NCBI GenBank assembly: GCA_938042195.1
Contig: CALIRQ010000007.1
Coordinates: 71,871 to 135,870, forward strand
Direction of reading: 5' to 3'
Source of the DNA: an uncultured archaeon
Lineage (GTDB): Archaea > Thermoproteota > Bathyarchaeia > 40CM-2-53-6 > CALIRQ01
DNA: 64,000 bases
Made by a program: the position numbers and the translations under genes. Within the stretch, counting starts at the first letter, position 1; each line of letters opens with the position of its first letter. The notes below the pieces were generated by a model. That model saw only the letters and a list, made by a program, of their open reading frames with translations, ran no database searches and was not told where the DNA came from. Shown in pieces: positions 1 through 64,000 of the stretch.

Positions 1-1
1 C

Positions 2-934
2 ATATCGAACGCGATAGGTCCCGGCGAGAAGGTGATAATCCCGGTGAACGGTGTATTCAGCCAAAGGGTCAAAAGGACGGTCGAGATATTCGGCGGGAAG
101 CCGGTCGAGATACCGGTCGAATGGGGCAGCTCGGTGACGGTAGATGCCGTGGAGGACGCCATAAAAAAGGAGCCTGATGCCAAGGCCTTGGCAATCGTTT
201 ATAATGAAACTTCCACCGGGGCCAAGGTCAAATGCATGGCGGAGCTCGGGGAGCTTTGTGATGAGAAGGGCCTGCTCTACATAGTCGATGCCATATCGAT
301 CTTGGGGGGCGATGAGCTTCCGGTTGACGATTGGAAGGTGGACATATGCATCACCGGTAGCCAGAAGTGCCTCATGAGCCCCCCTGGCTTGGCGCTGCTC
401 TCAATAAGCGAGAAGGCGTGGTCAGCGATTGAAAGGACCAATAGAGCTGTGTACTTCGACCTGAAAGCCTATCGAGATTATCTCAAGGAAGGGGAAACCC
501 CGTTCACGCCGGCCATCCCACTTTTCTACGCCTTGGATGAGGCGCTCGATATGATTCTTGAGGAGGGGATGGAAGCGAGGATAGAGAGGCATAGGAGGTG
601 CGCGAACGCGATATACAAGGCCTTGGAGGCGATTGGGTTGGAGATGTTCGCCAAGGAGGAGTTCAGATCCAACACGGTCATAGGGGTGAGGGATCCGAAG
701 GGGATAGATGGCAACATGATCAGGAGGATAATGAGGGAAAAGTACAACGTCGTGATAGCGGGTGGTATGGGGAAGCTCAAAGGAACGATGTTCAGGATAG
801 GGTCTATGGGGAACGTTTCCATGGCCGATATATTGATCACGATCTCGGCCTTGGAGGGGGCGCTCCAGGAGCTCGGATACGAATTCGATCGAGGAGCAGG
901 GGTCGTTGCGGCTAATGAGGCGTTCAAATCTTAA
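2..934 (+). CDS. Class V PLP-dependent aminotransferase (alanine-glyoxylate/serine-pyruvate family), 5'-truncated by window edge
   Basis: Motifs VYNETSTG, IVDAIS, TGSQKCL (PLP lysine), FRIGSMG; frame is open back to base 2. Confidence 0.9.
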   Translation: MSNAIGPGEKVIIPVNGVFSQRVKRTVEIFGGKPVEIPVEWGSSVTVDAVEDAIKKEPDAKALAIVYNETSTGAKVKCMAELGELCDEKGLLYIVDAISILGGDELPVDDWKVDICITGSQKCLMSPPGLALLSISEKAWSAIERTNRAVYFDLKAYRDYLKEGETPFTPAIPLFYALDEALDMILEEGMEARIERHRRCANAIYKALEAIGLEMFAKEEFRSNTVIGVRDPKGIDGNMIRRIMREKYNVVIAGGMGKLKGTMFRIGSMGNVSMADILITISALEGALQELGYEFDRGAGVVAANEAFKS

Positions 935-989
935 GCGGTCTCCGCTCTCGGATTAGGAGCTCGGTCGAATCGCGGGAGGCGAGATAGTT

Positions 990-1712
990 TTGCCTCTAAA
1001 AAATGGGGATTACGCTTACCTCGATTACGTGCTCAGGATAAAGGAGAGCGGGGAAGTCGTGGATACAACGATCGAGGAAGTGGCCAAGGAGAGCGGGCTG
1101 AAGAGGGATGGGGCCTTCGAGCCACAGTTCCTCATAGTTGGCGAGGGCTGGATGCCGAAGGGATTGGAAGAGGGCCTGATTGGTTTGGAGCCTGGGGATC
1201 GGAAGGTCATAGAGGTCCCGCCGGAGAAGGGTTATGGTGAAAGGGATCCATCGAAGCTCAGGCTCCTCCCTCTCAGGCGCTTCACGTCCCAGAACATAAA
1301 CCCAGTGCCCGGCATGTCCATCGAGGTGGATGGGCGAACGGCCATAGTAAGGGCCGTCGGAGCTGGAAGGGTGCAAGTGGACTTCAACCATCCGCTCGCG
1401 GGAAGGACCTTGGTCTATGAGGTGACGTTGAGGAAGATCCTAGAGGGGACTGAGGAGAGGATAAGGGCGATATTGCACAGGAGGATCCCGGAGGTCGAGC
1501 CAGAGAAGTTCGGCGTTTCGATTTGCGATGGAAAATTGACTGTGGAGATCCCGGAGGACGCATTTTACTTGGAGGGCTTGCAATTGACGAAGAGGGCTGT
1601 GGTTTCGGATCTGGAGAAGCATATGCCCGAACTCGAGGAGATATCCTTCGTGGAGGTATTCAAGAGGAAGGCTGCCGGAGCAGGGAAACCAGCCGGAGCT
1701 CAAGCCCAATAG
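990..1712 (+). CDS. slyD: Archaeal long-type FKBP peptidyl-prolyl cis-trans isomerase (SlyD-like)
   Basis: GEVVDTT, VPPEKGYG, VDFNHPLAGRTL motifs plus archaeal C-terminal extension. Confidence 0.92.
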   Translation: MPLKNGDYAYLDYVLRIKESGEVVDTTIEEVAKESGLKRDGAFEPQFLIVGEGWMPKGLEEGLIGLEPGDRKVIEVPPEKGYGERDPSKLRLLPLRRFTSQNINPVPGMSIEVDGRTAIVRAVGAGRVQVDFNHPLAGRTLVYEVTLRKILEGTEERIRAILHRRIPEVEPEKFGVSICDGKLTVEIPEDAFYLEGLQLTKRAVVSDLEKHMPELEEISFVEVFKRKAAGAGKPAGAQAQ

Positions 1713-2166
1713 GGCATTCGATTCCTTCCCCCACCGATAGGATCTTACATCTATCGCCGGCCCTGAGGCCCAAGGGCCTGCAAAGGCCCCCTCGCCCGCA
1801 ATCCATTTTCCCGCACTCGATCGGCTTATATGAGATTGAAGCACCCTCCACAGCTAACCTCCGCTCCAAGGAAGCCTCGACGCTGCTCTCCTCCACTTCC
1901 ACCACCTTGGCCTCGCCTCCATGGAGCTTGCAGGGCAAATTTCTCCTTTTGACTGAGGTTACCCTATAGATGCGGCCAGGCTCCAGTAGCCTAGAACAGG
2001 CATTGAAAAATTCGCAATCCCTGCATAGCTCTGGCGAGCCCTCGAATAGGAAGCGGAACCCCTCCCTCGCTTGGCCGATCCCCAAGAGGGTGATCCTTCC
2101 CCTCGACGTGGATGGCCATTTGGGGAAATCCCGCTTATCGCTTTTCTGGCGGAAATCCTCCTCCAT
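1660..2166 (-). CDS. UPF0179 family Cys-rich archaeal protein
   Basis: ITLLG..AREGFRF, CxxC..C..LEPGRIY, CKLH, ECP pattern; start uncertain. Confidence 0.8.
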   Translation of the reverse strand: MEEDFRQKSDKRDFPKWPSTSRGRITLLGIGQAREGFRFLFEGSPELCRDCEFFNACSRLLEPGRIYRVTSVKRRNLPCKLHGGEAKVVEVEESSVEASLERRLAVEGASISYKPIECGKMDCGRGGLCRPLGLRAGDRCKILSVGEGIECPIGLELRLVSLLRQPSS

Positions 2167-2202
2167 TTCGGATCAACAGCGGGGTGAGGGGCATGGGCGA
2201 TT

Positions 2203-3021
2203 TCATGGGAAATAGGAGAGAAGCACCATCCTCGCGCCTAATACCGCGAGAAATAGGCCGAAGGCTCTTCTCAACCACTTCGCCTTAAGCCGTCTTGCGA
2301 CCCTAGCGCCGATCTGCGTCCCCCCAATTATGCCTATTGCTAGGAGAAGGGAATATTCCAATAGGACATTTCCCAAGAACAGATGGGTCGTGGAGGCGGA
2401 GATGGATGTGAAGATCATCATGAACATGGAGGTGGCGACTGCGAGGTGCATCGGAATGCCGGCAACGAGCACCATCACGGGCACCATCACGGCCCCTCCC
2501 CCTATCCCGAAGAATCCGGAGGCGAACCCCCCGAGGAAGCTCATCGCGAGGGCCGGCGGGATATTCGCCCTATATCGGAACAGCTCCCCCCTCGAATCCA
2601 TCAAGACCCTCTCCCAAACCCACTTCCCCTGGGCCCTCCCCTCCTTCGCCACACCACCTGGATCTATCGCCATCCTAATGGCTATAGCGATCTCGAATAT
2701 CCCAAAGAGCGCTGCCAGCTCCTTGGACTTCACGAAATTGGTCGCATATGCCCCCAAGATTCCCCCCGGAACGGTCCCGAGCGCCATCAGAGCTCCGACC
2801 TTATAGTCTATCCTCCTCTGCATAGCGTAGGCTATTGTTGATGAGATCGCTGTGAATACTATCATCAGGCTGCTGGTCCCAACGGCGTTTTTGGGATCTA
2901 TGCCGTAGAACATCGTCAGCGCTGGCACGACCATAAATCCTCCCCCCACTCCCATCAACGCTGAGATTATGCCTACTAGGAACGCCAAAGCGGTCAATCC
3001 AGCCAAATCGATCGGCGGCAT
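2203..3021 (-). CDS. Sulfite exporter TauE/SafE family membrane protein
   Basis: Duplicated GVGGG/GIGGG..VP and AVGTS/AVATS motifs, about 8 TM segments; start set at ATG 3021. Confidence 0.88.
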   Translation of the reverse strand: MPPIDLAGLTALAFLVGIISALMGVGGGFMVVPALTMFYGIDPKNAVGTSSLMIVFTAISSTIAYAMQRRIDYKVGALMALGTVPGGILGAYATNFVKSKELAALFGIFEIAIAIRMAIDPGGVAKEGRAQGKWVWERVLMDSRGELFRYRANIPPALAMSFLGGFASGFFGIGGGAVMVPVMVLVAGIPMHLAVATSMFMMIFTSISASTTHLFLGNVLLEYSLLLAIGIIGGTQIGARVARRLKAKWLRRAFGLFLAVLGARMVLLSYFP

Positions 3022-3133
3022 CGCGCTCGGCCCCGACCATTGGGATGAGGGAGAGCCGATTATAAAGTTTCGAAAGGTTATTTTTGGAGAATCAGAATTA
3101 AGGCTTAAGGATCCCAGGGAAAAGTGCCCTTCC

Positions 3134-4417
3134 ATGCCCGTTCAAAGGAAGCTCGCCGAAGGGGGAAGGGGCGCGGAATCCCCTTGCTTGATCTGCAGGG
3201 GCGGCAGGATGCTTTGCGGGAGGCCAAATTGCCCGGTCCTAGCCAAGGCCAGCGCCTCGGCGAAGGTCAAGCCGCTTATGGAGAGGGAGGCGATCCAAGG
3301 ATCGAGTCCCCCCTCTGTCTTCGTAGGATACGCGGGATATCCATACGTCCGAGCTGGCCCCATGATCCCGCCCTTCTTCGGGAATACGGGCATACTCGAT
3401 ACGCCCGAGCTCTGGCTCGGGAAGGGCTTAGAGGAGATAGTGGAGTATAGATACTCCTTGATCAGGGGTACGAGGAGGATCAGGATTGGGGAAGCGAGAG
3501 AGGGAGGAAGGCTAGTTTCCTCGCTTCAGGAGCTGGCCATGGGGGATGGTCCTGTCGATTCAGAAGCCACCCTTTTTGGGAAGCCGAAGGGCCCGGTGAT
3601 CTTCAGCGAATACTCGCAGCCCTTCGGCCCCTCCGCTCCATTGAAATCCTTCGAAATTTCCGATCTGAGGGTTGATAGGAGGATAGAGAGGGCCTATTAT
3701 GATAGGGATTTGAAGGCCGCGGAGGCAATCCTCGATCTCTACAGGAAAGGCGTCCCAGTGACGAAGATACAAAGGGCATTCAGCGTTGGGATGCTTGGCC
3801 GCCCCCAAGCTAGGAAATTGGTACCAACTAGGTGGAGCATAACGGCGATCGATAGCCTATTGTCCGCTCAGATCGTGGACCGCTTGAAGGGTTTCGAGAC
3901 CATCGATAAATGCAGGGTCCATTCGCTCAGGACGCTACACAACCTGTTCTTGGCGATACTCCTCCCCCTCAGATGGAGCTTCGAGTGGATAGAGGCTTGG
4001 TTCCCGGGGAGCGCTTGGAACTTGGGCGGATCCCGGCCGGCCCTCATGGGCGATTATGAAGGATATGGCGGCAGGAAGACCTACGCAAGCGTGGGCGGTT
4101 GCTATTACTCGGCTAGGCTCGCGGTCGCGGAGGGCCTACTTAAGGAGAGGAGGCAGGCAGCCGCTCTTGTGATGAGGGAGATATACCCCGGCTATTCAAT
4201 GCCCATTGGCGTTTGGTTGGTGAGGGAGGGCGTGAGGAGGATGATGGGGAGCGAGCCGAAGGAGTTCGAATCCCTCGAGGAGGCGCTCGCTTATGCCCGC
4301 TCCGAGCTCACGGTCCCATTGAGGAGGTGGATCGAACACAGCACTACCCTGAGGAATGCCTTTCTACAGGAGAAGTTGCCGAAATATCTCTCGAGGATGC
4401 AAATGGATTGGGAATGA
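3134..4417 (+). CDS. nreA: Nre family DNA repair protein (PCNA-interacting)
   Basis: N-terminal CxxCxG...LCG...CP, GSSPPSVFVG, LVPTRWSITA, GGCYY and C-terminal PIP-like QEKLPKYL. Confidence 0.88.
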   Translation: MPVQRKLAEGGRGAESPCLICRGGRMLCGRPNCPVLAKASASAKVKPLMEREAIQGSSPPSVFVGYAGYPYVRAGPMIPPFFGNTGILDTPELWLGKGLEEIVEYRYSLIRGTRRIRIGEAREGGRLVSSLQELAMGDGPVDSEATLFGKPKGPVIFSEYSQPFGPSAPLKSFEISDLRVDRRIERAYYDRDLKAAEAILDLYRKGVPVTKIQRAFSVGMLGRPQARKLVPTRWSITAIDSLLSAQIVDRLKGFETIDKCRVHSLRTLHNLFLAILLPLRWSFEWIEAWFPGSAWNLGGSRPALMGDYEGYGGRKTYASVGGCYYSARLAVAEGLLKERRQAAALVMREIYPGYSMPIGVWLVREGVRRMMGSEPKEFESLEEALAYARSELTVPLRRWIEHSTTLRNAFLQEKLPKYLSRMQMDWE

Positions 4418-5235
4418 GATACTCCCATAGGACCTGCAGGAGGGCGTTGTTCAAAAGTGGGTTGCCCGGGTTGGATTATTCCTTGAATCCATATTTCGGA
4501 TGCGAGCACGGTTGCCTTTATTGCTATTCGCCGTCGATCTTCAGGGATGAATGGGTGGCTAGGAATTGGGGGAGGTTCTCCATCGCCAAGCTCAATATCC
4601 ACCAGGTCTTGGAGGCCGAATTGAGATCCAGGAAGAGGGGGGTGGTGGGGATCGGCACGGTTACCGACCCCTATCAGCCCCACGAAGCCAAGTTGGGGCT
4701 GACAAGGAAATGCATCGAGATCCTCCTAAGGGGCGGGCTCCACCCATCCATTCAAACAAAGTCGGATTTGGTCATGAGGGATATGGATTTGGCCCACCCG
4801 GGCCTCTTGGATTTGGGGGTAACGATCACCACGATGGATGGCTGGTTGGCCAAAAGGCTCGAGCCAAAAGCCCCAAGTCCCGATGCAAGGGCGAAGGCCC
4901 TGGAGGAGTTCTCGATGAAGGGCATCGAGACTTGGGTCTTCTTCGGCCCCGCGATCCCAACCTTGAACGATGGGGAGGAGGAGATAAAATCCATTGCGAA
5001 ACTCGCGAAGCTGACCGGTAGCGAGATAATATACGATAAGCTGAACATAAAACCATTCGTGATGGAGAGGCTGGCCCCATTGTTGCATGAGTTGGGGGCG
5101 AATCCGGAGCGGATCAGGATGCTCTCGGAGGAATCCGAGCAATACCGCCGAGACCTCTACAAAAGGATCTATTCGATATGCCGCGAGCTCGGGGTCAAGG
5201 CCAAGCCCGCGTTCGAGCATCCCATGAGTGGGTGA
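4414..5235 (+). CDS. Radical SAM protein, SplB/COG1533 DNA-repair-like
   Basis: NPYFGCEHGCLYCY CxxxCxxC motif, TDPYQP, TKS; ATGA overlap with nre stop. Confidence 0.85.
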   Translation: MRYSHRTCRRALFKSGLPGLDYSLNPYFGCEHGCLYCYSPSIFRDEWVARNWGRFSIAKLNIHQVLEAELRSRKRGVVGIGTVTDPYQPHEAKLGLTRKCIEILLRGGLHPSIQTKSDLVMRDMDLAHPGLLDLGVTITTMDGWLAKRLEPKAPSPDARAKALEEFSMKGIETWVFFGPAIPTLNDGEEEIKSIAKLAKLTGSEIIYDKLNIKPFVMERLAPLLHELGANPERIRMLSEESEQYRRDLYKRIYSICRELGVKAKPAFEHPMSG

Positions 5236-5675
5236 AGCGCTTGTCGAGCATCCGGATAAGGCCCGTGGGCGTCGTGAAGGCGTTAGAGGAGAGCGAGATA
5301 TCGAGGATAGAGATATTCGAAAAATACGAGCCGGCCCTGTTGGGCATAGAGGGCTTCTCTCATTTATTGATATTGTATTGGATGCATAAGCTCCCCAAGG
5401 GGGAGAGGGACCTCCTCAGGGTCCATCCCAAGGGGAGGCCCGACCTGCCCTTGGTCGGGGTTTTCGCCTCTAGGTCGAGGGCGCGGCCCAATCCGATAGG
5501 CCTGACCTTGGTCGAGCTGGTGGAACGATCCGGGAGGGAGCTAGTGGTGAAGGGACTCGACGCATTGGATGGGACGCCAGTGATCGATATAAAACCCTAC
5601 GTCCCCCATTCCGATCGGGCCTCGGGCGTGAGGGTCCCGAGCTGGGCGAGGAGGCTGAGCGCGGGGAGGCGCTAA
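5232..5675 (+). CDS. tsaA: tRNA m6t6A37 methyltransferase TrmO/TsaA family
   Basis: GVFASRS..RPNPIGL, GLDALDGTPVIDIKPY motifs; GTGA overlap with upstream stop. Confidence 0.9.
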   Translation: MKRLSSIRIRPVGVVKALEESEISRIEIFEKYEPALLGIEGFSHLLILYWMHKLPKGERDLLRVHPKGRPDLPLVGVFASRSRARPNPIGLTLVELVERSGRELVVKGLDALDGTPVIDIKPYVPHSDRASGVRVPSWARRLSAGRR

Positions 5676-5796
5676 GGCCGATGGCCATTAGGTTTTTTAA
5701 TATCCACCCGACCCAAATTGCTCTTCAAAACTCCGTGGACATTGAAGGGGTTTCGCGAGCGATGGAGGGCGCCACTCGAGAAGTCGGACTCGGTGA

Positions 5797-5988
5797 ATGG
5801 TATTGAGCGCGCAAAAGGTCATAAAGATGCCAAAATGCTCCTCTTGCGCTAGGAACATATTGCCGGGAGAGGAGGCCGTAAGCTTCTCCTGCCCGAACTG
5901 CGCCTCCGTTGTAATATGGAGGTGCGCGAAATGCAGGAAATTCGGGAGGACTTATAAATGCGCGAAATGCGGATTCGAAGGTCCGTGA
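5797..5988 (+). CDS. Small zinc-finger protein (HVO_2753/DUF1610-like)
   Basis: CSSC..FSCPNC..IWRCAKCRK..YKCAKCGFEGP; canonical position upstream of aEF-1beta. Confidence 0.9.
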   Translation: MVLSAQKVIKMPKCSSCARNILPGEEAVSFSCPNCASVVIWRCAKCRKFGRTYKCAKCGFEGP

Positions 5989-5992
5989 GGAG

Positions 5993-6268
5993 TTGGGCAT
6001 GGCGAGGGTAATAGCCTCGATTAAGATATTCCCATCCGAGCCGGGCGCGGATCTGGAGGCTCTCAAGAGGGCGATAAAGAGCTCGCTCCCTAGGGGAATA
6101 GATGCGTACAAGATCGAGGAGGAGCCGATAGCCTTCGGCCTCGTTGCCTTGGTAGGGCACTTCGTGCTTCCCGAGGATAGCGGCGGATTCATGGAGGATC
6201 TGGAGGAGGGCCTAAGATCCGCCCCTGGCGTTGGGGAGATCCAATTCATCTCCGCCCGAAGGATCTGA
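5993..6268 (+). CDS. ef1b: Translation elongation factor 1-beta
   Basis: KIFP, EEEPIAFGLVAL signature; start may be ATG 5999. Confidence 0.92.
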   Translation: MGMARVIASIKIFPSEPGADLEALKRAIKSSLPRGIDAYKIEEEPIAFGLVALVGHFVLPEDSGGFMEDLEEGLRSAPGVGEIQFISARRI

Positions 6269-6364
6269 GGGGGAGGGCCGGGCGAAGTTTTAAAAGGCTT
6301 TAGCTAGCCGACCCACATCCGATACCGGCCAAAGGGGGTCCATGGGGCCGGGTCAAAAGATTTA

Positions 6365-8593
6365 TTGACCCAATTTGAAGCTGAGGATAGGAAATCTCGC
6401 GGAACGTGGCCGGGGTTGGTTAACGAAGTCCAGCTGAGGGTTGCCGACGCGAAGCAAAGGGATGTCGGACATGGCAAAGTCAGGATAGATTCGGAAACGA
6501 TGGAGAAGCTGGAGATAACCGCCGGGGATTTCGTTGAGATAAGGAGCAAGAGGTCCACGGTGGCCATAGCCTGGCCGGCTTATGCGGAGGATCAGGGCAA
6601 GGGCCTCATAAGGATGGATGGCCTCCTCAGGAGGAACGCCGGCGTAGCGCTCAACGAGTACATCACCGTGAGGAAGGCAATAGTTAAGCCCGCGCAATCC
6701 ATAACCTTCGCGCCCACGGATGTCAGGCTGAACGTTGATGAAGAGTTCATAAGGTTCGTGAAGCGTAGGTTCATGGATATGCCGTTCATGGAGGGAGATA
6801 TGACCCTCCTATCCATATTCGGGAGCGCTGTGCCATTGATAGTGGTCAGGACGAGGCCCCGCGGGCCTGTCAGGGTGACCGAGGCGACGAACGTCCAAGT
6901 ATTGAGCGAGCCAACCCATGAGAAGAAGGGCATACCGGTGATCACATACGAGGATATAGGCGGACTCCACGATGAGATCCAGCGCATAAGGGAGATGGTC
7001 GAGCTCCCGCTGAGGCATCCGGAGTTGTTCCAGAAGCTGGGGATAGAGCCCCCGAGGGGCGTATTCCTCTATGGGCCCCCCGGTTGCGGGAAGACATTAC
7101 TGGCTAAGGCGGTCGCGAACGAATCGGATGCGAACTTCTACGTCATATCCGGCCCGGAGATCATGTCCAAGTTCTATGGCGAATCGGAGGCGAGGCTGAG
7201 GGAGATCTTCCAGAAGGCCCAAGAAACGGCCCCCAGCATAATCTTCATCGACGAAATGGACGCGATAGCTCCGAAGAGGGAAGAAGTGACAGGCGAGGTC
7301 GAGAGGAGGGTGGTGGCTCAGCTCCTCTCCTTGATGGATGGGATGGGATCTAGGGGGAACATAATAGTCATAGGCGCGACGAATAGGCCGAACGCGATCG
7401 ATCCCGCCCTCAGGAGGCCGGGCAGGTTCGATAGGGAGATAGAAATAGGCGTACCGGATAAGGAGGGGAGATATGAGATACTGCAGATACATACTAGGAA
7501 TATGCCATTGGCGAAGAACGTGGACCTGAGGCGGCTATCGGAGATAACCCATGGATATACGGGGGCCGATATCGCAGCCCTCTGCAGGGAGGCCGCCATG
7601 AAGGCCCTGAGGAGATATCTCCCGGAGATAAACTTGGAGGAGGAGAGCATACCGCCCGAAGTGCTGGACAGGATGGAGGTCAACATGGAGGACTTCACCG
7701 CCGCTTATCGGGAGATAACGCCCACCGCCATGAGGGAGGTCTACGTGGAGGTCCCAAATATCCACTGGGATGAGATAGGGGGATTGGAGGAGGCTAAGGC
7801 GGAGCTCAGGGAATCGGTAGAATGGCCCATAAAGAGCCCCGATGCTTTCAAAAGGATGGGAATCAAGCCGCCGAAGGGCATATTGCTCTTCGGCCCGCCG
7901 GGCTGCGGGAAGACGCTGCTAGCGAGGGCCGTCGCGACTGAGAGCGAGGCGAACTTCATATCCATAAAGGGGCCGGAGATATTCTCCAAATGGGTCGGCG
8001 AATCGGAGAAGGCCATAAGGGAGGTCTTCCGGAAGGGGAGGACCGCCGCGCCGGCCATAATATTCTTCGATGAGCTCGATGCCATAGTGCCGAAGAGGGG
8101 AATGGGATACGCGGACTCCGGCGTTACGGAGAGGGTAATAAGCCAGCTCCTGACCGAGATGGATGGGATAGAGGCCCTGGAGAACGTCGTTGTGATTGGC
8201 GCCACGAACAGGCCCGATATATTGGACCCAGCGGTCCTCAGGCCCGGAAGGTTCGATAGGTTGATATACGTTCCCCCCCCGGATGCCGACAACTTGGAGA
8301 GGATACTTAGGATACATACCCGCAAGATGCCCTTGGCCAGGGACGTCGACTTGAAGCAGCTCGCCCGGACCATGATTGGATATTCGGGGGCCGATGTGGA
8401 GGCGGTCTGTAGGGAAGCGGCCATAAACGCCCTTAGGAGAGATATTGGGGCAACCGAGGTAACCCTCCAAGACTTTAAGGATGCCATGGAGAGGATAAAG
8501 CCCAGCATAACGCCGGATATGGACAATTGGTACAGGGGCTTCCTGAAGAGGTTCAGGAAGGAGAGCGCCGCTGCGCTGATGACGGTGACTTGA
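6365..8593 (+). CDS. cdc48: CDC48/VCP family AAA+ ATPase
   Basis: N-domain plus two AAA modules (GPPGCGKT twice, [24 protein letters not shown]); true start may be TTG 6416. Confidence 0.97.
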
Positions 8594-8833
8594 TTGTCCA
8601 GCAAGGAGAAGGTCTGGTCGCCTAGGCCCTTGCATTTGGCCATAGTGGAACTCCTGAGAAAGGAGGGGACGCTAACGGATGCGGAGCTCCTGAAGGACTT
8701 GAAGGATTCCTTTGGAGGGCTAAGCGCTAGGGAGCTCAACAAGGCCTTAATGAAACTCGAGCTCTCCGGCCTGATAAGGGTCTCAAGGCTGATGAAGGGA
8801 AAGCGATCCGTGGAGCTGGCCGAGAGGGCCTAG
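8594..8833 (+). CDS. Small winged-helix protein downstream of cdc48
   Basis: LTDAELL...ELNKALMKLELSGLIRV wHTH pattern; abuts the cdc48 stop. Confidence 0.75.
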   Translation: MSSKEKVWSPRPLHLAIVELLRKEGTLTDAELLKDLKDSFGGLSARELNKALMKLELSGLIRVSRLMKGKRSVELAERA

Positions 8834-8856
8834 CGGAAAGCTCGGGCGCGGATCGC

Positions 8857-10086
8857 ATGCGCCGTTCTTTCGATTTGGCCATCGTCGGAGGGGGGCCCTG
8901 CGGCCTATACGCCTCGTTGCTCGCCTCCAAATCCGGCCTAGATACCGTGCTCTTCGAGGAACATGGGGAAATAGGGAGCCCGCGGCACTGCGCCGGCCAC
9001 ATCTCGATAAAGGGACTCCGAGCCCTAGGGCTGCGGATTCCCCAAAGGCTGTTGACGGGGACCTATAGGGGGGCCGTGCTCCACTCCCCCTCCGATAGGA
9101 TCCTGTTCCTAGATGCCGGTGAGGAGGTCAGCGTCTCCATCGATCGAGAGGGCTTTGAAAGGCATCTGGCCGACCTCTCGGAGGGCGCCGGGACGGCGCT
9201 GGTCCTTGGTGAGAGGGTGAAGGGGATCCGCCCGTTGGGAGAATCCCTCGAGATCCTCCCCTCTTCGCCCAATTCGGACCCCGTCAGATGCAAGATCGCC
9301 ATCGATGCCGAGGGATATCCCCCGAAGCTCCTAGGCGAGATGCGCGCTTGGAGCCCTAGGCATTACAGCGCGTTAATGGGCATCGGGGCGGAGGTGGAAG
9401 AGGTCCATGGGATCCGAGAGGGATTCGTGGAGCTGTATTTCGGAAGGGATACTGCCCCCGGCTTCTTCGCTTGGCTGATCCCGCTGAGGGGCGGGGGGGC
9501 GAGGATAGGTTTGGCTACCGAGCGGGGGAATCCCAAGGAGCTTTTGGATCGATTCGTGCGGAATCGCTTGATAGGATCCGGAAAATTGCCCGATCGCCCG
9601 CGCATGGTCGAGATGAAGCCCCATCCGATACCCATTTGGAGGGGAAATTATGGGACCTATGGCGATGGGTTGTTGGTGGTCGGGGATGCCGCATCCCAAG
9701 TGAAGCCGACCACCGGGGGAGGGCTCTTCTTGGGAATGAGCTGTTCCGCGATGGCGGTCGAAACGGCCAAAATGGCTCTCTCATCCGGCGATTGGGGAAG
9801 GGCCTCCATGAAGCGCTATGAAAGGCTTTGGAGAAAAGCCTTCTCGCTCGAGTTGAGGTTGATGGGTGCCGTTAGGCGCATAGCCCTCGGGTTGGAGGAT
9901 CGGGGGATTGACGCCCTCTTCGATGAGCTCTCGGGTAGCGCGCTCCTCGAGGCTGTGAGCCGCAGCCCGGAGATGGACCTGCAGGGCAGGGCCATTCTCG
10001 GCGCGCTCTTGGACCCGATCCGATTCCTCCTCGCCGCGAAGGCGCTCTGGAGGTCGTTCTTGGAGGCATACCTGAAACGGGGATGA
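8857..10086 (+). CDS. Geranylgeranyl reductase family FAD oxidoreductase
   Basis: IVGGGPCG, APGFFAWLIP, VGDAASQVKPTTGGG. Confidence 0.88.
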   Translation: MRRSFDLAIVGGGPCGLYASLLASKSGLDTVLFEEHGEIGSPRHCAGHISIKGLRALGLRIPQRLLTGTYRGAVLHSPSDRILFLDAGEEVSVSIDREGFERHLADLSEGAGTALVLGERVKGIRPLGESLEILPSSPNSDPVRCKIAIDAEGYPPKLLGEMRAWSPRHYSALMGIGAEVEEVHGIREGFVELYFGRDTAPGFFAWLIPLRGGGARIGLATERGNPKELLDRFVRNRLIGSGKLPDRPRMVEMKPHPIPIWRGNYGTYGDGLLVVGDAASQVKPTTGGGLFLGMSCSAMAVETAKMALSSGDWGRASMKRYERLWRKAFSLELRLMGAVRRIALGLEDRGIDALFDELSGSALLEAVSRSPEMDLQGRAILGALLDPIRFLLAAKALWRSFLEAYLKRG

Positions 10087-10254
10087 CGCTCCCGCAGTAG
10101 CTCCCCCCAGCGGCCGCCCCTAAGCCCGCCATCTTCCCGTCCCTTTGCCGATCCAATCGATTTGGAAAGGCTCGTGTGGATCGGCGGGCCATTAAGGGCT
10201 CGATCCCTCGCCATTGATGCGATAACCCTTAAGTAGTGAACGCCCCACAAGCTA

Positions 10255-12222
10255 TTGCGAGAGATAATGGGTCGCGTTACAATGCGTCCGGTCGCGCTGT
10301 TGCTATTGTTTCTGGCGCTTCCCGCCCAGGTTTTATGCGCGGAGAGCGCGCGTGCCATGCCGCCTTTGGAGGCCATGACCTTCCAGCCGGGCAGCTTCGT
10401 GATACCCATGGACGATAAACAATTTGATAGGATAGGGGTCTATGGCCTCCTCCACGCGGTCTTGCGCAGGGGCGCGGAGATCTTCCGAATGATCCAACCC
10501 CCGGATGCGTTCTTGACCACGAACCTCCATCCGGACGGAGCCGTCTTTAGGGGCGGGGTTGTAATAATTGAGCAAAGGTTCGAGCCGATCCTGAACCAAG
10601 AGAGGCAATCCTTCCCGGATGTAAGCGTCGAGAGGCTCTCGATGCCGTTCTCCACGACGAGGGCCTTCAGGATAAACCACCCGACCAAGATCCTCCGGGT
10701 CGTTGGGACCTTTGGGCATACCGATGAAACCCTATCCAGAATGGGGATACCTTTCGACGAATTGACGAAGAGCGATCTCGCGATCAATCCGAAGGCGATA
10801 TGGGATTATACGCTCATAGTGATAGATTGCCCCGGGTGGGGCGGATACATCCCGGATAACGTCGCGAGCGAGTTAAGGGCGAGGGCCCAAAAAGGCGGGG
10901 AGATAATATTCACCGATATAGCTCTAGAGGACCTCGATAGGGTGTTCCCGAATTACGTTAAGGTCGGCAAGAATTACGCCGGCATATGGCCCGCCCGCAT
11001 CCATAACCCGCCCGCCCCAAGTTTCGATTCCGAGTACCCGAGCCAAGGATGGATCCCGCCCCCCGACCCAAGCGAGATATATGTATATACTTACGCCCAC
11101 GGTAGGGTCGTTTATGAGGTAACGGAGGAGCGCAAAAACGAGGTGAGGATCCTCGCCGATTCGGATTCCTACGGCCCCGCGGGCAAGTATGCCGTGCTCG
11201 CGTTCTACTTCGAATACGGCGAGGGGCTCGTTATGGGCTTGGCCCTCCATCCCCAGGATCAGAGCATATCCCAAGTCGGGGAGAAGGGATATTACGCCGT
11301 CCATGCGTTCTATGGCAATAAGTTCGTCCATGGGCCCCCGCCGCCGGATTTCACGATAAAATGCTCGCCCCCATCGGCCACGGTCAACGCGAGCAAATCC
11401 GTTTCGTATATGGTATCGATCCAATCGGTTAGCGGATTCAGCGAATCGGTGCATCTGAGCCTGAGCGGCCTGCCGCCGGCCACTTCCTTCTCCTTCTCCC
11501 CGGCCTCGGTCACGCCGCCCCCCGGCGGGTCGGCGCAATCCCTGTTGACGATCTCGACGACCGAGGCATCCCCGATCGGGACGTTCGATTTGGAAATCGT
11601 CGGGACCAGCGGCGAGATCTCCCATAGCTGCTCGATCAAGCTCGACATATTGGCTTTGATCCCGGATTTCACGATCTCCGTAAGCCCGAATTACATCGAG
11701 CTGAACAGAGGCGAATCGGCTGCCGTGGCCGTCACGATCGGATCCAAATGGGGGTTCGCCTCCAACGTAAGCCTGATCGCGGGGGGATTGCCGAGCGGCT
11801 TGGAGGCCTCCTTCGATCCGCCCATCGTTAATCCGGGGGGAGGGATCGCCGCATCATCCCTCTCGATCAAGGCGGGCCTCACGGCCGAGGCGGGCCTCTA
11901 TACCATAACGATATCCGGCTCCGGCCCCTCCTCCGCACACGATGCCTTCATAACCATAAAGGTCCTGCCGCCCAAGGACTCGGCCTTCGTGTTGCCCCTA
12001 TTGATCATCGTGATCGCCCTCTCGGTGATACTCCCAATGGCCCTCTTCGCGAGGAGGAGGCGCATCGCGAGGGCCGGCGGGCGCCCGCCTCCCTATCCGC
12101 GCAAGGGGAAGTACCCAATCCTCGGCGCCACGCCCGTTCGCGGGACATATGGGATTTGGGTTTCCCCGGAGGCCCTGAAGAGGCTGAGGGAGGCCGTTAG
12201 GTATAGGAGGCGCCCCTCATAG
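10255..12222 (+). CDS. Secreted, membrane-anchored surface protein with two Ig-like repeats
   Basis: Signal peptide ([19 protein letters not shown]), two ~106-aa PDFTI.. beta-rich repeats, C-terminal TM followed by RRRR; start may be 10267 or 10282. Confidence 0.8.
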
Positions 12223-15200
12223 GGATCGGGCCCATTCCTGAGCCAAGGGCTTTTCGAGCGGCCCAGCCCCCGCCTCCAGTTCGGCGATCCTATGGTATTC
12301 CTGCAAGGGCCTAACGTCCATCTCGCCCCTTTTTATGGCCTCTATGCCCTCTATGGCCGCCAATGCGCCGGCGACCGTGGTTATATATGGGATGTTATAA
12401 TCGACGGCTGCCCTCCTCACCTGATAACCGTCGGACCTCGGGCCCTTCCCTACTGGGATATTTATGATCAAATCCACTCGGCCATTTATTATGGCGTCCA
12501 CTATGTTCGGCCTCCCCTCGCTCACCTTGAGGATCGTTTCGGCATCGATCCCATGGGCCAGGAGGTAATTGGCGGTTCCCTTGGTGGCCAATATCCTGAA
12601 TCCGAGTTCCTTTAACTTCCTCGCCACCCCAACTATCTTCGGCTTATCCCTATCCTTGACGCTTAGGAAAACCGTTCCATTGGTCGGTAGGGCCATCCCT
12701 GCGGCGAGCTCGGCCTTATAATACGCCATCCCGAATCGCTCGCTGATGCCCATGACCTCCCCGGTCGACTTCATCTCCGGGCCTAAGGCCGGATCGACCC
12801 CCGGGAGCTTCGCGAATGGGAAAACCGCCTCCTTGACCGCTCTATATCCCGGATCGAGCCTTTCCTTTACGCCCAGCTCCCTGAGCTTCTTCCCAAGCAT
12901 CAATTTGACCGCCATCTTCGCCAAAGGTATACCGGTGGCCTTGCTGACGAATGGGACGGTCCTCGAGGCCCTGGGATTGGCCTCTAAGACATATACGACC
13001 CCGCCCTTCACCGCGTACTGTATGTTGATCAGTCCGACGATTCCGATCGCCAACGCGATCCTTCTGGTATATTCTTTTATCGTTTCCACGGTCCTCGAAT
13101 CGAGGCTCACGGGCGGCAGGACGCATGCGGAATCCCCGGAATGGATCCCCGCCTCCTCTATATGCTCCATGATCCCACCTATCAGGACCTCCTCCCCGTC
13201 GCAGAGGGCGTCGACCTCCACCTCAATGGCATCCTCCAAGAACTTGTCTATCAATATGGGCTTCTCTGGGGAAACTTCCTCGGCCTCCTTCACGAACTCG
13301 ATGAGCTCCTCCTCGCCATAAACTATCTCCATGCCCCTTCCCCCCAATACATACGATGGCCTAACCAGAACGGGATAGCCCAGCCTCATCGCAACCTCCT
13401 TCGCCTCATCCAAACTATGGGCTATCCCGTTCTCGGGTTGCGGTATCCCCAGCTCCTCCATGAGCCGCGCGAACCTCTCCCTATCCTCCGCGATATCTAT
13501 CGCCTCCGAGGCCGTCCCCAAGAGCCTGACGCCGTTCTCCTCCAACCGTTTGGAGATGTTTAGCGGCGTCTGACCGCCCAGGGTTACTATGACGCCATCT
13601 GGGTTTTCGTTCTCCACTATGTGCATAACGTCCTCGAAGGTTATCGGTTCAAAGTATAGCCTATCCGAAGTATCGTAATCGGTGGATACGGTTTCAGGGT
13701 TGTTATTCACCATTATGGATTGATACCCTTCCTCCCTGAGCGAGAGGACGCCATGGACGCAGCAGTAATCGAACTCTATGCCTTGGCCTATCCTATTTGG
13801 TCCCGAGCCCAGGATCACGGCCTTCTTGCGCCTCGCTGGGATCGCCTCGTTCTCCTCCTCATAGGTGGAATAGAAGTAGGGGGTCCTCGCCTCAAACTCA
13901 GCGGCGCATGTATCGACCATCTTATAAACGGGCCTGAAGCCCCTCTTGCGCCTCACATCCGACTCCGACACGCCCAGTATGTGGGCGAGCTGGAGGTCGG
14001 AGAACCCGAGCCTCTTCGCCTCCCTGATGATCTGGGTCGGGATCGTATCCAACGTATAGCGCCGCAGCTCCCTCTCGAATTCCACGAGCCCCCTTATCTT
14101 CTCCAGGAACCAAGGATCTATCTTGGTCAGCTCATAGACCTCATCGATCCCCATCCCAGCTTGGAAGGCGTACCTTATGTAGAAGATCCTTTCGTGATTG
14201 GGGAGCTTGAGCTTCCTTACGATCTCCTCCAAGGAGGGCCTCTTATCCTTCCCATCGCACCCCAGCCCATGCCTCCCTATCTCCAAGGACCGCAGCGCCT
14301 TCTGCAGGGCCTCCTCGAAGCTCCTCCCTATCGCCATGACCTCCCCGACGGATTTCATCTGGGTCGTCAGGGTGGCGTCGGCGGTCTTGAACTTATCGAA
14401 TGCGAACCTCGGGACCTTGACGACGACGTAATCTATCGTCGGCTCGAACGAGGCCAGAGTCTCCTTCGTGATATCGTTCGGGATCTCGTCCAGCGTATAT
14501 CCGACCGCGAGCTTCGCGGCTATCTTCGCTATCGGAAAGCCCGTTGCCTTCGAGGCGAGGGCCGATGAGCGGGATACCCTTGGGTTGATCTCTATGGCCA
14601 CGGTCCTCCCGGTTTCGGGATGGATCGCGAATTGTATATTCGACCCGCCAGTTTCGACGCCCACCTCCCTTATGATCTTTATCGCGTAATCCCTGAGCCT
14701 TTGGTATTCCACATCGGTCAGCGTCTGGGCCGGGGCCACGGTTATGCTATCGCCCGTATGGATGCCCATCGGATCGAAGTTCTCTATGGAGCATATTATG
14801 ACCACGTTATCCGCCAAGTCCCTCATGACCTCGAGCTCGTACTCCTTCCAGCCGATGAGGCTTTCCTCGATGAGGACTTGGTGAACCCTGCTCAGGGATA
14901 GGCCGCGCTCGACTATCTCCCTGAGCTCGTTCCTATTGAATGCTATCCCGCCGCCAGTTCCGCCCAAGGTGAAGGATGGGCGGATCACCACCGGATAGCC
15001 CAGTCCGTCGGCTATGCGTAGCGCCTCCTCCACGGAGCTGGCGAGGCCGCTCGCTGGGACCTCTATCCCTATCCTCTTCATCGATTCCTTGAACAGCTCC
15101 CTATCCTCGCCCTTCTTTATCGCCAGCGGCTTCGCCCCTATGGCCTCCACGCCGAACCTATCGAGGATCCCCCTTTCGGCCAATTCGACCGTGAGGTTCA

Positions 15201-15486
15201 GGCCTATCTGGCCGCCGAGGGTCGGCAGGATCGCATCGGGCCTCTCCCTCGCTATTATCCTTTCGAGGGCCTCCGGGACCAGCGGCTCTATGTAGGTCCT
15301 ATCGGCCATCCCCGGATCGGTCATTATAGTAGCCGGGTTCGAGTTCACCAGGATCACCTCATAGCCCTCCTCCTTGAGCGCCTTGCAGGCTTGGCTGCCG
15401 GAATAATCGAACTCGGCCGCTTGGCCTATCACTATCGGACCCGAGCCGATTATCAGGATCTTCCTTAGGTCCGTTCTCTTCGGCAA
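12217..15486 (-). CDS. carB: Carbamoyl-phosphate synthase large subunit
   Basis: [24 protein letters not shown], two ATP-grasp domains, MGS domain. Confidence 0.98.
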
Positions 15487-15492
15487 AGGGAA

Positions 15493-16635
15493 TCACCTCA
15501 GCATCTCGAGCGCCTCATCGAAGAAGAAGTGGGTATCATGCGGCCCGGGCCCGGCCTCGGGATGGTATTGGACGCATAATATTGGCAGCTCCTTGTGCCT
15601 GAGCCCCTCGATCGTGCGGTCGTTGAGGTTTATCTGCGTGACCTCTAGCCCCGTGCCGGCGAGGGAGGATTCGTCCACGGCGAAGCCATGGTTTTGGCTC
15701 GATATGAATACCCTCCCGGATTCGAAATCCTTGACGGGCTGGTTGGAGCCCCTATGGCCGAACTTCAGCTTGAAGGTCTTCGCCCCCATGGCTAGGGATA
15801 TGAGCTGATGGCCGAGGCAGATGCCTATTATGGGCATCTTGCCCACTAATTCCCGAATGGTCCCAATCGTCTGATGGACCCTAGCCGGGTCCCCGGGACC
15901 GTTCGATATGAATAGGCCGTCCGGATCCAGCTCCATTATCTTTTCAGGCGGATAGTCGAATGGCATCAACCATACGTCAATCCCCCTACGCAGTATCTGC
16001 TTCAGGATGCTCCTCTTGGCCCCGCAATCCAAGAACGCGAGCTTGCGCCCCCCGCCCCCATCCGCCTCCAAGAATCTAGGCTCCCTTATCGATACCCTAT
16101 CTACCAGATCCAGCTCGGTTATATGGGGTTGCTCCCTAGCCCTCCTGAGGAGCTCGGCCTCGCTCGGCCCATTCCCTGGCTTGAAGACGGCCAAGGCCGA
16201 CTTCATAGTGCCATATACCCGGGCCTTCTTGGTCAGCATTCGGGTATCGACGCCCTCGATCCCCGGCACTCCATGCTCCTCCAAGAGCTCAGCCAAAGCC
16301 CTTTGGGACCTCCAATTGCTCGGCCTCTTGCAGAGCTCCCTTACGACGAACCCCTCCACTTGGACGCGATCGCTCTCAAAATCCTCCTCGGTCACGCCAT
16401 AATTCCCTATCAACGGATAGGTCATCATCAATATCTGGCCCGCGTAGGAGGGATCCGTCAAAGCCTCCACATAGCCCGTCATGGATGTATTGAAAACCAA
16501 TTCCCCCTCGGCGATCCCCTCCGATCCGAAGCCCTTCCCCTTCACCAAGGTCCCATCCTCGAGGGCGAGCATCGCCTCCAACCCTTCGCCCCTCCGCGGC
16601 CCCTGAGACCCCTCCTGCGGCCGCATATCGTACAA
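15493..16635 (-). CDS. carA: Carbamoyl-phosphate synthase small subunit
   Basis: FNTSMTGY, SNGPGDP, GICLGHQ, QYHPEA; true start probably somewhat downstream of 16635. Confidence 0.97.
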   Translation of the reverse strand: MYDMRPQEGSQGPRRGEGLEAMLALEDGTLVKGKGFGSEGIAEGELVFNTSMTGYVEALTDPSYAGQILMMTYPLIGNYGVTEEDFESDRVQVEGFVVRELCKRPSNWRSQRALAELLEEHGVPGIEGVDTRMLTKKARVYGTMKSALAVFKPGNGPSEAELLRRAREQPHITELDLVDRVSIREPRFLEADGGGGRKLAFLDCGAKRSILKQILRRGIDVWLMPFDYPPEKIMELDPDGLFISNGPGDPARVHQTIGTIRELVGKMPIIGICLGHQLISLAMGAKTFKLKFGHRGSNQPVKDFESGRVFISSQNHGFAVDESSLAGTGLEVTQINLNDRTIEGLRHKELPILCVQYHPEAGPGPHDTHFFFDEALEMLR

Positions 16636-16726
16636 GCCCCTCGGGGGCTCCGCTCGCCCCTCCTGATAAGGGTTTATCCCCTGAGTTTGGGGCTAGCGGC
16701 CGGAGGGATCCCGGGGGGCCATCGGC

Positions 16727-17272
16727 TCATTTCACCAACTTCAGGACCTCCTTGAACTCCGGCGTCCCGGCCCTCCTCAAAATCTCGTAGATGGCCATCT
16801 CGACGCTGCTCGGGATCGCCCCCGCCCTCTCCATCCTCCTCAAGCCAATTTCCCGATCCAGCTCGGAGCGGGATGAGGTCGCGTCCTCTAGGATGTGGAC
16901 CTCGAACCCCCTTCTGATGGCCTCCAACGCCGTTTGGGCTACGCAGATATGCGTTTCGACGCCGCTCATCAATAGCTTCCCCCTCCTAAAACCCTCGATG
17001 GCCCTGCGGAACCCCTCCTCCTCAAAGCAATTGAAGTGGATCTTCTCTATCGGCTCCACCTCTTGAAGCGCCCTCAGCTCCGGCACGGTCCTGCCGAGCC
17101 CCTTCGGATATTGCTCCGTGATCACTATTGGAACCCCTAGGGTCCTGAAGGCCTTGATCGCCAGGGCCGTCCTCTCTATGATGAACTTGGCGTTCGCTAT
17201 CCTCGGCATGAGCTTCTCTTGGAAATCGATGCATATGAGGATGGAATCCTCGGCGCTTAGGACCATGGCCAA
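16727..17272 (-). CDS. Isochorismatase family cysteine hydrolase
   Basis: IDFQEKL, TEQYPKGLG, GVETHICV (D-K-C triad). Confidence 0.9.
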   Translation of the reverse strand: MAMVLSAEDSILICIDFQEKLMPRIANAKFIIERTALAIKAFRTLGVPIVITEQYPKGLGRTVPELRALQEVEPIEKIHFNCFEEEGFRRAIEGFRRGKLLMSGVETHICVAQTALEAIRRGFEVHILEDATSSRSELDREIGLRRMERAGAIPSSVEMAIYEILRRAGTPEFKEVLKLVK

Positions 17273-17338
17273 TCGTTGGGGGGGACTTCGGTTTAAAAGG
17301 CCTTCGATCCGAATTTACCGGTCCCCGCGGGCAAGAGG

Positions 17339-17707
17339 CTATCCCCGCGGCATGGTTTCAGAGGGAAAGATCACTATCAGCTTCAGGATCCCATCGCCCA
17401 TGTTGCCCGTCCCATGCTCCACCCCGGCCGGTATATATATCACTTGGCCGGGCCCGACCTCGATCGGGCCGGAGGGGCTATGCTCGCTCCCCCTCCCCTC
17501 CAACACGAATATGATCTCGTCGCGGTCATGCGTATGGGGCTCATGCCTAACCCCAGGCTTGACTTCCGTTATATGGATGTGGAGGCCCGCATCCCTAACG
17601 ACCCCCTTCTCCCGATCGAAGAGGATCCTCAGGGCGCCCCAAGGGACCTCGGTTGGGCTAACATCTTTAACATCGATTATCCTTATTCCCTTCTCGACCA
17701 AATCCAT
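17339..17707 (-). CDS. Cupin domain protein
   Basis: PHTHDRDEIIFVLEG and YIPAGVEH metal-binding cupin motifs. Confidence 0.88.
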   Translation of the reverse strand: MDLVEKGIRIIDVKDVSPTEVPWGALRILFDREKGVVRDAGLHIHITEVKPGVRHEPHTHDRDEIIFVLEGRGSEHSPSGPIEVGPGQVIYIPAGVEHGTGNMGDGILKLIVIFPSETMPRG

Positions 17708-17719
17708 CGCCCCGACGAT

Positions 17720-18415
17720 TCAAAGAACCCTCCGCTTGAGCTCGGAGAGCTTGGCCCCTCTCCTCAGAGCGTTCCTGACCTTCTCCTCCTCCTCGAAGTA
17801 CTCGAGGCAGATGGAATGGATATCCTTGATGTACGCCTTCGGCACAACGAGGACTCCATCGTAGTCCCCGAAGACTAGATCCCCAGGCCTGACCTGTATG
17901 CCGCCGCACTTTATCGGGGCATTAACCAGCACCGTCTCCAGCCTCGTTTGGGCCGTCGTAACGACCGGGTTCCGATAGAATAGCGGGAACCCCATCTCCC
18001 TTATGCTGAGGACATCCCTGACGCCACCATCCACGACGGCGCCTCCGAGGCCCCTCGCCTTGCCCGCTATGGACATCATCTCGCCCCACATCCCGGAATC
18101 GTTCATCCCGCCGCCTACGACGAAGACATCGCCCCTTTGGGCGTTGTCGATGGCCTCGAAGGCCAAGTCGAGCCCTTTCCTTTCGCGGAAGGATTCAAAC
18201 GAGGGCGGGACCATCCATAGCGTAACCGCAGGGCCTATTATCTTCACATCATCCGATATGGGCCTCAGGCCCGGATCCATCCAAGTTCTCACCTCCAAGC
18301 CGAGCACCTTATCGCAAGCGTCCTGTATTATGCCCGTATACATCCTTCGCAGGTCTTCCATCACTTCCTTTGGAGGCCTCTCTATATCGAACAACGTTGT
18401 CAACCCCTCTGCCAT
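17720..18415 (-). CDS. RraA family / HMG-CHA aldolase-like protein
   Basis: GPAVT, WGEMMS, VVDGGVRD, PGDLVFGDYDGV. Confidence 0.88.
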   Translation of the reverse strand: MAEGLTTLFDIERPPKEVMEDLRRMYTGIIQDACDKVLGLEVRTWMDPGLRPISDDVKIIGPAVTLWMVPPSFESFRERKGLDLAFEAIDNAQRGDVFVVGGGMNDSGMWGEMMSIAGKARGLGGAVVDGGVRDVLSIREMGFPLFYRNPVVTTAQTRLETVLVNAPIKCGGIQVRPGDLVFGDYDGVLVVPKAYIKDIHSICLEYFEEEEKVRNALRRGAKLSELKRRVL

Positions 18416-18592
18416 GTTGAAGACGATTATAAAAGGATTGCGCAAATGAGGAAGTTCATAGAAATCTTAATGCTAAGATTCGCGGCGCATAAAACATGCT
18501 TCATCAGTCATGGTATTTAAGGAATTGCATGGGCTTGTTGAAGTCGTAACATCTCAATTCAATACGTGCTCAGCTTCGCTCTGATCCGGCCT

Positions 18593-19399
18593 CTATCGCA
18601 TCTCCAGCCCGCCCGTGACATTTATCGCTTGCCCCGTCATATAATCGGCATCGCTTGAAGCCAGGAAAGCCACCACGCCGGCCACGTCCTCCGGTTTTCC
18701 CATCCTGCCCAAGGGTATCCTATGCTCCCTCACAATTTTCTCAAAGAGATCATCGACATCCCTCGCCGACCCCGGGAACCGCTCGAGCTGTATCCTCCCC
18801 CATCTCCTAAGCCCTGGCGTATCGGTCCAGCCGGGGCAGACCGCGTTGACGTTGATCCCGCATTCGGCGAGCTCCTTCGCCAAGGCTTGTGTGAGCGCTA
18901 TCACCCCGGCCTTCGCCGCGCTATAATGGGGCTCTCCCAGGACCGGGCATTTGCCAGCATATGATGAGATGTTCACGATCTTCCCCTTGATCCCGTGCTT
19001 GATCATCTCCCTCACGACCCTTTGGGTGCAAAGGAAGACGCTCTTCAGATTGAGATCCACGATCCTATCCCAATCTTCCTCCTTTATATCCAAGAAGGGT
19101 TGCACCTCTCCCCCTCCCGCATTGTTGACGAGTATATCGATCCTCCCAAACTCCTTCATCGCCGCCCCCACCATGCTCTCAATATCCTCGATCTTCGTGA
19201 CATCGCCAACAATCGCAAGGGAGATCCCTCCATGCGCCCTGACCTCTCCAGCAACCCCCTCGGCTCTATCCTTGGCTAGGTCGAAAATGACAACGCTCGC
19301 GCCCTCCCGCGCAAAGCGCAACGCAATCGCCCTCCCAATTCCGCTACCTCCCCCGGTCACGATGGCAACCTTGCCTTCAAATCTCCTCTCTCCGCACAT
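18593..19399 (-). CDS. Classical SDR NAD(P)-dependent oxidoreductase
   Basis: TGGGSGIG, NNAG, YSAAK, CPGWTDT, TGQAINVTGG. Confidence 0.93.
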   Translation of the reverse strand: MCGERRFEGKVAIVTGGGSGIGRAIALRFAREGASVVIFDLAKDRAEGVAGEVRAHGGISLAIVGDVTKIEDIESMVGAAMKEFGRIDILVNNAGGGEVQPFLDIKEEDWDRIVDLNLKSVFLCTQRVVREMIKHGIKGKIVNISSYAGKCPVLGEPHYSAAKAGVIALTQALAKELAECGINVNAVCPGWTDTPGLRRWGRIQLERFPGSARDVDDLFEKIVREHRIPLGRMGKPEDVAGVVAFLASSDADYMTGQAINVTGGLEMR

Positions 19400-19581
19400 C
19401 TACCCTCACCTACACTTCCCATCGCTCCTTTCCATGTGGAATGAAAATTTTATTTTAGTTACGCATCGTCTTCGGTGAGCAAAGCTTAAAATTCCTTCCC
19501 TTCGGGTTGAGCGATTTTCCAAAAAATATGAAAGGCTTAAAACGGAAGAAGCCTCTCAATTAAAAATGGGGCGAGATTGAG

Positions 19582-20574
19582 ATGCGCGTCCTTATAACCG
19601 GCGGGACGGGATGGCTGGGATTCTACGTAACCGAGAGGTTCCTTAAGGAGGGGTATGAAGTCATATGCTATGATTCGAAGCCCAGCCCGTTTCCGGATTT
19701 CATCCAAGGGGACCTCGGGAAGGCGAAGGTGGTCAAGGGCGATATTTTGGAGCTACCCCACCTCCTGAGGGCCGTTAGGGCGAATGGGGTAGAGGGGATC
19801 GTCCATCTAGCCTTCGTGTTGAATGAGCCGTTGATGAGGGAGTTCCCCTTGGGCGTTGCTCACAGGGTAAACGTGGAAGGTACGATGAACGTCCTCGAAG
19901 CGGCTAGGCTATCGGACCTGAGACTCGTGTTCGCGAGCTCCGGCGCGGTCTTCGGCGACAGGCCCGACGCCAGGCCTGTGAAAGAGGACGACATCAGGCT
20001 GGAGAACATAGACAGGATCTACGCGGCCAATAAGATAATGTGTGAGGCGATAGTGAACTCCTACGTTTCCGTTTACGGCCTAGACGCCGTTTCGATGAGG
20101 CCCGGCATGATGTATGGCCCAGGGATGTGGATGCGATATCCGATCGCGGTACTCGTCGAGAGGGCAAACGACGGCATGCCGACCCGCCTCCCATTCGGTG
20201 GGGACGTCCCATTTGATTGGATCTACGGGAAGGATGCCGCCAAGGCCTTCTTCCTCGGATATAAGGTCCGCCCGATAAAGCATAGGGTCTTCAACATATC
20301 CGATGGAAGGGGGTATACGCTGAAGGAAACCGCCGAGGTCGTGAAGAGGCTGATCCCAAACGCTGTGATTGAGATTGGGCCCGGCTTTGTGGATAAGTCG
20401 AGATTGGACTCGATAGAGGTGGAGGACCTCCGCAACTTCTTCCGCATGATGCCCTTGAGGGGCCCCATGGATAGCGGCAGGATAAGGGCGGAGCTGGGGT
20501 TCAAGCCGGACTATACGCTGGAAGCTGGCATCGCGGAATATCTCAAGTGGTTGCGGTCCCGTAAGGGTCGGTGA
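19582..20574 (+). CDS. Extended SDR / NAD-dependent epimerase-dehydratase
   Basis: ITGGTGWLG, HLA, ASSGAV, YAANK. Confidence 0.9.
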   Translation: MRVLITGGTGWLGFYVTERFLKEGYEVICYDSKPSPFPDFIQGDLGKAKVVKGDILELPHLLRAVRANGVEGIVHLAFVLNEPLMREFPLGVAHRVNVEGTMNVLEAARLSDLRLVFASSGAVFGDRPDARPVKEDDIRLENIDRIYAANKIMCEAIVNSYVSVYGLDAVSMRPGMMYGPGMWMRYPIAVLVERANDGMPTRLPFGGDVPFDWIYGKDAAKAFFLGYKVRPIKHRVFNISDGRGYTLKETAEVVKRLIPNAVIEIGPGFVDKSRLDSIEVEDLRNFFRMMPLRGPMDSGRIRAELGFKPDYTLEAGIAEYLKWLRSRKGR

Positions 20575-20959
20575 ATGCCCACAGCCCCTGGCCCTTTGGG
20601 AACCTCATGACCCCCCTCGAAGATTGACCAGCGCTAGAAATTCACCTAGCCCCGCATGGCCGGACAGGATGTCAGAATGGCGCAATTTCCGAGCGCCCAT
20701 CATGGATAAATAGGCACTATGAGTGATGGCCGATCAAAATTTGGTGAGTGAGATCTTCGGAACGGATGTCCCAATAATAGGCGGGGCGAGGCCAGCTTAT
20801 CATTTCAGCTTAAGCTGGCCAGAATGTCGGCCCCCTCCTAAGGATAATCACTTATTGTAAAAATACGTAAAATTTACCTAAAATCAAGTTATGATTCAAA
20901 TCATTGATCACTCATTGATTCTTCATCCCGACCAGCGCACATATCTCCCACTCGGACCA

Positions 20960-21311
20960 TTCAAAAGACTTCCCATCGAATAGGGAGGCCCTGAGGCGCT
21001 CGACCCGGGGCGTACTCCCCCCATCGGTCTCAATATCGCCGAATACAACAACTCGTCCTTTTCGGTGGAGAATACGGAGGTATAGGGCTGGCCGTCGAAA
21101 CAGATGCCCGCTATTCGATCCGTCTCCTCAACGATTAATGCGCTTGCAGATCTTCGAGCGCCTCGCCGGTCCCTTTGGATTCGCTTGGCCCATCAAAGCT
21201 CGAGGCAATAATTGAGTATTCCTCGGATAATGCCGTTATGAGTTTCCCCATCCAAGGTCATGAGCGTCGCATCGCATCCCCAGCCCCGATCTCTGCCGAG
21301 AAAATTCTCAT
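20960..21311 (-). pseudogene. Eroded N-terminal fragment of an FGGY carbohydrate kinase (xylulokinase-like)
   Basis: Frame-hopping translation gives MRIF.AEIG / GCDATLMTLDG / LITALSEEYSII..WA / IAGICFDGQPYTSV...AIL / DGGSTPRVERLR, matching the FGGY N-domain pattern. Confidence 0.65.
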
Positions 21312-21475
21312 GGCAATCCAAAGGGATCGCTCTCTGGGGGCCTTCGAGAATAAGCCTTTGGCCCGTCCATAAGGTGGCTGGGGGCCATTGGCATAAGGGG
21401 CGGTTCCGGGCTTAGCTAGGGCCCCTCAAATCGAGATCGTCGCAAATCTTTTAAAACTTTGGTAGATATACAAAG

Positions 21476-22309
21476 GTGGGGTGTCGATGTTTGGAGGCTG
21501 TAAAGGGTAGAAGATTATGGTGGCAGCAATTCACTAGGCCGGAGCTGGTGGAATATGCGAAGAAGGTGAGCGACATAGCCCTCCTGCCTTTGGGCTCCTT
21601 GGAGCAACACGGCGAACATCTCCCCACCGGGGAGGATTCGTACCACGCCATCGGAATAGCTGAAAGGGTTGCGGAGAGAACGAAGGTCATGCTCCTCCCA
21701 TGCCCCTGGTACGGCGCACACCCATATCAACACTATTATTACGCCGGGACGATACCGCTCAGGTTCGAGACTTATCACAACATGCTGAAGGACATAGTGA
21801 GGGGGGCCTCTTGGGCAGGGTTCAACAAATTCATACTCTTCAACTGCCACGGCCAGGAGTGGGCCATCTCCCCAGCCGTGCATGAGCTCGCGCTGGAGGG
21901 GTACTTCGTCGTGGCTCCCACGCTTTGGGAGATAACAAAGGAGGTCATAGCGAAGGTCATGGAGACGGGCTTCAGCCACGCGGATGAGTCGGAGACATCC
22001 TTGGGCCTGTACCTGATCCCGGAGCTAGTCGATATGTCGAAGGCGCATGACGAGCATCCGGAACCATTGATGGACGAAAAGTGGTACGCATCGCCCGGGA
22101 CACTCGTGAGGAAACATGTGCCGTGGTACTCCGGGACGTTCTCGAAGCCCGAGTATAAGCACTTGAAGCATGGGGTCGTGGGCTCCCCGAGCAAGGCGAC
22201 CGCCGATAAGGGCAAGGCCTTGGTCGATGCGGCGGTGGACTGGCTGGTGGAGTTCATAGAGGAGCTGAGGAGGAGGTATCCCCCGGGCGTCAAGCCGGAG
22301 GTGAAGTGA
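21476..22309 (+). CDS. Creatininase-family metal hydrolase, IolN (3-dehydro-scyllo-inosose hydrolase)-like, copy 1
   Basis: GSLEQHGEHLPTGED, WYGAHPYQH, HGQE, HADESETS, RYPPG. Confidence 0.85.
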   Translation: MGCRCLEAVKGRRLWWQQFTRPELVEYAKKVSDIALLPLGSLEQHGEHLPTGEDSYHAIGIAERVAERTKVMLLPCPWYGAHPYQHYYYAGTIPLRFETYHNMLKDIVRGASWAGFNKFILFNCHGQEWAISPAVHELALEGYFVVAPTLWEITKEVIAKVMETGFSHADESETSLGLYLIPELVDMSKAHDEHPEPLMDEKWYASPGTLVRKHVPWYSGTFSKPEYKHLKHGVVGSPSKATADKGKALVDAAVDWLVEFIEELRRRYPPGVKPEVK

Positions 22310-22329
22310 GCGAGCTCCCACTTTTTCTC

Positions 22330-22590
22330 TATAATTCCTCATGCAATCCCTGTAGATTCGCTCTATATCCCCGCCTCGCCCCTTCTCGGGTTGCCCGCGA
22401 GGACCCTTTGTGGCGTTCGAGGCAAGCCTCGGGACGTCCCACTCCTGAATCCCGAGGACCTCGCCCATATGAGGATGTCGATATCCCTCGAGAGCTCCTT
22501 TATGGCATCGGGGCACCTCCTCAAGGCCTCCGCGCTCAAAACGCCCTCCATCGGCTCCAAGGCCCTCGTTACATAGGAATGACTCAGACA
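22330..22590 (-). pseudogene. C-terminal remnant of an iron-containing alcohol dehydrogenase
   Basis: Shifted frames give ..DAIKELSRDIDI / LGIQEWDVPRLASNA / QRVLAGNPRR / DIERIYRDCM, typical of the Fe-ADH C-terminus. Confidence 0.6.
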
Positions 22591-22642
22591 AGACTCACGA
22601 GAATTCCGATAGAATTTTTATATACCATCCAAAACAATTTCA

Positions 22643-23470
22643 TTGGGGAATCCTATGAGCTTGGAGAAGAAGCATTTATGGTGGCAATACCTGAGTTGGC
22701 CCGAGATCGTCGAGAGGGCGAAGAGATGCGATATAGCCCTTTTCCCAATGGGCTCCATAGAGCAACACGGCCCCCATCTTCCGACCGGCCATGATACGTT
22801 GCAACTGTTCAAGATCGGTGAGGCGGTAGCCGAGAGGACGGGCGCAATGCTCCTCCCATGCCCCTGGTACGGCGCGCATCCATACCACCATTGGCATTTC
22901 CCGGGCACGATACCCCTGAAGATAGATACCTGCAGGGAGCTAGTCAAGGATGTCGTGAGAGGGGCCGCAAATGCCGGGTATAACAAATTCATAATCTTCT
23001 GGGGCCATGGGCAGGCCTTCGCCTTGGACCCCGCCGTACACGACCTGGGCCTAGAGGGGTACTTCGTCATCTCCGTCATGCTCTGGAACCTGGTGAAGGA
23101 TATACATACCGAAATCTTCGAGGACCCCTTCTGGCATGCGGACGAGGCCGAGACCTCGATCGGGCTCTATACGCACCCGGAGTTCGTGGATATGAGCAAG
23201 GCCGCGAAGGAGTTGCCGACCACGTTCGTGGACGGGAGGTTCGTGGAAGGGCCATCCGATAAGAAGGGGAGCTTCGCGGGCGAGTTCTGGCAGGGGACAT
23301 GGGCGGCCCCCGAGTACAAGGACTTGAAGAAGGGGATAATAGGGGATGCGACGAAGGCCACCAGGGAGAAGGGGGAAAGATACGTGACCAAGGTCATAGA
23401 GCGCCTCATAGAACTGGTCGAGCACATCAAGACGAGATACCCCGTTGGGGTCAAGCCCCCAGTCAAATGA
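22643..23470 (+). CDS. Creatininase-family metal hydrolase, IolN-like, copy 2
   Basis: GSIEQHGPHLPTGHD, WYGAHPYHH, GHGQ, HADEAETS; clear paralog of 21476..22309; start may be ATG 22655. Confidence 0.85.
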   Translation: MGNPMSLEKKHLWWQYLSWPEIVERAKRCDIALFPMGSIEQHGPHLPTGHDTLQLFKIGEAVAERTGAMLLPCPWYGAHPYHHWHFPGTIPLKIDTCRELVKDVVRGAANAGYNKFIIFWGHGQAFALDPAVHDLGLEGYFVISVMLWNLVKDIHTEIFEDPFWHADEAETSIGLYTHPEFVDMSKAAKELPTTFVDGRFVEGPSDKKGSFAGEFWQGTWAAPEYKDLKKGIIGDATKATREKGERYVTKVIERLIELVEHIKTRYPVGVKPPVK

Positions 23471-23711
23471 GTCAGGATGGGGATCGAAGCAAACCCCCTC
23501 GATTTTTTGCGAGTGCAAAATAAGGAAATGTAGCTCCAGCCATAGGGCCCCGGTGCCAGCCTCTCGAATGCAGGACCCCGAACGCCGCGGTGCGGATGGG
23601 CCCTCCTATCGATGGGGACCAAAAAGGTCGAAGGAGTCCATTGAGCGGCGAGGTATGAAAAGGATTAAATTGGGGGCGGGGGACACAGATATCGGTTGAG
23701 GCGGAATTGGC

Positions 23712-24083
23712 ATGAGTGTGTTCGATACGAGGAAGGCTGAATTTTGGGAGATCCCCCACCACAAGGGGGTGAGGGCGAAGCTCCTGATGAGCGGGAATAG
23801 CATGACGATGGTCCAAGTGGAGTTCGAGCCGGGATCGAGTGGGCCCGAGCACGTCCACCCCCATGAGCAGATCGGATTCGTCTTGAGGGGGGAGCTCGAG
23901 CTCAAGGCCGATGGGAAGACCCACGCCCTCAAGGAGGGCTACTCGTATTGGATCCCCCCGAATGTGCAACATAGCGTGAGAGGGATGGGCAGCGGGGGGC
24001 TCGTCGTGGAGGTCTTCCATCCCGTGAGGAAGGATCTATTGGAGAGGCAGTTCACCCAAAAGATCCTGAGGCCCACGACTTAA
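23712..24083 (+). CDS. Cupin domain protein (KdgF-like)
   Basis: HVHPHEQIGFV, IPPNVQH, EVFHPVRKD. Confidence 0.85.
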   Translation: MSVFDTRKAEFWEIPHHKGVRAKLLMSGNSMTMVQVEFEPGSSGPEHVHPHEQIGFVLRGELELKADGKTHALKEGYSYWIPPNVQHSVRGMGSGGLVVEVFHPVRKDLLERQFTQKILRPTT

Positions 24084-24164
24084 GGTCCATTCGCTCGTCG
24101 CCCTCCTCTCGACTCCAAAAGTCTTTTATTTTGAAGGCCCTAAATCCCACATGGTGAATAAGTA

Positions 24165-25067
24165 GTGACTTGGAGGAGTTGGAGCCCCCTCGATTGGGAG
24201 GGGGAGGAGAGATCCCCGGAGCCGAGGAAGCTCATTATAGTGGCGGCGGCGCCGGGCGGGATGGTTTCCAAGGAACAGAATCCTCATCTGCCATGCAGCC
24301 CCGAGGAAATAGCCAAGTATCACATAGAAGCCTATAGGGCTGGCGCGCAGATTTTCCATATACATGCGAGGGGCGAGGGATGCGTCCCCTCTTCCGATGT
24401 CAACCTTTATCGTGAGATCATAAGCCGGGTCAAGGAAGAGTGCCCGGATGCGATCATCGACGCCTGCTTAGCGCATCCATTGGAGGAGGATACGGTGGAG
24501 GCTAGGCTGAGGCCGCTTTGCGAATCCGGCCTGCCGATAGACATAGCAACCTTCTCGGTTGGATCGCATAACGTCTTATATAAGAAGGGATCAACAGTCT
24601 ATATCAATAGGCATGAGTATACTCTGCAGGCCATAGATTATCTGCTCGATAAGGGCATAAAACCCATGCTCGTCGTTTACAATCATAAGACCCTTGAGTG
24701 GGTCAAGAGATACGTCGTGAAAACGGGCCTCATAGAGGAACCGTATTTGAACATAAGCTTGGGCCTCTTCGGCGAGCCCGCGGATATAGACATACTCAGG
24801 GGCTTGGTCAGGAAGCTCCCGGAGGAATGCATCTGGGTCCTCGAATCGGCCGGCCGGAACTGGCTTCCGCTCGCGGTCGAGGCGCTACTCTTGGGCGGAA
24901 ACGTTAGGGCCGGGATGGAGGACGGCATATATATGTATCCTCACAGGGATGACCTGATCAAGAGCTCGGCCGAGGCCGTCGGGAAGATAGTGAGGATAGC
25001 GAAGGAGCTGGGCCGGGAGGTGGCGACGCCGAAGGAGGCCAGGATGATGCTCGGGCTGAGGGGATAG
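24165..25067 (+). CDS. Beta-keto acid cleavage enzyme (BKACE/DUF849, Kce family)
   Basis: NPHLPCSPEEIA, AGAQIFHIHAR, GGNVRAGMED, REVATPKEAR. Confidence 0.9.
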   Translation: MTWRSWSPLDWEGEERSPEPRKLIIVAAAPGGMVSKEQNPHLPCSPEEIAKYHIEAYRAGAQIFHIHARGEGCVPSSDVNLYREIISRVKEECPDAIIDACLAHPLEEDTVEARLRPLCESGLPIDIATFSVGSHNVLYKKGSTVYINRHEYTLQAIDYLLDKGIKPMLVVYNHKTLEWVKRYVVKTGLIEEPYLNISLGLFGEPADIDILRGLVRKLPEECIWVLESAGRNWLPLAVEALLLGGNVRAGMEDGIYMYPHRDDLIKSSAEAVGKIVRIAKELGREVATPKEARMMLGLRG

Positions 25068-25246
25068 GCCGGAATCCATGGAAGGATCCAAAGGGCGGGC
25101 TTCGCTATGCCTTGAGGATTGTGTCGGCAGGGCGGGCTAACGATCGGGCCGGCTCCTTCACCCCTTTTTAAACTATATAAACACTACCATAGGCCATTAG
25201 AAAGTTTTAAATTTGGAATGGGAGAACAAACATTTTTCGAGGAAAA

Positions 25247-25489
25247 TTGAGCGAGACGCAGAAGGAAAAATGGCCTAATATATTTGACATAAGTACTTGG
25301 TCCTTAAGGGGTAAACTCTTGGCCCTCGTCGGGGTACCCTGCTGGATCCTCTTGACCACCATAATCCCGTTGTTCTTCACAAAGCCCCTCTCGATCGGCG
25401 GATTCCCCGAGCTCTGGGTGGCCACCAATGTCGTCGGTTGGACTTGGCTGATCTTGGCTTGGATCATAGGCTTCGGCGTGAAGAGGTGA
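25247..25489 (+). CDS. Small 2-TM membrane protein, probable accessory subunit of the solute:sodium symporter
   Basis: Two hydrophobic segments with GGFP between them, directly upstream of the SSS gene. Confidence 0.7.
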   Translation: MSETQKEKWPNIFDISTWSLRGKLLALVGVPCWILLTTIIPLFFTKPLSIGGFPELWVATNVVGWTWLILAWIIGFGVKR

Positions 25490-25496
25490 CCGTGGG

Positions 25497-27053
25497 ATGA
25501 TAACAAGAGAAGCGATCGTATTGGCCATGGCCATAGGCTACATAGTGTTGCTCTTCATCCTCGGCGGCTTAGGGAAATGGATCAGGCTCAGGGAGAAGAC
25601 GATAACCGAATTCTTCAGGCCCTCTGGCATCGCGCCCGCTTGGATGCTTTGGTTCGCGATGGGCGCGAACATGCACACGGCATTCGCCATACCGGGCTCC
25701 ATGGGCTTCTATTACGCGCATGGTGTAGGCTTCACGATGCACTGGGTCTGGACGCTCACGACCCCGCTGTTCGTCATGTACGTCTTGGGCCCGAGGCTGC
25801 GCGCCGTCGCCCAGAAATACGGCTACGTTACGGTCTCCGAAATGCTCGGCGACTTCTACGAGAGCCCGACGCTGGCCGCATTCATAGCCATATTCCTCTC
25901 GGTCGCCAACATGGCCTACTTCACGGCGAACGTCATAGGGCCGGCGACGATGCTGTCCTTCGGGACCGGGGGCCTCGTGCCATATGAGTGGGCCATACTC
26001 ATAATCCTACTCGTCATAATGGGCTACTGTTTCGCCGGGGGCTTCAAATCCGTCTTCTTCACGGACGTACTTCAAGGCCTTCTGATGCTCGTGGCGACCT
26101 GGGGCGCGGCCTTCTTCATGCTCTCCCTATTCAACTGGAACTCTTACGCGTTATTCAGCAAGGTTTATGAGATCTCGCCGAAGCACTTGAGCATACCGGG
26201 AGCCCTTGGCCTAGTAACTCCGGCTTGGTGGTTCTCCTTCTCCTTCGCCCCGCACGTCTTCCATTGGGCGATACAGCCTAGGAACTTCGCATACTACCAG
26301 CTCGCCAAATCCAACGAGGAGATCAGGAGGAACGCGCTCCTCATGGGTCTCTACCTCTCCATGATATACATGCCAGTGGTCATACTGGGGCTGGGGGTGA
26401 AGGCCCTGATGCCCGAGCCGCCCAAGGTGGGCGCTTGGACCGGGCCCGACGCGGCCTTCCCAACCTTCATGGCGGCCAACGCGCCGATAATCCTGTGGGG
26501 GATCTTGGTGGCGGGCTCCATGGCAGCCGGCCAATCCACGATGGACTCGGACCTCGTGAGCCACTCGGGAATGCTCGTGAGGGACGTATACATGAAGATA
26601 AAGAAGGGCGCGAGCCCTGAGCACTACCTCAAGGTCGGGAGGCTCCTCGTCATACTATTTGGAATAGTGACTGTCTACATATCCACCTATGCAGCCAAGT
26701 TGCCGATCATTACGCTCCTGACGCCATTGTCCACCGGGGTCGTCGGTTGCCTCTTCTTGCCCATATTGGGCGCCGTCCTGCCCATGGGCAAGTTCAAGGT
26801 GACGAAGGCCGGGGTATGGGCAGCGCTGATAGTTGGCATAATAGTCAACCTCCTGACGATGAGCCCGAACTTCGTTGGCTCTCCCAAATGGCTCCAGAAC
26901 CCAGGGGGCTTCCACTTTAACTTGGCTGTTAACGTAGCCGCAATCGTGGCCGGAGTCTTGGTCAGCCTGGTCACGAAGCCCCCCTCCAGGGACAAGCTGG
27001 AGAAGTTCCACCTCTTCCTAGCCCAAGAGTTCGCCAAAGGTAAGGCGGCCTAA
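25497..27053 (+). CDS. Sodium:solute symporter (SSS) family transporter
   Basis: ~13 TM; GGFKSVFFTDVLQG, AAGQSTMDS motifs. Confidence 0.9.
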   Translation: MITREAIVLAMAIGYIVLLFILGGLGKWIRLREKTITEFFRPSGIAPAWMLWFAMGANMHTAFAIPGSMGFYYAHGVGFTMHWVWTLTTPLFVMYVLGPRLRAVAQKYGYVTVSEMLGDFYESPTLAAFIAIFLSVANMAYFTANVIGPATMLSFGTGGLVPYEWAILIILLVIMGYCFAGGFKSVFFTDVLQGLLMLVATWGAAFFMLSLFNWNSYALFSKVYEISPKHLSIPGALGLVTPAWWFSFSFAPHVFHWAIQPRNFAYYQLAKSNEEIRRNALLMGLYLSMIYMPVVILGLGVKALMPEPPKVGAWTGPDAAFPTFMAANAPIILWGILVAGSMAAGQSTMDSDLVSHSGMLVRDVYMKIKKGASPEHYLKVGRLLVILFGIVTVYISTYAAKLPIITLLTPLSTGVVGCLFLPILGAVLPMGKFKVTKAGVWAALIVGIIVNLLTMSPNFVGSPKWLQNPGGFHFNLAVNVAAIVAGVLVSLVTKPPSRDKLEKFHLFLAQEFAKGKAA

Positions 27054-27063
27054 GGGATCTCAA

Positions 27064-27084
27064 ATTTTCCCTTTTTTCTTTTTA
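27064..27084 (+). terminator. Oligo-T archaeal terminator-like tract after the SSS gene
   Basis: ttttcccttttttctttttat just downstream of the stop codon. Confidence 0.45.
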
Positions 27085-27159
27085 TCCACCCCAGTATCGA
27101 GCTTAACCCTCACGCCATAGCGCATAAGGTTTATCTTCGGAAAAAACATCGCGTCAACC

Positions 27160-28110
27160 ATGAGAGTCCTCATTACTGGAGGCACCGGGCTGGTGGGCTC
27201 ATATGCAACGAGGGCGCTCCTATCCAGAGGGAAGTCTGTAATAGCCTACGACGCCAGCCCGGAAACCGGCCATATGCGGGATATCGCGAATAGGATCGAA
27301 ATAGTGAGGGGGGACGTAACCAAGCCGTTCGACTTGATGCGCGCGCTGAAGGCCCGGGGGATCGAAAGCGTAGTCCACCTCGCGGCCCTCTTGACGCCTT
27401 ATGCCCAGAGGTTCCCGATGGATGCCCTAAGGGTCAACGTGGAGGGCACGATGAACGTCCTCGAAGCCGCTAGGCTCTTGGACTTGAGGAGGGTCGTCTT
27501 CGCGAGCTCCATAGCCGTTTACGGAGCCACCCCGGAGGGGCCCTTGGACGAGGATTTCCCAAAGAACCCGACCACGATCTACGGCGCATTCAAGCTGGCC
27601 TCCGAGCACATAGGCCTGAATTATTACAGGGACTATGGGGTGGATTTCATCGCGCTCAGATTCCCCCTCGTTTACGGCCTGGGCGGGGTGAGGGGCTTCA
27701 GGGTCGTGGAGGAGATCGTTACGAAGTGCGTAAGCGGGCTCGTCGCCAAGGTCCCGGAGAGCGACGACAAATGGGAGCTCGTATATGGCCCGGATGCGGG
27801 CGAGGCCGTCGCTTTGGCCTTGGAGGCGAGCCCAAGCAAATTGAGGCATAGGGTATTCAACATAGGGAGCGGGCAATTCTATTCCTTCAAGGAAGTGGCC
27901 GAGATCGTCCGGGAGTTCATACCGGACGCGAGGTTCGAGGTCAGCAAGGAGTTCGATATCAGGAACCCGGCCAAGGGGATCTTCGATCCGAGCAGGGCCA
28001 GGGATGAATTGGGATATTCCCCTAAGTACGATATAAGGAGCGGCTTAAGGGACCTCATAGAGAAGGTGAGAGGGATCGGGTTAGCGCCCAAGGGGACTGG
28101 CCCTCAATAG
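27160..28110 (+). CDS. Extended SDR / NAD-dependent epimerase-dehydratase (paralog of 19582..20574)
   Basis: ITGGTGLVG, YGAFK; shares RVNVEGTMNVLEAARL with the other copy. Confidence 0.9.
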   Translation: MRVLITGGTGLVGSYATRALLSRGKSVIAYDASPETGHMRDIANRIEIVRGDVTKPFDLMRALKARGIESVVHLAALLTPYAQRFPMDALRVNVEGTMNVLEAARLLDLRRVVFASSIAVYGATPEGPLDEDFPKNPTTIYGAFKLASEHIGLNYYRDYGVDFIALRFPLVYGLGGVRGFRVVEEIVTKCVSGLVAKVPESDDKWELVYGPDAGEAVALALEASPSKLRHRVFNIGSGQFYSFKEVAEIVREFIPDARFEVSKEFDIRNPAKGIFDPSRARDELGYSPKYDIRSGLRDLIEKVRGIGLAPKGTGPQ

Positions 28111-28155
28111 GACCTCGGACCGCCTCCGCCTCTGCTGGCTTATTCTTGACATAAT

Positions 28156-29397
28156 CTAATCTGGGCTCCGGCCCGGGGCTTTCCCATGGGATCTCAACGC
28201 CATGGGCATGGCGAAGGGGATGAGGCCCATCGCGAACGCGAAGAGGGATACGCAATGGATCGAGAGCGCTAAGGAGAAGAGCCCGCCGAGGAATCCTATG
28301 GCCCACTGCGAAAATATCGATCCGACCATTCCTATGCTGAATAGGAGCCCTGTCGCACCCCCGGTCGCCCCCGGGACCTCCTTAACCAAGAGCGCCAATA
28401 TGGATGGGAGCGTGGTGGAGAACGCGATGCCCGAGAGGGCCCAGAGGGCCATTGTCGCATAAGGGTCCCTGGCGGAGATCCCGGCCCAGGAGAGGAAACC
28501 CGCTGAGATCGCGAATATTGTGAGGGATTTCGCGAGCCCGATCCCCTCTGGCACCTTGGCCAGCATTAGCCTCCCCAATCCAACGCAGCCCCAGAAGAGG
28601 CCGATCGTGAGTCCGGCGAGCTTCGGATCGAAGCCCCCGTGGAGCATCAGGTAGGTGGGCAGCCAAGATGTGGAGCCAATGGCCATCCCCATATGGGAGA
28701 ACGTTGCCAACGCGAGCAATAGGAAGACTGGGTTCCTGACCACCAAGAGGGCTTTGGGATTCAATCCGGCGATCGGCGCCCTATCCCACTTGGTTCGTGC
28801 GGCCGCCGCGAACGCCGCGAGGCCCGCGGGGATTGAGAGGAGGACAGGGGTGGAATAAACGATCCTCCAGCTCGAACCGGAGGAGAGCAACCAGCCCGCC
28901 ACCGTGGGCCCGCTGAGGGAGCCGATCCCGAAGAACGCGTGGAGCACGTTCAGCGCCCAACCCCTCGAACCTGGGTATGTTTTGGCGACGAGGAAGGTCG
29001 TAGTGGAATTTATGGTTCCTATGGAGAGGCCTAGGAAAGCCAAGGAGAGGAAGCAGGCCAAGAAGCCATTGGAGCTGGAGACCAAAAGGCATAGGAGGGA
29101 TAGGGAGATTAACGCTAAGAGGATGGAGCTCAACTCGCCGATCCTGTCCGAGAGGAGGCCTCCGAAGAAGCTGAAGATATATCCCAAGCTCACGGCGCTG
29201 GCGAGCATCCCCGTTTCCCATAGGCCCAGCTCAAAATCCGCGGCCATGAATTTGAGGCTCGGCCCAATCAAGGCCATCGTGAAGCCTATTAGCCCGGCGC
29301 TCGATGAGCAGGCGGCGAGCACGAGGCCTTTGCTATCGCCCAATGCGCGAACCACCTTCCCCCAAAAAGGCCCATCGCCTCGATTAAAGCCTCCCAC
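28156..29397 (-). CDS. MFS transporter (FucP/TsgA-like)
   Basis: 12 TM, GLLSDRIG motif A, LNVLHAFFGIG; start uncertain. Confidence 0.87.
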   Translation of the reverse strand: MGGFNRGDGPFWGKVVRALGDSKGLVLAACSSSAGLIGFTMALIGPSLKFMAADFELGLWETGMLASAVSLGYIFSFFGGLLSDRIGELSSILLALISLSLLCLLVSSSNGFLACFLSLAFLGLSIGTINSTTTFLVAKTYPGSRGWALNVLHAFFGIGSLSGPTVAGWLLSSGSSWRIVYSTPVLLSIPAGLAAFAAAARTKWDRAPIAGLNPKALLVVRNPVFLLLALATFSHMGMAIGSTSWLPTYLMLHGGFDPKLAGLTIGLFWGCVGLGRLMLAKVPEGIGLAKSLTIFAISAGFLSWAGISARDPYATMALWALSGIAFSTTLPSILALLVKEVPGATGGATGLLFSIGMVGSIFSQWAIGFLGGLFSLALSIHCVSLFAFAMGLIPFAMPMALRSHGKAPGRSPD

Positions 29398-30568
29398 GGT
29401 CAGATCGCATCTTGAGACCGGCGAGGCCGCAAAGCCCTATGCAGAGCGCCGAGGCAACGAGGTAGGGCATCGAATGGCTCAAGGAGGCCCGCTCGCCGAC
29501 GAACCCAATGAGCCATTGGGCGAAGGCGGCGCCGGAGAACCCGAATGTGAAGATCGCCCCGGAAGCGCTACCAGAATACTCGGGGAAGGAATCGGTAGCC
29601 CAAGCCAGTATCGTGGGGAAGACGGCCGCCATCCAAAGGCCCGATGCGGCCCAAGCGAGCAACGCGAGGGTTTGGCCATGGATGATAAGGCCGAGGAGGA
29701 TCGAGGCGGCCGATAGGGCCGATAGGATTGCTATGGATTCCCTATACCCGACCCTATCGACGAGCCCCCCTAGGGCGAACCTACCGAGGCCTATCGAACC
29801 CCAGAAGGCCCCCAAGGCCAAGCCAGCCTCAATGGCGGATGCCCCCCTGGCCGAGAGGAGGAACGCGGGCAACCAAGCATTGATCCCGAACTCGGTCCCG
29901 AAGTAGAAGAACGAGGAGGCCATTATCAAATAGAACTCGGGGCTCCTCGCCATGGCCAAGGCCCCCCTACCCCTATTCTTGGAGCGGCCTAGGGCCCTTA
30001 GGCCGCGGCTCCTCAGAATCGGCAAGGAGAGCGCTAGGAGCGCGACGTAGGCCATTAAGCAACCCCTGTATATATCCCTCCAAGAACCACCCAAGCCTAT
30101 AACTAAGCCCCCGAAGATGGGGCCGATGAAGGCCCCGATCCCAATGAACGCGTGGAGGGCATTCAGGGCTAGGCCCTTCCTTCGGCCGTATAGCCCAGCC
30201 ATGAGTGGCGTCATGGAGGATTCCACGAAGCCAACGCCCATGCCTCCCACGAAGAGCGCCGGCGATGCCATCAAGGCGGAGTTCGAGGAAGATATCAGGG
30301 CCATCGCCAGCGCCAAAATGGCCAAGCTCGCCCAAGCCATGAGCATGCCCCCATATCGATCCGATAGATGCCCCCCTATTGGGGAGAGGAGGAAGCCCAA
30401 GCTCCAGGAGCTCGCCAATATCCCCATGGCCCCGAGCGCGAGCCCGTACTCCTTGCCCATGAAGGGGAGGCAGAACCCCAGCTCCGATTGCGAAATCCCG
30501 GCGAGGGCCATTCCGGCCAAGCAGATGGCGGTCGCGTAAGCCATTGGGATCCGAACATCCTTGCTCAA
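29384..30568 (-). CDS. MFS transporter (paralog of the adjacent gene)
   Basis: GHLSDRYG, LNALHAFIGIG, GLVDRVG. Confidence 0.87.
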   Translation of the reverse strand: MSKDVRIPMAYATAICLAGMALAGISQSELGFCLPFMGKEYGLALGAMGILASSWSLGFLLSPIGGHLSDRYGGMLMAWASLAILALAMALISSSNSALMASPALFVGGMGVGFVESSMTPLMAGLYGRRKGLALNALHAFIGIGAFIGPIFGGLVIGLGGSWRDIYRGCLMAYVALLALSLPILRSRGLRALGRSKNRGRGALAMARSPEFYLIMASSFFYFGTEFGINAWLPAFLLSARGASAIEAGLALGAFWGSIGLGRFALGGLVDRVGYRESIAILSALSAASILLGLIIHGQTLALLAWAASGLWMAAVFPTILAWATDSFPEYSGSASGAIFTFGFSGAAFAQWLIGFVGERASLSHSMPYLVASALCIGLCGLAGLKMRSDRGRL

Positions 30569-30683
30569 GGCGATCGCCCAGCCCTCAAGGCCTGGGCCTA
30601 ATGAGATTTAAAATTATGAGGGGATAGGGGGAGGTGCGCTGAGGCGGGGAGCCGCCGGGCGGCTTAGGCCTCAGGGGCTGCGC

Positions 30684-31457
30684 ATGGGGAGCGAGAAGGA
30701 GAAGATAAGGAATAGGGTTTGGACCCTAATGGAGCGCGAGGGCGTTTCGAGGCCCCCGTTGCCGATAAGGCATAGGATACCCAATTTTATCGGGGCCGAG
30801 AGGGCGGCTGAGAGGCTACGCGATCTTAGAGCCTTCCAAGCCGCGAGGGTCGTTAAGGTCAATCCCGACTCGCCGCAATCGCCGGTCAGGAAGCTCGTTT
30901 TATCGGCGGGGAAGCTCTTGATAATGCCGACCCCCCGCCTTAGGAGGGGCTTCCTGCTCATAGATCCAAATGGCTTGCCCCAAGAGGCCGTCGGGATGGC
31001 GGCCAGCATCAGGGGCGCCTTAAAATTCGGGAGGGAACTGAGCCTCAATGAGGCGCCCGGGATAGACTTCATGGTGACCGGATCCGTGGCCGTCGCCCCG
31101 GATGGTTCGAGGCTTGGCAAGGGCGGGGGATATAGCGAGATCGAGTACGGCATACTGAGGGAGCTGGGCCTAATCGATGAGGACACCCCCATAGCCACGA
31201 CCGTGCATGACGTCCAAGTGGTGAGCGAAATCCCGATGGAGGATCACGATTTGGCGGTTGATTATATAGTGACCCCGACGAGGCTCTTGGAGACCGGGAG
31301 GAGCCGCAGAAGGCCCAGGGGCATATTGTGGGATGAGTTGCCGAAGGGAGCGATCGAGGAGATCCCGATATTGGCAAGGCTCAAGCCCCGATGCGATGGG
31401 GGCGCGGGATTCCCCAGCCCTAGGGGAGGAGCCGGAGCCCCAAAGCCAAAAACCTGA
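30684..31457 (+). CDS. 5-formyltetrahydrofolate cyclo-ligase paralog (COG0212/MTHFSD-like)
   Basis: RIPNFIGA, KVNPDSPQ, PTPRLR, RLGKGGGYSEIEY, TTVHDVQ, HD..VDYIVTP. Confidence 0.88.
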   Translation: MGSEKEKIRNRVWTLMEREGVSRPPLPIRHRIPNFIGAERAAERLRDLRAFQAARVVKVNPDSPQSPVRKLVLSAGKLLIMPTPRLRRGFLLIDPNGLPQEAVGMAASIRGALKFGRELSLNEAPGIDFMVTGSVAVAPDGSRLGKGGGYSEIEYGILRELGLIDEDTPIATTVHDVQVVSEIPMEDHDLAVDYIVTPTRLLETGRSRRRPRGILWDELPKGAIEEIPILARLKPRCDGGAGFPSPRGGAGAPKPKT

Positions 31458-32214
31458 AAATCGGGAAGGCTAGGAGCAGGATTGTATACGCCAAGAAGAG
31501 GCGATCCCGAGGTCCCCAGCCCCTGAATGACGGCTTCCTCTTAACCGATCCGAACCCCCTCATATCCAGGACCCTGCCGACGACATCGGCCCGCTCGATG
31601 GCGTTCATCGTTATTGGGATCAAGGCCAAGGATAGCGCTCTTATCCTTCCGAGGAAACCGCTCTCGATCTCCTCATAAGCCCTAACCCGCATTGCATCCG
31701 CTACCCTCCTCATGTCCGCCAAGTAAACTGGCATGAAATTGAACGCCAAGGCCATCATCAGGGAATACTTCTGAGGGAGGCCGAGCCAGCCCAAGGCCTC
31801 GATCAGATCGTTGGTCGAGGTCGTCGCGACGACCGCGAAGATCGGGAGCGTTAGGATGAGCAGGCGCAGCGCGCTGAGGATGCCGCTCAAGATGCCCTCC
31901 TTGGTTACGGTCAATCCCCCGAAGTATTGGGATATCCTCGGGAGGATTTGGAACGCCGGCTCCCCCCCAACCGTTAGGAATTGGATCGCGCCTATGGCCA
32001 ATATGATCAGCCAAAAACCCCTCAATTGCCTAAATATGGGGCCAGCGATCCCCCCGAGGATTGCCACGAGGATCACCGACGCCAACGTCAGGGTTAGCAC
32101 CGGGAAGTCTATGAAGATCAGGCCGACGGCGCTGCAGGAAACGGCCCAGAAGAGCTTCAGCCTCGGATCCAAGCCGCTAAGGGGGCACCTTCCCTTCTCG
32201 ATGGATTGGAACAT
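31420..32214 (-). CDS. ecfT: ECF transporter transmembrane T component
   Basis: LDPRLKL start, A..VRA and L..RGF Arg motifs. Confidence 0.85.
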   Translation of the reverse strand: MFQSIEKGRCPLSGLDPRLKLFWAVSCSAVGLIFIDFPVLTLTLASVILVAILGGIAGPIFRQLRGFWLIILAIGAIQFLTVGGEPAFQILPRISQYFGGLTVTKEGILSGILSALRLLILTLPIFAVVATTSTNDLIEALGWLGLPQKYSLMMALAFNFMPVYLADMRRVADAMRVRAYEEIESGFLGRIRALSLALIPITMNAIERADVVGRVLDMRGFGSVKRKPSFRGWGPRDRLFLAYTILLLAFPIFRFLALGLRLLP

Positions 32215-33037
32215 GGATGCGCAAAACCCTACCGAGTTCTTCCTCCATCTCCTTCACGGAGATTACGTCCGGCCTGATGCCCATGCTGGCGCAACTTCGG
32301 GCCAGCTCCGTTATCTGGGGCGGGGCCAAGCCGCATCTCCTCAGAAGCTCCCCCTTCGCGAAGAGGCGCCTGGTCGGCGCATCGGCGAGAATCCTTCCAT
32401 CCTCGAGGAGTATGGTCCTTTCGGCGTAGGCGGCGACGTTCCTCATGTCATGCGTAACTAGTATAATGGTCTTCCCCCTTTCGTTTAATCCCTTGACGAG
32501 TTCCATGATGGCCCTAGAATCCCTATGGTCTTGACCGGTCGTGGGCTCATCCAAGATGAGGATCTTCGGATCCATGGCGGCTATCGCTGCGACCGAGACC
32601 TTTTGCTTATCCCCCCTTGACAGAAATCTTGGGTAAACGCCTCTAACGTCCTGAAGCGCGAAATCCCTTAAGGTCCTCTCCACGATCTCGGCGATCTCGT
32701 CATCCCCGAGGCCGAGGTTCCTCAAGCCGAAGGCTATCTCCTCCTCCACCGATCTGCAGAAGAGCTGATCATCCGGGCTCTGGAATATGAAGCCCACCTC
32801 CCGAGCAATCTCGGAAACCCTTTCGCTTCGGGTATCCTTCCCCCTCACGATGACCCTCCCCTTCGTTGGCTTGAGCAGGCCGATCAGCAATCGCATTAGC
32901 GTAGACTTCCCGGATCCGTTCCTCCCGATAATCGCTAGGAACTCGCCCTCCTCGATATCGAGATCGATTCCCTTCAGAACGTAGTTGTCCCCGGAGTAAG
33001 AGAACCAGACGTCCTCAACCTCTATTTCGGAGCTCAT
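32177..33037 (-). CDS. ECF transporter ATPase (A')
   Basis: GRNGSGKST, FQSPDDQLF, LSRGDKQK, LDEPTTGQD; start set at MSSEIEV. Confidence 0.9.
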   Translation of the reverse strand: MSSEIEVEDVWFSYSGDNYVLKGIDLDIEEGEFLAIIGRNGSGKSTLMRLLIGLLKPTKGRVIVRGKDTRSERVSEIAREVGFIFQSPDDQLFCRSVEEEIAFGLRNLGLGDDEIAEIVERTLRDFALQDVRGVYPRFLSRGDKQKVSVAAIAAMDPKILILDEPTTGQDHRDSRAIMELVKGLNERGKTIILVTHDMRNVAAYAERTILLEDGRILADAPTRRLFAKGELLRRCGLAPPQITELARSCASMGIRPDVISVKEMEEELGRVLRIHVPIHREGKVPP

Positions 33038-33887
33038 CCGCGCCCAACCCCAGCTCGATGAGGAGATCCCTCGCCTCTTCAACGGTGATCGGCAACCGCC
33101 CGATGGCGTGCCCCATCCTCCCGATCCCGAGCGCGAGCTGAACGACCTGCGGTAGCCTGAGCCCCAATTCCTCCAACTCCTCCAACCTCGAAAAAACCGA
33201 TCTTGGATCCCCCTCCAACAGAATCCTTCCATCGGCTAGGATGGCGATCTTGGTGGCGCGCTCCGCGAGCAATTCGACCTCATGCGTAACGAAGATTATC
33301 GTTTTTCCGGATTCGTGCAGTTCGCTCGCTAAGCTGAATACATCCCTGACGGAGATCGGGTCCAGATCCGATGTGGCCTCATCGAAGACTATTATGTCGG
33401 GCCGTCCAGCGATGGTCGCGGCGATGGCTATTTTTTGCTTCTCCCCGCCGGAGCATGTTTGCGGCGCCCTCCCCCTGAGGTGCGATATCCCGATCCTCCT
33501 GAGGCATTCTTCCACAACCCTCCCGACCTCCTCCTCGCTCAATCCCCGGTTCCTCAGGCCGAAGGCTATTTCATCCTCCACCGAGGATGTTATCAATTGG
33601 GAGTCCGGATCTTGGAAGACTATCCCGACGCGCTTGGATAGTTCGGCGATCGTTTTTGCCCTTGTCGACTTCCCGAAGATCTTCACCTCCCCGATCATCT
33701 CGCCACCGGCATAATGGGGGATTAGGCCGTTAAGGCACATGCAAAGCGTCGTCTTCCCGGATCCGGTTGGCCCGAGGATCCCCAAGAACTCCCCGAGCCC
33801 AACCCTCAAGTCCACGCCTCTCAGCACGAAGTCCTTGGCCGTGGGATACTTATACCAAAGCCCGCTGACCTCTATGGCGTATCCCAA
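33015..33887 (-). CDS. ECF transporter ATPase (A)
   Basis: GPTGSGKTT, FQDPDSQL, SGGEKQK, DEATSDLD. Confidence 0.9.
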   Translation of the reverse strand: MGYAIEVSGLWYKYPTAKDFVLRGVDLRVGLGEFLGILGPTGSGKTTLCMCLNGLIPHYAGGEMIGEVKIFGKSTRAKTIAELSKRVGIVFQDPDSQLITSSVEDEIAFGLRNRGLSEEEVGRVVEECLRRIGISHLRGRAPQTCSGGEKQKIAIAATIAGRPDIIVFDEATSDLDPISVRDVFSLASELHESGKTIIFVTHEVELLAERATKIAILADGRILLEGDPRSVFSRLEELEELGLRLPQVVQLALGIGRMGHAIGRLPITVEEARDLLIELGLGADELRNRG

Positions 33888-33905
33888 AATCTCCCGACCT
33901 CGCCA

Positions 33906-34514
33906 TCAAGCCCCTTTCGGTTCGGTTATGAATCCATACCTAGCCAAGCCAGGCCTCAGCGCTTCGTAGAGGACCGGGGAAATGATCAGGTTGGCGATCA
34001 CGGTGGGTATGTATATGATCGAGAACGATGCTGAGGCGTAGGCAAAGAAGGTGACGGCCCCGGCCAATATGCCCCTCGCCACGGGGATCGCCGTATTCGC
34101 AAAGCTGGGCAGGTAGAGTATTCCATAGTAGGCTGGTATTATGAAAAGGAGGAAGCTTGCGGTGGTGGCTATGCCAACTATCAGGGATACCTTTAGGGGG
34201 CTGAGCTTACGCTCATTGCCCTTGAATGCGTCCGTCAAAAGCTTCGCGGAGACGAGGCCCGAGAAGTGGGATGGTATGTTGGCCAATGGGAACGGGGCCG
34301 CCGTGGCCACCATGAGCACTATGCCGTTCACCAGGCCCACCAAAGAGGCCTCGGCCAAGCTCATTGGTATGAGCAACGCTATGAGGCAGTAAATGGCTAT
34401 GGATACGGCCATCTGTATGCCACCGGTGAGGACGACCGTGAACCTAAGCAGGAAATGGACCACGCCCGCAAGGGCCAAGAACATGCCACATAGGGCAATC
34501 TCCCTAGACCTCAA
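33906..34514 (-). CDS. Probable ECF substrate-binding S component (substrate unknown)
   Basis: ~200 aa, 5-6 TM, N-terminal REIALCGMFLALA, first gene of an S-A-A'-T operon, AGGAGGT RBS. Confidence 0.75.
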   Translation of the reverse strand: MRSREIALCGMFLALAGVVHFLLRFTVVLTGGIQMAVSIAIYCLIALLIPMSLAEASLVGLVNGIVLMVATAAPFPLANIPSHFSGLVSAKLLTDAFKGNERKLSPLKVSLIVGIATTASFLLFIIPAYYGILYLPSFANTAIPVARGILAGAVTFFAYASASFSIIYIPTVIANLIISPVLYEALRPGLARYGFITEPKGA

Positions 34515-34519
34515 ACCTT

Positions 34520-34594
34520 TCCCACCTCCTTCTGGGAGCGGCCAACGGCCGGCTTCGCGAGTTTCCGGCGAAGGAATTTAGGCTTATTGGCCGC
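34520..34594 (-). promoter_or_regulatory. Structured 5' leader of the ECF operon (candidate cis-regulatory RNA)
   Basis: GCGGCCAA/TTGGCCGC stem enclosing a CTTCGC/GCGAAG hairpin, followed by a TCCCA/TGGGA hairpin around the RBS. Confidence 0.4.
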
Positions 34595-34642
34595 ATTAGA
34601 TTCTTTCATGGTCTGTCCGGATAAGAAATGTGGTATATATAT

Positions 34643-34670
34643 CTTTCTTGTACAAAAATATACAAGAAAG
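34643..34670. promoter_or_regulatory. Perfect inverted repeat CTTTCTTGTA-N8-TACAAGAAAG, candidate operator
   Basis: 10-bp arms next to the TATA-like tract at 34634-34642, between divergent genes. Confidence 0.5.
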
Positions 34671-34751
34671 GAGAGATCTCGTTCGGAAGATAAAATGGCG
34701 CGGTGCATGGATCTATGGATGGAGAGCACCCCTATGAGGCGGCGCGCTAAA

Positions 34752-35219
34752 ATGGACGTCGGAAGTTCCGACGATTTGAGCGCGGCGGAGGAAGCGCTCA
34801 AAGGCGGGGCCCTCACGATCGCCGTGGTCAAGGGCGGGAAGCTGATCTTTTCAGCGAAGGTCCCCGGCCTGAGGGCCATATTCATGGCCGCCAGGGCCTT
34901 AGGAGGCGAGCTCGCAGGCTCCTCGGTGGCTGATAAAGTCGTTGGCAGAGCGGCCGCGTTGCTCTATGCCCACCATGGGGCGCGGGCCGTATTCGGGTCC
35001 ACGATGAGCGAGGGGGGAGCGGCGATCCTCAGGGATAAAGGGATAGGGATCAGATTCGATGCGCTAGTGCCCTCGATAAGGGGGAGGGATGGGGTCCACG
35101 CCTGTCCTTTCGAGAGGGCCGTGAGGAACATAAGGGATCCGGGGGAGGCCTTCCGAGTGCTCTCGAGGATGTTGGCGATGAACGGCCCCCCAGCGGATTC
35201 GCAATTTTCAGCCTCCTAG
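34752..35219 (+). CDS. DUF1893 (TM1506-like) protein
   Basis: VADKVVGRAAA, MSE.G, I.GRDG..CPFE motifs. Confidence 0.85.
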   Translation: MDVGSSDDLSAAEEALKGGALTIAVVKGGKLIFSAKVPGLRAIFMAARALGGELAGSSVADKVVGRAAALLYAHHGARAVFGSTMSEGGAAILRDKGIGIRFDALVPSIRGRDGVHACPFERAVRNIRDPGEAFRVLSRMLAMNGPPADSQFSAS

Positions 35220-36271
35220 GGGATCTTCACCAGCGATCTCCCCTCGAAGAGGCCCTCCAATCCATACCTCTTCAGGGCTTGCCAAAGGATCGTGCAGATG
35301 AGCTGATCGTAGGTCAGGCCCGCGGCCCTCGCCGCCCTCGGCAGGCAGGAATGGGCATCGGGGTTTGGGATCAAGCCCGGCAGGGGGTTCACCTCCATTA
35401 CGCGTGGGACCCCCGCCCTATCCATCCTAATATCCACGCGGCACAAATCCCTGCAACCCAGGGCCCTGAAGGCCCCCACCGCCACCCTCCCTATCTCTTC
35501 CTCGACCTCCTTTGGGATCTGCGGGGGGCAGCTGAGCATATCCACCGGATTGCCCGGGACGTCCCAGACCCATTTGGCCTCATAGGAATAAAGCGGGTTG
35601 GCCCAGGCTGGCAACTTATCGAGCAGGATTTCAACGATGGGCAGGACGGTGGGCTCCCCGTTCCCTATCAATCCGACCGTGAACTCCCGCCCCGGGAGAA
35701 ATTCCTCGACTATTGCGGGCTGCTTGTAAAACCTGAGGACCCTTGAAACCTGCTTCCTCAGGCCCGCTTCGTCATTGACCAAGGAGTCGTTCCTTATCCC
35801 CTTGCTGGACCCCTCGCATATGGGCTTCACCACCAACGGGAACTCTAGGCTCCCATCGAGCTCCTCGTCGCCGCTCTCGAAGACTTGGAAAGCGGGCGAG
35901 GGGATCCCATTGGCGCTGAGGATCTGATGCGTCAGCGCCTTGTTCAGGGCCATCGCGAGCGTTAGGGGCCCGGATCCGGTATATGGTATCCCGAGCATCT
36001 CGAGCATGGCGGGTATATGGGACTCCCTGCTCTCGCCGCGCAGTCCCTCGGCTATATTGAAAACTATATCCGGCCTCGACTTGACCAGCCTTTCATAGGC
36101 CCCTTCGTCCGCCTCTATCCTTATGACTTCGCAGCCGCCCCTTCGGAGGGCGCTCGCTATGGCATCAACAGTTTCCTCCTCATCGAACTCCGCATAGAAA
36201 TCCTCCGGCAGCCCCTCGGAGGGGCTTGGCCCCCTCCTGAGGTTATAGGTTAGGCCCACCCTCAGCGGCAT
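35216..36271 (-). CDS. ATP-grasp ligase, D-Ala-D-Ala ligase-like
   Basis: VFNIAEG, GIPYTGS, VKP..EGSSKGI, EEFLPGREF, RVDIR, EVNPLPG. Confidence 0.9.
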   Translation of the reverse strand: MPLRVGLTYNLRRGPSPSEGLPEDFYAEFDEEETVDAIASALRRGGCEVIRIEADEGAYERLVKSRPDIVFNIAEGLRGESRESHIPAMLEMLGIPYTGSGPLTLAMALNKALTHQILSANGIPSPAFQVFESGDEELDGSLEFPLVVKPICEGSSKGIRNDSLVNDEAGLRKQVSRVLRFYKQPAIVEEFLPGREFTVGLIGNGEPTVLPIVEILLDKLPAWANPLYSYEAKWVWDVPGNPVDMLSCPPQIPKEVEEEIGRVAVGAFRALGCRDLCRVDIRMDRAGVPRVMEVNPLPGLIPNPDAHSCLPRAARAAGLTYDQLICTILWQALKRYGLEGLFEGRSLVKIP

Positions 36272-37365
36272 CCAGCCCTCTTCCCTATGGGGCTCCGGCT
36301 TTCGATCGCGCCCGCCATTTGGGGCGCCCGGGGATATGAGTATGTCTCCCCCTTATAGTTCCGAAGGATCAAGCGATCGCCTTCGATCTTCAGGACATAC
36401 TCCGGCTGAACCGGTATCTTCCCCCCTCCGCCCGGCGCATCGATCACATAGCGCGGCACGGCCAAGCCCGAGGTATGGCCGACCAAGGCCTCCATTATCT
36501 TGATGCCCGCCTCGACATCCGTTCGGAAATGGTGGGCCCCCTTGACCAAGTCCATTTGGAATAGGTAATAGGGCCGGACGCGGATCCTCAAAAGCCTTTG
36601 GACGAGATCCTTCATCACGGCTGGATCGTCGTTCACGCCCCTCAGGAGCACCGATTGATTCCCGAGAGGGATCCCGGCATCGGCGAGGAGCCCGCAGGCC
36701 CTCTCGCTCTCCTCGGTTATCTCCCTGGGATGGTTGAAGTGGACGTTGAAGTAGAGTGGGTGATATCTTTTGAGCATCCTGACCAGCTTTGGGGTCACCC
36801 TCTGGGGGAGCGTTGCGGGCATGCGGGACCCTATCCTCAAGATCTCCACATGCGGGATAGCCCTCAAGCGCTTGAGTATGCGTTCAATCTCATCGTCGGA
36901 CAACATGAGGGGATCCCCGCCGGATATGATGACATCTCGGATGGATGGATTCTCCTCCACGTACCTAATCTGCTCCGCGATCACAGCGCGGGAGAGCTCG
37001 CTTTCGGGCCTGCCGATCCTCCTCTTCCTGGTGCAGAACCTGCAATAGGTCGCGCAGCTATTGGAAGCGGCCATCAGGACCCTGTCGGGATATCTGTGTA
37101 TCAAGCCCGGGACCGGACTTTGGCCCTCCTCGTTCAAGGGGTCGTCCAAGCCGTATGGGTCCTGGAGCTCGAGCGGGCTCGGAATGCATTGTTTCCATAT
37201 TGGGTCATCGACTTCCTCTATCAGGTCGAAGTAGTATTTGGAAACCCTCATCGGATATACGGCCGTAACGGCCCTCAGGCCCTCGATATCGACCTTGAAC
37301 TTCCCAAGGATTTGTTCAGGCTTGGTTATGCTTTGGGAGAGAAGGCGTTCCCATTCTTCCGCCAT
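36262..37365 (-). CDS. kamA: KamA family radical SAM/PLP aminomutase (lysine 2,3-aminomutase-like)
   Basis: HRYPDR, CATYCRFCTRKR, SGGDPL, NQSVLLRGVND, PYYLFQMD, DAPGGGGK. Confidence 0.92.
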   Translation of the reverse strand: MAEEWERLLSQSITKPEQILGKFKVDIEGLRAVTAVYPMRVSKYYFDLIEEVDDPIWKQCIPSPLELQDPYGLDDPLNEEGQSPVPGLIHRYPDRVLMAASNSCATYCRFCTRKRRIGRPESELSRAVIAEQIRYVEENPSIRDVIISGGDPLMLSDDEIERILKRLRAIPHVEILRIGSRMPATLPQRVTPKLVRMLKRYHPLYFNVHFNHPREITEESERACGLLADAGIPLGNQSVLLRGVNDDPAVMKDLVQRLLRIRVRPYYLFQMDLVKGAHHFRTDVEAGIKIMEALVGHTSGLAVPRYVIDAPGGGGKIPVQPEYVLKIEGDRLILRNYKGETYSYPRAPQMAGAIESRSPIGKRAGCR

Positions 37366-37372
37366 TTTAGTT

Positions 37373-37418
37373 CATGTACTCTCCGTAGCACCAGAATCGT
37401 GCTACCGGACGTATCATG
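37373..37418 (-). promoter_or_regulatory. Long hairpin in the kamA 5' leader overlapping the putative RBS
   Basis: CATG-A-TAC-G-TCC-G-GTAGCAC [7-nt loop] GTGCTAC-GGA-GA-GTA-CATG; TATA-like CTTAAATA at 37449-37456. Confidence 0.45.
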
Positions 37419-37563
37419 GTGCTTATGGGTCCTTACAACGGAAGCCCATATTTAAGCCTTTGTATCGGGCAGGTCGATTTGAAGGGGATGGGCATCCAAA
37501 CGCCCCCCATCCAATGTGGAACGCTTATAGGCCCGGTCGGGAGGAGGCCCTTCGGGAGGCTCG

Positions 37564-38010
37564 ATGAGGGAGGAATTGCTGAAGGCCATAAGGGAGGCGT
37601 TGAACGGAGACCCCTTCGCTAGGCTATTGGGCATAGAGGTCCAGGAGGTCGGGGAGGGTTACGGCAGGGCCTCCATGAGGGTCAGGGCGGACCTCCTCAA
37701 CTCCCAAGGTTTCGCCCATGGAGGGGCCATATTCTCCTTGGCCGATATGGCATTCGCGGCCGCGAGCAACTCCCACAACAAGGTGGCCGTTGCCCTCTCA
37801 GTCAACGTGAACTACAGGAGGCCCATCGGGGAGGGGACTGAGCTGTTGGCGGAGGCATTTGAGGAGAGCTTGGGCAGATCCACGGCCCTCTATAGGATCT
37901 TGGTGAAAACCAAAGAGGGGGAACTGGTCGCATCCTGCCAAGGCTTGGCCTTCAGGATGGATCGGGATTTCTTGGGGGAGCGCCCAGCCTCTGGGGATGG
38001 CCCTAACTGA
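37564..38010 (+). CDS. PaaI family hotdog-fold thioesterase
   Basis: LNSQGFAHGGAIFSLAD.AFAAASNS. Confidence 0.9.
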   Translation: MREELLKAIREALNGDPFARLLGIEVQEVGEGYGRASMRVRADLLNSQGFAHGGAIFSLADMAFAAASNSHNKVAVALSVNVNYRRPIGEGTELLAEAFEESLGRSTALYRILVKTKEGELVASCQGLAFRMDRDFLGERPASGDGPN

Positions 38011-38146
38011 GCGGGGCTTAAGTGGCTCGGGGATTCGCGGGCCGGGCAATTAAAATCAACAATCTTCGCCTAGGCTCGATCCCAAGCAAATATCCAAAAA
38101 TTTAAATAGATTTGCGAAGCGATGCGAATCGAAAAGGGGAGATGCG

Positions 38147-39124
38147 GTGAATATTTTACTAATTCCTAGAGGGGAGATGGAGAAATTAGTTTCCATGAGG
38201 GAAGTTATCGAAGCCGTGGAGATGGCATTTAAAGCCAAGGGCTTGGGGAGGGTCCAGATGCCCCCTAAGCTCTACGTAAATTTCCCGAGCGGCGATTTTA
38301 GAACGATGCCTTGCTACATGCCCGATCTCGGGTTTGGAGGGGTCAAAATAGTTAATGCTCATCCGGGGAACCCGGAGAAATACGGGTTGCCATCGGTAAT
38401 GGCGATAATGATCTTGATCGACCCAGAAACTGGCAAACCCTTGGCGATAATGGATGGCACTTGGATTACCAACATGCGCACCGGAGCCGCCGGGGGAGTT
38501 GCGGCGAAATATCTCGCTAGAAGGGATTCGAGGATAATCGGTATGGTCGGCGCCGGGGCTCAGGCGAGGAGCCAACTCTTGGCTTTGGGGGAGATCTTCG
38601 ATATAAGCGAGGTCAGGGTTTTCGCGAAAACCCTGATGGAATGCAAAAAATTCAGAGAAGACATGGGAAAGCTTGGCTTGAACATCTTGGTGGAGAAAGA
38701 GATTGAGGAAGCGGTTAAAGGCGTGGATATCTTGGTCACGACCACGCCCGTGACCCAGCCCATAGTTAAAAACGACTGGATCGGCGAGGGGGTCCACATA
38801 AACGCGATAGGCGCGGATGCGCCCTCTAAGGAGGAGCTTGACCCAATGATTTTGAGAAGGGCTAAAATAGTGGTTGATGACCTTGAGCAGGCTTGCCATT
38901 CCGGCGAGATCAACGTCCCATTATCGAAGGGGATCATCTCCAAAGCCAATATTTACGCCGAGTTGGGTGAGATCGTGGCCGGTAAGAAAGTTGGAAGGGT
39001 TGGCGATGATGAGGTGACCATATTCGATTCCACCGGATTGGCCATACAGGATTTGGCCACGGCGGCCATAGTTTACAAAAAATCCAAGGAACTTGGTTCA
39101 GGATTCGAGGTCGAGCTCATTTAA
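38147..39124 (+). CDS. ala: Alanine dehydrogenase, archaeal ornithine cyclodeaminase/mu-crystallin type
   Basis: VQMPPK, GDFRTMP, KIVNAHPGNP, RTGAAG, HINAIGADAP, FDSTGLAIQD. Confidence 0.88.
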   Translation: MNILLIPRGEMEKLVSMREVIEAVEMAFKAKGLGRVQMPPKLYVNFPSGDFRTMPCYMPDLGFGGVKIVNAHPGNPEKYGLPSVMAIMILIDPETGKPLAIMDGTWITNMRTGAAGGVAAKYLARRDSRIIGMVGAGAQARSQLLALGEIFDISEVRVFAKTLMECKKFREDMGKLGLNILVEKEIEEAVKGVDILVTTTPVTQPIVKNDWIGEGVHINAIGADAPSKEELDPMILRRAKIVVDDLEQACHSGEINVPLSKGIISKANIYAELGEIVAGKKVGRVGDDEVTIFDSTGLAIQDLATAAIVYKKSKELGSGFEVELI

Positions 39125-39183
39125 ATCGCTCAAACGGCCGGCCCAAAAGCTGGGGACGGCTCGCCGAAGGGCCTTTTTAAGAA

Positions 39184-39292
39184 TGGTGCGGGGGGAGGGA
39201 TTTGAACCCTCGAACCCCTTCGGGACAGGCGCCTCAGGCCTGCGCCTCCAAGGGCCGCCCGGCCCCCTTTGACCTGGCTTGGCAACCCCCGC
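39184..39292 (-). tRNA. tRNA-Leu(GAG) with a 21-nt non-canonical D-arm intron (39246..39266), CCA encoded
   Basis: Acceptor GCGGGGG/CCCCCGC-ACCA, anticodon arm CAGGC-CTGAGGC-GCCTG, long variable arm, T arm GAGGG-TTCAAAT-CCCTC; removing the intron gives an 88-nt Leu tRNA. Confidence 0.93.
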
Positions 39293-39631
39293 GATTCGAT
39301 GGATCCTCGGCGATGTTTTTGCATAAAGCCGAAATTTATATCATTTGCCGGGCCAGCCCTCGGAAACTTTCGCATCAGACCGCTTGGGATGGCCCGGGTG
39401 GTTCGTTTGGCAGCTCCTCCATGGCGTCCCATCCCGCCCAGACCTCCGCCCCCTCTTGCCCCAGCCACCTGCAGAAGTCCGTAGGTCTCCTTACGTTGCG
39501 AATCCTAGCGGAAGGGATCAAGGCACGTAAGGTGATTGATGGGCGAGCTGAACTGGGCGAGGGGTTGGTAGGGGCCGAGGGCGCGAACTTTTTAAATCCC
39601 CCCGCCCCTGAGGGAATCGAGTGAGGGGTAT

Positions 39632-39802
39632 ATGGGCAAATGCGAAATCTGCGGCAAGGAGGGAGAGGGCCTCAGCCTGTTCTGGGCCGATCATAAAGAT
39701 CTTGGCTACATAGCGCTCTGCCAAGATTGTTGGAGGAAGCTATACGCCGAAAACTTGCTAGTCGGCGGAACGGGCTCGGGCGGCGGCGGATGTTGTGGAT
39801 AG
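39632..39802 (+). CDS. 56-aa zinc-finger-like small protein with a C-terminal GGGGCCG tail
   Basis: MGKCEICGK...LCQDCWRKLY...GSGGGGCCG*; GAGGGG RBS and TTTTTAAA TATA-like element upstream; below the ORF-track length cutoff. Confidence 0.75.
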   Translation: MGKCEICGKEGEGLSLFWADHKDLGYIALCQDCWRKLYAENLLVGGTGSGGGGCCG

Positions 39803-39929
39803 CTAGGATGCTTTAGAAAGCGGCCCACCTCTGGCCAATCGGCGGACCTTATGATCGGGCATATTCGCCAAGGGATGGACCCTAGAATCCATAATCCATT
39901 CGAGGGTAGCGCCCCCCTCCTACACCCAT

Positions 39930-40260
39930 GATCCCCTCGCCCTATGTGAAATTCGAGCAGGCATCGAATCCCCTAGCGCCCCTCAAAGCCCACGGGCCCC
40001 TTCCTCGGTCGAAGAGGGTCGAGGCCGGCATCGATCTGAGCTCATCCCCATATATGGCCAGCTCCCCCTCTCAGATAGGATCCCGCTTTCCCGAGCGAAC
40101 CTCTCGACCGGGAAACCAATTCGGGGAATCGATGCCCATAAGCTAGGGGATGAGGCTCACGTCGTGCCCCCTCTGGTATTCGATCCCATGGCCTTCAATG
40201 GCGCCTTGAGGCTTCTCCATGCGCTCTTCGCTCCTTATGGCATGGGCTCCATTCCTCGAT
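39930..40260 (-). pseudogene. Degraded HEPN domain gene
   Basis: GIEYQRGHDVS, NWF.VERFA, IYGDELRSMPASTLF fragments across frameshifts and a stop. Confidence 0.6.
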
Positions 40261-40314
40261 AACGGCCTTAGTCGATAAAGGTCCTATTTTGGAGCTATTG
40301 GAAGAGGCGTTTGG

Positions 40315-41460
40315 GCTCAGAAATTATTATAACTATTGGGGTGCCGGCATCGGCAGAGCCGCTTATCGGGTCGGCCAAGCTTGCCAAGAGGTCGCATAGC
40401 TCCCTCGGGGTCGTTCCCTTGGTGAGCATATCGTTTATCTCATGAGATCTCGCTTTTTCTGCCATTATCCGGACCTCTATTCCTCCCCCGCTTTTGGATT
40501 CTGGGAGGAACTTGTCGACCAGAAATTTGTATTTAACCCCCGACCTCCTCCCCTAACCTCCCGTTGAGGCGAAGTGGTTACTGGGTCTGCCAATTCTCAT
40601 ATCTTTTGGCGAGCCTTTATAAGCGCCATTGCCGTAGAGTAGCACCTCAACATTCGCTTTCTTTTCTTTCGCGATTCTCGTTTTGACTTCATTGGCGATC
40701 TTATTGGCTTGGGGGGCCAACTTCCATAGGACATGTTGTTGCTATAAAGCCCTCATTCCGACCACGATGGGGCGCTTGGGTCGTTGAAGAATTCTTGCAT
40801 CCTTATGAAATTTTCATACGCCGATTTTACTTTCCTCTTGGTTTCATCCTTTCATGGATATATGGATATTGGCTATGATTATGCCGTCGGGGTTTTGCTC
40901 GATTATTTCCAGAGGGTCGTTGGATGGGAAAATCTCTGGAAGAACCCTCGTTTTCCACGGTTTTTGATAAAGGGCCAGGCAGTTCACCCCCTATATGGAT
41001 GGGGAAAATCCTTGCCCTCCAAATCCTTGGCGGTTATCTCTCCGTTCAACCCTATTCCGGTTTCATCAAGGTATTCCTGAGGGATTATTGGATTTCCAAC
41101 ATCATCTTTTGGATAGGGGATTGGGTTATGGCCCCTCCTTTTTCACGGCCCTAGCGAAACCTCGAAGGAGGGGGAGAAAGCGGTTACGGCTTATTATCGG
41201 CCAAAGGATGCCAAAGCTGTGCTGGCTTATTTTCAGTTTTGAGTTTCTTCGGCAATTTGGTCGATAGTGACCTAATTGTTTTGGGCTCGCGACAATCGAC
41301 TCCGTAATGCAAATATGTCGCCATCTCCTATAACTCCGTCGGTTATTCCCTTATCCACCGCTTAGCAGACAAACTCGATCACATCATCGCCAGGCGGTAG
41401 AACGCCGGATTTTATCCCGAAGGAAACCTTGCCCAAATAGTCAGGCAACCTAATATCCAA
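40315..41460 (-). pseudogene. Near full-length, heavily frameshifted gamma-glutamyl ligase (F420-0:L-glutamate ligase/CofE-like family) gene
   Basis: Collinear fragments RLPDYLG..GIKSGV..PGDD / CITESIVA / AQNN*VT / SRNRF / YPKDDVGNPI / VEVLLYGNGAYK / GVKYKFLVD / GTTPRELCDLLASLAD.ISGSADAGTPIV. Confidence 0.75.
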
Positions 41461-41773
41461 CAACCCTAGGCCTCCCCCCTCTTTGAAAAAATATTCAAAA
41501 CTATCCGCGGGCGGCTCGCCAAGCCTAAAATGGGGGAAAATGACGGAAATAAAGGGCCTCAAATCTAAACCCTCTCTGAAATCCGGAACCTTGAAGCAAG
41601 TTATGGGCCAGCGCCTCTGAGCCGATGCCCTCCGCCAAATCCGTCGGGATCGGCCCCGACCTCGGGCTCTTCCCATGGGGCAAGCTTCCGCATTGGGCCA
41701 TGCGGCATAAAAAGGCGCTCAGTAAACCTCATATGGCGCCGCAGGCATTTTATGTCCGGGGAAAGGCTCGACA

Positions 41774-42805
41774 ATGGGCGTGGATCTATCCGATCTTTTG
41801 CCCAAAAGGAAGTTGGAGATCAAGGAGCTATCCGGGAAGCCCCTCGCGATAGACGCCTACAACGCCATTTACCAATTCTTGGCCATAATAAGGGGGGAAT
41901 CCGGGGAGCCGCTCATGGATCGGCGCGGCAACATCACCAGCCACCTGAGCGGCCTCCTGTATAGGACGTCGAACCTCGTTGAGATGGGGATAAGGCCCGT
42001 TTACGTCTTCGATGGGAAGCCGCCGGAGCTGAAGGAGGTGGAGATAAGGAGGAGGAGGGAGATCAAGGAGGAGGCCATATCCAAGTACGAGGAAGCCCTC
42101 AGGGCCGGGGATTTGGCGGAGGCCAAGAAGTACGCCCAGATGACCTCTCAGCTCAAGGGGCCGATGGTCGAGGACGCTAAGAGACTGTTAACGGCCATGG
42201 GCATCCCTTGGGTTCAAGCGCCATCGGAGGGGGAGGCCCAAGCGGCCCACATGGCCATCAGGGGCGATGTCTGGGCGACCGCCTCCCAAGACCACGATTC
42301 GCTGCTCTTTGGGACCCCTAGGCTCCTCAGGAACTTGGCGATCACCGGCAAGAGGAAGCTCCCCGGGAGGGACCTCTACATAGAGGTGGAGCCCGAACTA
42401 ATAGAGCTTTCGAGGGTCTTATCGGAGCTCGGAATCGATAGGGAGCGCCTCATAGAGATAGGGATACTCGTTGGAACGGACTTCAACCCGGATGGCATAA
42501 GGGGCATTGGGCCCAAAAGGGCGCTAAAGCTCGTGAAGGAAGCGGGTGGGCTCGAAGGAGCCCTTGGGAGACTGGGAATCCGCCCCAGCTTCGACCCCAG
42601 CGAGATAAAGCGCATATTCTTGGAGCCGGAGGTCACGTCTGATTATAAGCTCGAATGGAGGGAGCCCGATGAGGGAGAGGTCATGGGCTTCCTATGCGGG
42701 GAGAGGGACTTCTCCGAAGCAAGGGTTAGGAACGCCTTGGAGAAAATGAAAGCTGGCATCAAGAGAGCGGCGGCCACCAGGACCCTCGAATCCTTCTTCG
42801 GGTGA
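41774..42805 (+). CDS. fen: Flap endonuclease 1
   Basis: [39 protein letters not shown]-terminal PIP-like TLESFF. Confidence 0.97.
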
Positions 42806-43061
42806 GGGGGGAGCGTCTCCGATTCCGAGAACTGATCGCGGGCAATCCATAGACCCGCTCCGTGAAGTCCTCGAAGCCCTAAGATAGCTGTTTTTTGAGG
42901 CGCTCTGCCCTACGCCTCGAAAGACTTGCCCTGACTCGCTTCGATAGATCTTCAGCAACTAATGGTCGAGCTTGCGCGCCTCTTGGAATTCCCCTGGGGA
43001 AGGGCCTTTCCGAGCTTTTTCTATATACTTTGAGCTGAAGATATATTCAATATTTACTTTA

Positions 43062-43076
43062 TATCACATAGTGATA
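43062..43076. promoter_or_regulatory. Palindrome TATCAC-N3-GTGATA at the hydrogenase operon promoter
   Basis: Perfect 6-bp arms overlapping and immediately following TTTATA (43058-43063). Confidence 0.5.
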
Positions 43077-43165
43077 CAATTTGTCCATGGAAAGATTTTT
43101 CTAATACCGAAGCTGGTAAAGAGTCTTCGAAAGCATCGGAAGAATGCGCAAGGAAGTTGGGGGCA

Positions 43166-44197
43166 ATGGGGGGGAAGGTCATCGCAAAGGACTCCTTGGG
43201 GGAGTTCGTTTCAAAGCTCTCCGAGCGATATAGGATATTTGGCCCTAGGAAGAAGGGAACCGAGTGGATATTCGATGAAGTCCGGTCGGCCGAGGAGATG
43301 GATCTTCGCTATTCAACGACCATCCTGCCGCCCCGAAAGTTCTTCATTCCGACATCCGAGCGCATATTCTCTTTCAAAATGGATGGTGGGGTTGAGGAGC
43401 CCGAGGAGCGAGATGGCCCATCGCTGATATTCGGGATACACTCCTGCGATCTGAACGCCCTTCTCTTACTCGATATGGTCTTTTTGGAGGGGGAGTTTCC
43501 CTCCCCCAGCTATGCTAGAAGGAGGGAGCGCACAGCGCTGGTGGCGTTGACGTGCATCGATCCAAGCGAGAATTGCTTTTGCGAATCGATGGGGACCGGG
43601 CCATCCCCAGCCGGGGGATATGACGTCCTATTGACCGATCTGGGGAGGGAGTACTTGGCCGAATCGGGCTCGAGGAGGGGGGAAGAGATGCTCGCCCTCG
43701 CGAAGGGCAGGGCGGTAACCGCGGCTGATCTCGAGGGGAAGGCCAAGGCGATAGAGTGCGCGAAATCCAAGTTCAAAAAGAAAGTGGACCTGAAGGGCAT
43801 CGATGAACTATTCCTGAGAAACTTGGATAACCCGGTATGGAAGCGGTTGGGGGAGAAGGATCTGGCATGCGGCATCTGCGTCAACTCCTGCCCAACGTGC
43901 TTCTGCTTCGATGTGAGGGACCAGCTCGACTTCCCAATGGTCGGCGGCGTCAGGTATAAGGAATGGGACGCCTGCGTATTGCTCGAGTTCTCCCAAGTGG
44001 CCTTGGGCGGGAACTTCAGGCGCGATAGGGCGGCTAGGATAAGGCAGTTTATAGGTCACAACCTCGGATGGGGAGGCGCATCTCAATTCAGGGAGTTCAA
44101 GGGGAGGGCGAAATGCGTCGGATGCGGCAGGTGCATAAGGTATTGCCCAGCCGGGATAGACCTGACGGAGGTCGTCAAGGAGTTGAGGGGAATATGA
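43166..44197 (+). CDS. hydB: Group 3b sulfhydrogenase beta subunit (4Fe-4S, AsrA-like)
   Basis: GIHSCD, NCFC, LACGICVNSCPTCFCF, CVGCGRCIRYCP. Confidence 0.9.
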   Translation: MGGKVIAKDSLGEFVSKLSERYRIFGPRKKGTEWIFDEVRSAEEMDLRYSTTILPPRKFFIPTSERIFSFKMDGGVEEPEERDGPSLIFGIHSCDLNALLLLDMVFLEGEFPSPSYARRRERTALVALTCIDPSENCFCESMGTGPSPAGGYDVLLTDLGREYLAESGSRRGEEMLALAKGRAVTAADLEGKAKAIECAKSKFKKKVDLKGIDELFLRNLDNPVWKRLGEKDLACGICVNSCPTCFCFDVRDQLDFPMVGGVRYKEWDACVLLEFSQVALGGNFRRDRAARIRQFIGHNLGWGGASQFREFKGRAKCVGCGRCIRYCPAGIDLTEVVKELRGI

Positions 44198-45036
44198 GGC
44201 TGGAAAACCCATACTTGGCGGAGGAATGCGCCGTAAAAAGGGTGAAAAGGCAAACGCCTGACGTGTATACCTATACGATTTCCTACCCGAGGGGATCGAA
44301 TAGGTTGCGTATGCCGTTCAGGCCCGGGCAATTCATAATGGTTTCGATCCCCGGAATCGGGGAGGCTCCCTTCTCCTTCAGCGCTTGGGACGATGGGAAG
44401 GGGATCTTCGATACGACCATTAGGACCGTTGGAAACGTGACATCGGCGCTCATGAAGAGGGGCGAGGGCCAAAGGGTCTGGGTCCGCGGCCCCTATGGAA
44501 GGGGCTGGCCGATGGAGGAGGCGAAGGGGAAGGACGTTCTGATAGTGGCAGGTGGGATCGGGATGGCCCCCCTAAGGCCCGTCATAGAGCTGGTGGCGAA
44601 GAATAGGAGGAGCTACGGGGGCTTGGAAATATTGTATGGCGCGAGAACGCCCAATGACCTGCTCTTCGCCGATGAGTTTGAATCTTGGAAGGGGATCCCG
44701 GATGCGGATCTCCTGTTAACGGTCGACTCGGTTCCGAAGGGAATCGAGTGGGATCATGGCGTGGGCGTGGTCACGACCTTGTTCGATAGGATGCGAACCG
44801 AGCCGAACGATTCGATCGTAATGACCTGCGGCCCGGAGATAATGATGAAGTTCGTGGTCAAGGGCCTCTTGGCCATGGGCTTTCAACCAAAGGATCTTTA
44901 TCTCTCGTTGGAGAGGAGGATGAAATGCGGAATAGCCCAATGCGGCCATTGCCAAATCGGGCCGAAGTTCGTATGCCGGGACGGCCCCGTCTTCCCATAT
45001 TCGGAGCTGAGGGGCCTGCCGGATCTTCTGGTATAA
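44194..45036 (+). CDS. hydG: Sulfhydrogenase gamma subunit (FAD/NAD(P)-binding, 2Fe-2S)
   Basis: PGQF, GEAPFS, RGPYG, AGGIG, CGPEIMM, ERRMKCGIAQCGHC..CRDGPVF. Confidence 0.92.
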   Translation: MRLENPYLAEECAVKRVKRQTPDVYTYTISYPRGSNRLRMPFRPGQFIMVSIPGIGEAPFSFSAWDDGKGIFDTTIRTVGNVTSALMKRGEGQRVWVRGPYGRGWPMEEAKGKDVLIVAGGIGMAPLRPVIELVAKNRRSYGGLEILYGARTPNDLLFADEFESWKGIPDADLLLTVDSVPKGIEWDHGVGVVTTLFDRMRTEPNDSIVMTCGPEIMMKFVVKGLLAMGFQPKDLYLSLERRMKCGIAQCGHCQIGPKFVCRDGPVFPYSELRGLPDLLV

Positions 45037-45048
45037 AGGAGAGGGGTT

Positions 45049-45828
45049 ATGGCGAAGCCTAAATTGGCCGTGGTCAAGATGACGGGTTGCGCCGGTTGCC
45101 AGATGGAGGTCCTCCGCATAGAGGATAAGCTCTTGGACCTCGTGGGAGCAGTCGATGTGGCCTATTTCTATATGGCCACGAGCGCCAATCGGCACGGGCC
45201 CTACGATGTGGCCCTAGTGGAGGGCTCCGTATCGACCCCTAGGGAGCTCAGGGAACTGAAGGAGCTCAGGGAGAGGACGAAGCTCTTGATAGCGCTCGGG
45301 GATTGCGCTTGCAGCGGTTGCTTGCCATCCATAGTGAATTGGGTACCGCCGCAGGAGTCGGCTAAGGTGTATGAACGGTTCTTGGAGATCCATTCTAAGA
45401 AGGAATCTTTCCAGAGGGTATACCCTTTGTCCGCTCATGTGCGCGTGGACTTGGAGCTGAGGGGGTGCCCTCCCCATAGGGATGCGATACTGGAGGCACT
45501 CAAGGGCGCCCTTTTGGGGATCAAGCCATTCCTCAGGGAGCACCCGGTCTGCGTCGAGTGCAAGCTGAAGGAGAACGTATGCCTTCTGGTTTGCGAGGGC
45601 AGGCCTTGCATGGGGCCCGTCACCGCCGCCGGTTGCGGGGCCGCCTGCCCATCGAACGGCAGGGTTTGTGAGGGGTGCTATGGCCCGATGAGCGATGCGA
45701 ACGCCAGCTCCTTGGCAGAGATACTCGCTAAGAGGTGCGGCCTCTCAAGGGAGGATCTGATCGGGAAGTTCAGGAAATACGCCGGGCTCACGCCAGCGTT
45801 CTCGAAGGAGGCCAGTGGGGGAATATGA
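45049..45828 (+). CDS. hydD: Sulfhydrogenase delta ([NiFe] small) subunit
   Basis: TGCAGCQ, EGSVST, GDCAC, GCPP, CVECK, CMGPVT..GCGA.CP. Confidence 0.92.
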   Translation: MAKPKLAVVKMTGCAGCQMEVLRIEDKLLDLVGAVDVAYFYMATSANRHGPYDVALVEGSVSTPRELRELKELRERTKLLIALGDCACSGCLPSIVNWVPPQESAKVYERFLEIHSKKESFQRVYPLSAHVRVDLELRGCPPHRDAILEALKGALLGIKPFLREHPVCVECKLKENVCLLVCEGRPCMGPVTAAGCGAACPSNGRVCEGCYGPMSDANASSLAEILAKRCGLSREDLIGKFRKYAGLTPAFSKEASGGI

Positions 45829-47111
45829 GCCAGATCAGGGAAATAAGGGTCGATTACGTGGCCAGGGTCGAGGGCCAAGCGGAGATATTGGTTAAGGTCA
45901 TGGGCGGGAAGGTCGAGGAGGCGAAGTTAGCGGTCTTCGAGCCGCCGCGCTTCTTCGAGACCTTCATGGTTGGGAGGAGATGCGGCGAGGCCCATGAGAT
46001 AGCATCCCGGATATGCGGCATATGCCACGTGCCCCATCAGGTCGCGGCCTTGGAGGCCGTCGAGGACGGATTGGGCATAGAGGTCGACGGCCAAACGAGG
46101 GCCCTTAGGAAGTTGTTGAATTACGCGAACCATATATCGAGCCATGCGCTGAGCATTTACTTCCTCTCGGTCCCGGACTACTTCGGGAAGCCGGATGTAT
46201 TGTCCATGGCGGGCGAGCGCCCGGACTTGGTTAGGAACGCCATAAGGCTGAAGAAAGTCGGGGACGACATAACGGAGAGGTTTGGGGGGAGGGCGATACA
46301 TCCAATAACGATGGTCGTGAATGGGTTCACGAGAATACCGACCAAGGCCGATCTCGAATGGGCCAAGAGGGAGCTGCTCGCGATGAAGGGCTTCGCGATG
46401 GAGGGCGTTGATTTCGTGGCCGACTTGGATGTGCCGGACTTCGAAAGGAGGTGCGAGCATATTGCGCTCTCGCAGGCCGATCAATACGCCATAAACGAGG
46501 GGCGCCTCGTATCGACGGAGGGCTTGGACATATCCCCGAGGGAGTATAGGGCTCATATCGAGGAAACGCACACCGATTACTCTTGGACCAAGCGGTCGAT
46601 CGTGAGGGGCCGCGACTCCTTCTTAGTAGGCCCATTGGCAAGGGTGAACTTGAACTTCGATAAGCTCTCCGACGACGCAAGGGAAGCGGCGAAGAGGGTC
46701 GGCTTTAAGCCTCCTATCTTTAATCCATTCATGGCGATGCTCGCTAGGGCCATAGAGCTCGTTAATGCGATAGACGACAGCGTCTCCATAATTGAAAACC
46801 TAAGGCTCGAAAATGGGCCGGTTACTGAGGAATCCTTCGAAGTCAGGGCCGGAGATGGGTTCGCGATCGTTGAGGCTCCCAGGGGCATCCTCTATCACAA
46901 CTACGCCTTCGATTCCAATGGGCTCATCCAAAAGGCCGATGTTGTGACGCCGACCGCCCACAACTCGAGGAACATAGAGAGGGATCTGGAGGCCCTGGCC
47001 CCGGAGCTTTGCGGGATGTCACCGGAGGAGGCAACCCTCAAATGCGAGATGTTGTTGAGAGCTTACGACCCGTGCATATCATGCTCGGTCCATTTGGTCG
47101 AGGTGAAGTGA
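45825..47111 (+). CDS. hydA: Group 3b [NiFe]-hydrogenase large (alpha) subunit
   Basis: ARVEG, L1 RICGICHVPH, EAPRG, L2 RAYDPCISCSVH plus a short cleavable tail. Confidence 0.95.
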   Translation: MSQIREIRVDYVARVEGQAEILVKVMGGKVEEAKLAVFEPPRFFETFMVGRRCGEAHEIASRICGICHVPHQVAALEAVEDGLGIEVDGQTRALRKLLNYANHISSHALSIYFLSVPDYFGKPDVLSMAGERPDLVRNAIRLKKVGDDITERFGGRAIHPITMVVNGFTRIPTKADLEWAKRELLAMKGFAMEGVDFVADLDVPDFERRCEHIALSQADQYAINEGRLVSTEGLDISPREYRAHIEETHTDYSWTKRSIVRGRDSFLVGPLARVNLNFDKLSDDAREAAKRVGFKPPIFNPFMAMLARAIELVNAIDDSVSIIENLRLENGPVTEESFEVRAGDGFAIVEAPRGILYHNYAFDSNGLIQKADVVTPTAHNSRNIERDLEALAPELCGMSPEEATLKCEMLLRAYDPCISCSVHLVEVK

Positions 47112-47179
47112 TCGGAGGCAACCCTTTAGGGCCGCTAATGTTAAATTCTCCCTTGATGCCAATAAAAATGGGAGCGGAC

Positions 47180-47593
47180 ATGGTTAGCCCTAAGATCGTG
47201 AGACCGGGCGACGTCCAGGAGATAACTTGGCCCGGCGGGGGAAGGGGGCGGAGGATGGTTCATCCCGATGTCGTGGGGTCCAAGAAGTTGGTCCTCGGCA
47301 TAATCCGAGCGGAGCCCGGGAAATCCCCCCATAGATGGCATACCCATACGCGCGATAAGGGAGAGGGGTTTGAGGTAGAATATCCGCCCGATTTTGAGGA
47401 GGCTTACGCGGTGGTGAAGGGGAATGGGACCCTCTTCTGGCGCGAGGATGGGAAGGAGGTTAGCGCTCCAGTCCAAGAGGGCGACGTCATCTATTTCCCG
47501 ATCGGCGTAGCCGAAAGCCAGTTGGTGAATACGGGGGATGAGGATATGATCATAGTGTTCGCTACTACGCCGCCCGTGAAGGTAATAAAATGA
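47180..47593 (+). CDS. Cupin domain protein
   Basis: PHRWHTH...EEAYAVVKG, GDVIYFP, N.G motifs; GGAG RBS before ATG 47180. Confidence 0.8.
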   Translation: MVSPKIVRPGDVQEITWPGGGRGRRMVHPDVVGSKKLVLGIIRAEPGKSPHRWHTHTRDKGEGFEVEYPPDFEEAYAVVKGNGTLFWREDGKEVSAPVQEGDVIYFPIGVAESQLVNTGDEDMIIVFATTPPVKVIK

Positions 47594-47600
47594 TGGCGAC

Positions 47601-48299
47601 TTAGCTCCTCCAACCGTATTTTCCCCTCATCGGCACGAAGGCCACCCCCCCGAGGTTTTCCTTGAGGATCTTCCCGTCCCCCCTCTTAACAACCTTTATC
47701 AAATCCTGCCCAAGATAGAGCTCCCCGACCGGGATGAGCATGACGCCGTTGGGCTTCAGCTGTTCTATTAGGGGCTCTGGGATCTCCGGCGCGGCGCTCG
47801 TGACTATGATGACATCGAACCTCCGATCATCCAAGCCCCCCGAGGCATCCGCGTGCACAACCGTGACCCTGTCGGAATATCCGGCCCTTTCGACATTCCT
47901 CTTGGCGTATTCCGCCAGCTCCTTTATTATCTCAGCCGTCCACACATGCCCCCAAGCCTCTTTTGGGCCTTCGGTCGGGGCCACGATCTCGGCGTAGACG
48001 CAGCTCATATAGCCACAGCCCGCTCCAACCTCCAGGACCTCATCGCCCAATTTCATGCCGCTGCATTCGCAGAAGATCGCGGTCATGTGGAGGGCGCTCG
48101 TGGTCTGGCCATAGCCTATGGGCAATGGGGCATCGACGTAGGCATCATCCCGGACCTCCTCAGGGAGGAATAGCTCCCTTGGGACCCTACGGAAGGCCTC
48201 TATGACCTCCCGCCTCTTGAGAAGGCCCTCCCTAATGAGGGCCTCGATGGCCCGCTCCCTCTTCAGGGCCATCTCCTCCTCTGGCAAACCATCCGGCAC
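47601..48299 (-). CDS. pcm: Protein-L-isoaspartate O-methyltransferase
   Basis: VPRELF, AY.DAPLPIGYGQT, VLEVGAGCGY, FVPM.G. Confidence 0.93.
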   Translation of the reverse strand: MPDGLPEEEMALKRERAIEALIREGLLKRREVIEAFRRVPRELFLPEEVRDDAYVDAPLPIGYGQTTSALHMTAIFCECSGMKLGDEVLEVGAGCGYMSCVYAEIVAPTEGPKEAWGHVWTAEIIKELAEYAKRNVERAGYSDRVTVVHADASGGLDDRRFDVIIVTSAAPEIPEPLIEQLKPNGVMLIPVGELYLGQDLIKVVKRGDGKILKENLGGVAFVPMRGKYGWRS

Positions 48300-48366
48300 C
48301 GATATCGTTTTTGGACCCCCGCATTTAATAGTATTTTAAGGGGGGTGGGCGGATCTGCCAAGGGCA

Positions 48367-48783
48367 TTGGAGCTCATCGAGGCCTTCGGACATCCGAATA
48401 TAAGGGCCGCCCACAGGACGACCTTTGCGATCACCAAGGATGAATGGCTCTCCATAAGCGGCGATTGCATAATAGGCGTGAGGGCCAATAAATCCGCATT
48501 GGGCTTCTCGGGAGCCTTCAAGGCGATCGCTAAATCGCCTGGGTCCAGGATCGAGATGGTCTTAGAGGCGCGTGGGATCAAGGAGGTCATCCATGGCTTT
48601 GGGGATCCCGGGCTGACCTTTGGGGATCCCAGGGATTTAGTGGTCAGGAGGAGCTCCTTCAAGTGTCCTAGGACGATAATGGTAAGGTCCGATAAGGCCG
48701 CTGCGGACCTCTCCAGGCAGCTCATTCGAGCGCTCCAAGACCCAAGCTCAAGGTTAAGGGCCCTATTGATCGTCGAGTCCTAG
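48367..48783 (+). CDS. DUF371 family archaeal protein
   Basis: GHPNIRAAHRTTF.ITKD..L...GDCIIGV, SDKAAADL. Confidence 0.88.
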   Translation: MELIEAFGHPNIRAAHRTTFAITKDEWLSISGDCIIGVRANKSALGFSGAFKAIAKSPGSRIEMVLEARGIKEVIHGFGDPGLTFGDPRDLVVRRSSFKCPRTIMVRSDKAAADLSRQLIRALQDPSSRLRALLIVES

Positions 48784-48856
48784 CGGTCTGAGAAAAACCA
48801 ATATATTGGTATTGGGATTATATAATACGAATCAGGAGCCATTTTGGGGATCCGCC

Positions 48857-49168
48857 TTGGCCAAATGGCATAGGAGGGAGGAGTTGTCTGGAAAGGAAGT
48901 GATAGATCATGAAGCTAAAAGGATCGGCACGGTGAAGGATCTGGCGTATTCAACGGATGGGAAGTTAGCGCTCTTGATCCAGAGGGAGGGAGGGGAGGAG
49001 GGCTTCCTCCCCTTCGGCAGCGTGGAGAGGATAGGCGACGTCATATTCGTGAAACCCCAAGCCAGCATAGAGCCGATCCCGATGAGGACATGTCCGAGCT
49101 GTAAGCTAAAGGTCCCTGAGGATGCTAAGTTCTGCCCTCGTTGCGGCAAGAGGTTTGAGGGGAAATGA
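48857..49168 (+). CDS. PRC-barrel domain protein with a C-terminal zinc ribbon
   Basis: LSGKEVID..A.RIGTVKD, PF.SVERIGDVIFVK, CPSC..KFCPRCG. Confidence 0.82.
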   Translation: MAKWHRREELSGKEVIDHEAKRIGTVKDLAYSTDGKLALLIQREGGEEGFLPFGSVERIGDVIFVKPQASIEPIPMRTCPSCKLKVPEDAKFCPRCGKRFEGK

Positions 49169-49620
49169 GCGGGGCGAACCGCGGGGAAGAGGCCAGCGGC
49201 CTCATGCGGGTGAACGTATTCATAACGAATATCTCGGGGGAGAGATTGTGGGACGTCGACAGGTTGCTCCCGTCCCAAGTCCAGATACTGGTGAACATAA
49301 ACGTGCTGGAGATGGAGCGAAGGGAATCCTCAATAGAGGTGCCCTTCTTTTTATCCGTGAACTTCTCCCCGGCCATCGCCCTGATTAACATAAAAGGGAA
49401 GGCCAAGGTCATGGGGAATGCGGAATCCCTTGGGAAGGTCATGGAGGATTATTCCCAAAGAAGGCCCCCGCCGATCCAATTGATACAGGCCATATCGAAC
49501 GCGGCCATTGCGGAGGCGGTATTGATAAGTAGGAGCTTGGGAATACCCCCGCCCCTGCCTCCCCTACCTCAGCCCTCAGGGGATCAAAGGCCGAGTTTGA
49601 ACATGAAATATACATCTTGA
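49165..49620 (+). CDS. Conserved archaeal hypothetical protein
   Basis: Coding-like ORF with ATGA overlap to the upstream gene; beta-rich N-terminus and C-terminal LGIPPPLP. Confidence 0.7.
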   Translation: MSGANRGEEASGLMRVNVFITNISGERLWDVDRLLPSQVQILVNINVLEMERRESSIEVPFFLSVNFSPAIALINIKGKAKVMGNAESLGKVMEDYSQRRPPPIQLIQAISNAAIAEAVLISRSLGIPPPLPPLPQPSGDQRPSLNMKYTS

Positions 49621-49704
49621 AGGGTCGCCCGTCCCCTCTTAAAATTTAAATCTTTCGGAAAGGTTTTAAGGGCCAACATCGCGATCTATTTCAGAGGGCT
49701 GGAT

Positions 49705-50247
49705 ATGGCGTCCCTGCTGGACGTTGCCCTAAGGTTGGGGATATATGTCCCACTGGAGGCGGAGGAGTACGTTAAATCCGAACTCGCCAAGATATTCGAC
49801 GTTTCTGATGAAAGGGAAATGGGCGAGGCGCTGGAGTATCATTGCGAGGAGAACCCCTCCGAGCTGAGGAGGATCCTGAGATCGATCCTTAGGGAGTGGA
49901 GAAGAACCCGGGCGGGGGACTTGGTCAGCCTTAGCGCCTCCCCTCCAGTGGCCCAAGTCTCGAGATCGCTGTCAAATGCCTCCAATTGGGAGGAGAGCTT
50001 CGCGGAATCCCTCCTCTTCGATGTGATAGAGCATGGACCGTACATATTGGTGGTAGCCGAGCTCCCCGGAGTGAAGCGCAATGAACTTGACATCCAACTA
50101 TTGGAGAACTCGCTTTACGTTAAGGTGAACTCGAAGAACTGTAAGCTGAGGAGGTATGTATCCCTGCCCGATAGGGTCGAGCGCGAACCGATGGAGATCT
50201 CCCTCAAGAACGGCGTCCTCCTCATCCGCCTCAGGAAGAGGCCATAA
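49705..50247 (+). CDS. Hsp20/alpha-crystallin domain protein
   Basis: C-terminal DVIE..VVAELPGV, V.LP..V, KNGVL.I.L; atypical N-terminal region. Confidence 0.8.
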   Translation: MASLLDVALRLGIYVPLEAEEYVKSELAKIFDVSDEREMGEALEYHCEENPSELRRILRSILREWRRTRAGDLVSLSASPPVAQVSRSLSNASNWEESFAESLLFDVIEHGPYILVVAELPGVKRNELDIQLLENSLYVKVNSKNCKLRRYVSLPDRVEREPMEISLKNGVLLIRLRKRP

Positions 50248-50305
50248 ATCTCCCGGTTAAAATTTTCCGAAGGCCGCCCTAGCCGAGCGGGGGATGTCGC
50301 ATTAA

Positions 50306-51370
50306 TTGAGCGGAACCAATGCCATAGTCTATAGCGATGGAATCGCGAATTACGATTTCGGCCCAGGCCATCCATTCAGGGGGGATCGCTTCGAGAGGTT
50401 CATGAAGGCCTTCCGCGCCGCTGGCCTAGGATCCAACCCTAGGTTCGAGGTGGTGGGCGCGGAGCCCGCCGATGAGGAGGACTTGTTGTTAGCCCATAGC
50501 GAGGAATTGATAAGGAGGGTCGAAAGGGGTGAGTCGGTAGATCCGGATACCCCCCTGAGGCCCGGCATCTATGAGGCGGCGAAGTTGATAGTTGGGGCCT
50601 CCATGCGCGCCGGAGAGCTCGTCCTCCGGGGGGACCATCGGGTCGCCTTCGGCTTGGGCGGGGGTTTGCATCACGCGAAGCGCGATCGGGAGGCCGGGTT
50701 TTGCGTATTCAATGACGTCGCCATATGCGCTCTGAACCTCCTCGAAAGGCTCGGCGCTAGGCGGATCCTCGTATTGGATATGGATGCGCATGCGGGCGAT
50801 GGGACGGCCGAGATCTTCTATGGGGATCCCAGGGTCCTGCTGGTGGATCTGCATCAGGATCCAATGACCCTTTATCCATTCAAGGGCTTTCCATGGGAGG
50901 TTGGCGAGGGGGATGGCGAGGGCTTCACCGTGAACGTCCCGCTCCCGCCCGGATCGGGCCTAATGGCCTATGAATGCGCTCTGCGGGAGATATTCGAGCC
51001 GCTCGCGGAGGAGTTCTCACCAGACCTAATCATTAGGAATGGCGGATCGGATCCCCACTTCGCGGATGGGTTGACGAACCTCGGCCTGACCGCGATGGAC
51101 TTCAAAGCGCTTTGCAGGAGGGTCAAGGCCGTGGCCGATCGCCTTTGCCATGGGAAGATCGTCGATTTGATCGCCAGCGGTTATAACCCCGAGGCGCTCC
51201 CGAGCTGTTGGCTCGCGATATTGAGCGGGACATCCGGCGAGGACTTCCCAATAGAGGAGCCCTTGGAGCCACCGCCTTGGCTCGCGAAGGATTCCGGCTT
51301 GGATAAGGTGAACAAGGTGGTTGGGGAATTGAAGAGGATCCTGTCCAATTATTGGAGCGCGTTCAAATGA
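50306..51370 (+). CDS. Histone deacetylase / AcuC family Zn hydrolase
   Basis: GGGLHHA, GFCVFND, LDMDAHAGDG, NVPLP, GSDPH..D.L. Confidence 0.93.
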   Translation: MSGTNAIVYSDGIANYDFGPGHPFRGDRFERFMKAFRAAGLGSNPRFEVVGAEPADEEDLLLAHSEELIRRVERGESVDPDTPLRPGIYEAAKLIVGASMRAGELVLRGDHRVAFGLGGGLHHAKRDREAGFCVFNDVAICALNLLERLGARRILVLDMDAHAGDGTAEIFYGDPRVLLVDLHQDPMTLYPFKGFPWEVGEGDGEGFTVNVPLPPGSGLMAYECALREIFEPLAEEFSPDLIIRNGGSDPHFADGLTNLGLTAMDFKALCRRVKAVADRLCHGKIVDLIASGYNPEALPSCWLAILSGTSGEDFPIEEPLEPPPWLAKDSGLDKVNKVVGELKRILSNYWSAFK

Positions 51371-51489
51371 GAGATCATCGATCCCGGGAAGCCCCTTCCC
51401 CACCGCGACTCGAGGTTCTCCTTAGCTATCATGAGACCGACTTTGCGCAACCTCTCCGCGGCTTGGCTTAAGCGACCCCGGAAACCCAA

Positions 51490-51715
51490 TACGGCCTTAA
51501 CCATCGAACTCGCCGCCAAATATCCAATCGGCGATGATCGCCCTCTCGCATCCGATGATCCTCCCCCCGATCCCATGTTCCCCGAGCGGGGCTCCCTCAG
51601 CTCCGCCTTCGCGCCGTTCGAATTGGAGGAAACCGGCCCCAAACCGATCCCCAATGATCATCTCGATGGCCGCTGGCCGGCCCCGCCATCGCCCGGGGCC
51701 TCCCTATCGCGGGCC
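51490..51715 (-). pseudogene. Possible eroded hydrogenase maturation protease
   Basis: Directly after mvhA; fragments GDGGAGQR (cf. GDDGxG) and IIGCERAIIAD (cf. L.GYDRAIIVD) in different frames. Confidence 0.35.
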
Positions 51716-51729
51716 CTCCCGGGCGAGCT

Positions 51730-53196
51730 TCAGGGCCTCGATATCTCCTTGAGGAGCGACCCTCTACTGTCGAATATCTCGATCTTCAGGGGCAACTGCC
51801 CAGGCGCGGTATGCGTCGCGCATGCGAGGCATGGGTCGTAGGCCCTGAAGGCCATCTCCACCTCATTGAGCAGCCCCTCCTCGACCGAGCCGGCCCTTAT
51901 CAGGCTTCGGGCGGCGTTCCTCACGCTCATGCATATAACCGAGTTGTTATGGGTCGTCGGGACGATAAGATTCAACTCCCTGATCCTGCCCTCCCCATCC
52001 GATGTATAGTCGTGTATCAGGACGCCTCTGGGGGCCTCTACCACGCCAACCCCCCTCCCCCGCGGGCCCGCCGGTATGTTCCTGATGTCGCCGTTAGTTA
52101 TGCTCGGATCCTCCACCAACTCCATAAACCTTTCAGCCGCGTACAGCGTTTCGATCACCCTGGCCCAATGGTATGCAAAGGTTGAATGGCACGGCTTCTC
52201 GAGGACCTCGAACATCTCCTCGAAGGCCCCTTGGGCCCTGGGGGTCGGTATCCTATCGATCACATTGAACCTGGCCAATGGGCCAACCCTATAGATCCCG
52301 CTCCCCTCTCCATCAACGAGGCCCCTCCAGCCCAAGGGCTTCAGGAACGTGAACTTCGAATAGGTCCAGGGCTCGACGTGCTCCGATATATGGTCTAGGT
52401 AGTCCTTCGGTTCGAAGATATCGATGGCCCTTCCATCCGGATCTACCGCCTTGAGCTTCCCTCGGAGCAAGGAGAGGGAATCGCCCTCCCCAACCATGGC
52501 GAGGGAGTTGACCCGGTTGACGTTCTTGTCCTCCAAGATCATTTTGGAGTATTTCTCATCCTTCAATACCGTCTTTTTGAATAAACCCAAGGTGGATTCG
52601 GAGAACTCGAGCAGGTACTTGGCCATCCCCTCGATCCTCGCCCTCTCCTCCTCCGTAATCGGCCTGGAGATGCCACCCGGCAGGCAGAATACGGGATGGG
52701 TCGATCTGCCGCCCACGATCTCTTGTATCTCATGGGCGTATCCAAAGGCCCTCAGGAGCCTCCCCCCAAGCTCTTGGCCAACCTTGTTCAGGAGGCCGAC
52801 GACGTTCCTCTCGGCTGGCGGGGCGCTCGGGCCCGGGACGAAATCGGGGAGCGCCAAGAGATAGAAGTGGAGGAGGTGGTCGTGGACGAAGAACGCGGAA
52901 TAGCCCATCTCCCTGACCTTCTCGGCCGTCTCGGTCGGCTCCACCCCATATACGGCATCGGCCGCCTTCGCCGAGGCCAGATGGTGGGCCCAAGGGCAGA
53001 CCCCGCAAATCCTAGGAGTTATCCTCGGCATCTCCTCAACCAGCCTCCCCTTGCAGAACTCCTCGAAGCCCCTGAGCTCGAGGATTTGGAAGAACGCATC
53101 CCTTACGCCCCCCTCCTCGTCCAGGAATATGCTTATCTTTGCGTGGCCCTCGAGCCTGCTCGCCGGGTATATCTCGATCTCCCTTCCCGGTCCCAT
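51730..53196 (-). CDS. mvhA: Group 3c [NiFe]-hydrogenase large subunit MvhA
   Basis: P.SRLEGHAKI, L1 RICGVCPWAH, EAPRG.L.H, L2 RAYDPCLACATH; start set at ATG 53196. Confidence 0.93.
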   Translation of the reverse strand: MGPGREIEIYPASRLEGHAKISIFLDEEGGVRDAFFQILELRGFEEFCKGRLVEEMPRITPRICGVCPWAHHLASAKAADAVYGVEPTETAEKVREMGYSAFFVHDHLLHFYLLALPDFVPGPSAPPAERNVVGLLNKVGQELGGRLLRAFGYAHEIQEIVGGRSTHPVFCLPGGISRPITEEERARIEGMAKYLLEFSESTLGLFKKTVLKDEKYSKMILEDKNVNRVNSLAMVGEGDSLSLLRGKLKAVDPDGRAIDIFEPKDYLDHISEHVEPWTYSKFTFLKPLGWRGLVDGEGSGIYRVGPLARFNVIDRIPTPRAQGAFEEMFEVLEKPCHSTFAYHWARVIETLYAAERFMELVEDPSITNGDIRNIPAGPRGRGVGVVEAPRGVLIHDYTSDGEGRIRELNLIVPTTHNNSVICMSVRNAARSLIRAGSVEEGLLNEVEMAFRAYDPCLACATHTAPGQLPLKIEIFDSRGSLLKEISRP

Positions 53197-53201
53197 CGCC
53201 C

Positions 53202-54179
53202 TCAAACCTCCCATAGCCTCCTGCGCAGGATCGAGGAGGGCAGGCTGAATAGGTAGAAGAGGCCCACGGGATCCACGATGCCATCCATGAGCCTCGCGAC
53301 ATCCTCCTCGGACATCTTGTCCTCGCCCTCCAGCCCAAGGATCGAAGCTATGGCGCCGAGCATCTTGGCCCCCTGATCCCCGACGCCATCGGGGGGCCCC
53401 ATGCAACCCTCGCACCTCATATTGGCCTTGATGCACTTGGCGTCGCAACCCGCCCTAGTGGCCGGGCCCATGCAAAGGATGCCTTGGTCGAGGAGGCACC
53501 TTTCTTGATCCGCGATCGTTTCATGGGCCCTTACTATCTTGGATATGGATTTCCCCTCCCTCTTCCTCGGGCATTCATCGCAAAGGTTCTTGGCCGGGCC
53601 GATGACCGATCCCCTGGGCGGAAGGTCGCTCGATAATATGGCTTCGAATGCGTCCTTCACTTGGGAGGTCTGCGGGGGGCACCCCGGTATCGAGTAATCG
53701 ACCTCCACCACTCCGCTCAAGGGCAGGACGGCATCGAGCCTCTTCGGCACCGCCATCCTATACTCGCCCACGAGAGCCTCACCCTGCGGCTTTAATCCCT
53801 TTGGATTATCGGTACTTGGCGTTCCGTAAACCGTTTCGAGCAATGAGTCCTTGGTTGCGAGGTTCGCCAAGCCCGGCACCCCGCCGAAGCAGGCGCAGGA
53901 TCCGAAGGCCACCATCAGCTTGGATTTTCGCCTGAGCAACCTCGCCATCTCCGCGTTCTCCTCGTTCACTATCGCCCCGTGGTAGAGGCAAAGGTCTATC
54001 GACCCATTCGCCATGGCCTCCAAATCCTTGAGCTTCAGATCGGCGGCGGTGGGCCAGAACGCTATGTTCACGGAGCTCAGGACCTTTGGGAGGTATTCCG
54101 CCAAATCCACTATGGTGATATCGCATCCCGAGCAGGTGGCCCCCAATCCGATCGCCAAATTCAATCTATTCCGCCCCAA
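53202..54179 (-). CDS. mvhG: F420-non-reducing hydrogenase small subunit MvhG
   Basis: CSGCD, FGSCACFGGVPGLAN, PGCPP, CDECPR, CLL.QG..CMGPAT..GC. Confidence 0.92.
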   Translation of the reverse strand: MGRNRLNLAIGLGATCSGCDITIVDLAEYLPKVLSSVNIAFWPTAADLKLKDLEAMANGSIDLCLYHGAIVNEENAEMARLLRRKSKLMVAFGSCACFGGVPGLANLATKDSLLETVYGTPSTDNPKGLKPQGEALVGEYRMAVPKRLDAVLPLSGVVEVDYSIPGCPPQTSQVKDAFEAILSSDLPPRGSVIGPAKNLCDECPRKREGKSISKIVRAHETIADQERCLLDQGILCMGPATRAGCDAKCIKANMRCEGCMGPPDGVGDQGAKMLGAIASILGLEGEDKMSEEDVARLMDGIVDPVGLFYLFSLPSSILRRRLWEV

Positions 54180-54615
54180 CGCGCTTCACCTTTAGTGGGC
54201 TTGGCCCCAGCCTCCTTAGGCGCTCAGTGAAGTCCTTCACTATCTCGGCGAACCTCTGGCCCTCAGATGCCGATGCCCATTCCAATCTGACCCTATCTGG
54301 ATTGATGCCCAGTTCCCTCAGGAGCTTCCGAAGCAGGTAATAGCGCCTCCTAGCTTTCAGGTTCCCGCTTTGGTAATGGCAATCGGAGGGGGGGTGGCAG
54401 CCGGCTATTAGGACGCCATCGTAGCCCTCCCTGAGGGCCTCCAGCACGAAGCTCGGCTCGACCCTCCCCGAGCACATGACCCTCACGCATCTTATGTTCG
54501 GTGGATACTCCATCCTGCTCATCCCGGCTAGGTCCGCCGCCGCGTAGGAGCACCAATTGCATAGGAATCCCAAGATCCTCGGCTCGAACCAATCCCCCTT
54601 TCGGTTTTCAATCAA
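54166..54615 (-). CDS. mvhD: Hydrogenase iron-sulfur subunit MvhD
   Basis: FEPRILGFLCNWCSY.AAD.AG, RVMCSGR, GCH...CHY, WASASEG. Confidence 0.95.
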   Translation of the reverse strand: MIENRKGDWFEPRILGFLCNWCSYAAADLAGMSRMEYPPNIRCVRVMCSGRVEPSFVLEALREGYDGVLIAGCHPPSDCHYQSGNLKARRRYYLLRKLLRELGINPDRVRLEWASASEGQRFAEIVKDFTERLRRLGPSPLKVKRVGAE

Positions 54616-54625
54616 TTTCGCTCAC

Positions 54626-56623
54626 CTACCCAGCGGCCGAGCTTATCATCGAGAGGATCTGCTCCTCCGTGAACATCCTAGATCTCACCGCGCCGGATGG
54701 GCAGGCGGCCGAGCAGGTGCCGCAGCCCTTGCAGAGGACCTCGTCCACCTTGGCCACCCTCTTATCTTCCCTCTCCTCCAGCTTCAGGGCCCCATATGGG
54801 CAAAGCTTGACGCAAACCCCGCAGCCACCGCATCGATCCTCCTCTATCAGGGGGCTTATGGGCTCCACATACACTTGGCCCATGCTGAGCGGTATCAAGG
54901 CCCTAGCCGCGGCGCCGCTGGCTTGGGCGACGGCATCGGGGATGTCCTTCGGGTACTGGGCCGATCCGGCGAGATAGATGCCGTCGACCACCGCATCGTT
55001 GGGCCTCAGCTTCGGGTGGGCCTCCATGAGGAACCCATCCGCGCTGCGGGGTATGCCCAGGATCTTGCTGATGGCATCCGTATCCGCCCTCGGGACCTGC
55101 CCGACCGAGAGTACGACCAAGTCGAAGGAATCCTCCAGCGCGGTGCCCAATAGGGTATCCTCATACCTGAGCACGAGCTCATGGGTCCTCGGATCCTCGC
55201 GTATGCTTGAGACCTTGCCCCTTATGAACTTCACCCCCGCCTCTTGGCTCCTAAGGTAAAATTCCTCATATCCCTTCCCGAAGGCCCTTATATCCATATA
55301 GAATATGTATACATCGGACTCGGGATTTTGCTCCTTTATTATCAACGAATCCTTTATGGCGTACATGCAACAAACCCTGGAGCAATATAGGTTGAACCTC
55401 GCGTCCCTGGATCCAACGCATTGTATGAAAGCCACCTTCCTCGGCGGTTTGCCGGTCGACGGCCTTAATATGGCGCCGCCGGTCGGGCCCATCGGATCGG
55501 TCATGCGCTCCAACATCGGTCCCGTCACAACGTCTTTGTATCTTCCGAACCCATACTCCTCCAACGGAGTGGGATCGAAGGGATCGTACCCGATGGCCAC
55601 TATGATGCTGCCCACCCTCAGCTCCAAGACTTCCTCCTTTTGATCGAAATCTATCGCTTTGGCCTCGCAGACCCTCTCGCAAACCCTACAGATCCCCCTC
55701 TTGAGATAGAGGCAATTCTCTCCATCTATGGAATAGGCCAATGGAACGGCGTTTGGGGACGTTATGTAAATTGCCTTCCTTGAGCTCATCCCGAAATCGA
55801 CCTCGTTCGGGATCCTGACCGGGCATTTTTGAGCGCAAAGCCCGCAGGCCGTGCATTTCTCCTCATCGACATATCTTGGCCTCTTCCTTATCTTGACCTT
55901 GAAATTCCCCAGGGATCCCGAGGCCTCAATGAGTTCCGAATTGGTCAACAACTTGATCTTTGGATGTTGCGCCGCGCTGACCATCTTCGGAGTCAATATG
56001 CAGGCCGCGCAATCCATCGTCGGGAATACCTTGGACCATTGCCCCATCCTCCCACCAAGGCTCGGGCCCTTCTCCACTAGGTATACTTGATAGCCGTTAT
56101 CCGCTACATCCAGCGCGGCCTGTATGCCCGCGATCCCCCCGCCTATCACCAGCGCGCTCCTCGTCACCTCCACGGCCTTCGTTTCGAGCGGGATCAACCA
56201 CCTCGCCTTGGCAACGGCCATCTTTACTAGGTCGATCGCCTTCTCCGTCGCTCTATCCGGATCGGAGCGATGGACCCAAGAGCATTGCTCCCTTATGTTG
56301 GCCATCTCCAACAGATATGGGTTCAGCCCCGCCTTCCTCAGGGTATCCCTGAAGGTGAGCTCGTGTACCTTCGGGGAGCAAGCCGCAACGACGACCCTAT
56401 TTATGCCCAGCTCCATTATATCTTTTGATATCATTTCTTGGCCCACGTCATCGCACATGTGGAGGTACTCCCTCGCCACTTCAACTCCGGGTAGCTTCGA
56501 GGCGAAATCGGCGACCCTCTTGACATCGACCACATCGGCTATATTCTTGCCGCAATGGCATACATATACGCCTATCTTCAAATTTTTCAAATCCGCTCGA
56601 ACATCATTCATCAAAATCACCAA
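54626..56623 (-). CDS. hdrA: Heterodisulfide reductase subunit A (flavin-based electron bifurcation)
   Basis: GVYVCHCG, NIREQCSWVH, GGGIAG, FPT.DC..CIL, QCVGSRD, YCSRVCCMY, PKDIP, C-terminal ferredoxin motifs; start probably ~56608. Confidence 0.96.
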   Translation of the reverse strand: MVILMNDVRADLKNLKIGVYVCHCGKNIADVVDVKRVADFASKLPGVEVAREYLHMCDDVGQEMISKDIMELGINRVVVAACSPKVHELTFRDTLRKAGLNPYLLEMANIREQCSWVHRSDPDRATEKAIDLVKMAVAKARWLIPLETKAVEVTRSALVIGGGIAGIQAALDVADNGYQVYLVEKGPSLGGRMGQWSKVFPTMDCAACILTPKMVSAAQHPKIKLLTNSELIEASGSLGNFKVKIRKRPRYVDEEKCTACGLCAQKCPVRIPNEVDFGMSSRKAIYITSPNAVPLAYSIDGENCLYLKRGICRVCERVCEAKAIDFDQKEEVLELRVGSIIVAIGYDPFDPTPLEEYGFGRYKDVVTGPMLERMTDPMGPTGGAILRPSTGKPPRKVAFIQCVGSRDARFNLYCSRVCCMYAIKDSLIIKEQNPESDVYIFYMDIRAFGKGYEEFYLRSQEAGVKFIRGKVSSIREDPRTHELVLRYEDTLLGTALEDSFDLVVLSVGQVPRADTDAISKILGIPRSADGFLMEAHPKLRPNDAVVDGIYLAGSAQYPKDIPDAVAQASGAAARALIPLSMGQVYVEPISPLIEEDRCGGCGVCVKLCPYGALKLEEREDKRVAKVDEVLCKGCGTCSAACPSGAVRSRMFTEEQILSMISSAAG

Positions 56624-56627
56624 CCGT

Positions 56628-57518
56628 TCAAGGGAGCTTGCTCAATATTCGATCCATCCCAACGAAATTCATATCCACGCCCAGCTCATGGGGCCCATAT
56701 CCCATGGCCAGGCCAAGGGCTTGGACGTAATGGAGGACCGGCATGTCGTAGGGTTGCAAGCCGTATAGCCTTTGCAACTCGATCTGGCCCCTATCGAATT
56801 GGAGGTGGCAGAAGGGGCAGACGTTTAGGATGAAGTCGGCGCCCGCCTCCTTGGCGCTCAGGAGCTTCCGATTCAACATCCTCAATGAAACGTCCAAGAC
56901 CGCGGAGCGGACGCCGCCGCCGGCCCCGCAACATGCCATCTTGTCCTCCCATTCCACGCTCTCGGCGCCGAGAGCCTCCGTCAGCTCATCCAAGAAGGTC
57001 GGCCTCTCGGCGCTGCCGACCCATTCCCTCAGGACCTTGGGCTTTATCAAATGGCAACCGTAATGGACCGCGGCCCTCAGGCCCAATGGCTTCGTGACGG
57101 CCCTCCTTATCCCCTCGGGCGTTACCTCCTTCATCAGGACCTCGGCCAGATGCCTTACGCCAACCGATCCCTTGAAGACCATCCCCACCTCCTTCAATTT
57201 CGAATTAACGGAATCCCTGAGCGCCCTATCGGCCTTGAGGCTATGGTTGGCATCGGCGAGGGTTCCATAGCAACCGTTGCAGAAGGTCAGCACATCCAAG
57301 GCCATATCCTCGGCGATGCAAAGGTTCCTGGCCGCCACGGCCAACCAAGCCGGGCGGCTGAAGGATTTCACGACCCCAGGGGCCGGACAGCAGGAGGCCC
57401 CGTTCATATCCGCCAGCTCTATGCCGATCCTCGGCAGGACCTTCCTGGCGGCGGCCTCTATTCCGGGGTACCTATTCGGGATCAAGCACCCGAGGAACAG
57501 GGCGTATTTCCTCCCCAA
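56628..57518 (-). CDS. hdrB: Heterodisulfide reductase subunit B
   Basis: FLGC.IP, SCCPAPG, CNGC, HYGCH, CCGAGGG, CPFCHLQFD: both CCG domains intact; start set at TTG 57518. Confidence 0.95.
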   Translation of the reverse strand: MGRKYALFLGCLIPNRYPGIEAAARKVLPRIGIELADMNGASCCPAPGVVKSFSRPAWLAVAARNLCIAEDMALDVLTFCNGCYGTLADANHSLKADRALRDSVNSKLKEVGMVFKGSVGVRHLAEVLMKEVTPEGIRRAVTKPLGLRAAVHYGCHLIKPKVLREWVGSAERPTFLDELTEALGAESVEWEDKMACCGAGGGVRSAVLDVSLRMLNRKLLSAKEAGADFILNVCPFCHLQFDRGQIELQRLYGLQPYDMPVLHYVQALGLAMGYGPHELGVDMNFVGMDRILSKLP

Positions 57519-57532
57519 CTTGAACGCCTCGA

Positions 57533-58255
57533 TTAGGCCGATCCCGCCTTCTGCGGCTGGGCCTTTTCCACCAATTCGAAGAACCCCGTTTCCTTGAGGA
57601 TATGCTGGACGTCGAGGAGGGCCCTCTCGTATTGATGAACGGTCGGCGGCAGCTCGCTGAGGCCCAGCTCCTTGCGCCTCTCCCTCGTCGCCTGATCTAT
57701 GGGCACCGCGTGGCCCGTCTTCATCAGGTTCATCGAAACAACTTTGTGGGGATCCAACATCCACCCATTCTCAACGGCCATGTTCCGCATGGTTAGTATA
57801 GCGTTCACGACGTCTATCTTTCGGGGACACCTCTCGACGCACGTATAGCAAGTTGTACAGAGCCACAGTTCGATGCTCCTCAGGACCTCCTCCTTATACC
57901 CCATGGAGGCCTTCCTGATTATTCTCCTCGAATTGTAGGCAGTGATCCTGCCGGAGGGGCATGAGGCGACGCAGTTCCCGCATTGGATGCACTTATTGAT
58001 GTTCTCCCCGCTCGCCCTTATTATCTCCTCGGCGAACTCGGGGGAAGGAGGTGGGGCCTCCTCCACGTGCTCCAAGGGGATTTCGACCTTTGCCTCCTTG
58101 ACCCCCTTCGCTTCCTCCTCGGATCTCATCCATTCGCGTATCGCCTCCTCTATGGCCAAGCTCATGCTGCCCTTCTTCATGCCGAACCTCTTGGCCACCC
58201 TCTCCCTGAAGGCCCTTTCCAATGCGTCATCCATCATGACATCAATTCGACCCAT
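57533..58255 (-). CDS. hdrC: Heterodisulfide reductase subunit C with an N-terminal ribbon-helix-helix domain
   Basis: CIQCGNCVASCP and WLCTTCYTCVERCPR, TGHAVP; residues ~1-45 MGRIDVMMDDALERAFRERVAKRFGMKKGSMSLAIEEAIREW have an RHH pattern. Confidence 0.92.
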   Translation of the reverse strand: MGRIDVMMDDALERAFRERVAKRFGMKKGSMSLAIEEAIREWMRSEEEAKGVKEAKVEIPLEHVEEAPPPSPEFAEEIIRASGENINKCIQCGNCVASCPSGRITAYNSRRIIRKASMGYKEEVLRSIELWLCTTCYTCVERCPRKIDVVNAILTMRNMAVENGWMLDPHKVVSMNLMKTGHAVPIDQATRERRKELGLSELPPTVHQYERALLDVQHILKETGFFELVEKAQPQKAGSA

Positions 58256-58271
58256 GGGCGATAATTATCTC

Positions 58272-58299
58272 CACATATGCACATATAAACTTTTGTGTA
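58272..58299 (-). promoter_or_regulatory. hdr-mvh operon promoter (BRE/TATA) overlapped by tandem CACATAT repeats
   Basis: Minus strand reads TACACAAAAGTTTATATGTGCATATGTG; TATA lies ~28 nt upstream of the hdrC ATG. Confidence 0.6.
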
Positions 58300-58321
58300 G
58301 CAAAAATTGTAGAAGAGAAGC

Positions 58322-58619
58322 TCATAAATTCAACAATTTCCTTACCGAGGCCTCGCATCGCAGCAGATCCTTCCTCAAGCGCTCAAGATCCGCCTCAGAA
58401 ACCTCCTTCCCCGAGGAAACCTTGCCCACTATTAAACTCCAAAGCCTCCTCTAGGATCCCGATCAAGCTCGGGTCATCCATCCTTAGGGCCTCGAGGCAA
58501 CCCTTGATCGCGTTTATGTCCATTGCGATCTCATATGGGCTCGAATCCCGATATATGGCCTGAGCGAAGCTCCAGCCGAGAAGGAAGGCGCACCTAAGGG
58601 ACTCCATTCCGATCGGCAC
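58322..58619 (-). pseudogene. Small helical hypothetical gene with an apparent single frameshift near 58435
   Basis: ORF 58395..58619 continues in another frame as LIVGKVSSGKEVSEADLERLRKDLLRCEASVRKLLNL* after GAGTTTAATA. Confidence 0.45.
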
Positions 58620-58620
58620 C

Positions 58621-58887
58621 TCATAGATTGAGGATATCGAGCCTTCTGCCCCTCCAATCGGTAATTTCGCAACATACGATCGCGGACTCCGACGCCCCCT
58701 TGAGGCCGCTCACCAATACCTCCTCCCTCTCCCTTATGAGCGCTAGGCCATCGTATACTACGGAAAATTCCCCGGAATCCGCGATCAAGGTGAACAAGGT
58801 CCTGAGGCCGGATGGGGTCCTATAGGTTATGATGGGGCCCTTAACCCCCCCTGAGCCTAATCCCCTCGCTCCCGCGTCCAGGATCAT
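58621..58887 (-). CDS. Hypothetical protein co-transcribed with the phoU-like gene
   Basis: ATGA overlap with the phoU stop; coding-like composition. Confidence 0.55.
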   Translation of the reverse strand: MILDAGARGLGSGGVKGPIITYRTPSGLRTLFTLIADSGEFSVVYDGLALIREREEVLVSGLKGASESAIVCCEITDWRGRRLDILNL

Positions 58888-59963
58888 TCAATCCCATCCG
58901 CGCCCCTGGAATCCGGCCCTCGGACCTCTACCTTGCACAACCCATCCCTCTCCACGGCGTTTTCTATGGCCGCCTCGGCCATCGAAATGGATATCTCCCC
59001 AATCCTGCGCAGGGCCAAGACCACCTCCCTCAATTCCCCGAATCCATGGCAAATGTTCTCAAGCGGCAGGTCATCGATTATATCATACGCCTCCCTCGAG
59101 CATTCCTCGAATAGGTTTATGGCCATATTTGCCATCTTGCTATCGTAATTGAACGCGCTCTTCATGACCATATCGCAAATGCCCTTTATCTTATTGTTAT
59201 ATTCCCATATCCGAGCCTTGAGCCTCTCGCTAACCCATCCCCCCGAAGTCCCCATCCTCACCACGCCCTCGGCCACCTTATTGGCCCAATCCGCCATCCT
59301 CTCCAGGGCATTTGAGATGAGGGCCATCGAGAGGATGCTCCCGGAGTCGTATATACCGATCCTTTGGGATATCGCCGGATTCGCTTGGGCTTGATTCAAA
59401 AGCCTCAGGATCAGGGCATAGATCCTATTGGCCTCCCGCTCCCGCCTCTGGGCCTCCTTGGCCAGCGCGACATCCGAGTCCATCAGGGCCTTGATCGCAT
59501 CGCTCAGCATCGTGGAGAAGAGGGAATATAGGCGATGGATCGCGACGTCCATTGGAAATAGGGCGGGGTTTATGGAGCATTGAAGCACAACGCTCGAGGG
59601 CGTTTCCTCTATGATGCTCAGCCCGATCAATTTGAGCTCGGCCTCGCGGATCGCCTCGAGGCTCCCTCCGTCTATCCTGCTCGACGAACTCACCCTTATG
59701 ACATCGAATCCCTTGACGTAGCCCGCGGTTATCAGCCTCCCGAGGAGGCCCCTATCTCGAAAAAGATCGAGGTTTATGACGAGGGTGCTCGAAACCTCTT
59801 TGGTGGCCGACTCCGCGCTTTGGAATATCCTGAGGGAGCCATCCCTTTCGGTGGAGAGGAGCACGAGGTCCCCCTTCTTCAGCCCAACCCTTTTGACCCA
59901 ACTGGCTGGCAAAGAAACGGTCAGCGTGGAACGCCCAACCAGCTGTATCCTGCGCCTCTCCAT
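58884..59963 (-). CDS. phoU: Archaeal PhoU-family regulator (N-terminal AbrB domain plus PhoU repeats)
   Basis: RRIQLVGRSTLTVSLPASWV..GLKKGD, Y..GFD.I, LERMAD, LRRIGE. Confidence 0.88.
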   Translation of the reverse strand: MERRRIQLVGRSTLTVSLPASWVKRVGLKKGDLVLLSTERDGSLRIFQSAESATKEVSSTLVINLDLFRDRGLLGRLITAGYVKGFDVIRVSSSSRIDGGSLEAIREAELKLIGLSIIEETPSSVVLQCSINPALFPMDVAIHRLYSLFSTMLSDAIKALMDSDVALAKEAQRREREANRIYALILRLLNQAQANPAISQRIGIYDSGSILSMALISNALERMADWANKVAEGVVRMGTSGGWVSERLKARIWEYNNKIKGICDMVMKSAFNYDSKMANMAINLFEECSREAYDIIDDLPLENICHGFGELREVVLALRRIGEISISMAEAAIENAVERDGLCKVEVRGPDSRGADGIE

Positions 59964-60001
59964 TGGCTCAACCTCGCAATCGTTTATTTATTCTATTTAC
60001 C

Positions 60002-60013
60002 AGAATATATTCT
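60002..60013. promoter_or_regulatory. Perfect palindrome AGAATATATTCT upstream of the phoU-like gene
   Basis: 12-bp palindrome ~40 nt upstream of the ATG in an AT-rich promoter region. Confidence 0.35.
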
Positions 60014-60079
60014 AAACTGAACAAATATAAGATTTGCTGGAGGATATTTACCAACCCGAGCGCATATGGGTGAGGGGGA

Positions 60080-60400
60080 ATAGTTTACGAGCATGTTTGC
60101 GATTGGAAGTCTTGCGAGAGGGATTGCCCAAAGGCCAAGATACGGGGCGAGCTGCTAAGGGCCGGGAATGAAATACATTCGCTCCACAGGAGGGGCCTCG
60201 ATTCCGCCGCGAGCTGCCTTGAAGAAATCATCAGGCCTCGGGGACGCCGTCCTAAGGGCCAAGCCATTCGCGGGGGATGGGAGGTTCCTGGTCCACGCCG
60301 GGGATACCTACATCTTATCCAAGGGCCATGGGCATTTGGAGCGGATGATCGAGGCGCAAGCGAAGGCTTGCGGAGCGGCCCTTGGATGCCGGGCGGATCT
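60080..60400 (+). pseudogene. Internal fragment of a sugar-phosphate nucleotidyltransferase (GalU/RmlA-like)
   Basis: GLGDAVLRAKPFAGDGRFLVHAGDTYILS..HLERMIEA; lacks the N-terminal GxGTR motif and the C-terminus. Confidence 0.65.
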
Positions 60401-60887
60401 CGCGGCCCGATCAACGGATCCCCATCCGCCCCTCGAGCCCCTCAATCCTCGCCTCGATGGACCTCAATTGGCCCGAGATCTCCTCCTTGATTATGGACCT
60501 TATCTCGGGCAAGAGGATCCTTGAGATCCAGCCCGGGGCCTTCTCGGCGGCCTTCTTCGCCAATCGGATCGCCGGGATCGCATCGGGCCCAATTCATTTA
60601 AGCCTTGTGGGGCCCGCCCCCGCCTTTGGGGCCCATGGCGGGCCCGATCCCTCGGGATCCGCTGGGGATCCGATGTCGATGCGCCCGCGCGATTCCCAAC
60701 GGCCTCCACGAACGCTCCCCAAAGCCTTTCCGATGCTTGGGGATCCCCTTCGGCAGAGCCCCTCCGTCCCCCGGCTGGGGCCATAAACCCGTAAGCCGCT
60801 GGCGTTGTTAATGGGCGAGCGGCGGGACCTAGCGAGGCCCAATGAAGCATCGCTCCCGGCGATGGGCAATGAAAGGGCACGGAGCCC

Positions 60888-61439
60888 CTAGCCCAAGAAG
60901 GCCTTCAGCGCCGTCGCCAGGACGGCTATCAGTATGGGTATGTTGAAGCCCACGAGGAGCCTCTCGACGATCCCGAGGCGCTTATCCACGTAGTACCTAA
61001 GGTCCTCGAACCTCTTATCGATCGCCTCGAACCTCCTGTCGCTATAGGCCCTAAGGTCCTCGAAGCGCTTGTTCATATCCTCGAAGCGCTTGTTCATATC
61101 CTCAAATCGCTTATTCATATCCTCGAACCGCCTATCGCTATGGGCCATCACTTCCTCGAACCGCCTATCGCTATATGCCCTAAGGTCCTCGAGGCGCTTG
61201 TTCATATCCTCGAGGCGCTTATTCATATCCTCGAACCGCCTATCCATATCCTCGAAGCGCTTCCCCAAGAAGCCCAATAGCATCTCGAACCGCTTATCGA
61301 TATCCTCCCTCGTGGGGAACCTATCCCATGGGGCGAGCCTCATGACCAGGGCCATTAGGGCCTCGGGCTTGCGCTCCAGCGCCTCTATTATGGCATCGGG
61401 CCTCCGCCTTATTATGGCCACGATGTCCTCCTCGCTCAT
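60888..61439 (-). CDS. Coiled-coil repeat protein with a C-terminal membrane anchor
   Basis: RFEDMNK heptads and RFEDLRAYSDR hendecads, TM segment LLVGFNIPILIAVLATAL; start set at MSEEDIV. Confidence 0.85.
   Translation of the reverse strand: MSEEDIVAIIRRRPDAIIEALERKPEALMALVMRLAPWDRFPTREDIDKRFEMLLGFLGKRFEDMDRRFEDMNKRLEDMNKRLEDLRAYSDRRFEEVMAHSDRRFEDMNKRFEDMNKRFEDMNKRFEDLRAYSDRRFEAIDKRFEDLRYYVDKRLGIVERLLVGFNIPILIAVLATALKAFLG
60995..61300. repeat. Intragenic tandem 21-bp and 33-bp repeats
   Basis: Units such as GTTCATATCCTCGAAGCGCTT repeated, interspersed with 33-bp units. Confidence 0.85.
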
Positions 61440-61739
61440 CGGGATCGACCGATCATGGGCATCGGGCGCCCCCGGCCTTAAAAATCCTTTCGACCCTCGG
61501 CATAAGCGCCCATGAGCCCGAAGCCGATGAGGATCCCGTCGGCGGGCGCTGATAACCTTGCATTTCCGCATTACCTCCTCACGATGGAGAGGCATTGTAT
61601 GCGGCCCCGGGCCCCTCCCTTTGGAATGCTTCGCCCATATTTCATGGAGGGAGATGCGGGCCCCAGAAGGCTGAAGGTTATAGCGCCGCCCGGGATACGA
61701 CAAGCCTTAATTCGATGTCCCGCCGCATGGGCGATTGGG

Positions 61740-62738
61740 ATGCGCATCCTGATAACGGGCGGGATGGGGTTCATAGGCTCGAACCTGATAAGGCATATGC
61801 TCGAGGCGCACGAGGACATCGAGATCCTCAACCTCGATAAGCTCTCCTATGGTTCCAACCCGTTCAATCTTAAATCGATCGAGGCGGATGGAAGATATGG
61901 ATTCCTGAGGGGCGACATATGCGATTTCGAAACCGTCAAGGGGGCCGCTAAGGATATGGAGGCTGTGATCAACTTGGCCGCCGAGACGCATGTCGATAGG
62001 AGCATATCCAACCCCAGACCGTTCCTCGAGACCAACGTCCTCGGGGTCCTTAACCTCTTGGAGGCTTGTAGGCTCCACGACCTCGCTTATCAGCAGGTCT
62101 CCACCGATGAGGTCTACGGGCCCGCGCCGAAGGGGCGCTCGTTCAAGGAGGGGGATCCGCTGAACCCCTCCTCCCCCTACGCGGCCTCGAAGGCATCGGC
62201 CGACCTCCTTGTTAATGCCTACCACGAGACCTATGGCCTGAGGGCCACGATCACGAGGTCGACCAACAACTTCGGGCCGAACCAATTCCCGGAGAAGCTC
62301 ATACCGAAGGCCATAATCAGGGCCCTTCTGGGCCTATCGGTGCCGATCTACGGATCCGGGAGGCAGATCAGGGATTGGATCTACGTGGCCGACCATTGCG
62401 AGGCGATCGATTTGGTCCTCCGCAGGGGCAAGCCGGGCGAGATCTACAACGTAAGCGCTGGCAATGAGCTGGAGAACTCGGAGGTCGTCGAGGCGATCCT
62501 GGAGGCCCTCGGGAAGCCCAAATCCATGATCGAGTACGTGGAGGATAGGCCCGGGCACGATTTTAGATACAGCTTGGATAGCTCCAAGATCCGGGGCGAG
62601 CTCGGCTGGAGGCCGAGGCATGCCTTCGGGGAGGCGTTGAGGAAGACCGTCGAATGGTATATTGAGAACGAGTGGTGGTGGCGCCCCTTGGCCGATGAGA
62701 GGATCCTCCATCCCACGCCATGGAGGCTCGAATGGTGA
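61740..62738 (+). CDS. rfbB: dTDP-glucose 4,6-dehydratase
   Basis: TGGMGFIGSN, AAETHVDRSI, STDEVYG, PSSPYAASK, PEKLIP, DRPGHD.RY. Confidence 0.96.
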   Translation: MRILITGGMGFIGSNLIRHMLEAHEDIEILNLDKLSYGSNPFNLKSIEADGRYGFLRGDICDFETVKGAAKDMEAVINLAAETHVDRSISNPRPFLETNVLGVLNLLEACRLHDLAYQQVSTDEVYGPAPKGRSFKEGDPLNPSSPYAASKASADLLVNAYHETYGLRATITRSTNNFGPNQFPEKLIPKAIIRALLGLSVPIYGSGRQIRDWIYVADHCEAIDLVLRRGKPGEIYNVSAGNELENSEVVEAILEALGKPKSMIEYVEDRPGHDFRYSLDSSKIRGELGWRPRHAFGEALRKTVEWYIENEWWWRPLADERILHPTPWRLEW

Positions 62739-62753
62739 GCTGGGGCGGGGCCA

Positions 62754-63650
62754 TTGAGGATCTTGGTCACGGGCTCGAGCGGATTGCTCGGATCGGCCGC
62801 TATCCGCTTGGCCATAAGAGGGGGCCATGAGGTCTATTCGGCGTATGGCAACAATCGGCCCGAGGCCGGGATCCCCTTAAGGTTGGATCTAACGGCCCTC
62901 CAAGATATCGGCCGAGCGGTCGGGAGGGTCGATCCCGATGCCATAATCCACGCCGCGGCCCTAACGGATGTGGATAGATGCGAGCGGGAGAGGGACCTGG
63001 CCATGAGGGTCAACGCCGAGGCCACCGCCGCGATCGCCTCCGCGGCCCGGGAGGCCGGGGCCTTCTTGGTCTACATATCGACCGACTATGTCTTCAATGG
63101 CGAGAGGGGCCTATATTCGGAGGAGGATGAGCCGGACCCCGTGAACTTCTACGGCTACACGAAGCTCAAGGGCGAGGAGTTCGTAAGGGAGCGCGCCGGG
63201 GGCTATTGCATAGCCAGGGCGAGCGTCATATACGGCGCCGTCCCGGCGAGCGGCAAGGCGAACTTCGCCCTATGGCTCATCGATAAGCTGGGGCGGGGGG
63301 AGGAGGCGAGCGTCCTGGTGGATCAATACATTTCGCCCACCTTGAACTCGAGCTTGGCCCGGATGGTCTTGGAGGCCGCCGAGAGGGGGCTCGAGGGCAT
63401 CTATCATATGGCCGGGGCCGATAGGGTTAGCAGATACGATTTCGCCGCGAAGCTATGCGAAGTCTTCGGGCTCGATGCCTCGCTCCTCAAGCCCGCGCGC
63501 ATGGGCGATATGGGCTGGGTGGCCCGGAGGCCAAGGGACTCCTCCTTGGATGTCTCGAAGGCCGCTGGGGCGTTGAGGGGTAAACCGTTAAAGTTAATCG
63601 AAGCCCTGAGGACCCTCAGGGGGGAGTTTGGGGAATGCTCCCGGGCGTGA
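62754..63650 (+). CDS. rfbD: dTDP-4-dehydrorhamnose reductase
   Basis: TGSSGLLG, AAALTDVD.CE, YISTDYVF.G, YG.TKL.GE, RPRDSSL. Confidence 0.94.
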   Translation: MRILVTGSSGLLGSAAIRLAIRGGHEVYSAYGNNRPEAGIPLRLDLTALQDIGRAVGRVDPDAIIHAAALTDVDRCERERDLAMRVNAEATAAIASAAREAGAFLVYISTDYVFNGERGLYSEEDEPDPVNFYGYTKLKGEEFVRERAGGYCIARASVIYGAVPASGKANFALWLIDKLGRGEEASVLVDQYISPTLNSSLARMVLEAAERGLEGIYHMAGADRVSRYDFAAKLCEVFGLDASLLKPARMGDMGWVARRPRDSSLDVSKAAGALRGKPLKLIEALRTLRGEFGECSRA

Positions 63651-64000
63651 TGATCAAGCCCCTGAGGAGGTTCTTCGATGAGAGGGGCTTCATGGAGGCC
63701 ATCAGGGCCGATTGGGGAGATTTGATGGGCGAGGATCGAATCCTCCAAGCCAACCTATCCACGACCTACCCGGGCGTGGTAAGGGCTTGGCATAGGCACG
63801 AGCGGGGCCAAGTGGACTACGTGGCGGTGAAGGGGGCCTTGAAGATATGCGCCTATGACGAGGCCTCTGGGGAGCTCGACGAGATCGTGGCGGCGGCGCA
63901 GGATCCGAGCGCGATAAGGGTGCCGGGGCGCTACTGGCATGGGTTCAAAGCGATCGGGGACGAGCCGGCCATCCTGCTATATTTCGTCACTATACGATTA
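63635..64000 (+). CDS. rfbC: dTDP-4-dehydrorhamnose 3,5-epimerase (runs off the window)
   Basis: MLPGV..KPL..F.DERG, QAN.S...PGVVRAWHRH, PG..WHGF; absent from the ORF track because there is no stop in the window. Confidence 0.88.
   Translation, partial: MLPGVMIKPLRRFFDERGFMEAIRADWGDLMGEDRILQANLSTTYPGVVRAWHRHERGQVDYVAVKGALKICAYDEASGELDEIVAAAQDPSAIRVPGRYWHGFKAIGDEPAILLYFVTIRL

What the first reader, a model, noticed from the sequence alone, without database searches (positions are those of the whole stretch)
57533..58255. HdrC fused to a ribbon-helix-helix DNA-binding domain: candidate self-regulating, redox-sensing Hdr-Mvh system
Seen: the first gene of the hdrCBA-mvhDGA operon is one uninterrupted 240-aa ORF. 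Residues ~1-45 show the RHH pattern (alternating strand GRIDVMM, helix DDALERAFRERVAKRF, G turn, helix SMSLAIEEAIREW), followed by a Glu/Pro-rich linker and a complete 2x[4Fe-4S] HdrC. The TATA box lies ~28 nt upstream of this ATG, so the RHH start looks like the real (leaderless) start. Known: canonical HdrC has no DNA-binding domain; RHH proteins (CopG/Arc/MetJ) are dimeric autorepressors; PutA is a precedent for an RHH-fused redox enzyme repressing its own operon. Inference: free or redox-switched HdrC represses the operon, coupling complex assembly or Fe-S/redox state to transcription. I know of no description of this.
Basis: partly seen in the sequence, partly recalled or inferred. Interest (0 to 1): 0.88.

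Follow-up and report, generated by a model that had tools for sequence, protein, structure and literature searches.

The report
HdrC fused to a DNA-binding domain
In one narrow lineage of uncultured Bathyarchaeia, the iron-sulfur subunit HdrC of a central energy-metabolism enzyme carries a small ribbon-helix-helix DNA-binding domain at its front end, so the enzyme subunit may also switch its own operon off.

Summary
Window 57533-58255 (-) is one uninterrupted 240-aa ORF. [quoted passage not shown] It is the first gene of hdrCBA-mvhDGA and the only HdrC over the family cut-off in this genome.

The fusion is not an artefact. The same in-frame architecture, with the same neighbours, occurs in four distinct full-length coding sequences and one contig-end fragment from independent assemblies. 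It is confined to one genus-level Bathyarchaeia clade; every other HdrC examined lacks the domain.

The RHH part belongs to a family of ~50-aa archaeal RHH proteins. It is under purifying selection as strong as HdrC's and is predicted to form the intertwined RHH dimer.

A 26-nt promoter block is invariant in all loci at 25 of 26 positions. It covers BRE, TATA and a tandem ATATGTG-N-ATATGTG that is unique in the genome. This repeat is a candidate operator.

Autorepression is the most likely function, but it is inferred. Nothing here supports redox or Fe-S sensing. No description was found in the literature searches run. Verdict: real, a new variant of the "enzyme plus DNA-binding domain" kind, of moderate interest.

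The parts
57533..58255 (-). RHH-HdrC fusion gene, 240 codons plus TAA
   Evidence: The same 240-codon frame is found in G002, L109 (identical to L111) and L110.
58121..58255 (-). RHH domain, residues 1-45: strand 2-8, helix 10-24, G25...G29-S-x-S turn, helix 30-45 and beyond
   Evidence: Pfam RHH_6 is sub-threshold. The family profile hits PDB 2k6l at E 4.5e-6. AlphaFold2 helices 10-24 and 30-49 have pLDDT 83-90. The predicted homodimer has an antiparallel ribbon. dN/dS is 0.05-0.17.
58043..58120 (-). Acidic, proline-containing linker, residues 46-71
   Evidence: Mean pLDDT is 51 for residues 51-60 and 68 for residues 61-70, and below 50 at 54-63. dN/dS is 0.09-0.53, there are no indels and the frame is kept in all four sequences.
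57536..58042 (-). HdrC proper, residues 72-240. The two CX2CX2CX3CP motifs lie at 57956-57991 and 57824-57859.
   Evidence: TIGR03290 scores over its cut-off. The region aligns with solved HdrC chains 8rvv_C, 8rvu_c, 5odc_C and 7bkb_C. It is the only match over the cut-off in the genome.
58283..58297 (-). Candidate archaeal core promoter: purine-rich BRE-like CACAAAAG followed by TATA box TTTATAT
   Evidence: The sequence is shown. It is invariant in all 6 aligned loci, which give 5 distinct sequences. Its promoter function is inferred from position.
58272..58286 (-). Candidate operator: tandem ATATGTG-c-ATATGTG. The first copy overlaps TATA. The second lies about -19 to -13 from the inferred transcription start.
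   Evidence: It is invariant except for the spacer base (C or T) in all loci. The exact pattern occurs once in the 1,274,696-bp genome. Binding has not been tested.
56628..57503 (-). hdrB
   Evidence: TIGR03288, 411 bits against a cut-off of 345.
54626..56623 (-). hdrA
   Evidence: NF040770/NF041778 HdrA models match at E 1e-274 and 3.5e-194, below their curated cut-offs.
51730..54615 (-). mvhD (54166-54615), mvhG (53202-54179) and mvhA (51730 to about 53196)
   Evidence: VhuD, VhuG and VhuA models match at E 4e-39, 1e-63 and 5e-104, below their curated cut-offs.

Best explanation
This is a lineage-specific gene fusion. A small RHH regulator gene of the RHH_6 type, probably with its own leaderless promoter, came to lie in front of hdrC and lost its stop codon. 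The only HdrC of this organism is therefore made as RHH + flexible linker + HdrC.

The HdrC part serves in the HdrABC-MvhAGD complex. Two RHH domains pair into the usual intertwined dimer. That dimer most likely binds the invariant tandem ATATGTG repeats that overlap and follow the TATA box, and so represses hdrCBA-mvhDGA (negative autoregulation).

- **Shown:** the fusion, its recurrence, its restriction to one clade, the RHH family membership by profile, purifying selection, and the conserved repeat.
- **Inferred:** dimerisation (model only), DNA binding, the operator, the sign of regulation, the leaderless start, and the evolutionary route.

Whether complex assembly or cluster/redox state modulates binding is left open.
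For: **The fusion is real and recurrent**
- Full-length in-frame copies occur in G000 and G002. G001 has a copy cut by a contig end after residue 61.
- Metagenome loci L109 (identical to L111) and L110 also carry it.
- Three 90%-identity clusters (P0002, P0003, P0004) stand for 8, 3 and 2 member sequences on 7, 1 and 17 contigs.
- Synteny with hdrB, hdrA and the three upstream genes is kept.

**The fused gene must serve as HdrC**
- It is the only TIGR03290 match over the cut-off in the genome, which is 93.6% complete.

**The N-terminus is an RHH domain**
- The profile of 14 relatives hits PDB 2k6l at E 4.5e-6 and chain 2kel (protein 56B) at E 0.015.
- 12 of 14 relatives match Pfam RHH_6.
- Standalone ~53-aa homologues with 38-53% identity occur in related genomes.

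**Selection**
- Over 6 pairs of 4 coding sequences, dN/dS is 0.054-0.173 for RHH, 0.037-0.083 for HdrC and 0.086-0.526 for the linker.

**Dimer model**
- ipSAE is 0.52 (three runs: 0.52, 0.52, 0.54). The best of 3 controls is 0.00.
- In calibration the mark was reached by 20 of 30 proteins solved as pairs of one chain and by 1 of 23 solved as single chains.
- The runs agree in 100% of contacts and the partner's pLDDT is at least 78.
- Contacts 3-7 and 4-6 indicate an antiparallel ribbon. Contacts 38-38 and 42-42 join the second helices.

**Promoter**
- 25 of 26 positions at 58297-58272 are invariant in 5 distinct sequences.
- In the flanking parts of the intergenic region, 9 of 24 and 9 of 16 positions are invariant.
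- The tandem repeat occurs once in the genome.
- Standalone relatives also carry repeats or palindromes between TATA and the start. L018, for example, has GTAGATATCTAC and the same CGCCCATGGG at the start.

**Precedent for fusion in this family**
- The same RHH family is fused to the gene downstream of it in another case: P0211 is an RHH-DNA methylase fusion of 523 aa, and L018 and L028 have the two as separate adjacent genes.
Against: - No DNA-binding or expression data exist.
- The window's own RHH scores below Pfam's gathering score (21.8-23.9 bits against 27).
- The operator rests on five closely related sequences with about 86% identity.
- The first repeat overlaps the TATA box, so part of the conservation is explained by promoter function alone.
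- The single heptamer is not enriched in the genome: 79 found against about 91 expected.
- RHH dimers are well represented among solved structures, so the dimer pass may reflect memory of the fold (caveat stated).
- I could not check whether the N-terminus of HdrC is free in the solved complex, or whether two RHH domains of one complex could reach each other.
- An internal start at TTG61 or codon 64 could give an RHH-less HdrC as well.
Confidence: 0.5

Rival explanations
1. Redox- or Fe-S-sensing switch. The cluster or redox state of the HdrC domain, or its capture by HdrB/HdrA, changes the ability of the RHH dimer to bind the operator. Transcription would then follow the redox or assembly state, as with PutA.
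For: The evidence is architectural only. A DNA-binding domain is tethered by a 26-residue flexible linker to a two-cluster ferredoxin-like subunit. This is the sole HdrC, so every Hdr complex would carry two such domains. An RHH needs a partner strand to fold (the monomer model leaves residues 1-9 unstructured), so anything that separates or joins two HdrC chains could gate binding.
Against: No result speaks for sensing. The linker evolves fast (dN/dS up to 0.53) and shows no conserved motif. The standalone relatives need no sensor domain. A plain regulator-target fusion explains the data equally well, as with the methylase fusion P0211.
Confidence: 0.15
2. Protein-protein module. The RHH domain has lost, or does not use, DNA binding. 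It serves as a dimerisation handle that links two HdrC subunits or two complexes.
For: The predicted dimer is strong and symmetrical. Purifying selection alone does not tell DNA binding from dimerisation.
Against: The residues typical of DNA contact in this family are kept in all four fusion proteins: R3 on the ribbon, K27-K28, and the G29-S30-x-S32 turn (their role is recalled from the RHH literature). A conserved repeat sits at the right place in its own promoter. Solved Hdr complexes assemble without such a handle (the PDB chains have 183-191 residues).
Confidence: 0.15
3. Two products from one gene. The full-length RHH-HdrC acts mainly as a regulator, and an RHH-less HdrC from an internal start (TTG61 or codon 64) is the enzyme subunit.
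For: Codon 61 is TTG in all four sequences. Codon 64 is GTG, TTG or ATG in three of four. A GGAG lies just upstream. A start there would give an HdrC of normal length.
Against: Codon 64 is GCA in G002. The GGAG is only 3 nt from codon 64, and there is no SD-like sequence before TTG61. By eye, the RHH and linker coding part holds no TATA-like stretch. L61 may be conserved simply as a residue.
Confidence: 0.12
4. Artefact or one-off read-through: an assembly error or a recent stop-codon loss with no function.
For: None was found. The neighbouring small gene in the window does carry a 1-nt insertion relative to three relatives, so the assembly or lineage is not free of indels.
Against: Four distinct full-length coding sequences and one contig-end fragment, from independent assemblies, keep the frame over 240 codons. 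Synonymous divergence reaches dS of about 1 and RHH dN/dS is 0.05-0.17.
Confidence: 0.02

Closest known systems
PutA, the trifunctional proline utilisation flavoenzyme of E. coli and Salmonella (recalled, not read here)
   Same: An N-terminal RHH domain is fused to a redox enzyme. The protein represses its own operon.
   Different: The catalytic parts are unrelated (PRODH/P5CDH against a 2x[4Fe-4S] HdrC). PutA is a single-chain enzyme whose switch is membrane association of the reduced flavoenzyme. Here the RHH sits on one subunit of a six-subunit complex, in an archaeon with a TATA/BRE promoter, and nothing is known about a switch.
Small RHH_6-type archaeal RHH proteins (Pfam PF16762; solved relatives 2k6l and protein 56B/2kel)
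   Same: The sequence family and length are the same, with 38-53% identity to standalone ~53-aa proteins of related Bathyarchaeia. The predicted dimer is the same.
   Different: Those proteins stand alone, or precede a PIN toxin gene or a DNA methylase gene. This copy is covalently joined to HdrC.
Canonical HdrC of HdrABC-MvhAGD (PDB 5odc, 8rvv, 8rvu, 7bkb)
   Same: The full HdrC model is matched, both cluster motifs are present, and the gene sits in an operon with hdrB, hdrA and mvhDGA.
   Different: It has about 55 extra N-terminal residues. No McrA was found in the genome, so the physiological disulfide substrate is unknown.
Archaeal enzyme/regulator fusions ("trigger enzymes"), e.g. RbkR riboflavin kinase/regulator (PMC5397151; search listing and start of abstract only)
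   Same: An archaeal metabolic enzyme carries a DNA-binding domain and, in RbkR, controls genes of its own pathway.
   Different: The DNA-binding fold and the enzyme are different. RbkR is widespread in major lineages, whereas this fusion is confined to one genus-level clade.
RHH-DNA methylase fusion P0211 from the same RHH family
   Same: An RHH domain 57% identical to the window's is fused to the product of the gene that lies downstream of it in relatives.
   Different: The partner enzyme is a DNA methyltransferase, where a controller-protein role would be conventional.

Membership tests
Ribbon-helix-helix superfamily (Pfam RHH_6, PF16762) | Sequence match to the family model | tested here: inconclusive
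   The window's domain scores 21.8-23.9 bits, E 3e-4 to 6e-5, below the gathering score of 27. However, 12 of 14 aligned relatives match at E <= 0.1 (best 1.9e-7), and the NCBI fragment P0005 of the same fusion carries PF16762 precomputed.
Ribbon-helix-helix superfamily | Homology to a solved RHH protein | tested here: met
   The profile of 14 sequences hits 2k6l at E 4.5e-6 over 43 of 51 residues, and 2kel (protein 56B) at E 0.015. Pfam names 56B-like proteins an RHH family. That 2k6l is an RHH repressor is recalled.
Ribbon-helix-helix superfamily | Strand-helix-turn-helix order, with a G-x-S/T/N turn before helix 2 | tested here: met
   The model has helices 10-24 and 30-49 with pLDDT 83-90. 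Residues 1-9 are unstructured in the monomer. G25 and G29 are invariant, and G29-S30-M31-S32 precedes helix 2.
Ribbon-helix-helix superfamily | Obligate intertwined dimer with a two-stranded antiparallel ribbon | tested here: met
   This is a model only. ipSAE is 0.52 against a best control of 0.00. In calibration, 20 of 30 solved homo-pairs and 1 of 23 single chains reached the mark. Contacts agree 100% between runs and pLDDT is at least 78. Contacts 3-7, 4-6, 38-38 and 42-42 are predicted. The pass may come from memory of solved RHH dimers.
Ribbon-helix-helix superfamily | Sequence-specific DNA binding through the ribbon | not testable with these tools
   There is only a candidate operator, at 58272-58286.
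HdrC (TIGR03290, CoB-CoM heterodisulfide reductase subunit C) | Full-length match over the curated cut-off | tested here: met
   193.2 bits against a cut-off of 160, model positions 1-144 of 144.
HdrC | Two CX2CX2CX3CP [4Fe-4S] motifs | tested here: met
   C89/92/95/99-P100 and C133/136/139/143-P144, read from the translation.
HdrC | Encoded with hdrB and hdrA (and mvhDGA) | tested here: met
   the same order is found in relatives.
HdrC | Reduces CoM-S-S-CoB in a methanogenic context | tested here: not met
   No McrA (TIGR03256) match was found in the 93.6%-complete genome. Enzyme activity itself is not testable here. The protein is a member of the family by sequence, but its substrate is open.
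PutA-type RHH-enzyme autorepressor | Homology of the catalytic part | tested here: not met
   The catalytic part is HdrC/ferredoxin-like, so PutA is an analogy only.
PutA-type RHH-enzyme autorepressor | Represses its own promoter | not testable with these tools
   This is inferred from the conserved repeat at TATA.
Type II antitoxin (VapB-like RHH) | Adjacent cognate toxin gene | tested here: not met
   The domain is followed in frame by HdrC. The paralogue elsewhere in the genus (L021, L022) does precede a gene; in L022 that gene is a PIN-domain gene (PF01850, E 5.8e-11).

The most novel reading that the evidence does not exclude
RHH-HdrC is a trigger subunit. HdrC that is not built into HdrABC-MvhAGD, or that lacks intact or reduced clusters, pairs through its RHH domains and shuts the hdr-mvh promoter. 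HdrC held apart in the assembled complex cannot form the RHH dimer. Transcription of an electron-bifurcating complex would then be set directly by its own assembly or cluster state. This would be the first such link for Hdr/Mvh and a rare archaeal case of an Fe-S enzyme subunit acting as a transcription factor.
Probability: 0.18. Interest if true: 0.8.

Novelty: new variant of a known kind. Interest (0 to 1): 0.55.

Why it matters
To my recollection, little is known about how Hdr-Mvh type electron-bifurcating complexes are regulated, least of all in uncultured non-methanogenic archaea. Here the regulator candidate, its probable operator and its target lie within 800 bp and on one polypeptide, so the question becomes testable with recombinant protein and a 70-bp DNA fragment. 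The locus also shows a regulator-enzyme fusion that appears evolutionarily young: it is present in one genus-level clade, and unfused relatives of both halves occur in neighbouring lineages. The limits are that it is confined to a few closely related uncultured organisms and that the function is inferred.

Tried and rejected
- **RNA evidence.** The look-up of sequencing runs (kind rna) on 56600-58700 listed no RNA holder.
- **Other RHH-HdrC fusions.** Apparent long N-terminal matches in the genome scan were checked, which examined 17 loci including the three fusion loci. L037, L046, L049, L100, L089, L071, L077, L078 and some others have no RHH. Their matches come from other frames, upstream genes or unrelated N-terminal tails.
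- **Long HdrC representatives.** P0008, P0009, P0012, P0013, P0038, P0107, P0110 and P0131 carry acidic low-complexity or hydrophobic N-terminal extensions, not RHH.
- **Regulon search.** The tandem repeat occurs once in the genome. The near variant with a 2-nt spacer on contig C14 lies inside a 450-aa ORF and was set aside as chance. A 2-mismatch match at window 26676-26690 was not followed.
- **The repeat finder.** On 58240-58340 it did not list the 7-nt direct repeat. It gave an imperfect palindrome centred on CATATG (73% complementary). Its outer arm is not conserved in L110, so I prefer the direct-repeat reading.
- **Operator in unfused relatives.** None of 24 upstream regions of unfused hdrC contains ATATGTG or its complement.
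- **Internal promoter.** By eye, there is no TATA-like stretch in the RHH and linker coding part.
- **Single-sequence PDB search.** The 55-aa domain alone gave only weak hits, with 2k6l at E 0.34. The profile search was needed.
- **Standalone-length search.** The word-based search for relatives of standalone length found only one protein, P0005, a fragment of the same fusion. Standalone relatives came from the genome search and the "longer" search.

Full report
**1. What is in the sequence**

Window 57533-58255 (-) is a single 240-codon ORF that starts at ATG. NCBIfam TIGR03290 (HdrC) matches residues 86-229 over all 144 model positions, at 193 bits against a cut-off of 160. Pfam places 4Fe-4S dicluster domains at 86-147. 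The two CX2CX2CX3CP motifs are C89-P100 and C133-P144.

Against solved structures, the HdrC part (query 72-229) aligns with residues 17-174 of the 183-residue chain 8rvv_C. It also aligns with 8rvu_c, 5odc_C, 9sfi_E and 7bkb_C, all of 183-191 residues. About 55 residues at the N-terminus therefore have no counterpart in canonical HdrC.

The genes that follow on the same strand are hdrB (TIGR03288, over its cut-off), hdrA, mvhD, mvhG and mvhA. In the genome (93.6% complete) this is the only HdrC over the family cut-off. No McrA was found. The organism is therefore probably not a methanogen, and the fused protein has to be its working HdrC.

**2. Is the N-terminus an RHH domain?**

On its own, the window's domain reaches only 21.8-23.9 bits on Pfam RHH_6, below the gathering score of 27. 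A single-sequence PDB search is weak.

Whole-genome searches in 40 relatives turned up standalone ORFs of about 53 aa with 38-53% identity to residues 1-50. A profile of 14 such sequences, four of them fusions, hits the 51-residue PDB chain 2k6l at E 4.5e-6 over profile positions 3-45. It also hits protein 56B (2kel) at E 0.015. Twelve of the 14 match RHH_6 at E <= 0.1, best 1.9e-7. Pfam names the 56B family an RHH family. That 2k6l is an RHH repressor is my recollection.

The AlphaFold2 model of the full protein has mean pLDDT 82.7 and pTM 0.66:
- Helices at 10-24 and 30-49 have pLDDT 83-90.
- Residues 1-9 are unstructured.
- The stretch 51-70 is low-confidence, with pLDDT below 50 at 54-63.
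- The HdrC fold from residue 72 is confident.

A monomeric RHH is expected to leave its strand unpaired. The homodimer test of residues 1-50 passed:
- ipSAE was 0.52 in the median of three runs, against 0.00 for the best of three controls.
- In calibration the mark was reached by 20 of 30 solved homo-pairs and 1 of 23 single chains.
- The runs agree in 100% of contacts, and pLDDT is at least 78.
- The contacts are those of an RHH dimer: 3-7 and 4-6 across an antiparallel ribbon, and 38-38 and 42-42 between the second helices.

Because RHH dimers are solved, this shows likeness and is not proof.

**3. Is the fusion real, and how far does it reach?**

In the 41 genomes, a match to residues 1-240 without stops occurs in G000 and in G002 (same genus, 90% identity). 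G001 (same genus) has residues 1-61 at a contig end. G003 (same genus, 95% complete) gave no HdrC or RHH match with these queries. In ten genomes of other families of the order, the best HdrC match starts at query residue 40-85, and the ORFs I read are 185-200 aa without RHH.

The database results are as follows:
- **Word-indexed protein database, scored on residues 1-62:** three clusters of 240, 243 and 240 aa. One is named by NCBI as HdrC of a Candidatus Bathyarchaeia archaeon. They stand for 8, 3 and 2 member sequences on 7, 1 and 17 contigs.
- **Metagenome scan:** 80 loci were kept of 382 relatives. Three of them (L109, L110, L111) start at residue 1, and L109 and L111 have identical coding sequences.
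- **Genome-collection scan:** 80 loci were kept of 231 relatives, and none has the RHH. The apparent long matches were checked and rejected.
- **Exhaustive HMMER search of 1.84 billion representatives:** 3284 hits at E <= 0.001. Of the 150 listed, only P0002 covers 1-240. Longer HdrC entries have unrelated acidic or hydrophobic N-terminal tails.

All fusion loci share hdrB and hdrA downstream. Upstream they share the same three genes, with neighbour-protein identities of 65-95%.

The fusion is therefore real and fixed in several species-level lineages. As far as these searches reach, it is restricted to one genus-level clade.

**4. Selection and frame**

I compared four distinct coding sequences in six pairs.

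| Segment | dN/dS range |
|---|---|
| RHH, residues 1-45 | 0.054-0.173 |
| Linker, residues 46-71 | 0.086-0.526 |
| HdrC, residues 72-240 | 0.037-0.083 |

Synonymous divergence reaches about 1. There is no indel anywhere in the 240 codons. The RHH part is thus translated and constrained about as strongly as HdrC. The linker is freer but stays in frame.

One caveat remains. Codon 61 is TTG in all four sequences, and codon 64 is GTG, GCA, TTG or ATG. An additional internal start cannot be excluded. However, the nearby GGAG is only 3 nt from codon 64, and G002 has no start codon there.

**5. Promoter and candidate operator**

In relatives the upstream gene ends at window 58322-58324, which leaves a 66-nt intergenic region. 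Six loci (five distinct sequences) were aligned. Positions 58297-58272 read CACAAAAGTTTATATGTG[C/T]ATATGTG and are invariant at 25 of 26 positions. In the 24 intergenic positions before this block only 9 are invariant, and there is a 4-nt indel. In the 16 positions after it, 9 are invariant.

The block holds three elements:
- a purine-rich BRE-like stretch;
- the TATA box TTTATAT (58289-58283);
- a tandem ATATGTG-N-ATATGTG (58286-58272).

With the usual archaeal spacing (recalled: TATA centred near -26/-27), transcription would start about 4 nt before the ATG. That would make it a leaderless mRNA whose first AUG is the RHH start. The second repeat would then lie at about -19 to -13, where archaeal repressors commonly act.

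The exact tandem occurs once in the 1.27-Mb genome. The single heptamer is not enriched: 79 copies found against about 91 expected. None of 24 unfused hdrC upstream regions has the heptamer.

Promoters of standalone relatives show a similar layout by eye:
- L018 has a TATA-like box, then the perfect palindrome GTAGATATCTAC, then the same CGCCCATGGG at the start.
- L027 has tandem TTGTGTAC repeats.

This fits an RHH gene that arrived with its own autoregulated leaderless promoter and then fused to hdrC. The evidence is suggestive only. The sequences are few and close, and the first repeat overlaps TATA.

**6. Family context**

Neighbours of the standalone relatives were checked.

| Locus | What follows the RHH gene |
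|---|---|
| L021, L022 (paralogue in the same genus) | an adjacent gene; in L022, the one scanned, it is a PIN-domain gene (VapBC-like pair) |
| L018, L028 | DNA methylase genes |
| Other loci | nothing recognisable adjacent (orphans) |

Among 113 longer proteins (89-2000 aa) that carry this RHH, four are the HdrC fusion and one is an RHH-DNA methylase fusion (P0211, 523 aa). The rest are 89-154 aa. Fusion of this regulator type to the gene behind it has thus happened at least twice. HdrC is the only energy-metabolism partner seen.

**7. Mechanism**

*Most likely (about 0.5).* The RHH domains of two fusion proteins form a dimer that binds the tandem repeat and represses hdrCBA-mvhDGA.
- **Shown:** the architecture, its recurrence, selection and the conserved repeat.
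- **Inferred:** dimerisation, binding, the sign of regulation and the transcription start.

*Rivals.*
- A pure dimerisation handle (0.15).
- Two products from an internal start (0.12). This does not exclude the main model.
- An artefact (0.02, refuted).

**8. Literature**

Three full-text searches found no paper describing an RHH or other DNA-binding domain on HdrC:
- 'ribbon-helix-helix' + 'heterodisulfide reductase';
- 'HdrC'/'Bathyarchaeota'/'MvhADG';
- 'HdrC' + 'DNA-binding domain' + 'fusion'.

I saw search listings and the starts of abstracts only, and I read no paper. Subscription journals are not covered, and supplements were closed. PutA is cited from recall. RbkR (PMC5397151) is cited from its listing.

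**9. Verdict**

This is a genuine, lineage-restricted RHH-HdrC fusion with a plausible self-operator. It is a new variant of the known "enzyme with DNA-binding domain" theme. It is easy to test in vitro but narrow in distribution, and its function is unproven. Interest is 0.55.

Noticed in passing
window 58395-58480, insertion near 58433: The small gene upstream of the hdr promoter has a 1-nt insertion relative to G002, G001 and L109. The insertion shifts the frame and gives a stop at 58395-58397. In the relatives the ORF runs on about 24 codons to the TGA at 58322-58324. It is either an assembly error or a real truncation.
   Followed up: partly
L003 and L038 (identical upstream sequence), L167; also L006 and L007: Unfused hdrC genes of other Bathyarchaeia families are preceded by a tandem pair of palindromes, TTTACATATGTAAAG twice. 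In L006 and L007 there is one TTACATGTGTAA/TTACACGTGTAA palindrome. These look like operators for an unknown trans-acting regulator.
   Followed up: no
P0211 (523 aa); L018:1501-2282; L028:1098-2131: The same RHH family sits directly upstream of N6/N4 DNA methylase genes. In one cluster it is fused to the methylase, like a controller protein joined to its target.
   Followed up: partly
G000:C1:19344-19490 (L021) and G002:C2:174943-175086 (L022), outside the window: The only other member of this RHH family in the genome is a ~98-113-aa protein followed by another gene. In L022, the one scanned, that gene is a PIN-domain gene (a VapBC-like pair).
   Followed up: partly
window 58884-59963 (-): An AbrB/MazE-type DNA-binding domain fused to a PhoU domain lies two small genes upstream of the hdr operon on the same strand. 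This synteny is conserved in all fusion loci.
   Followed up: partly
window 58304-58314 and 58329-58339: An 11-nt inverted repeat, 91% complementary with a 14-nt spacer, spans the end of the upstream gene, just before the BRE/TATA block. It could be a terminator hairpin or a second site.
   Followed up: no
window 26676-26690 (-): This is the only other match in the window to the tandem repeat pattern, with 2 mismatches (ATAGGTGGATATGTA).
   Followed up: no
whole genome G000: No McrA (TIGR03256) match was found in the 93.6%-complete genome, although a full hdrCBA-mvhDGA operon is present. This is Hdr-Mvh in a probable non-methanogen.
   Followed up: partly
L046 and L049 (Thermoplasmata), about 2236-3060: A 275-aa ORF with what looks by eye like an N-terminal helix-turn-helix lies immediately upstream of hdrC in two Thermoplasmata MAGs.
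   Followed up: no
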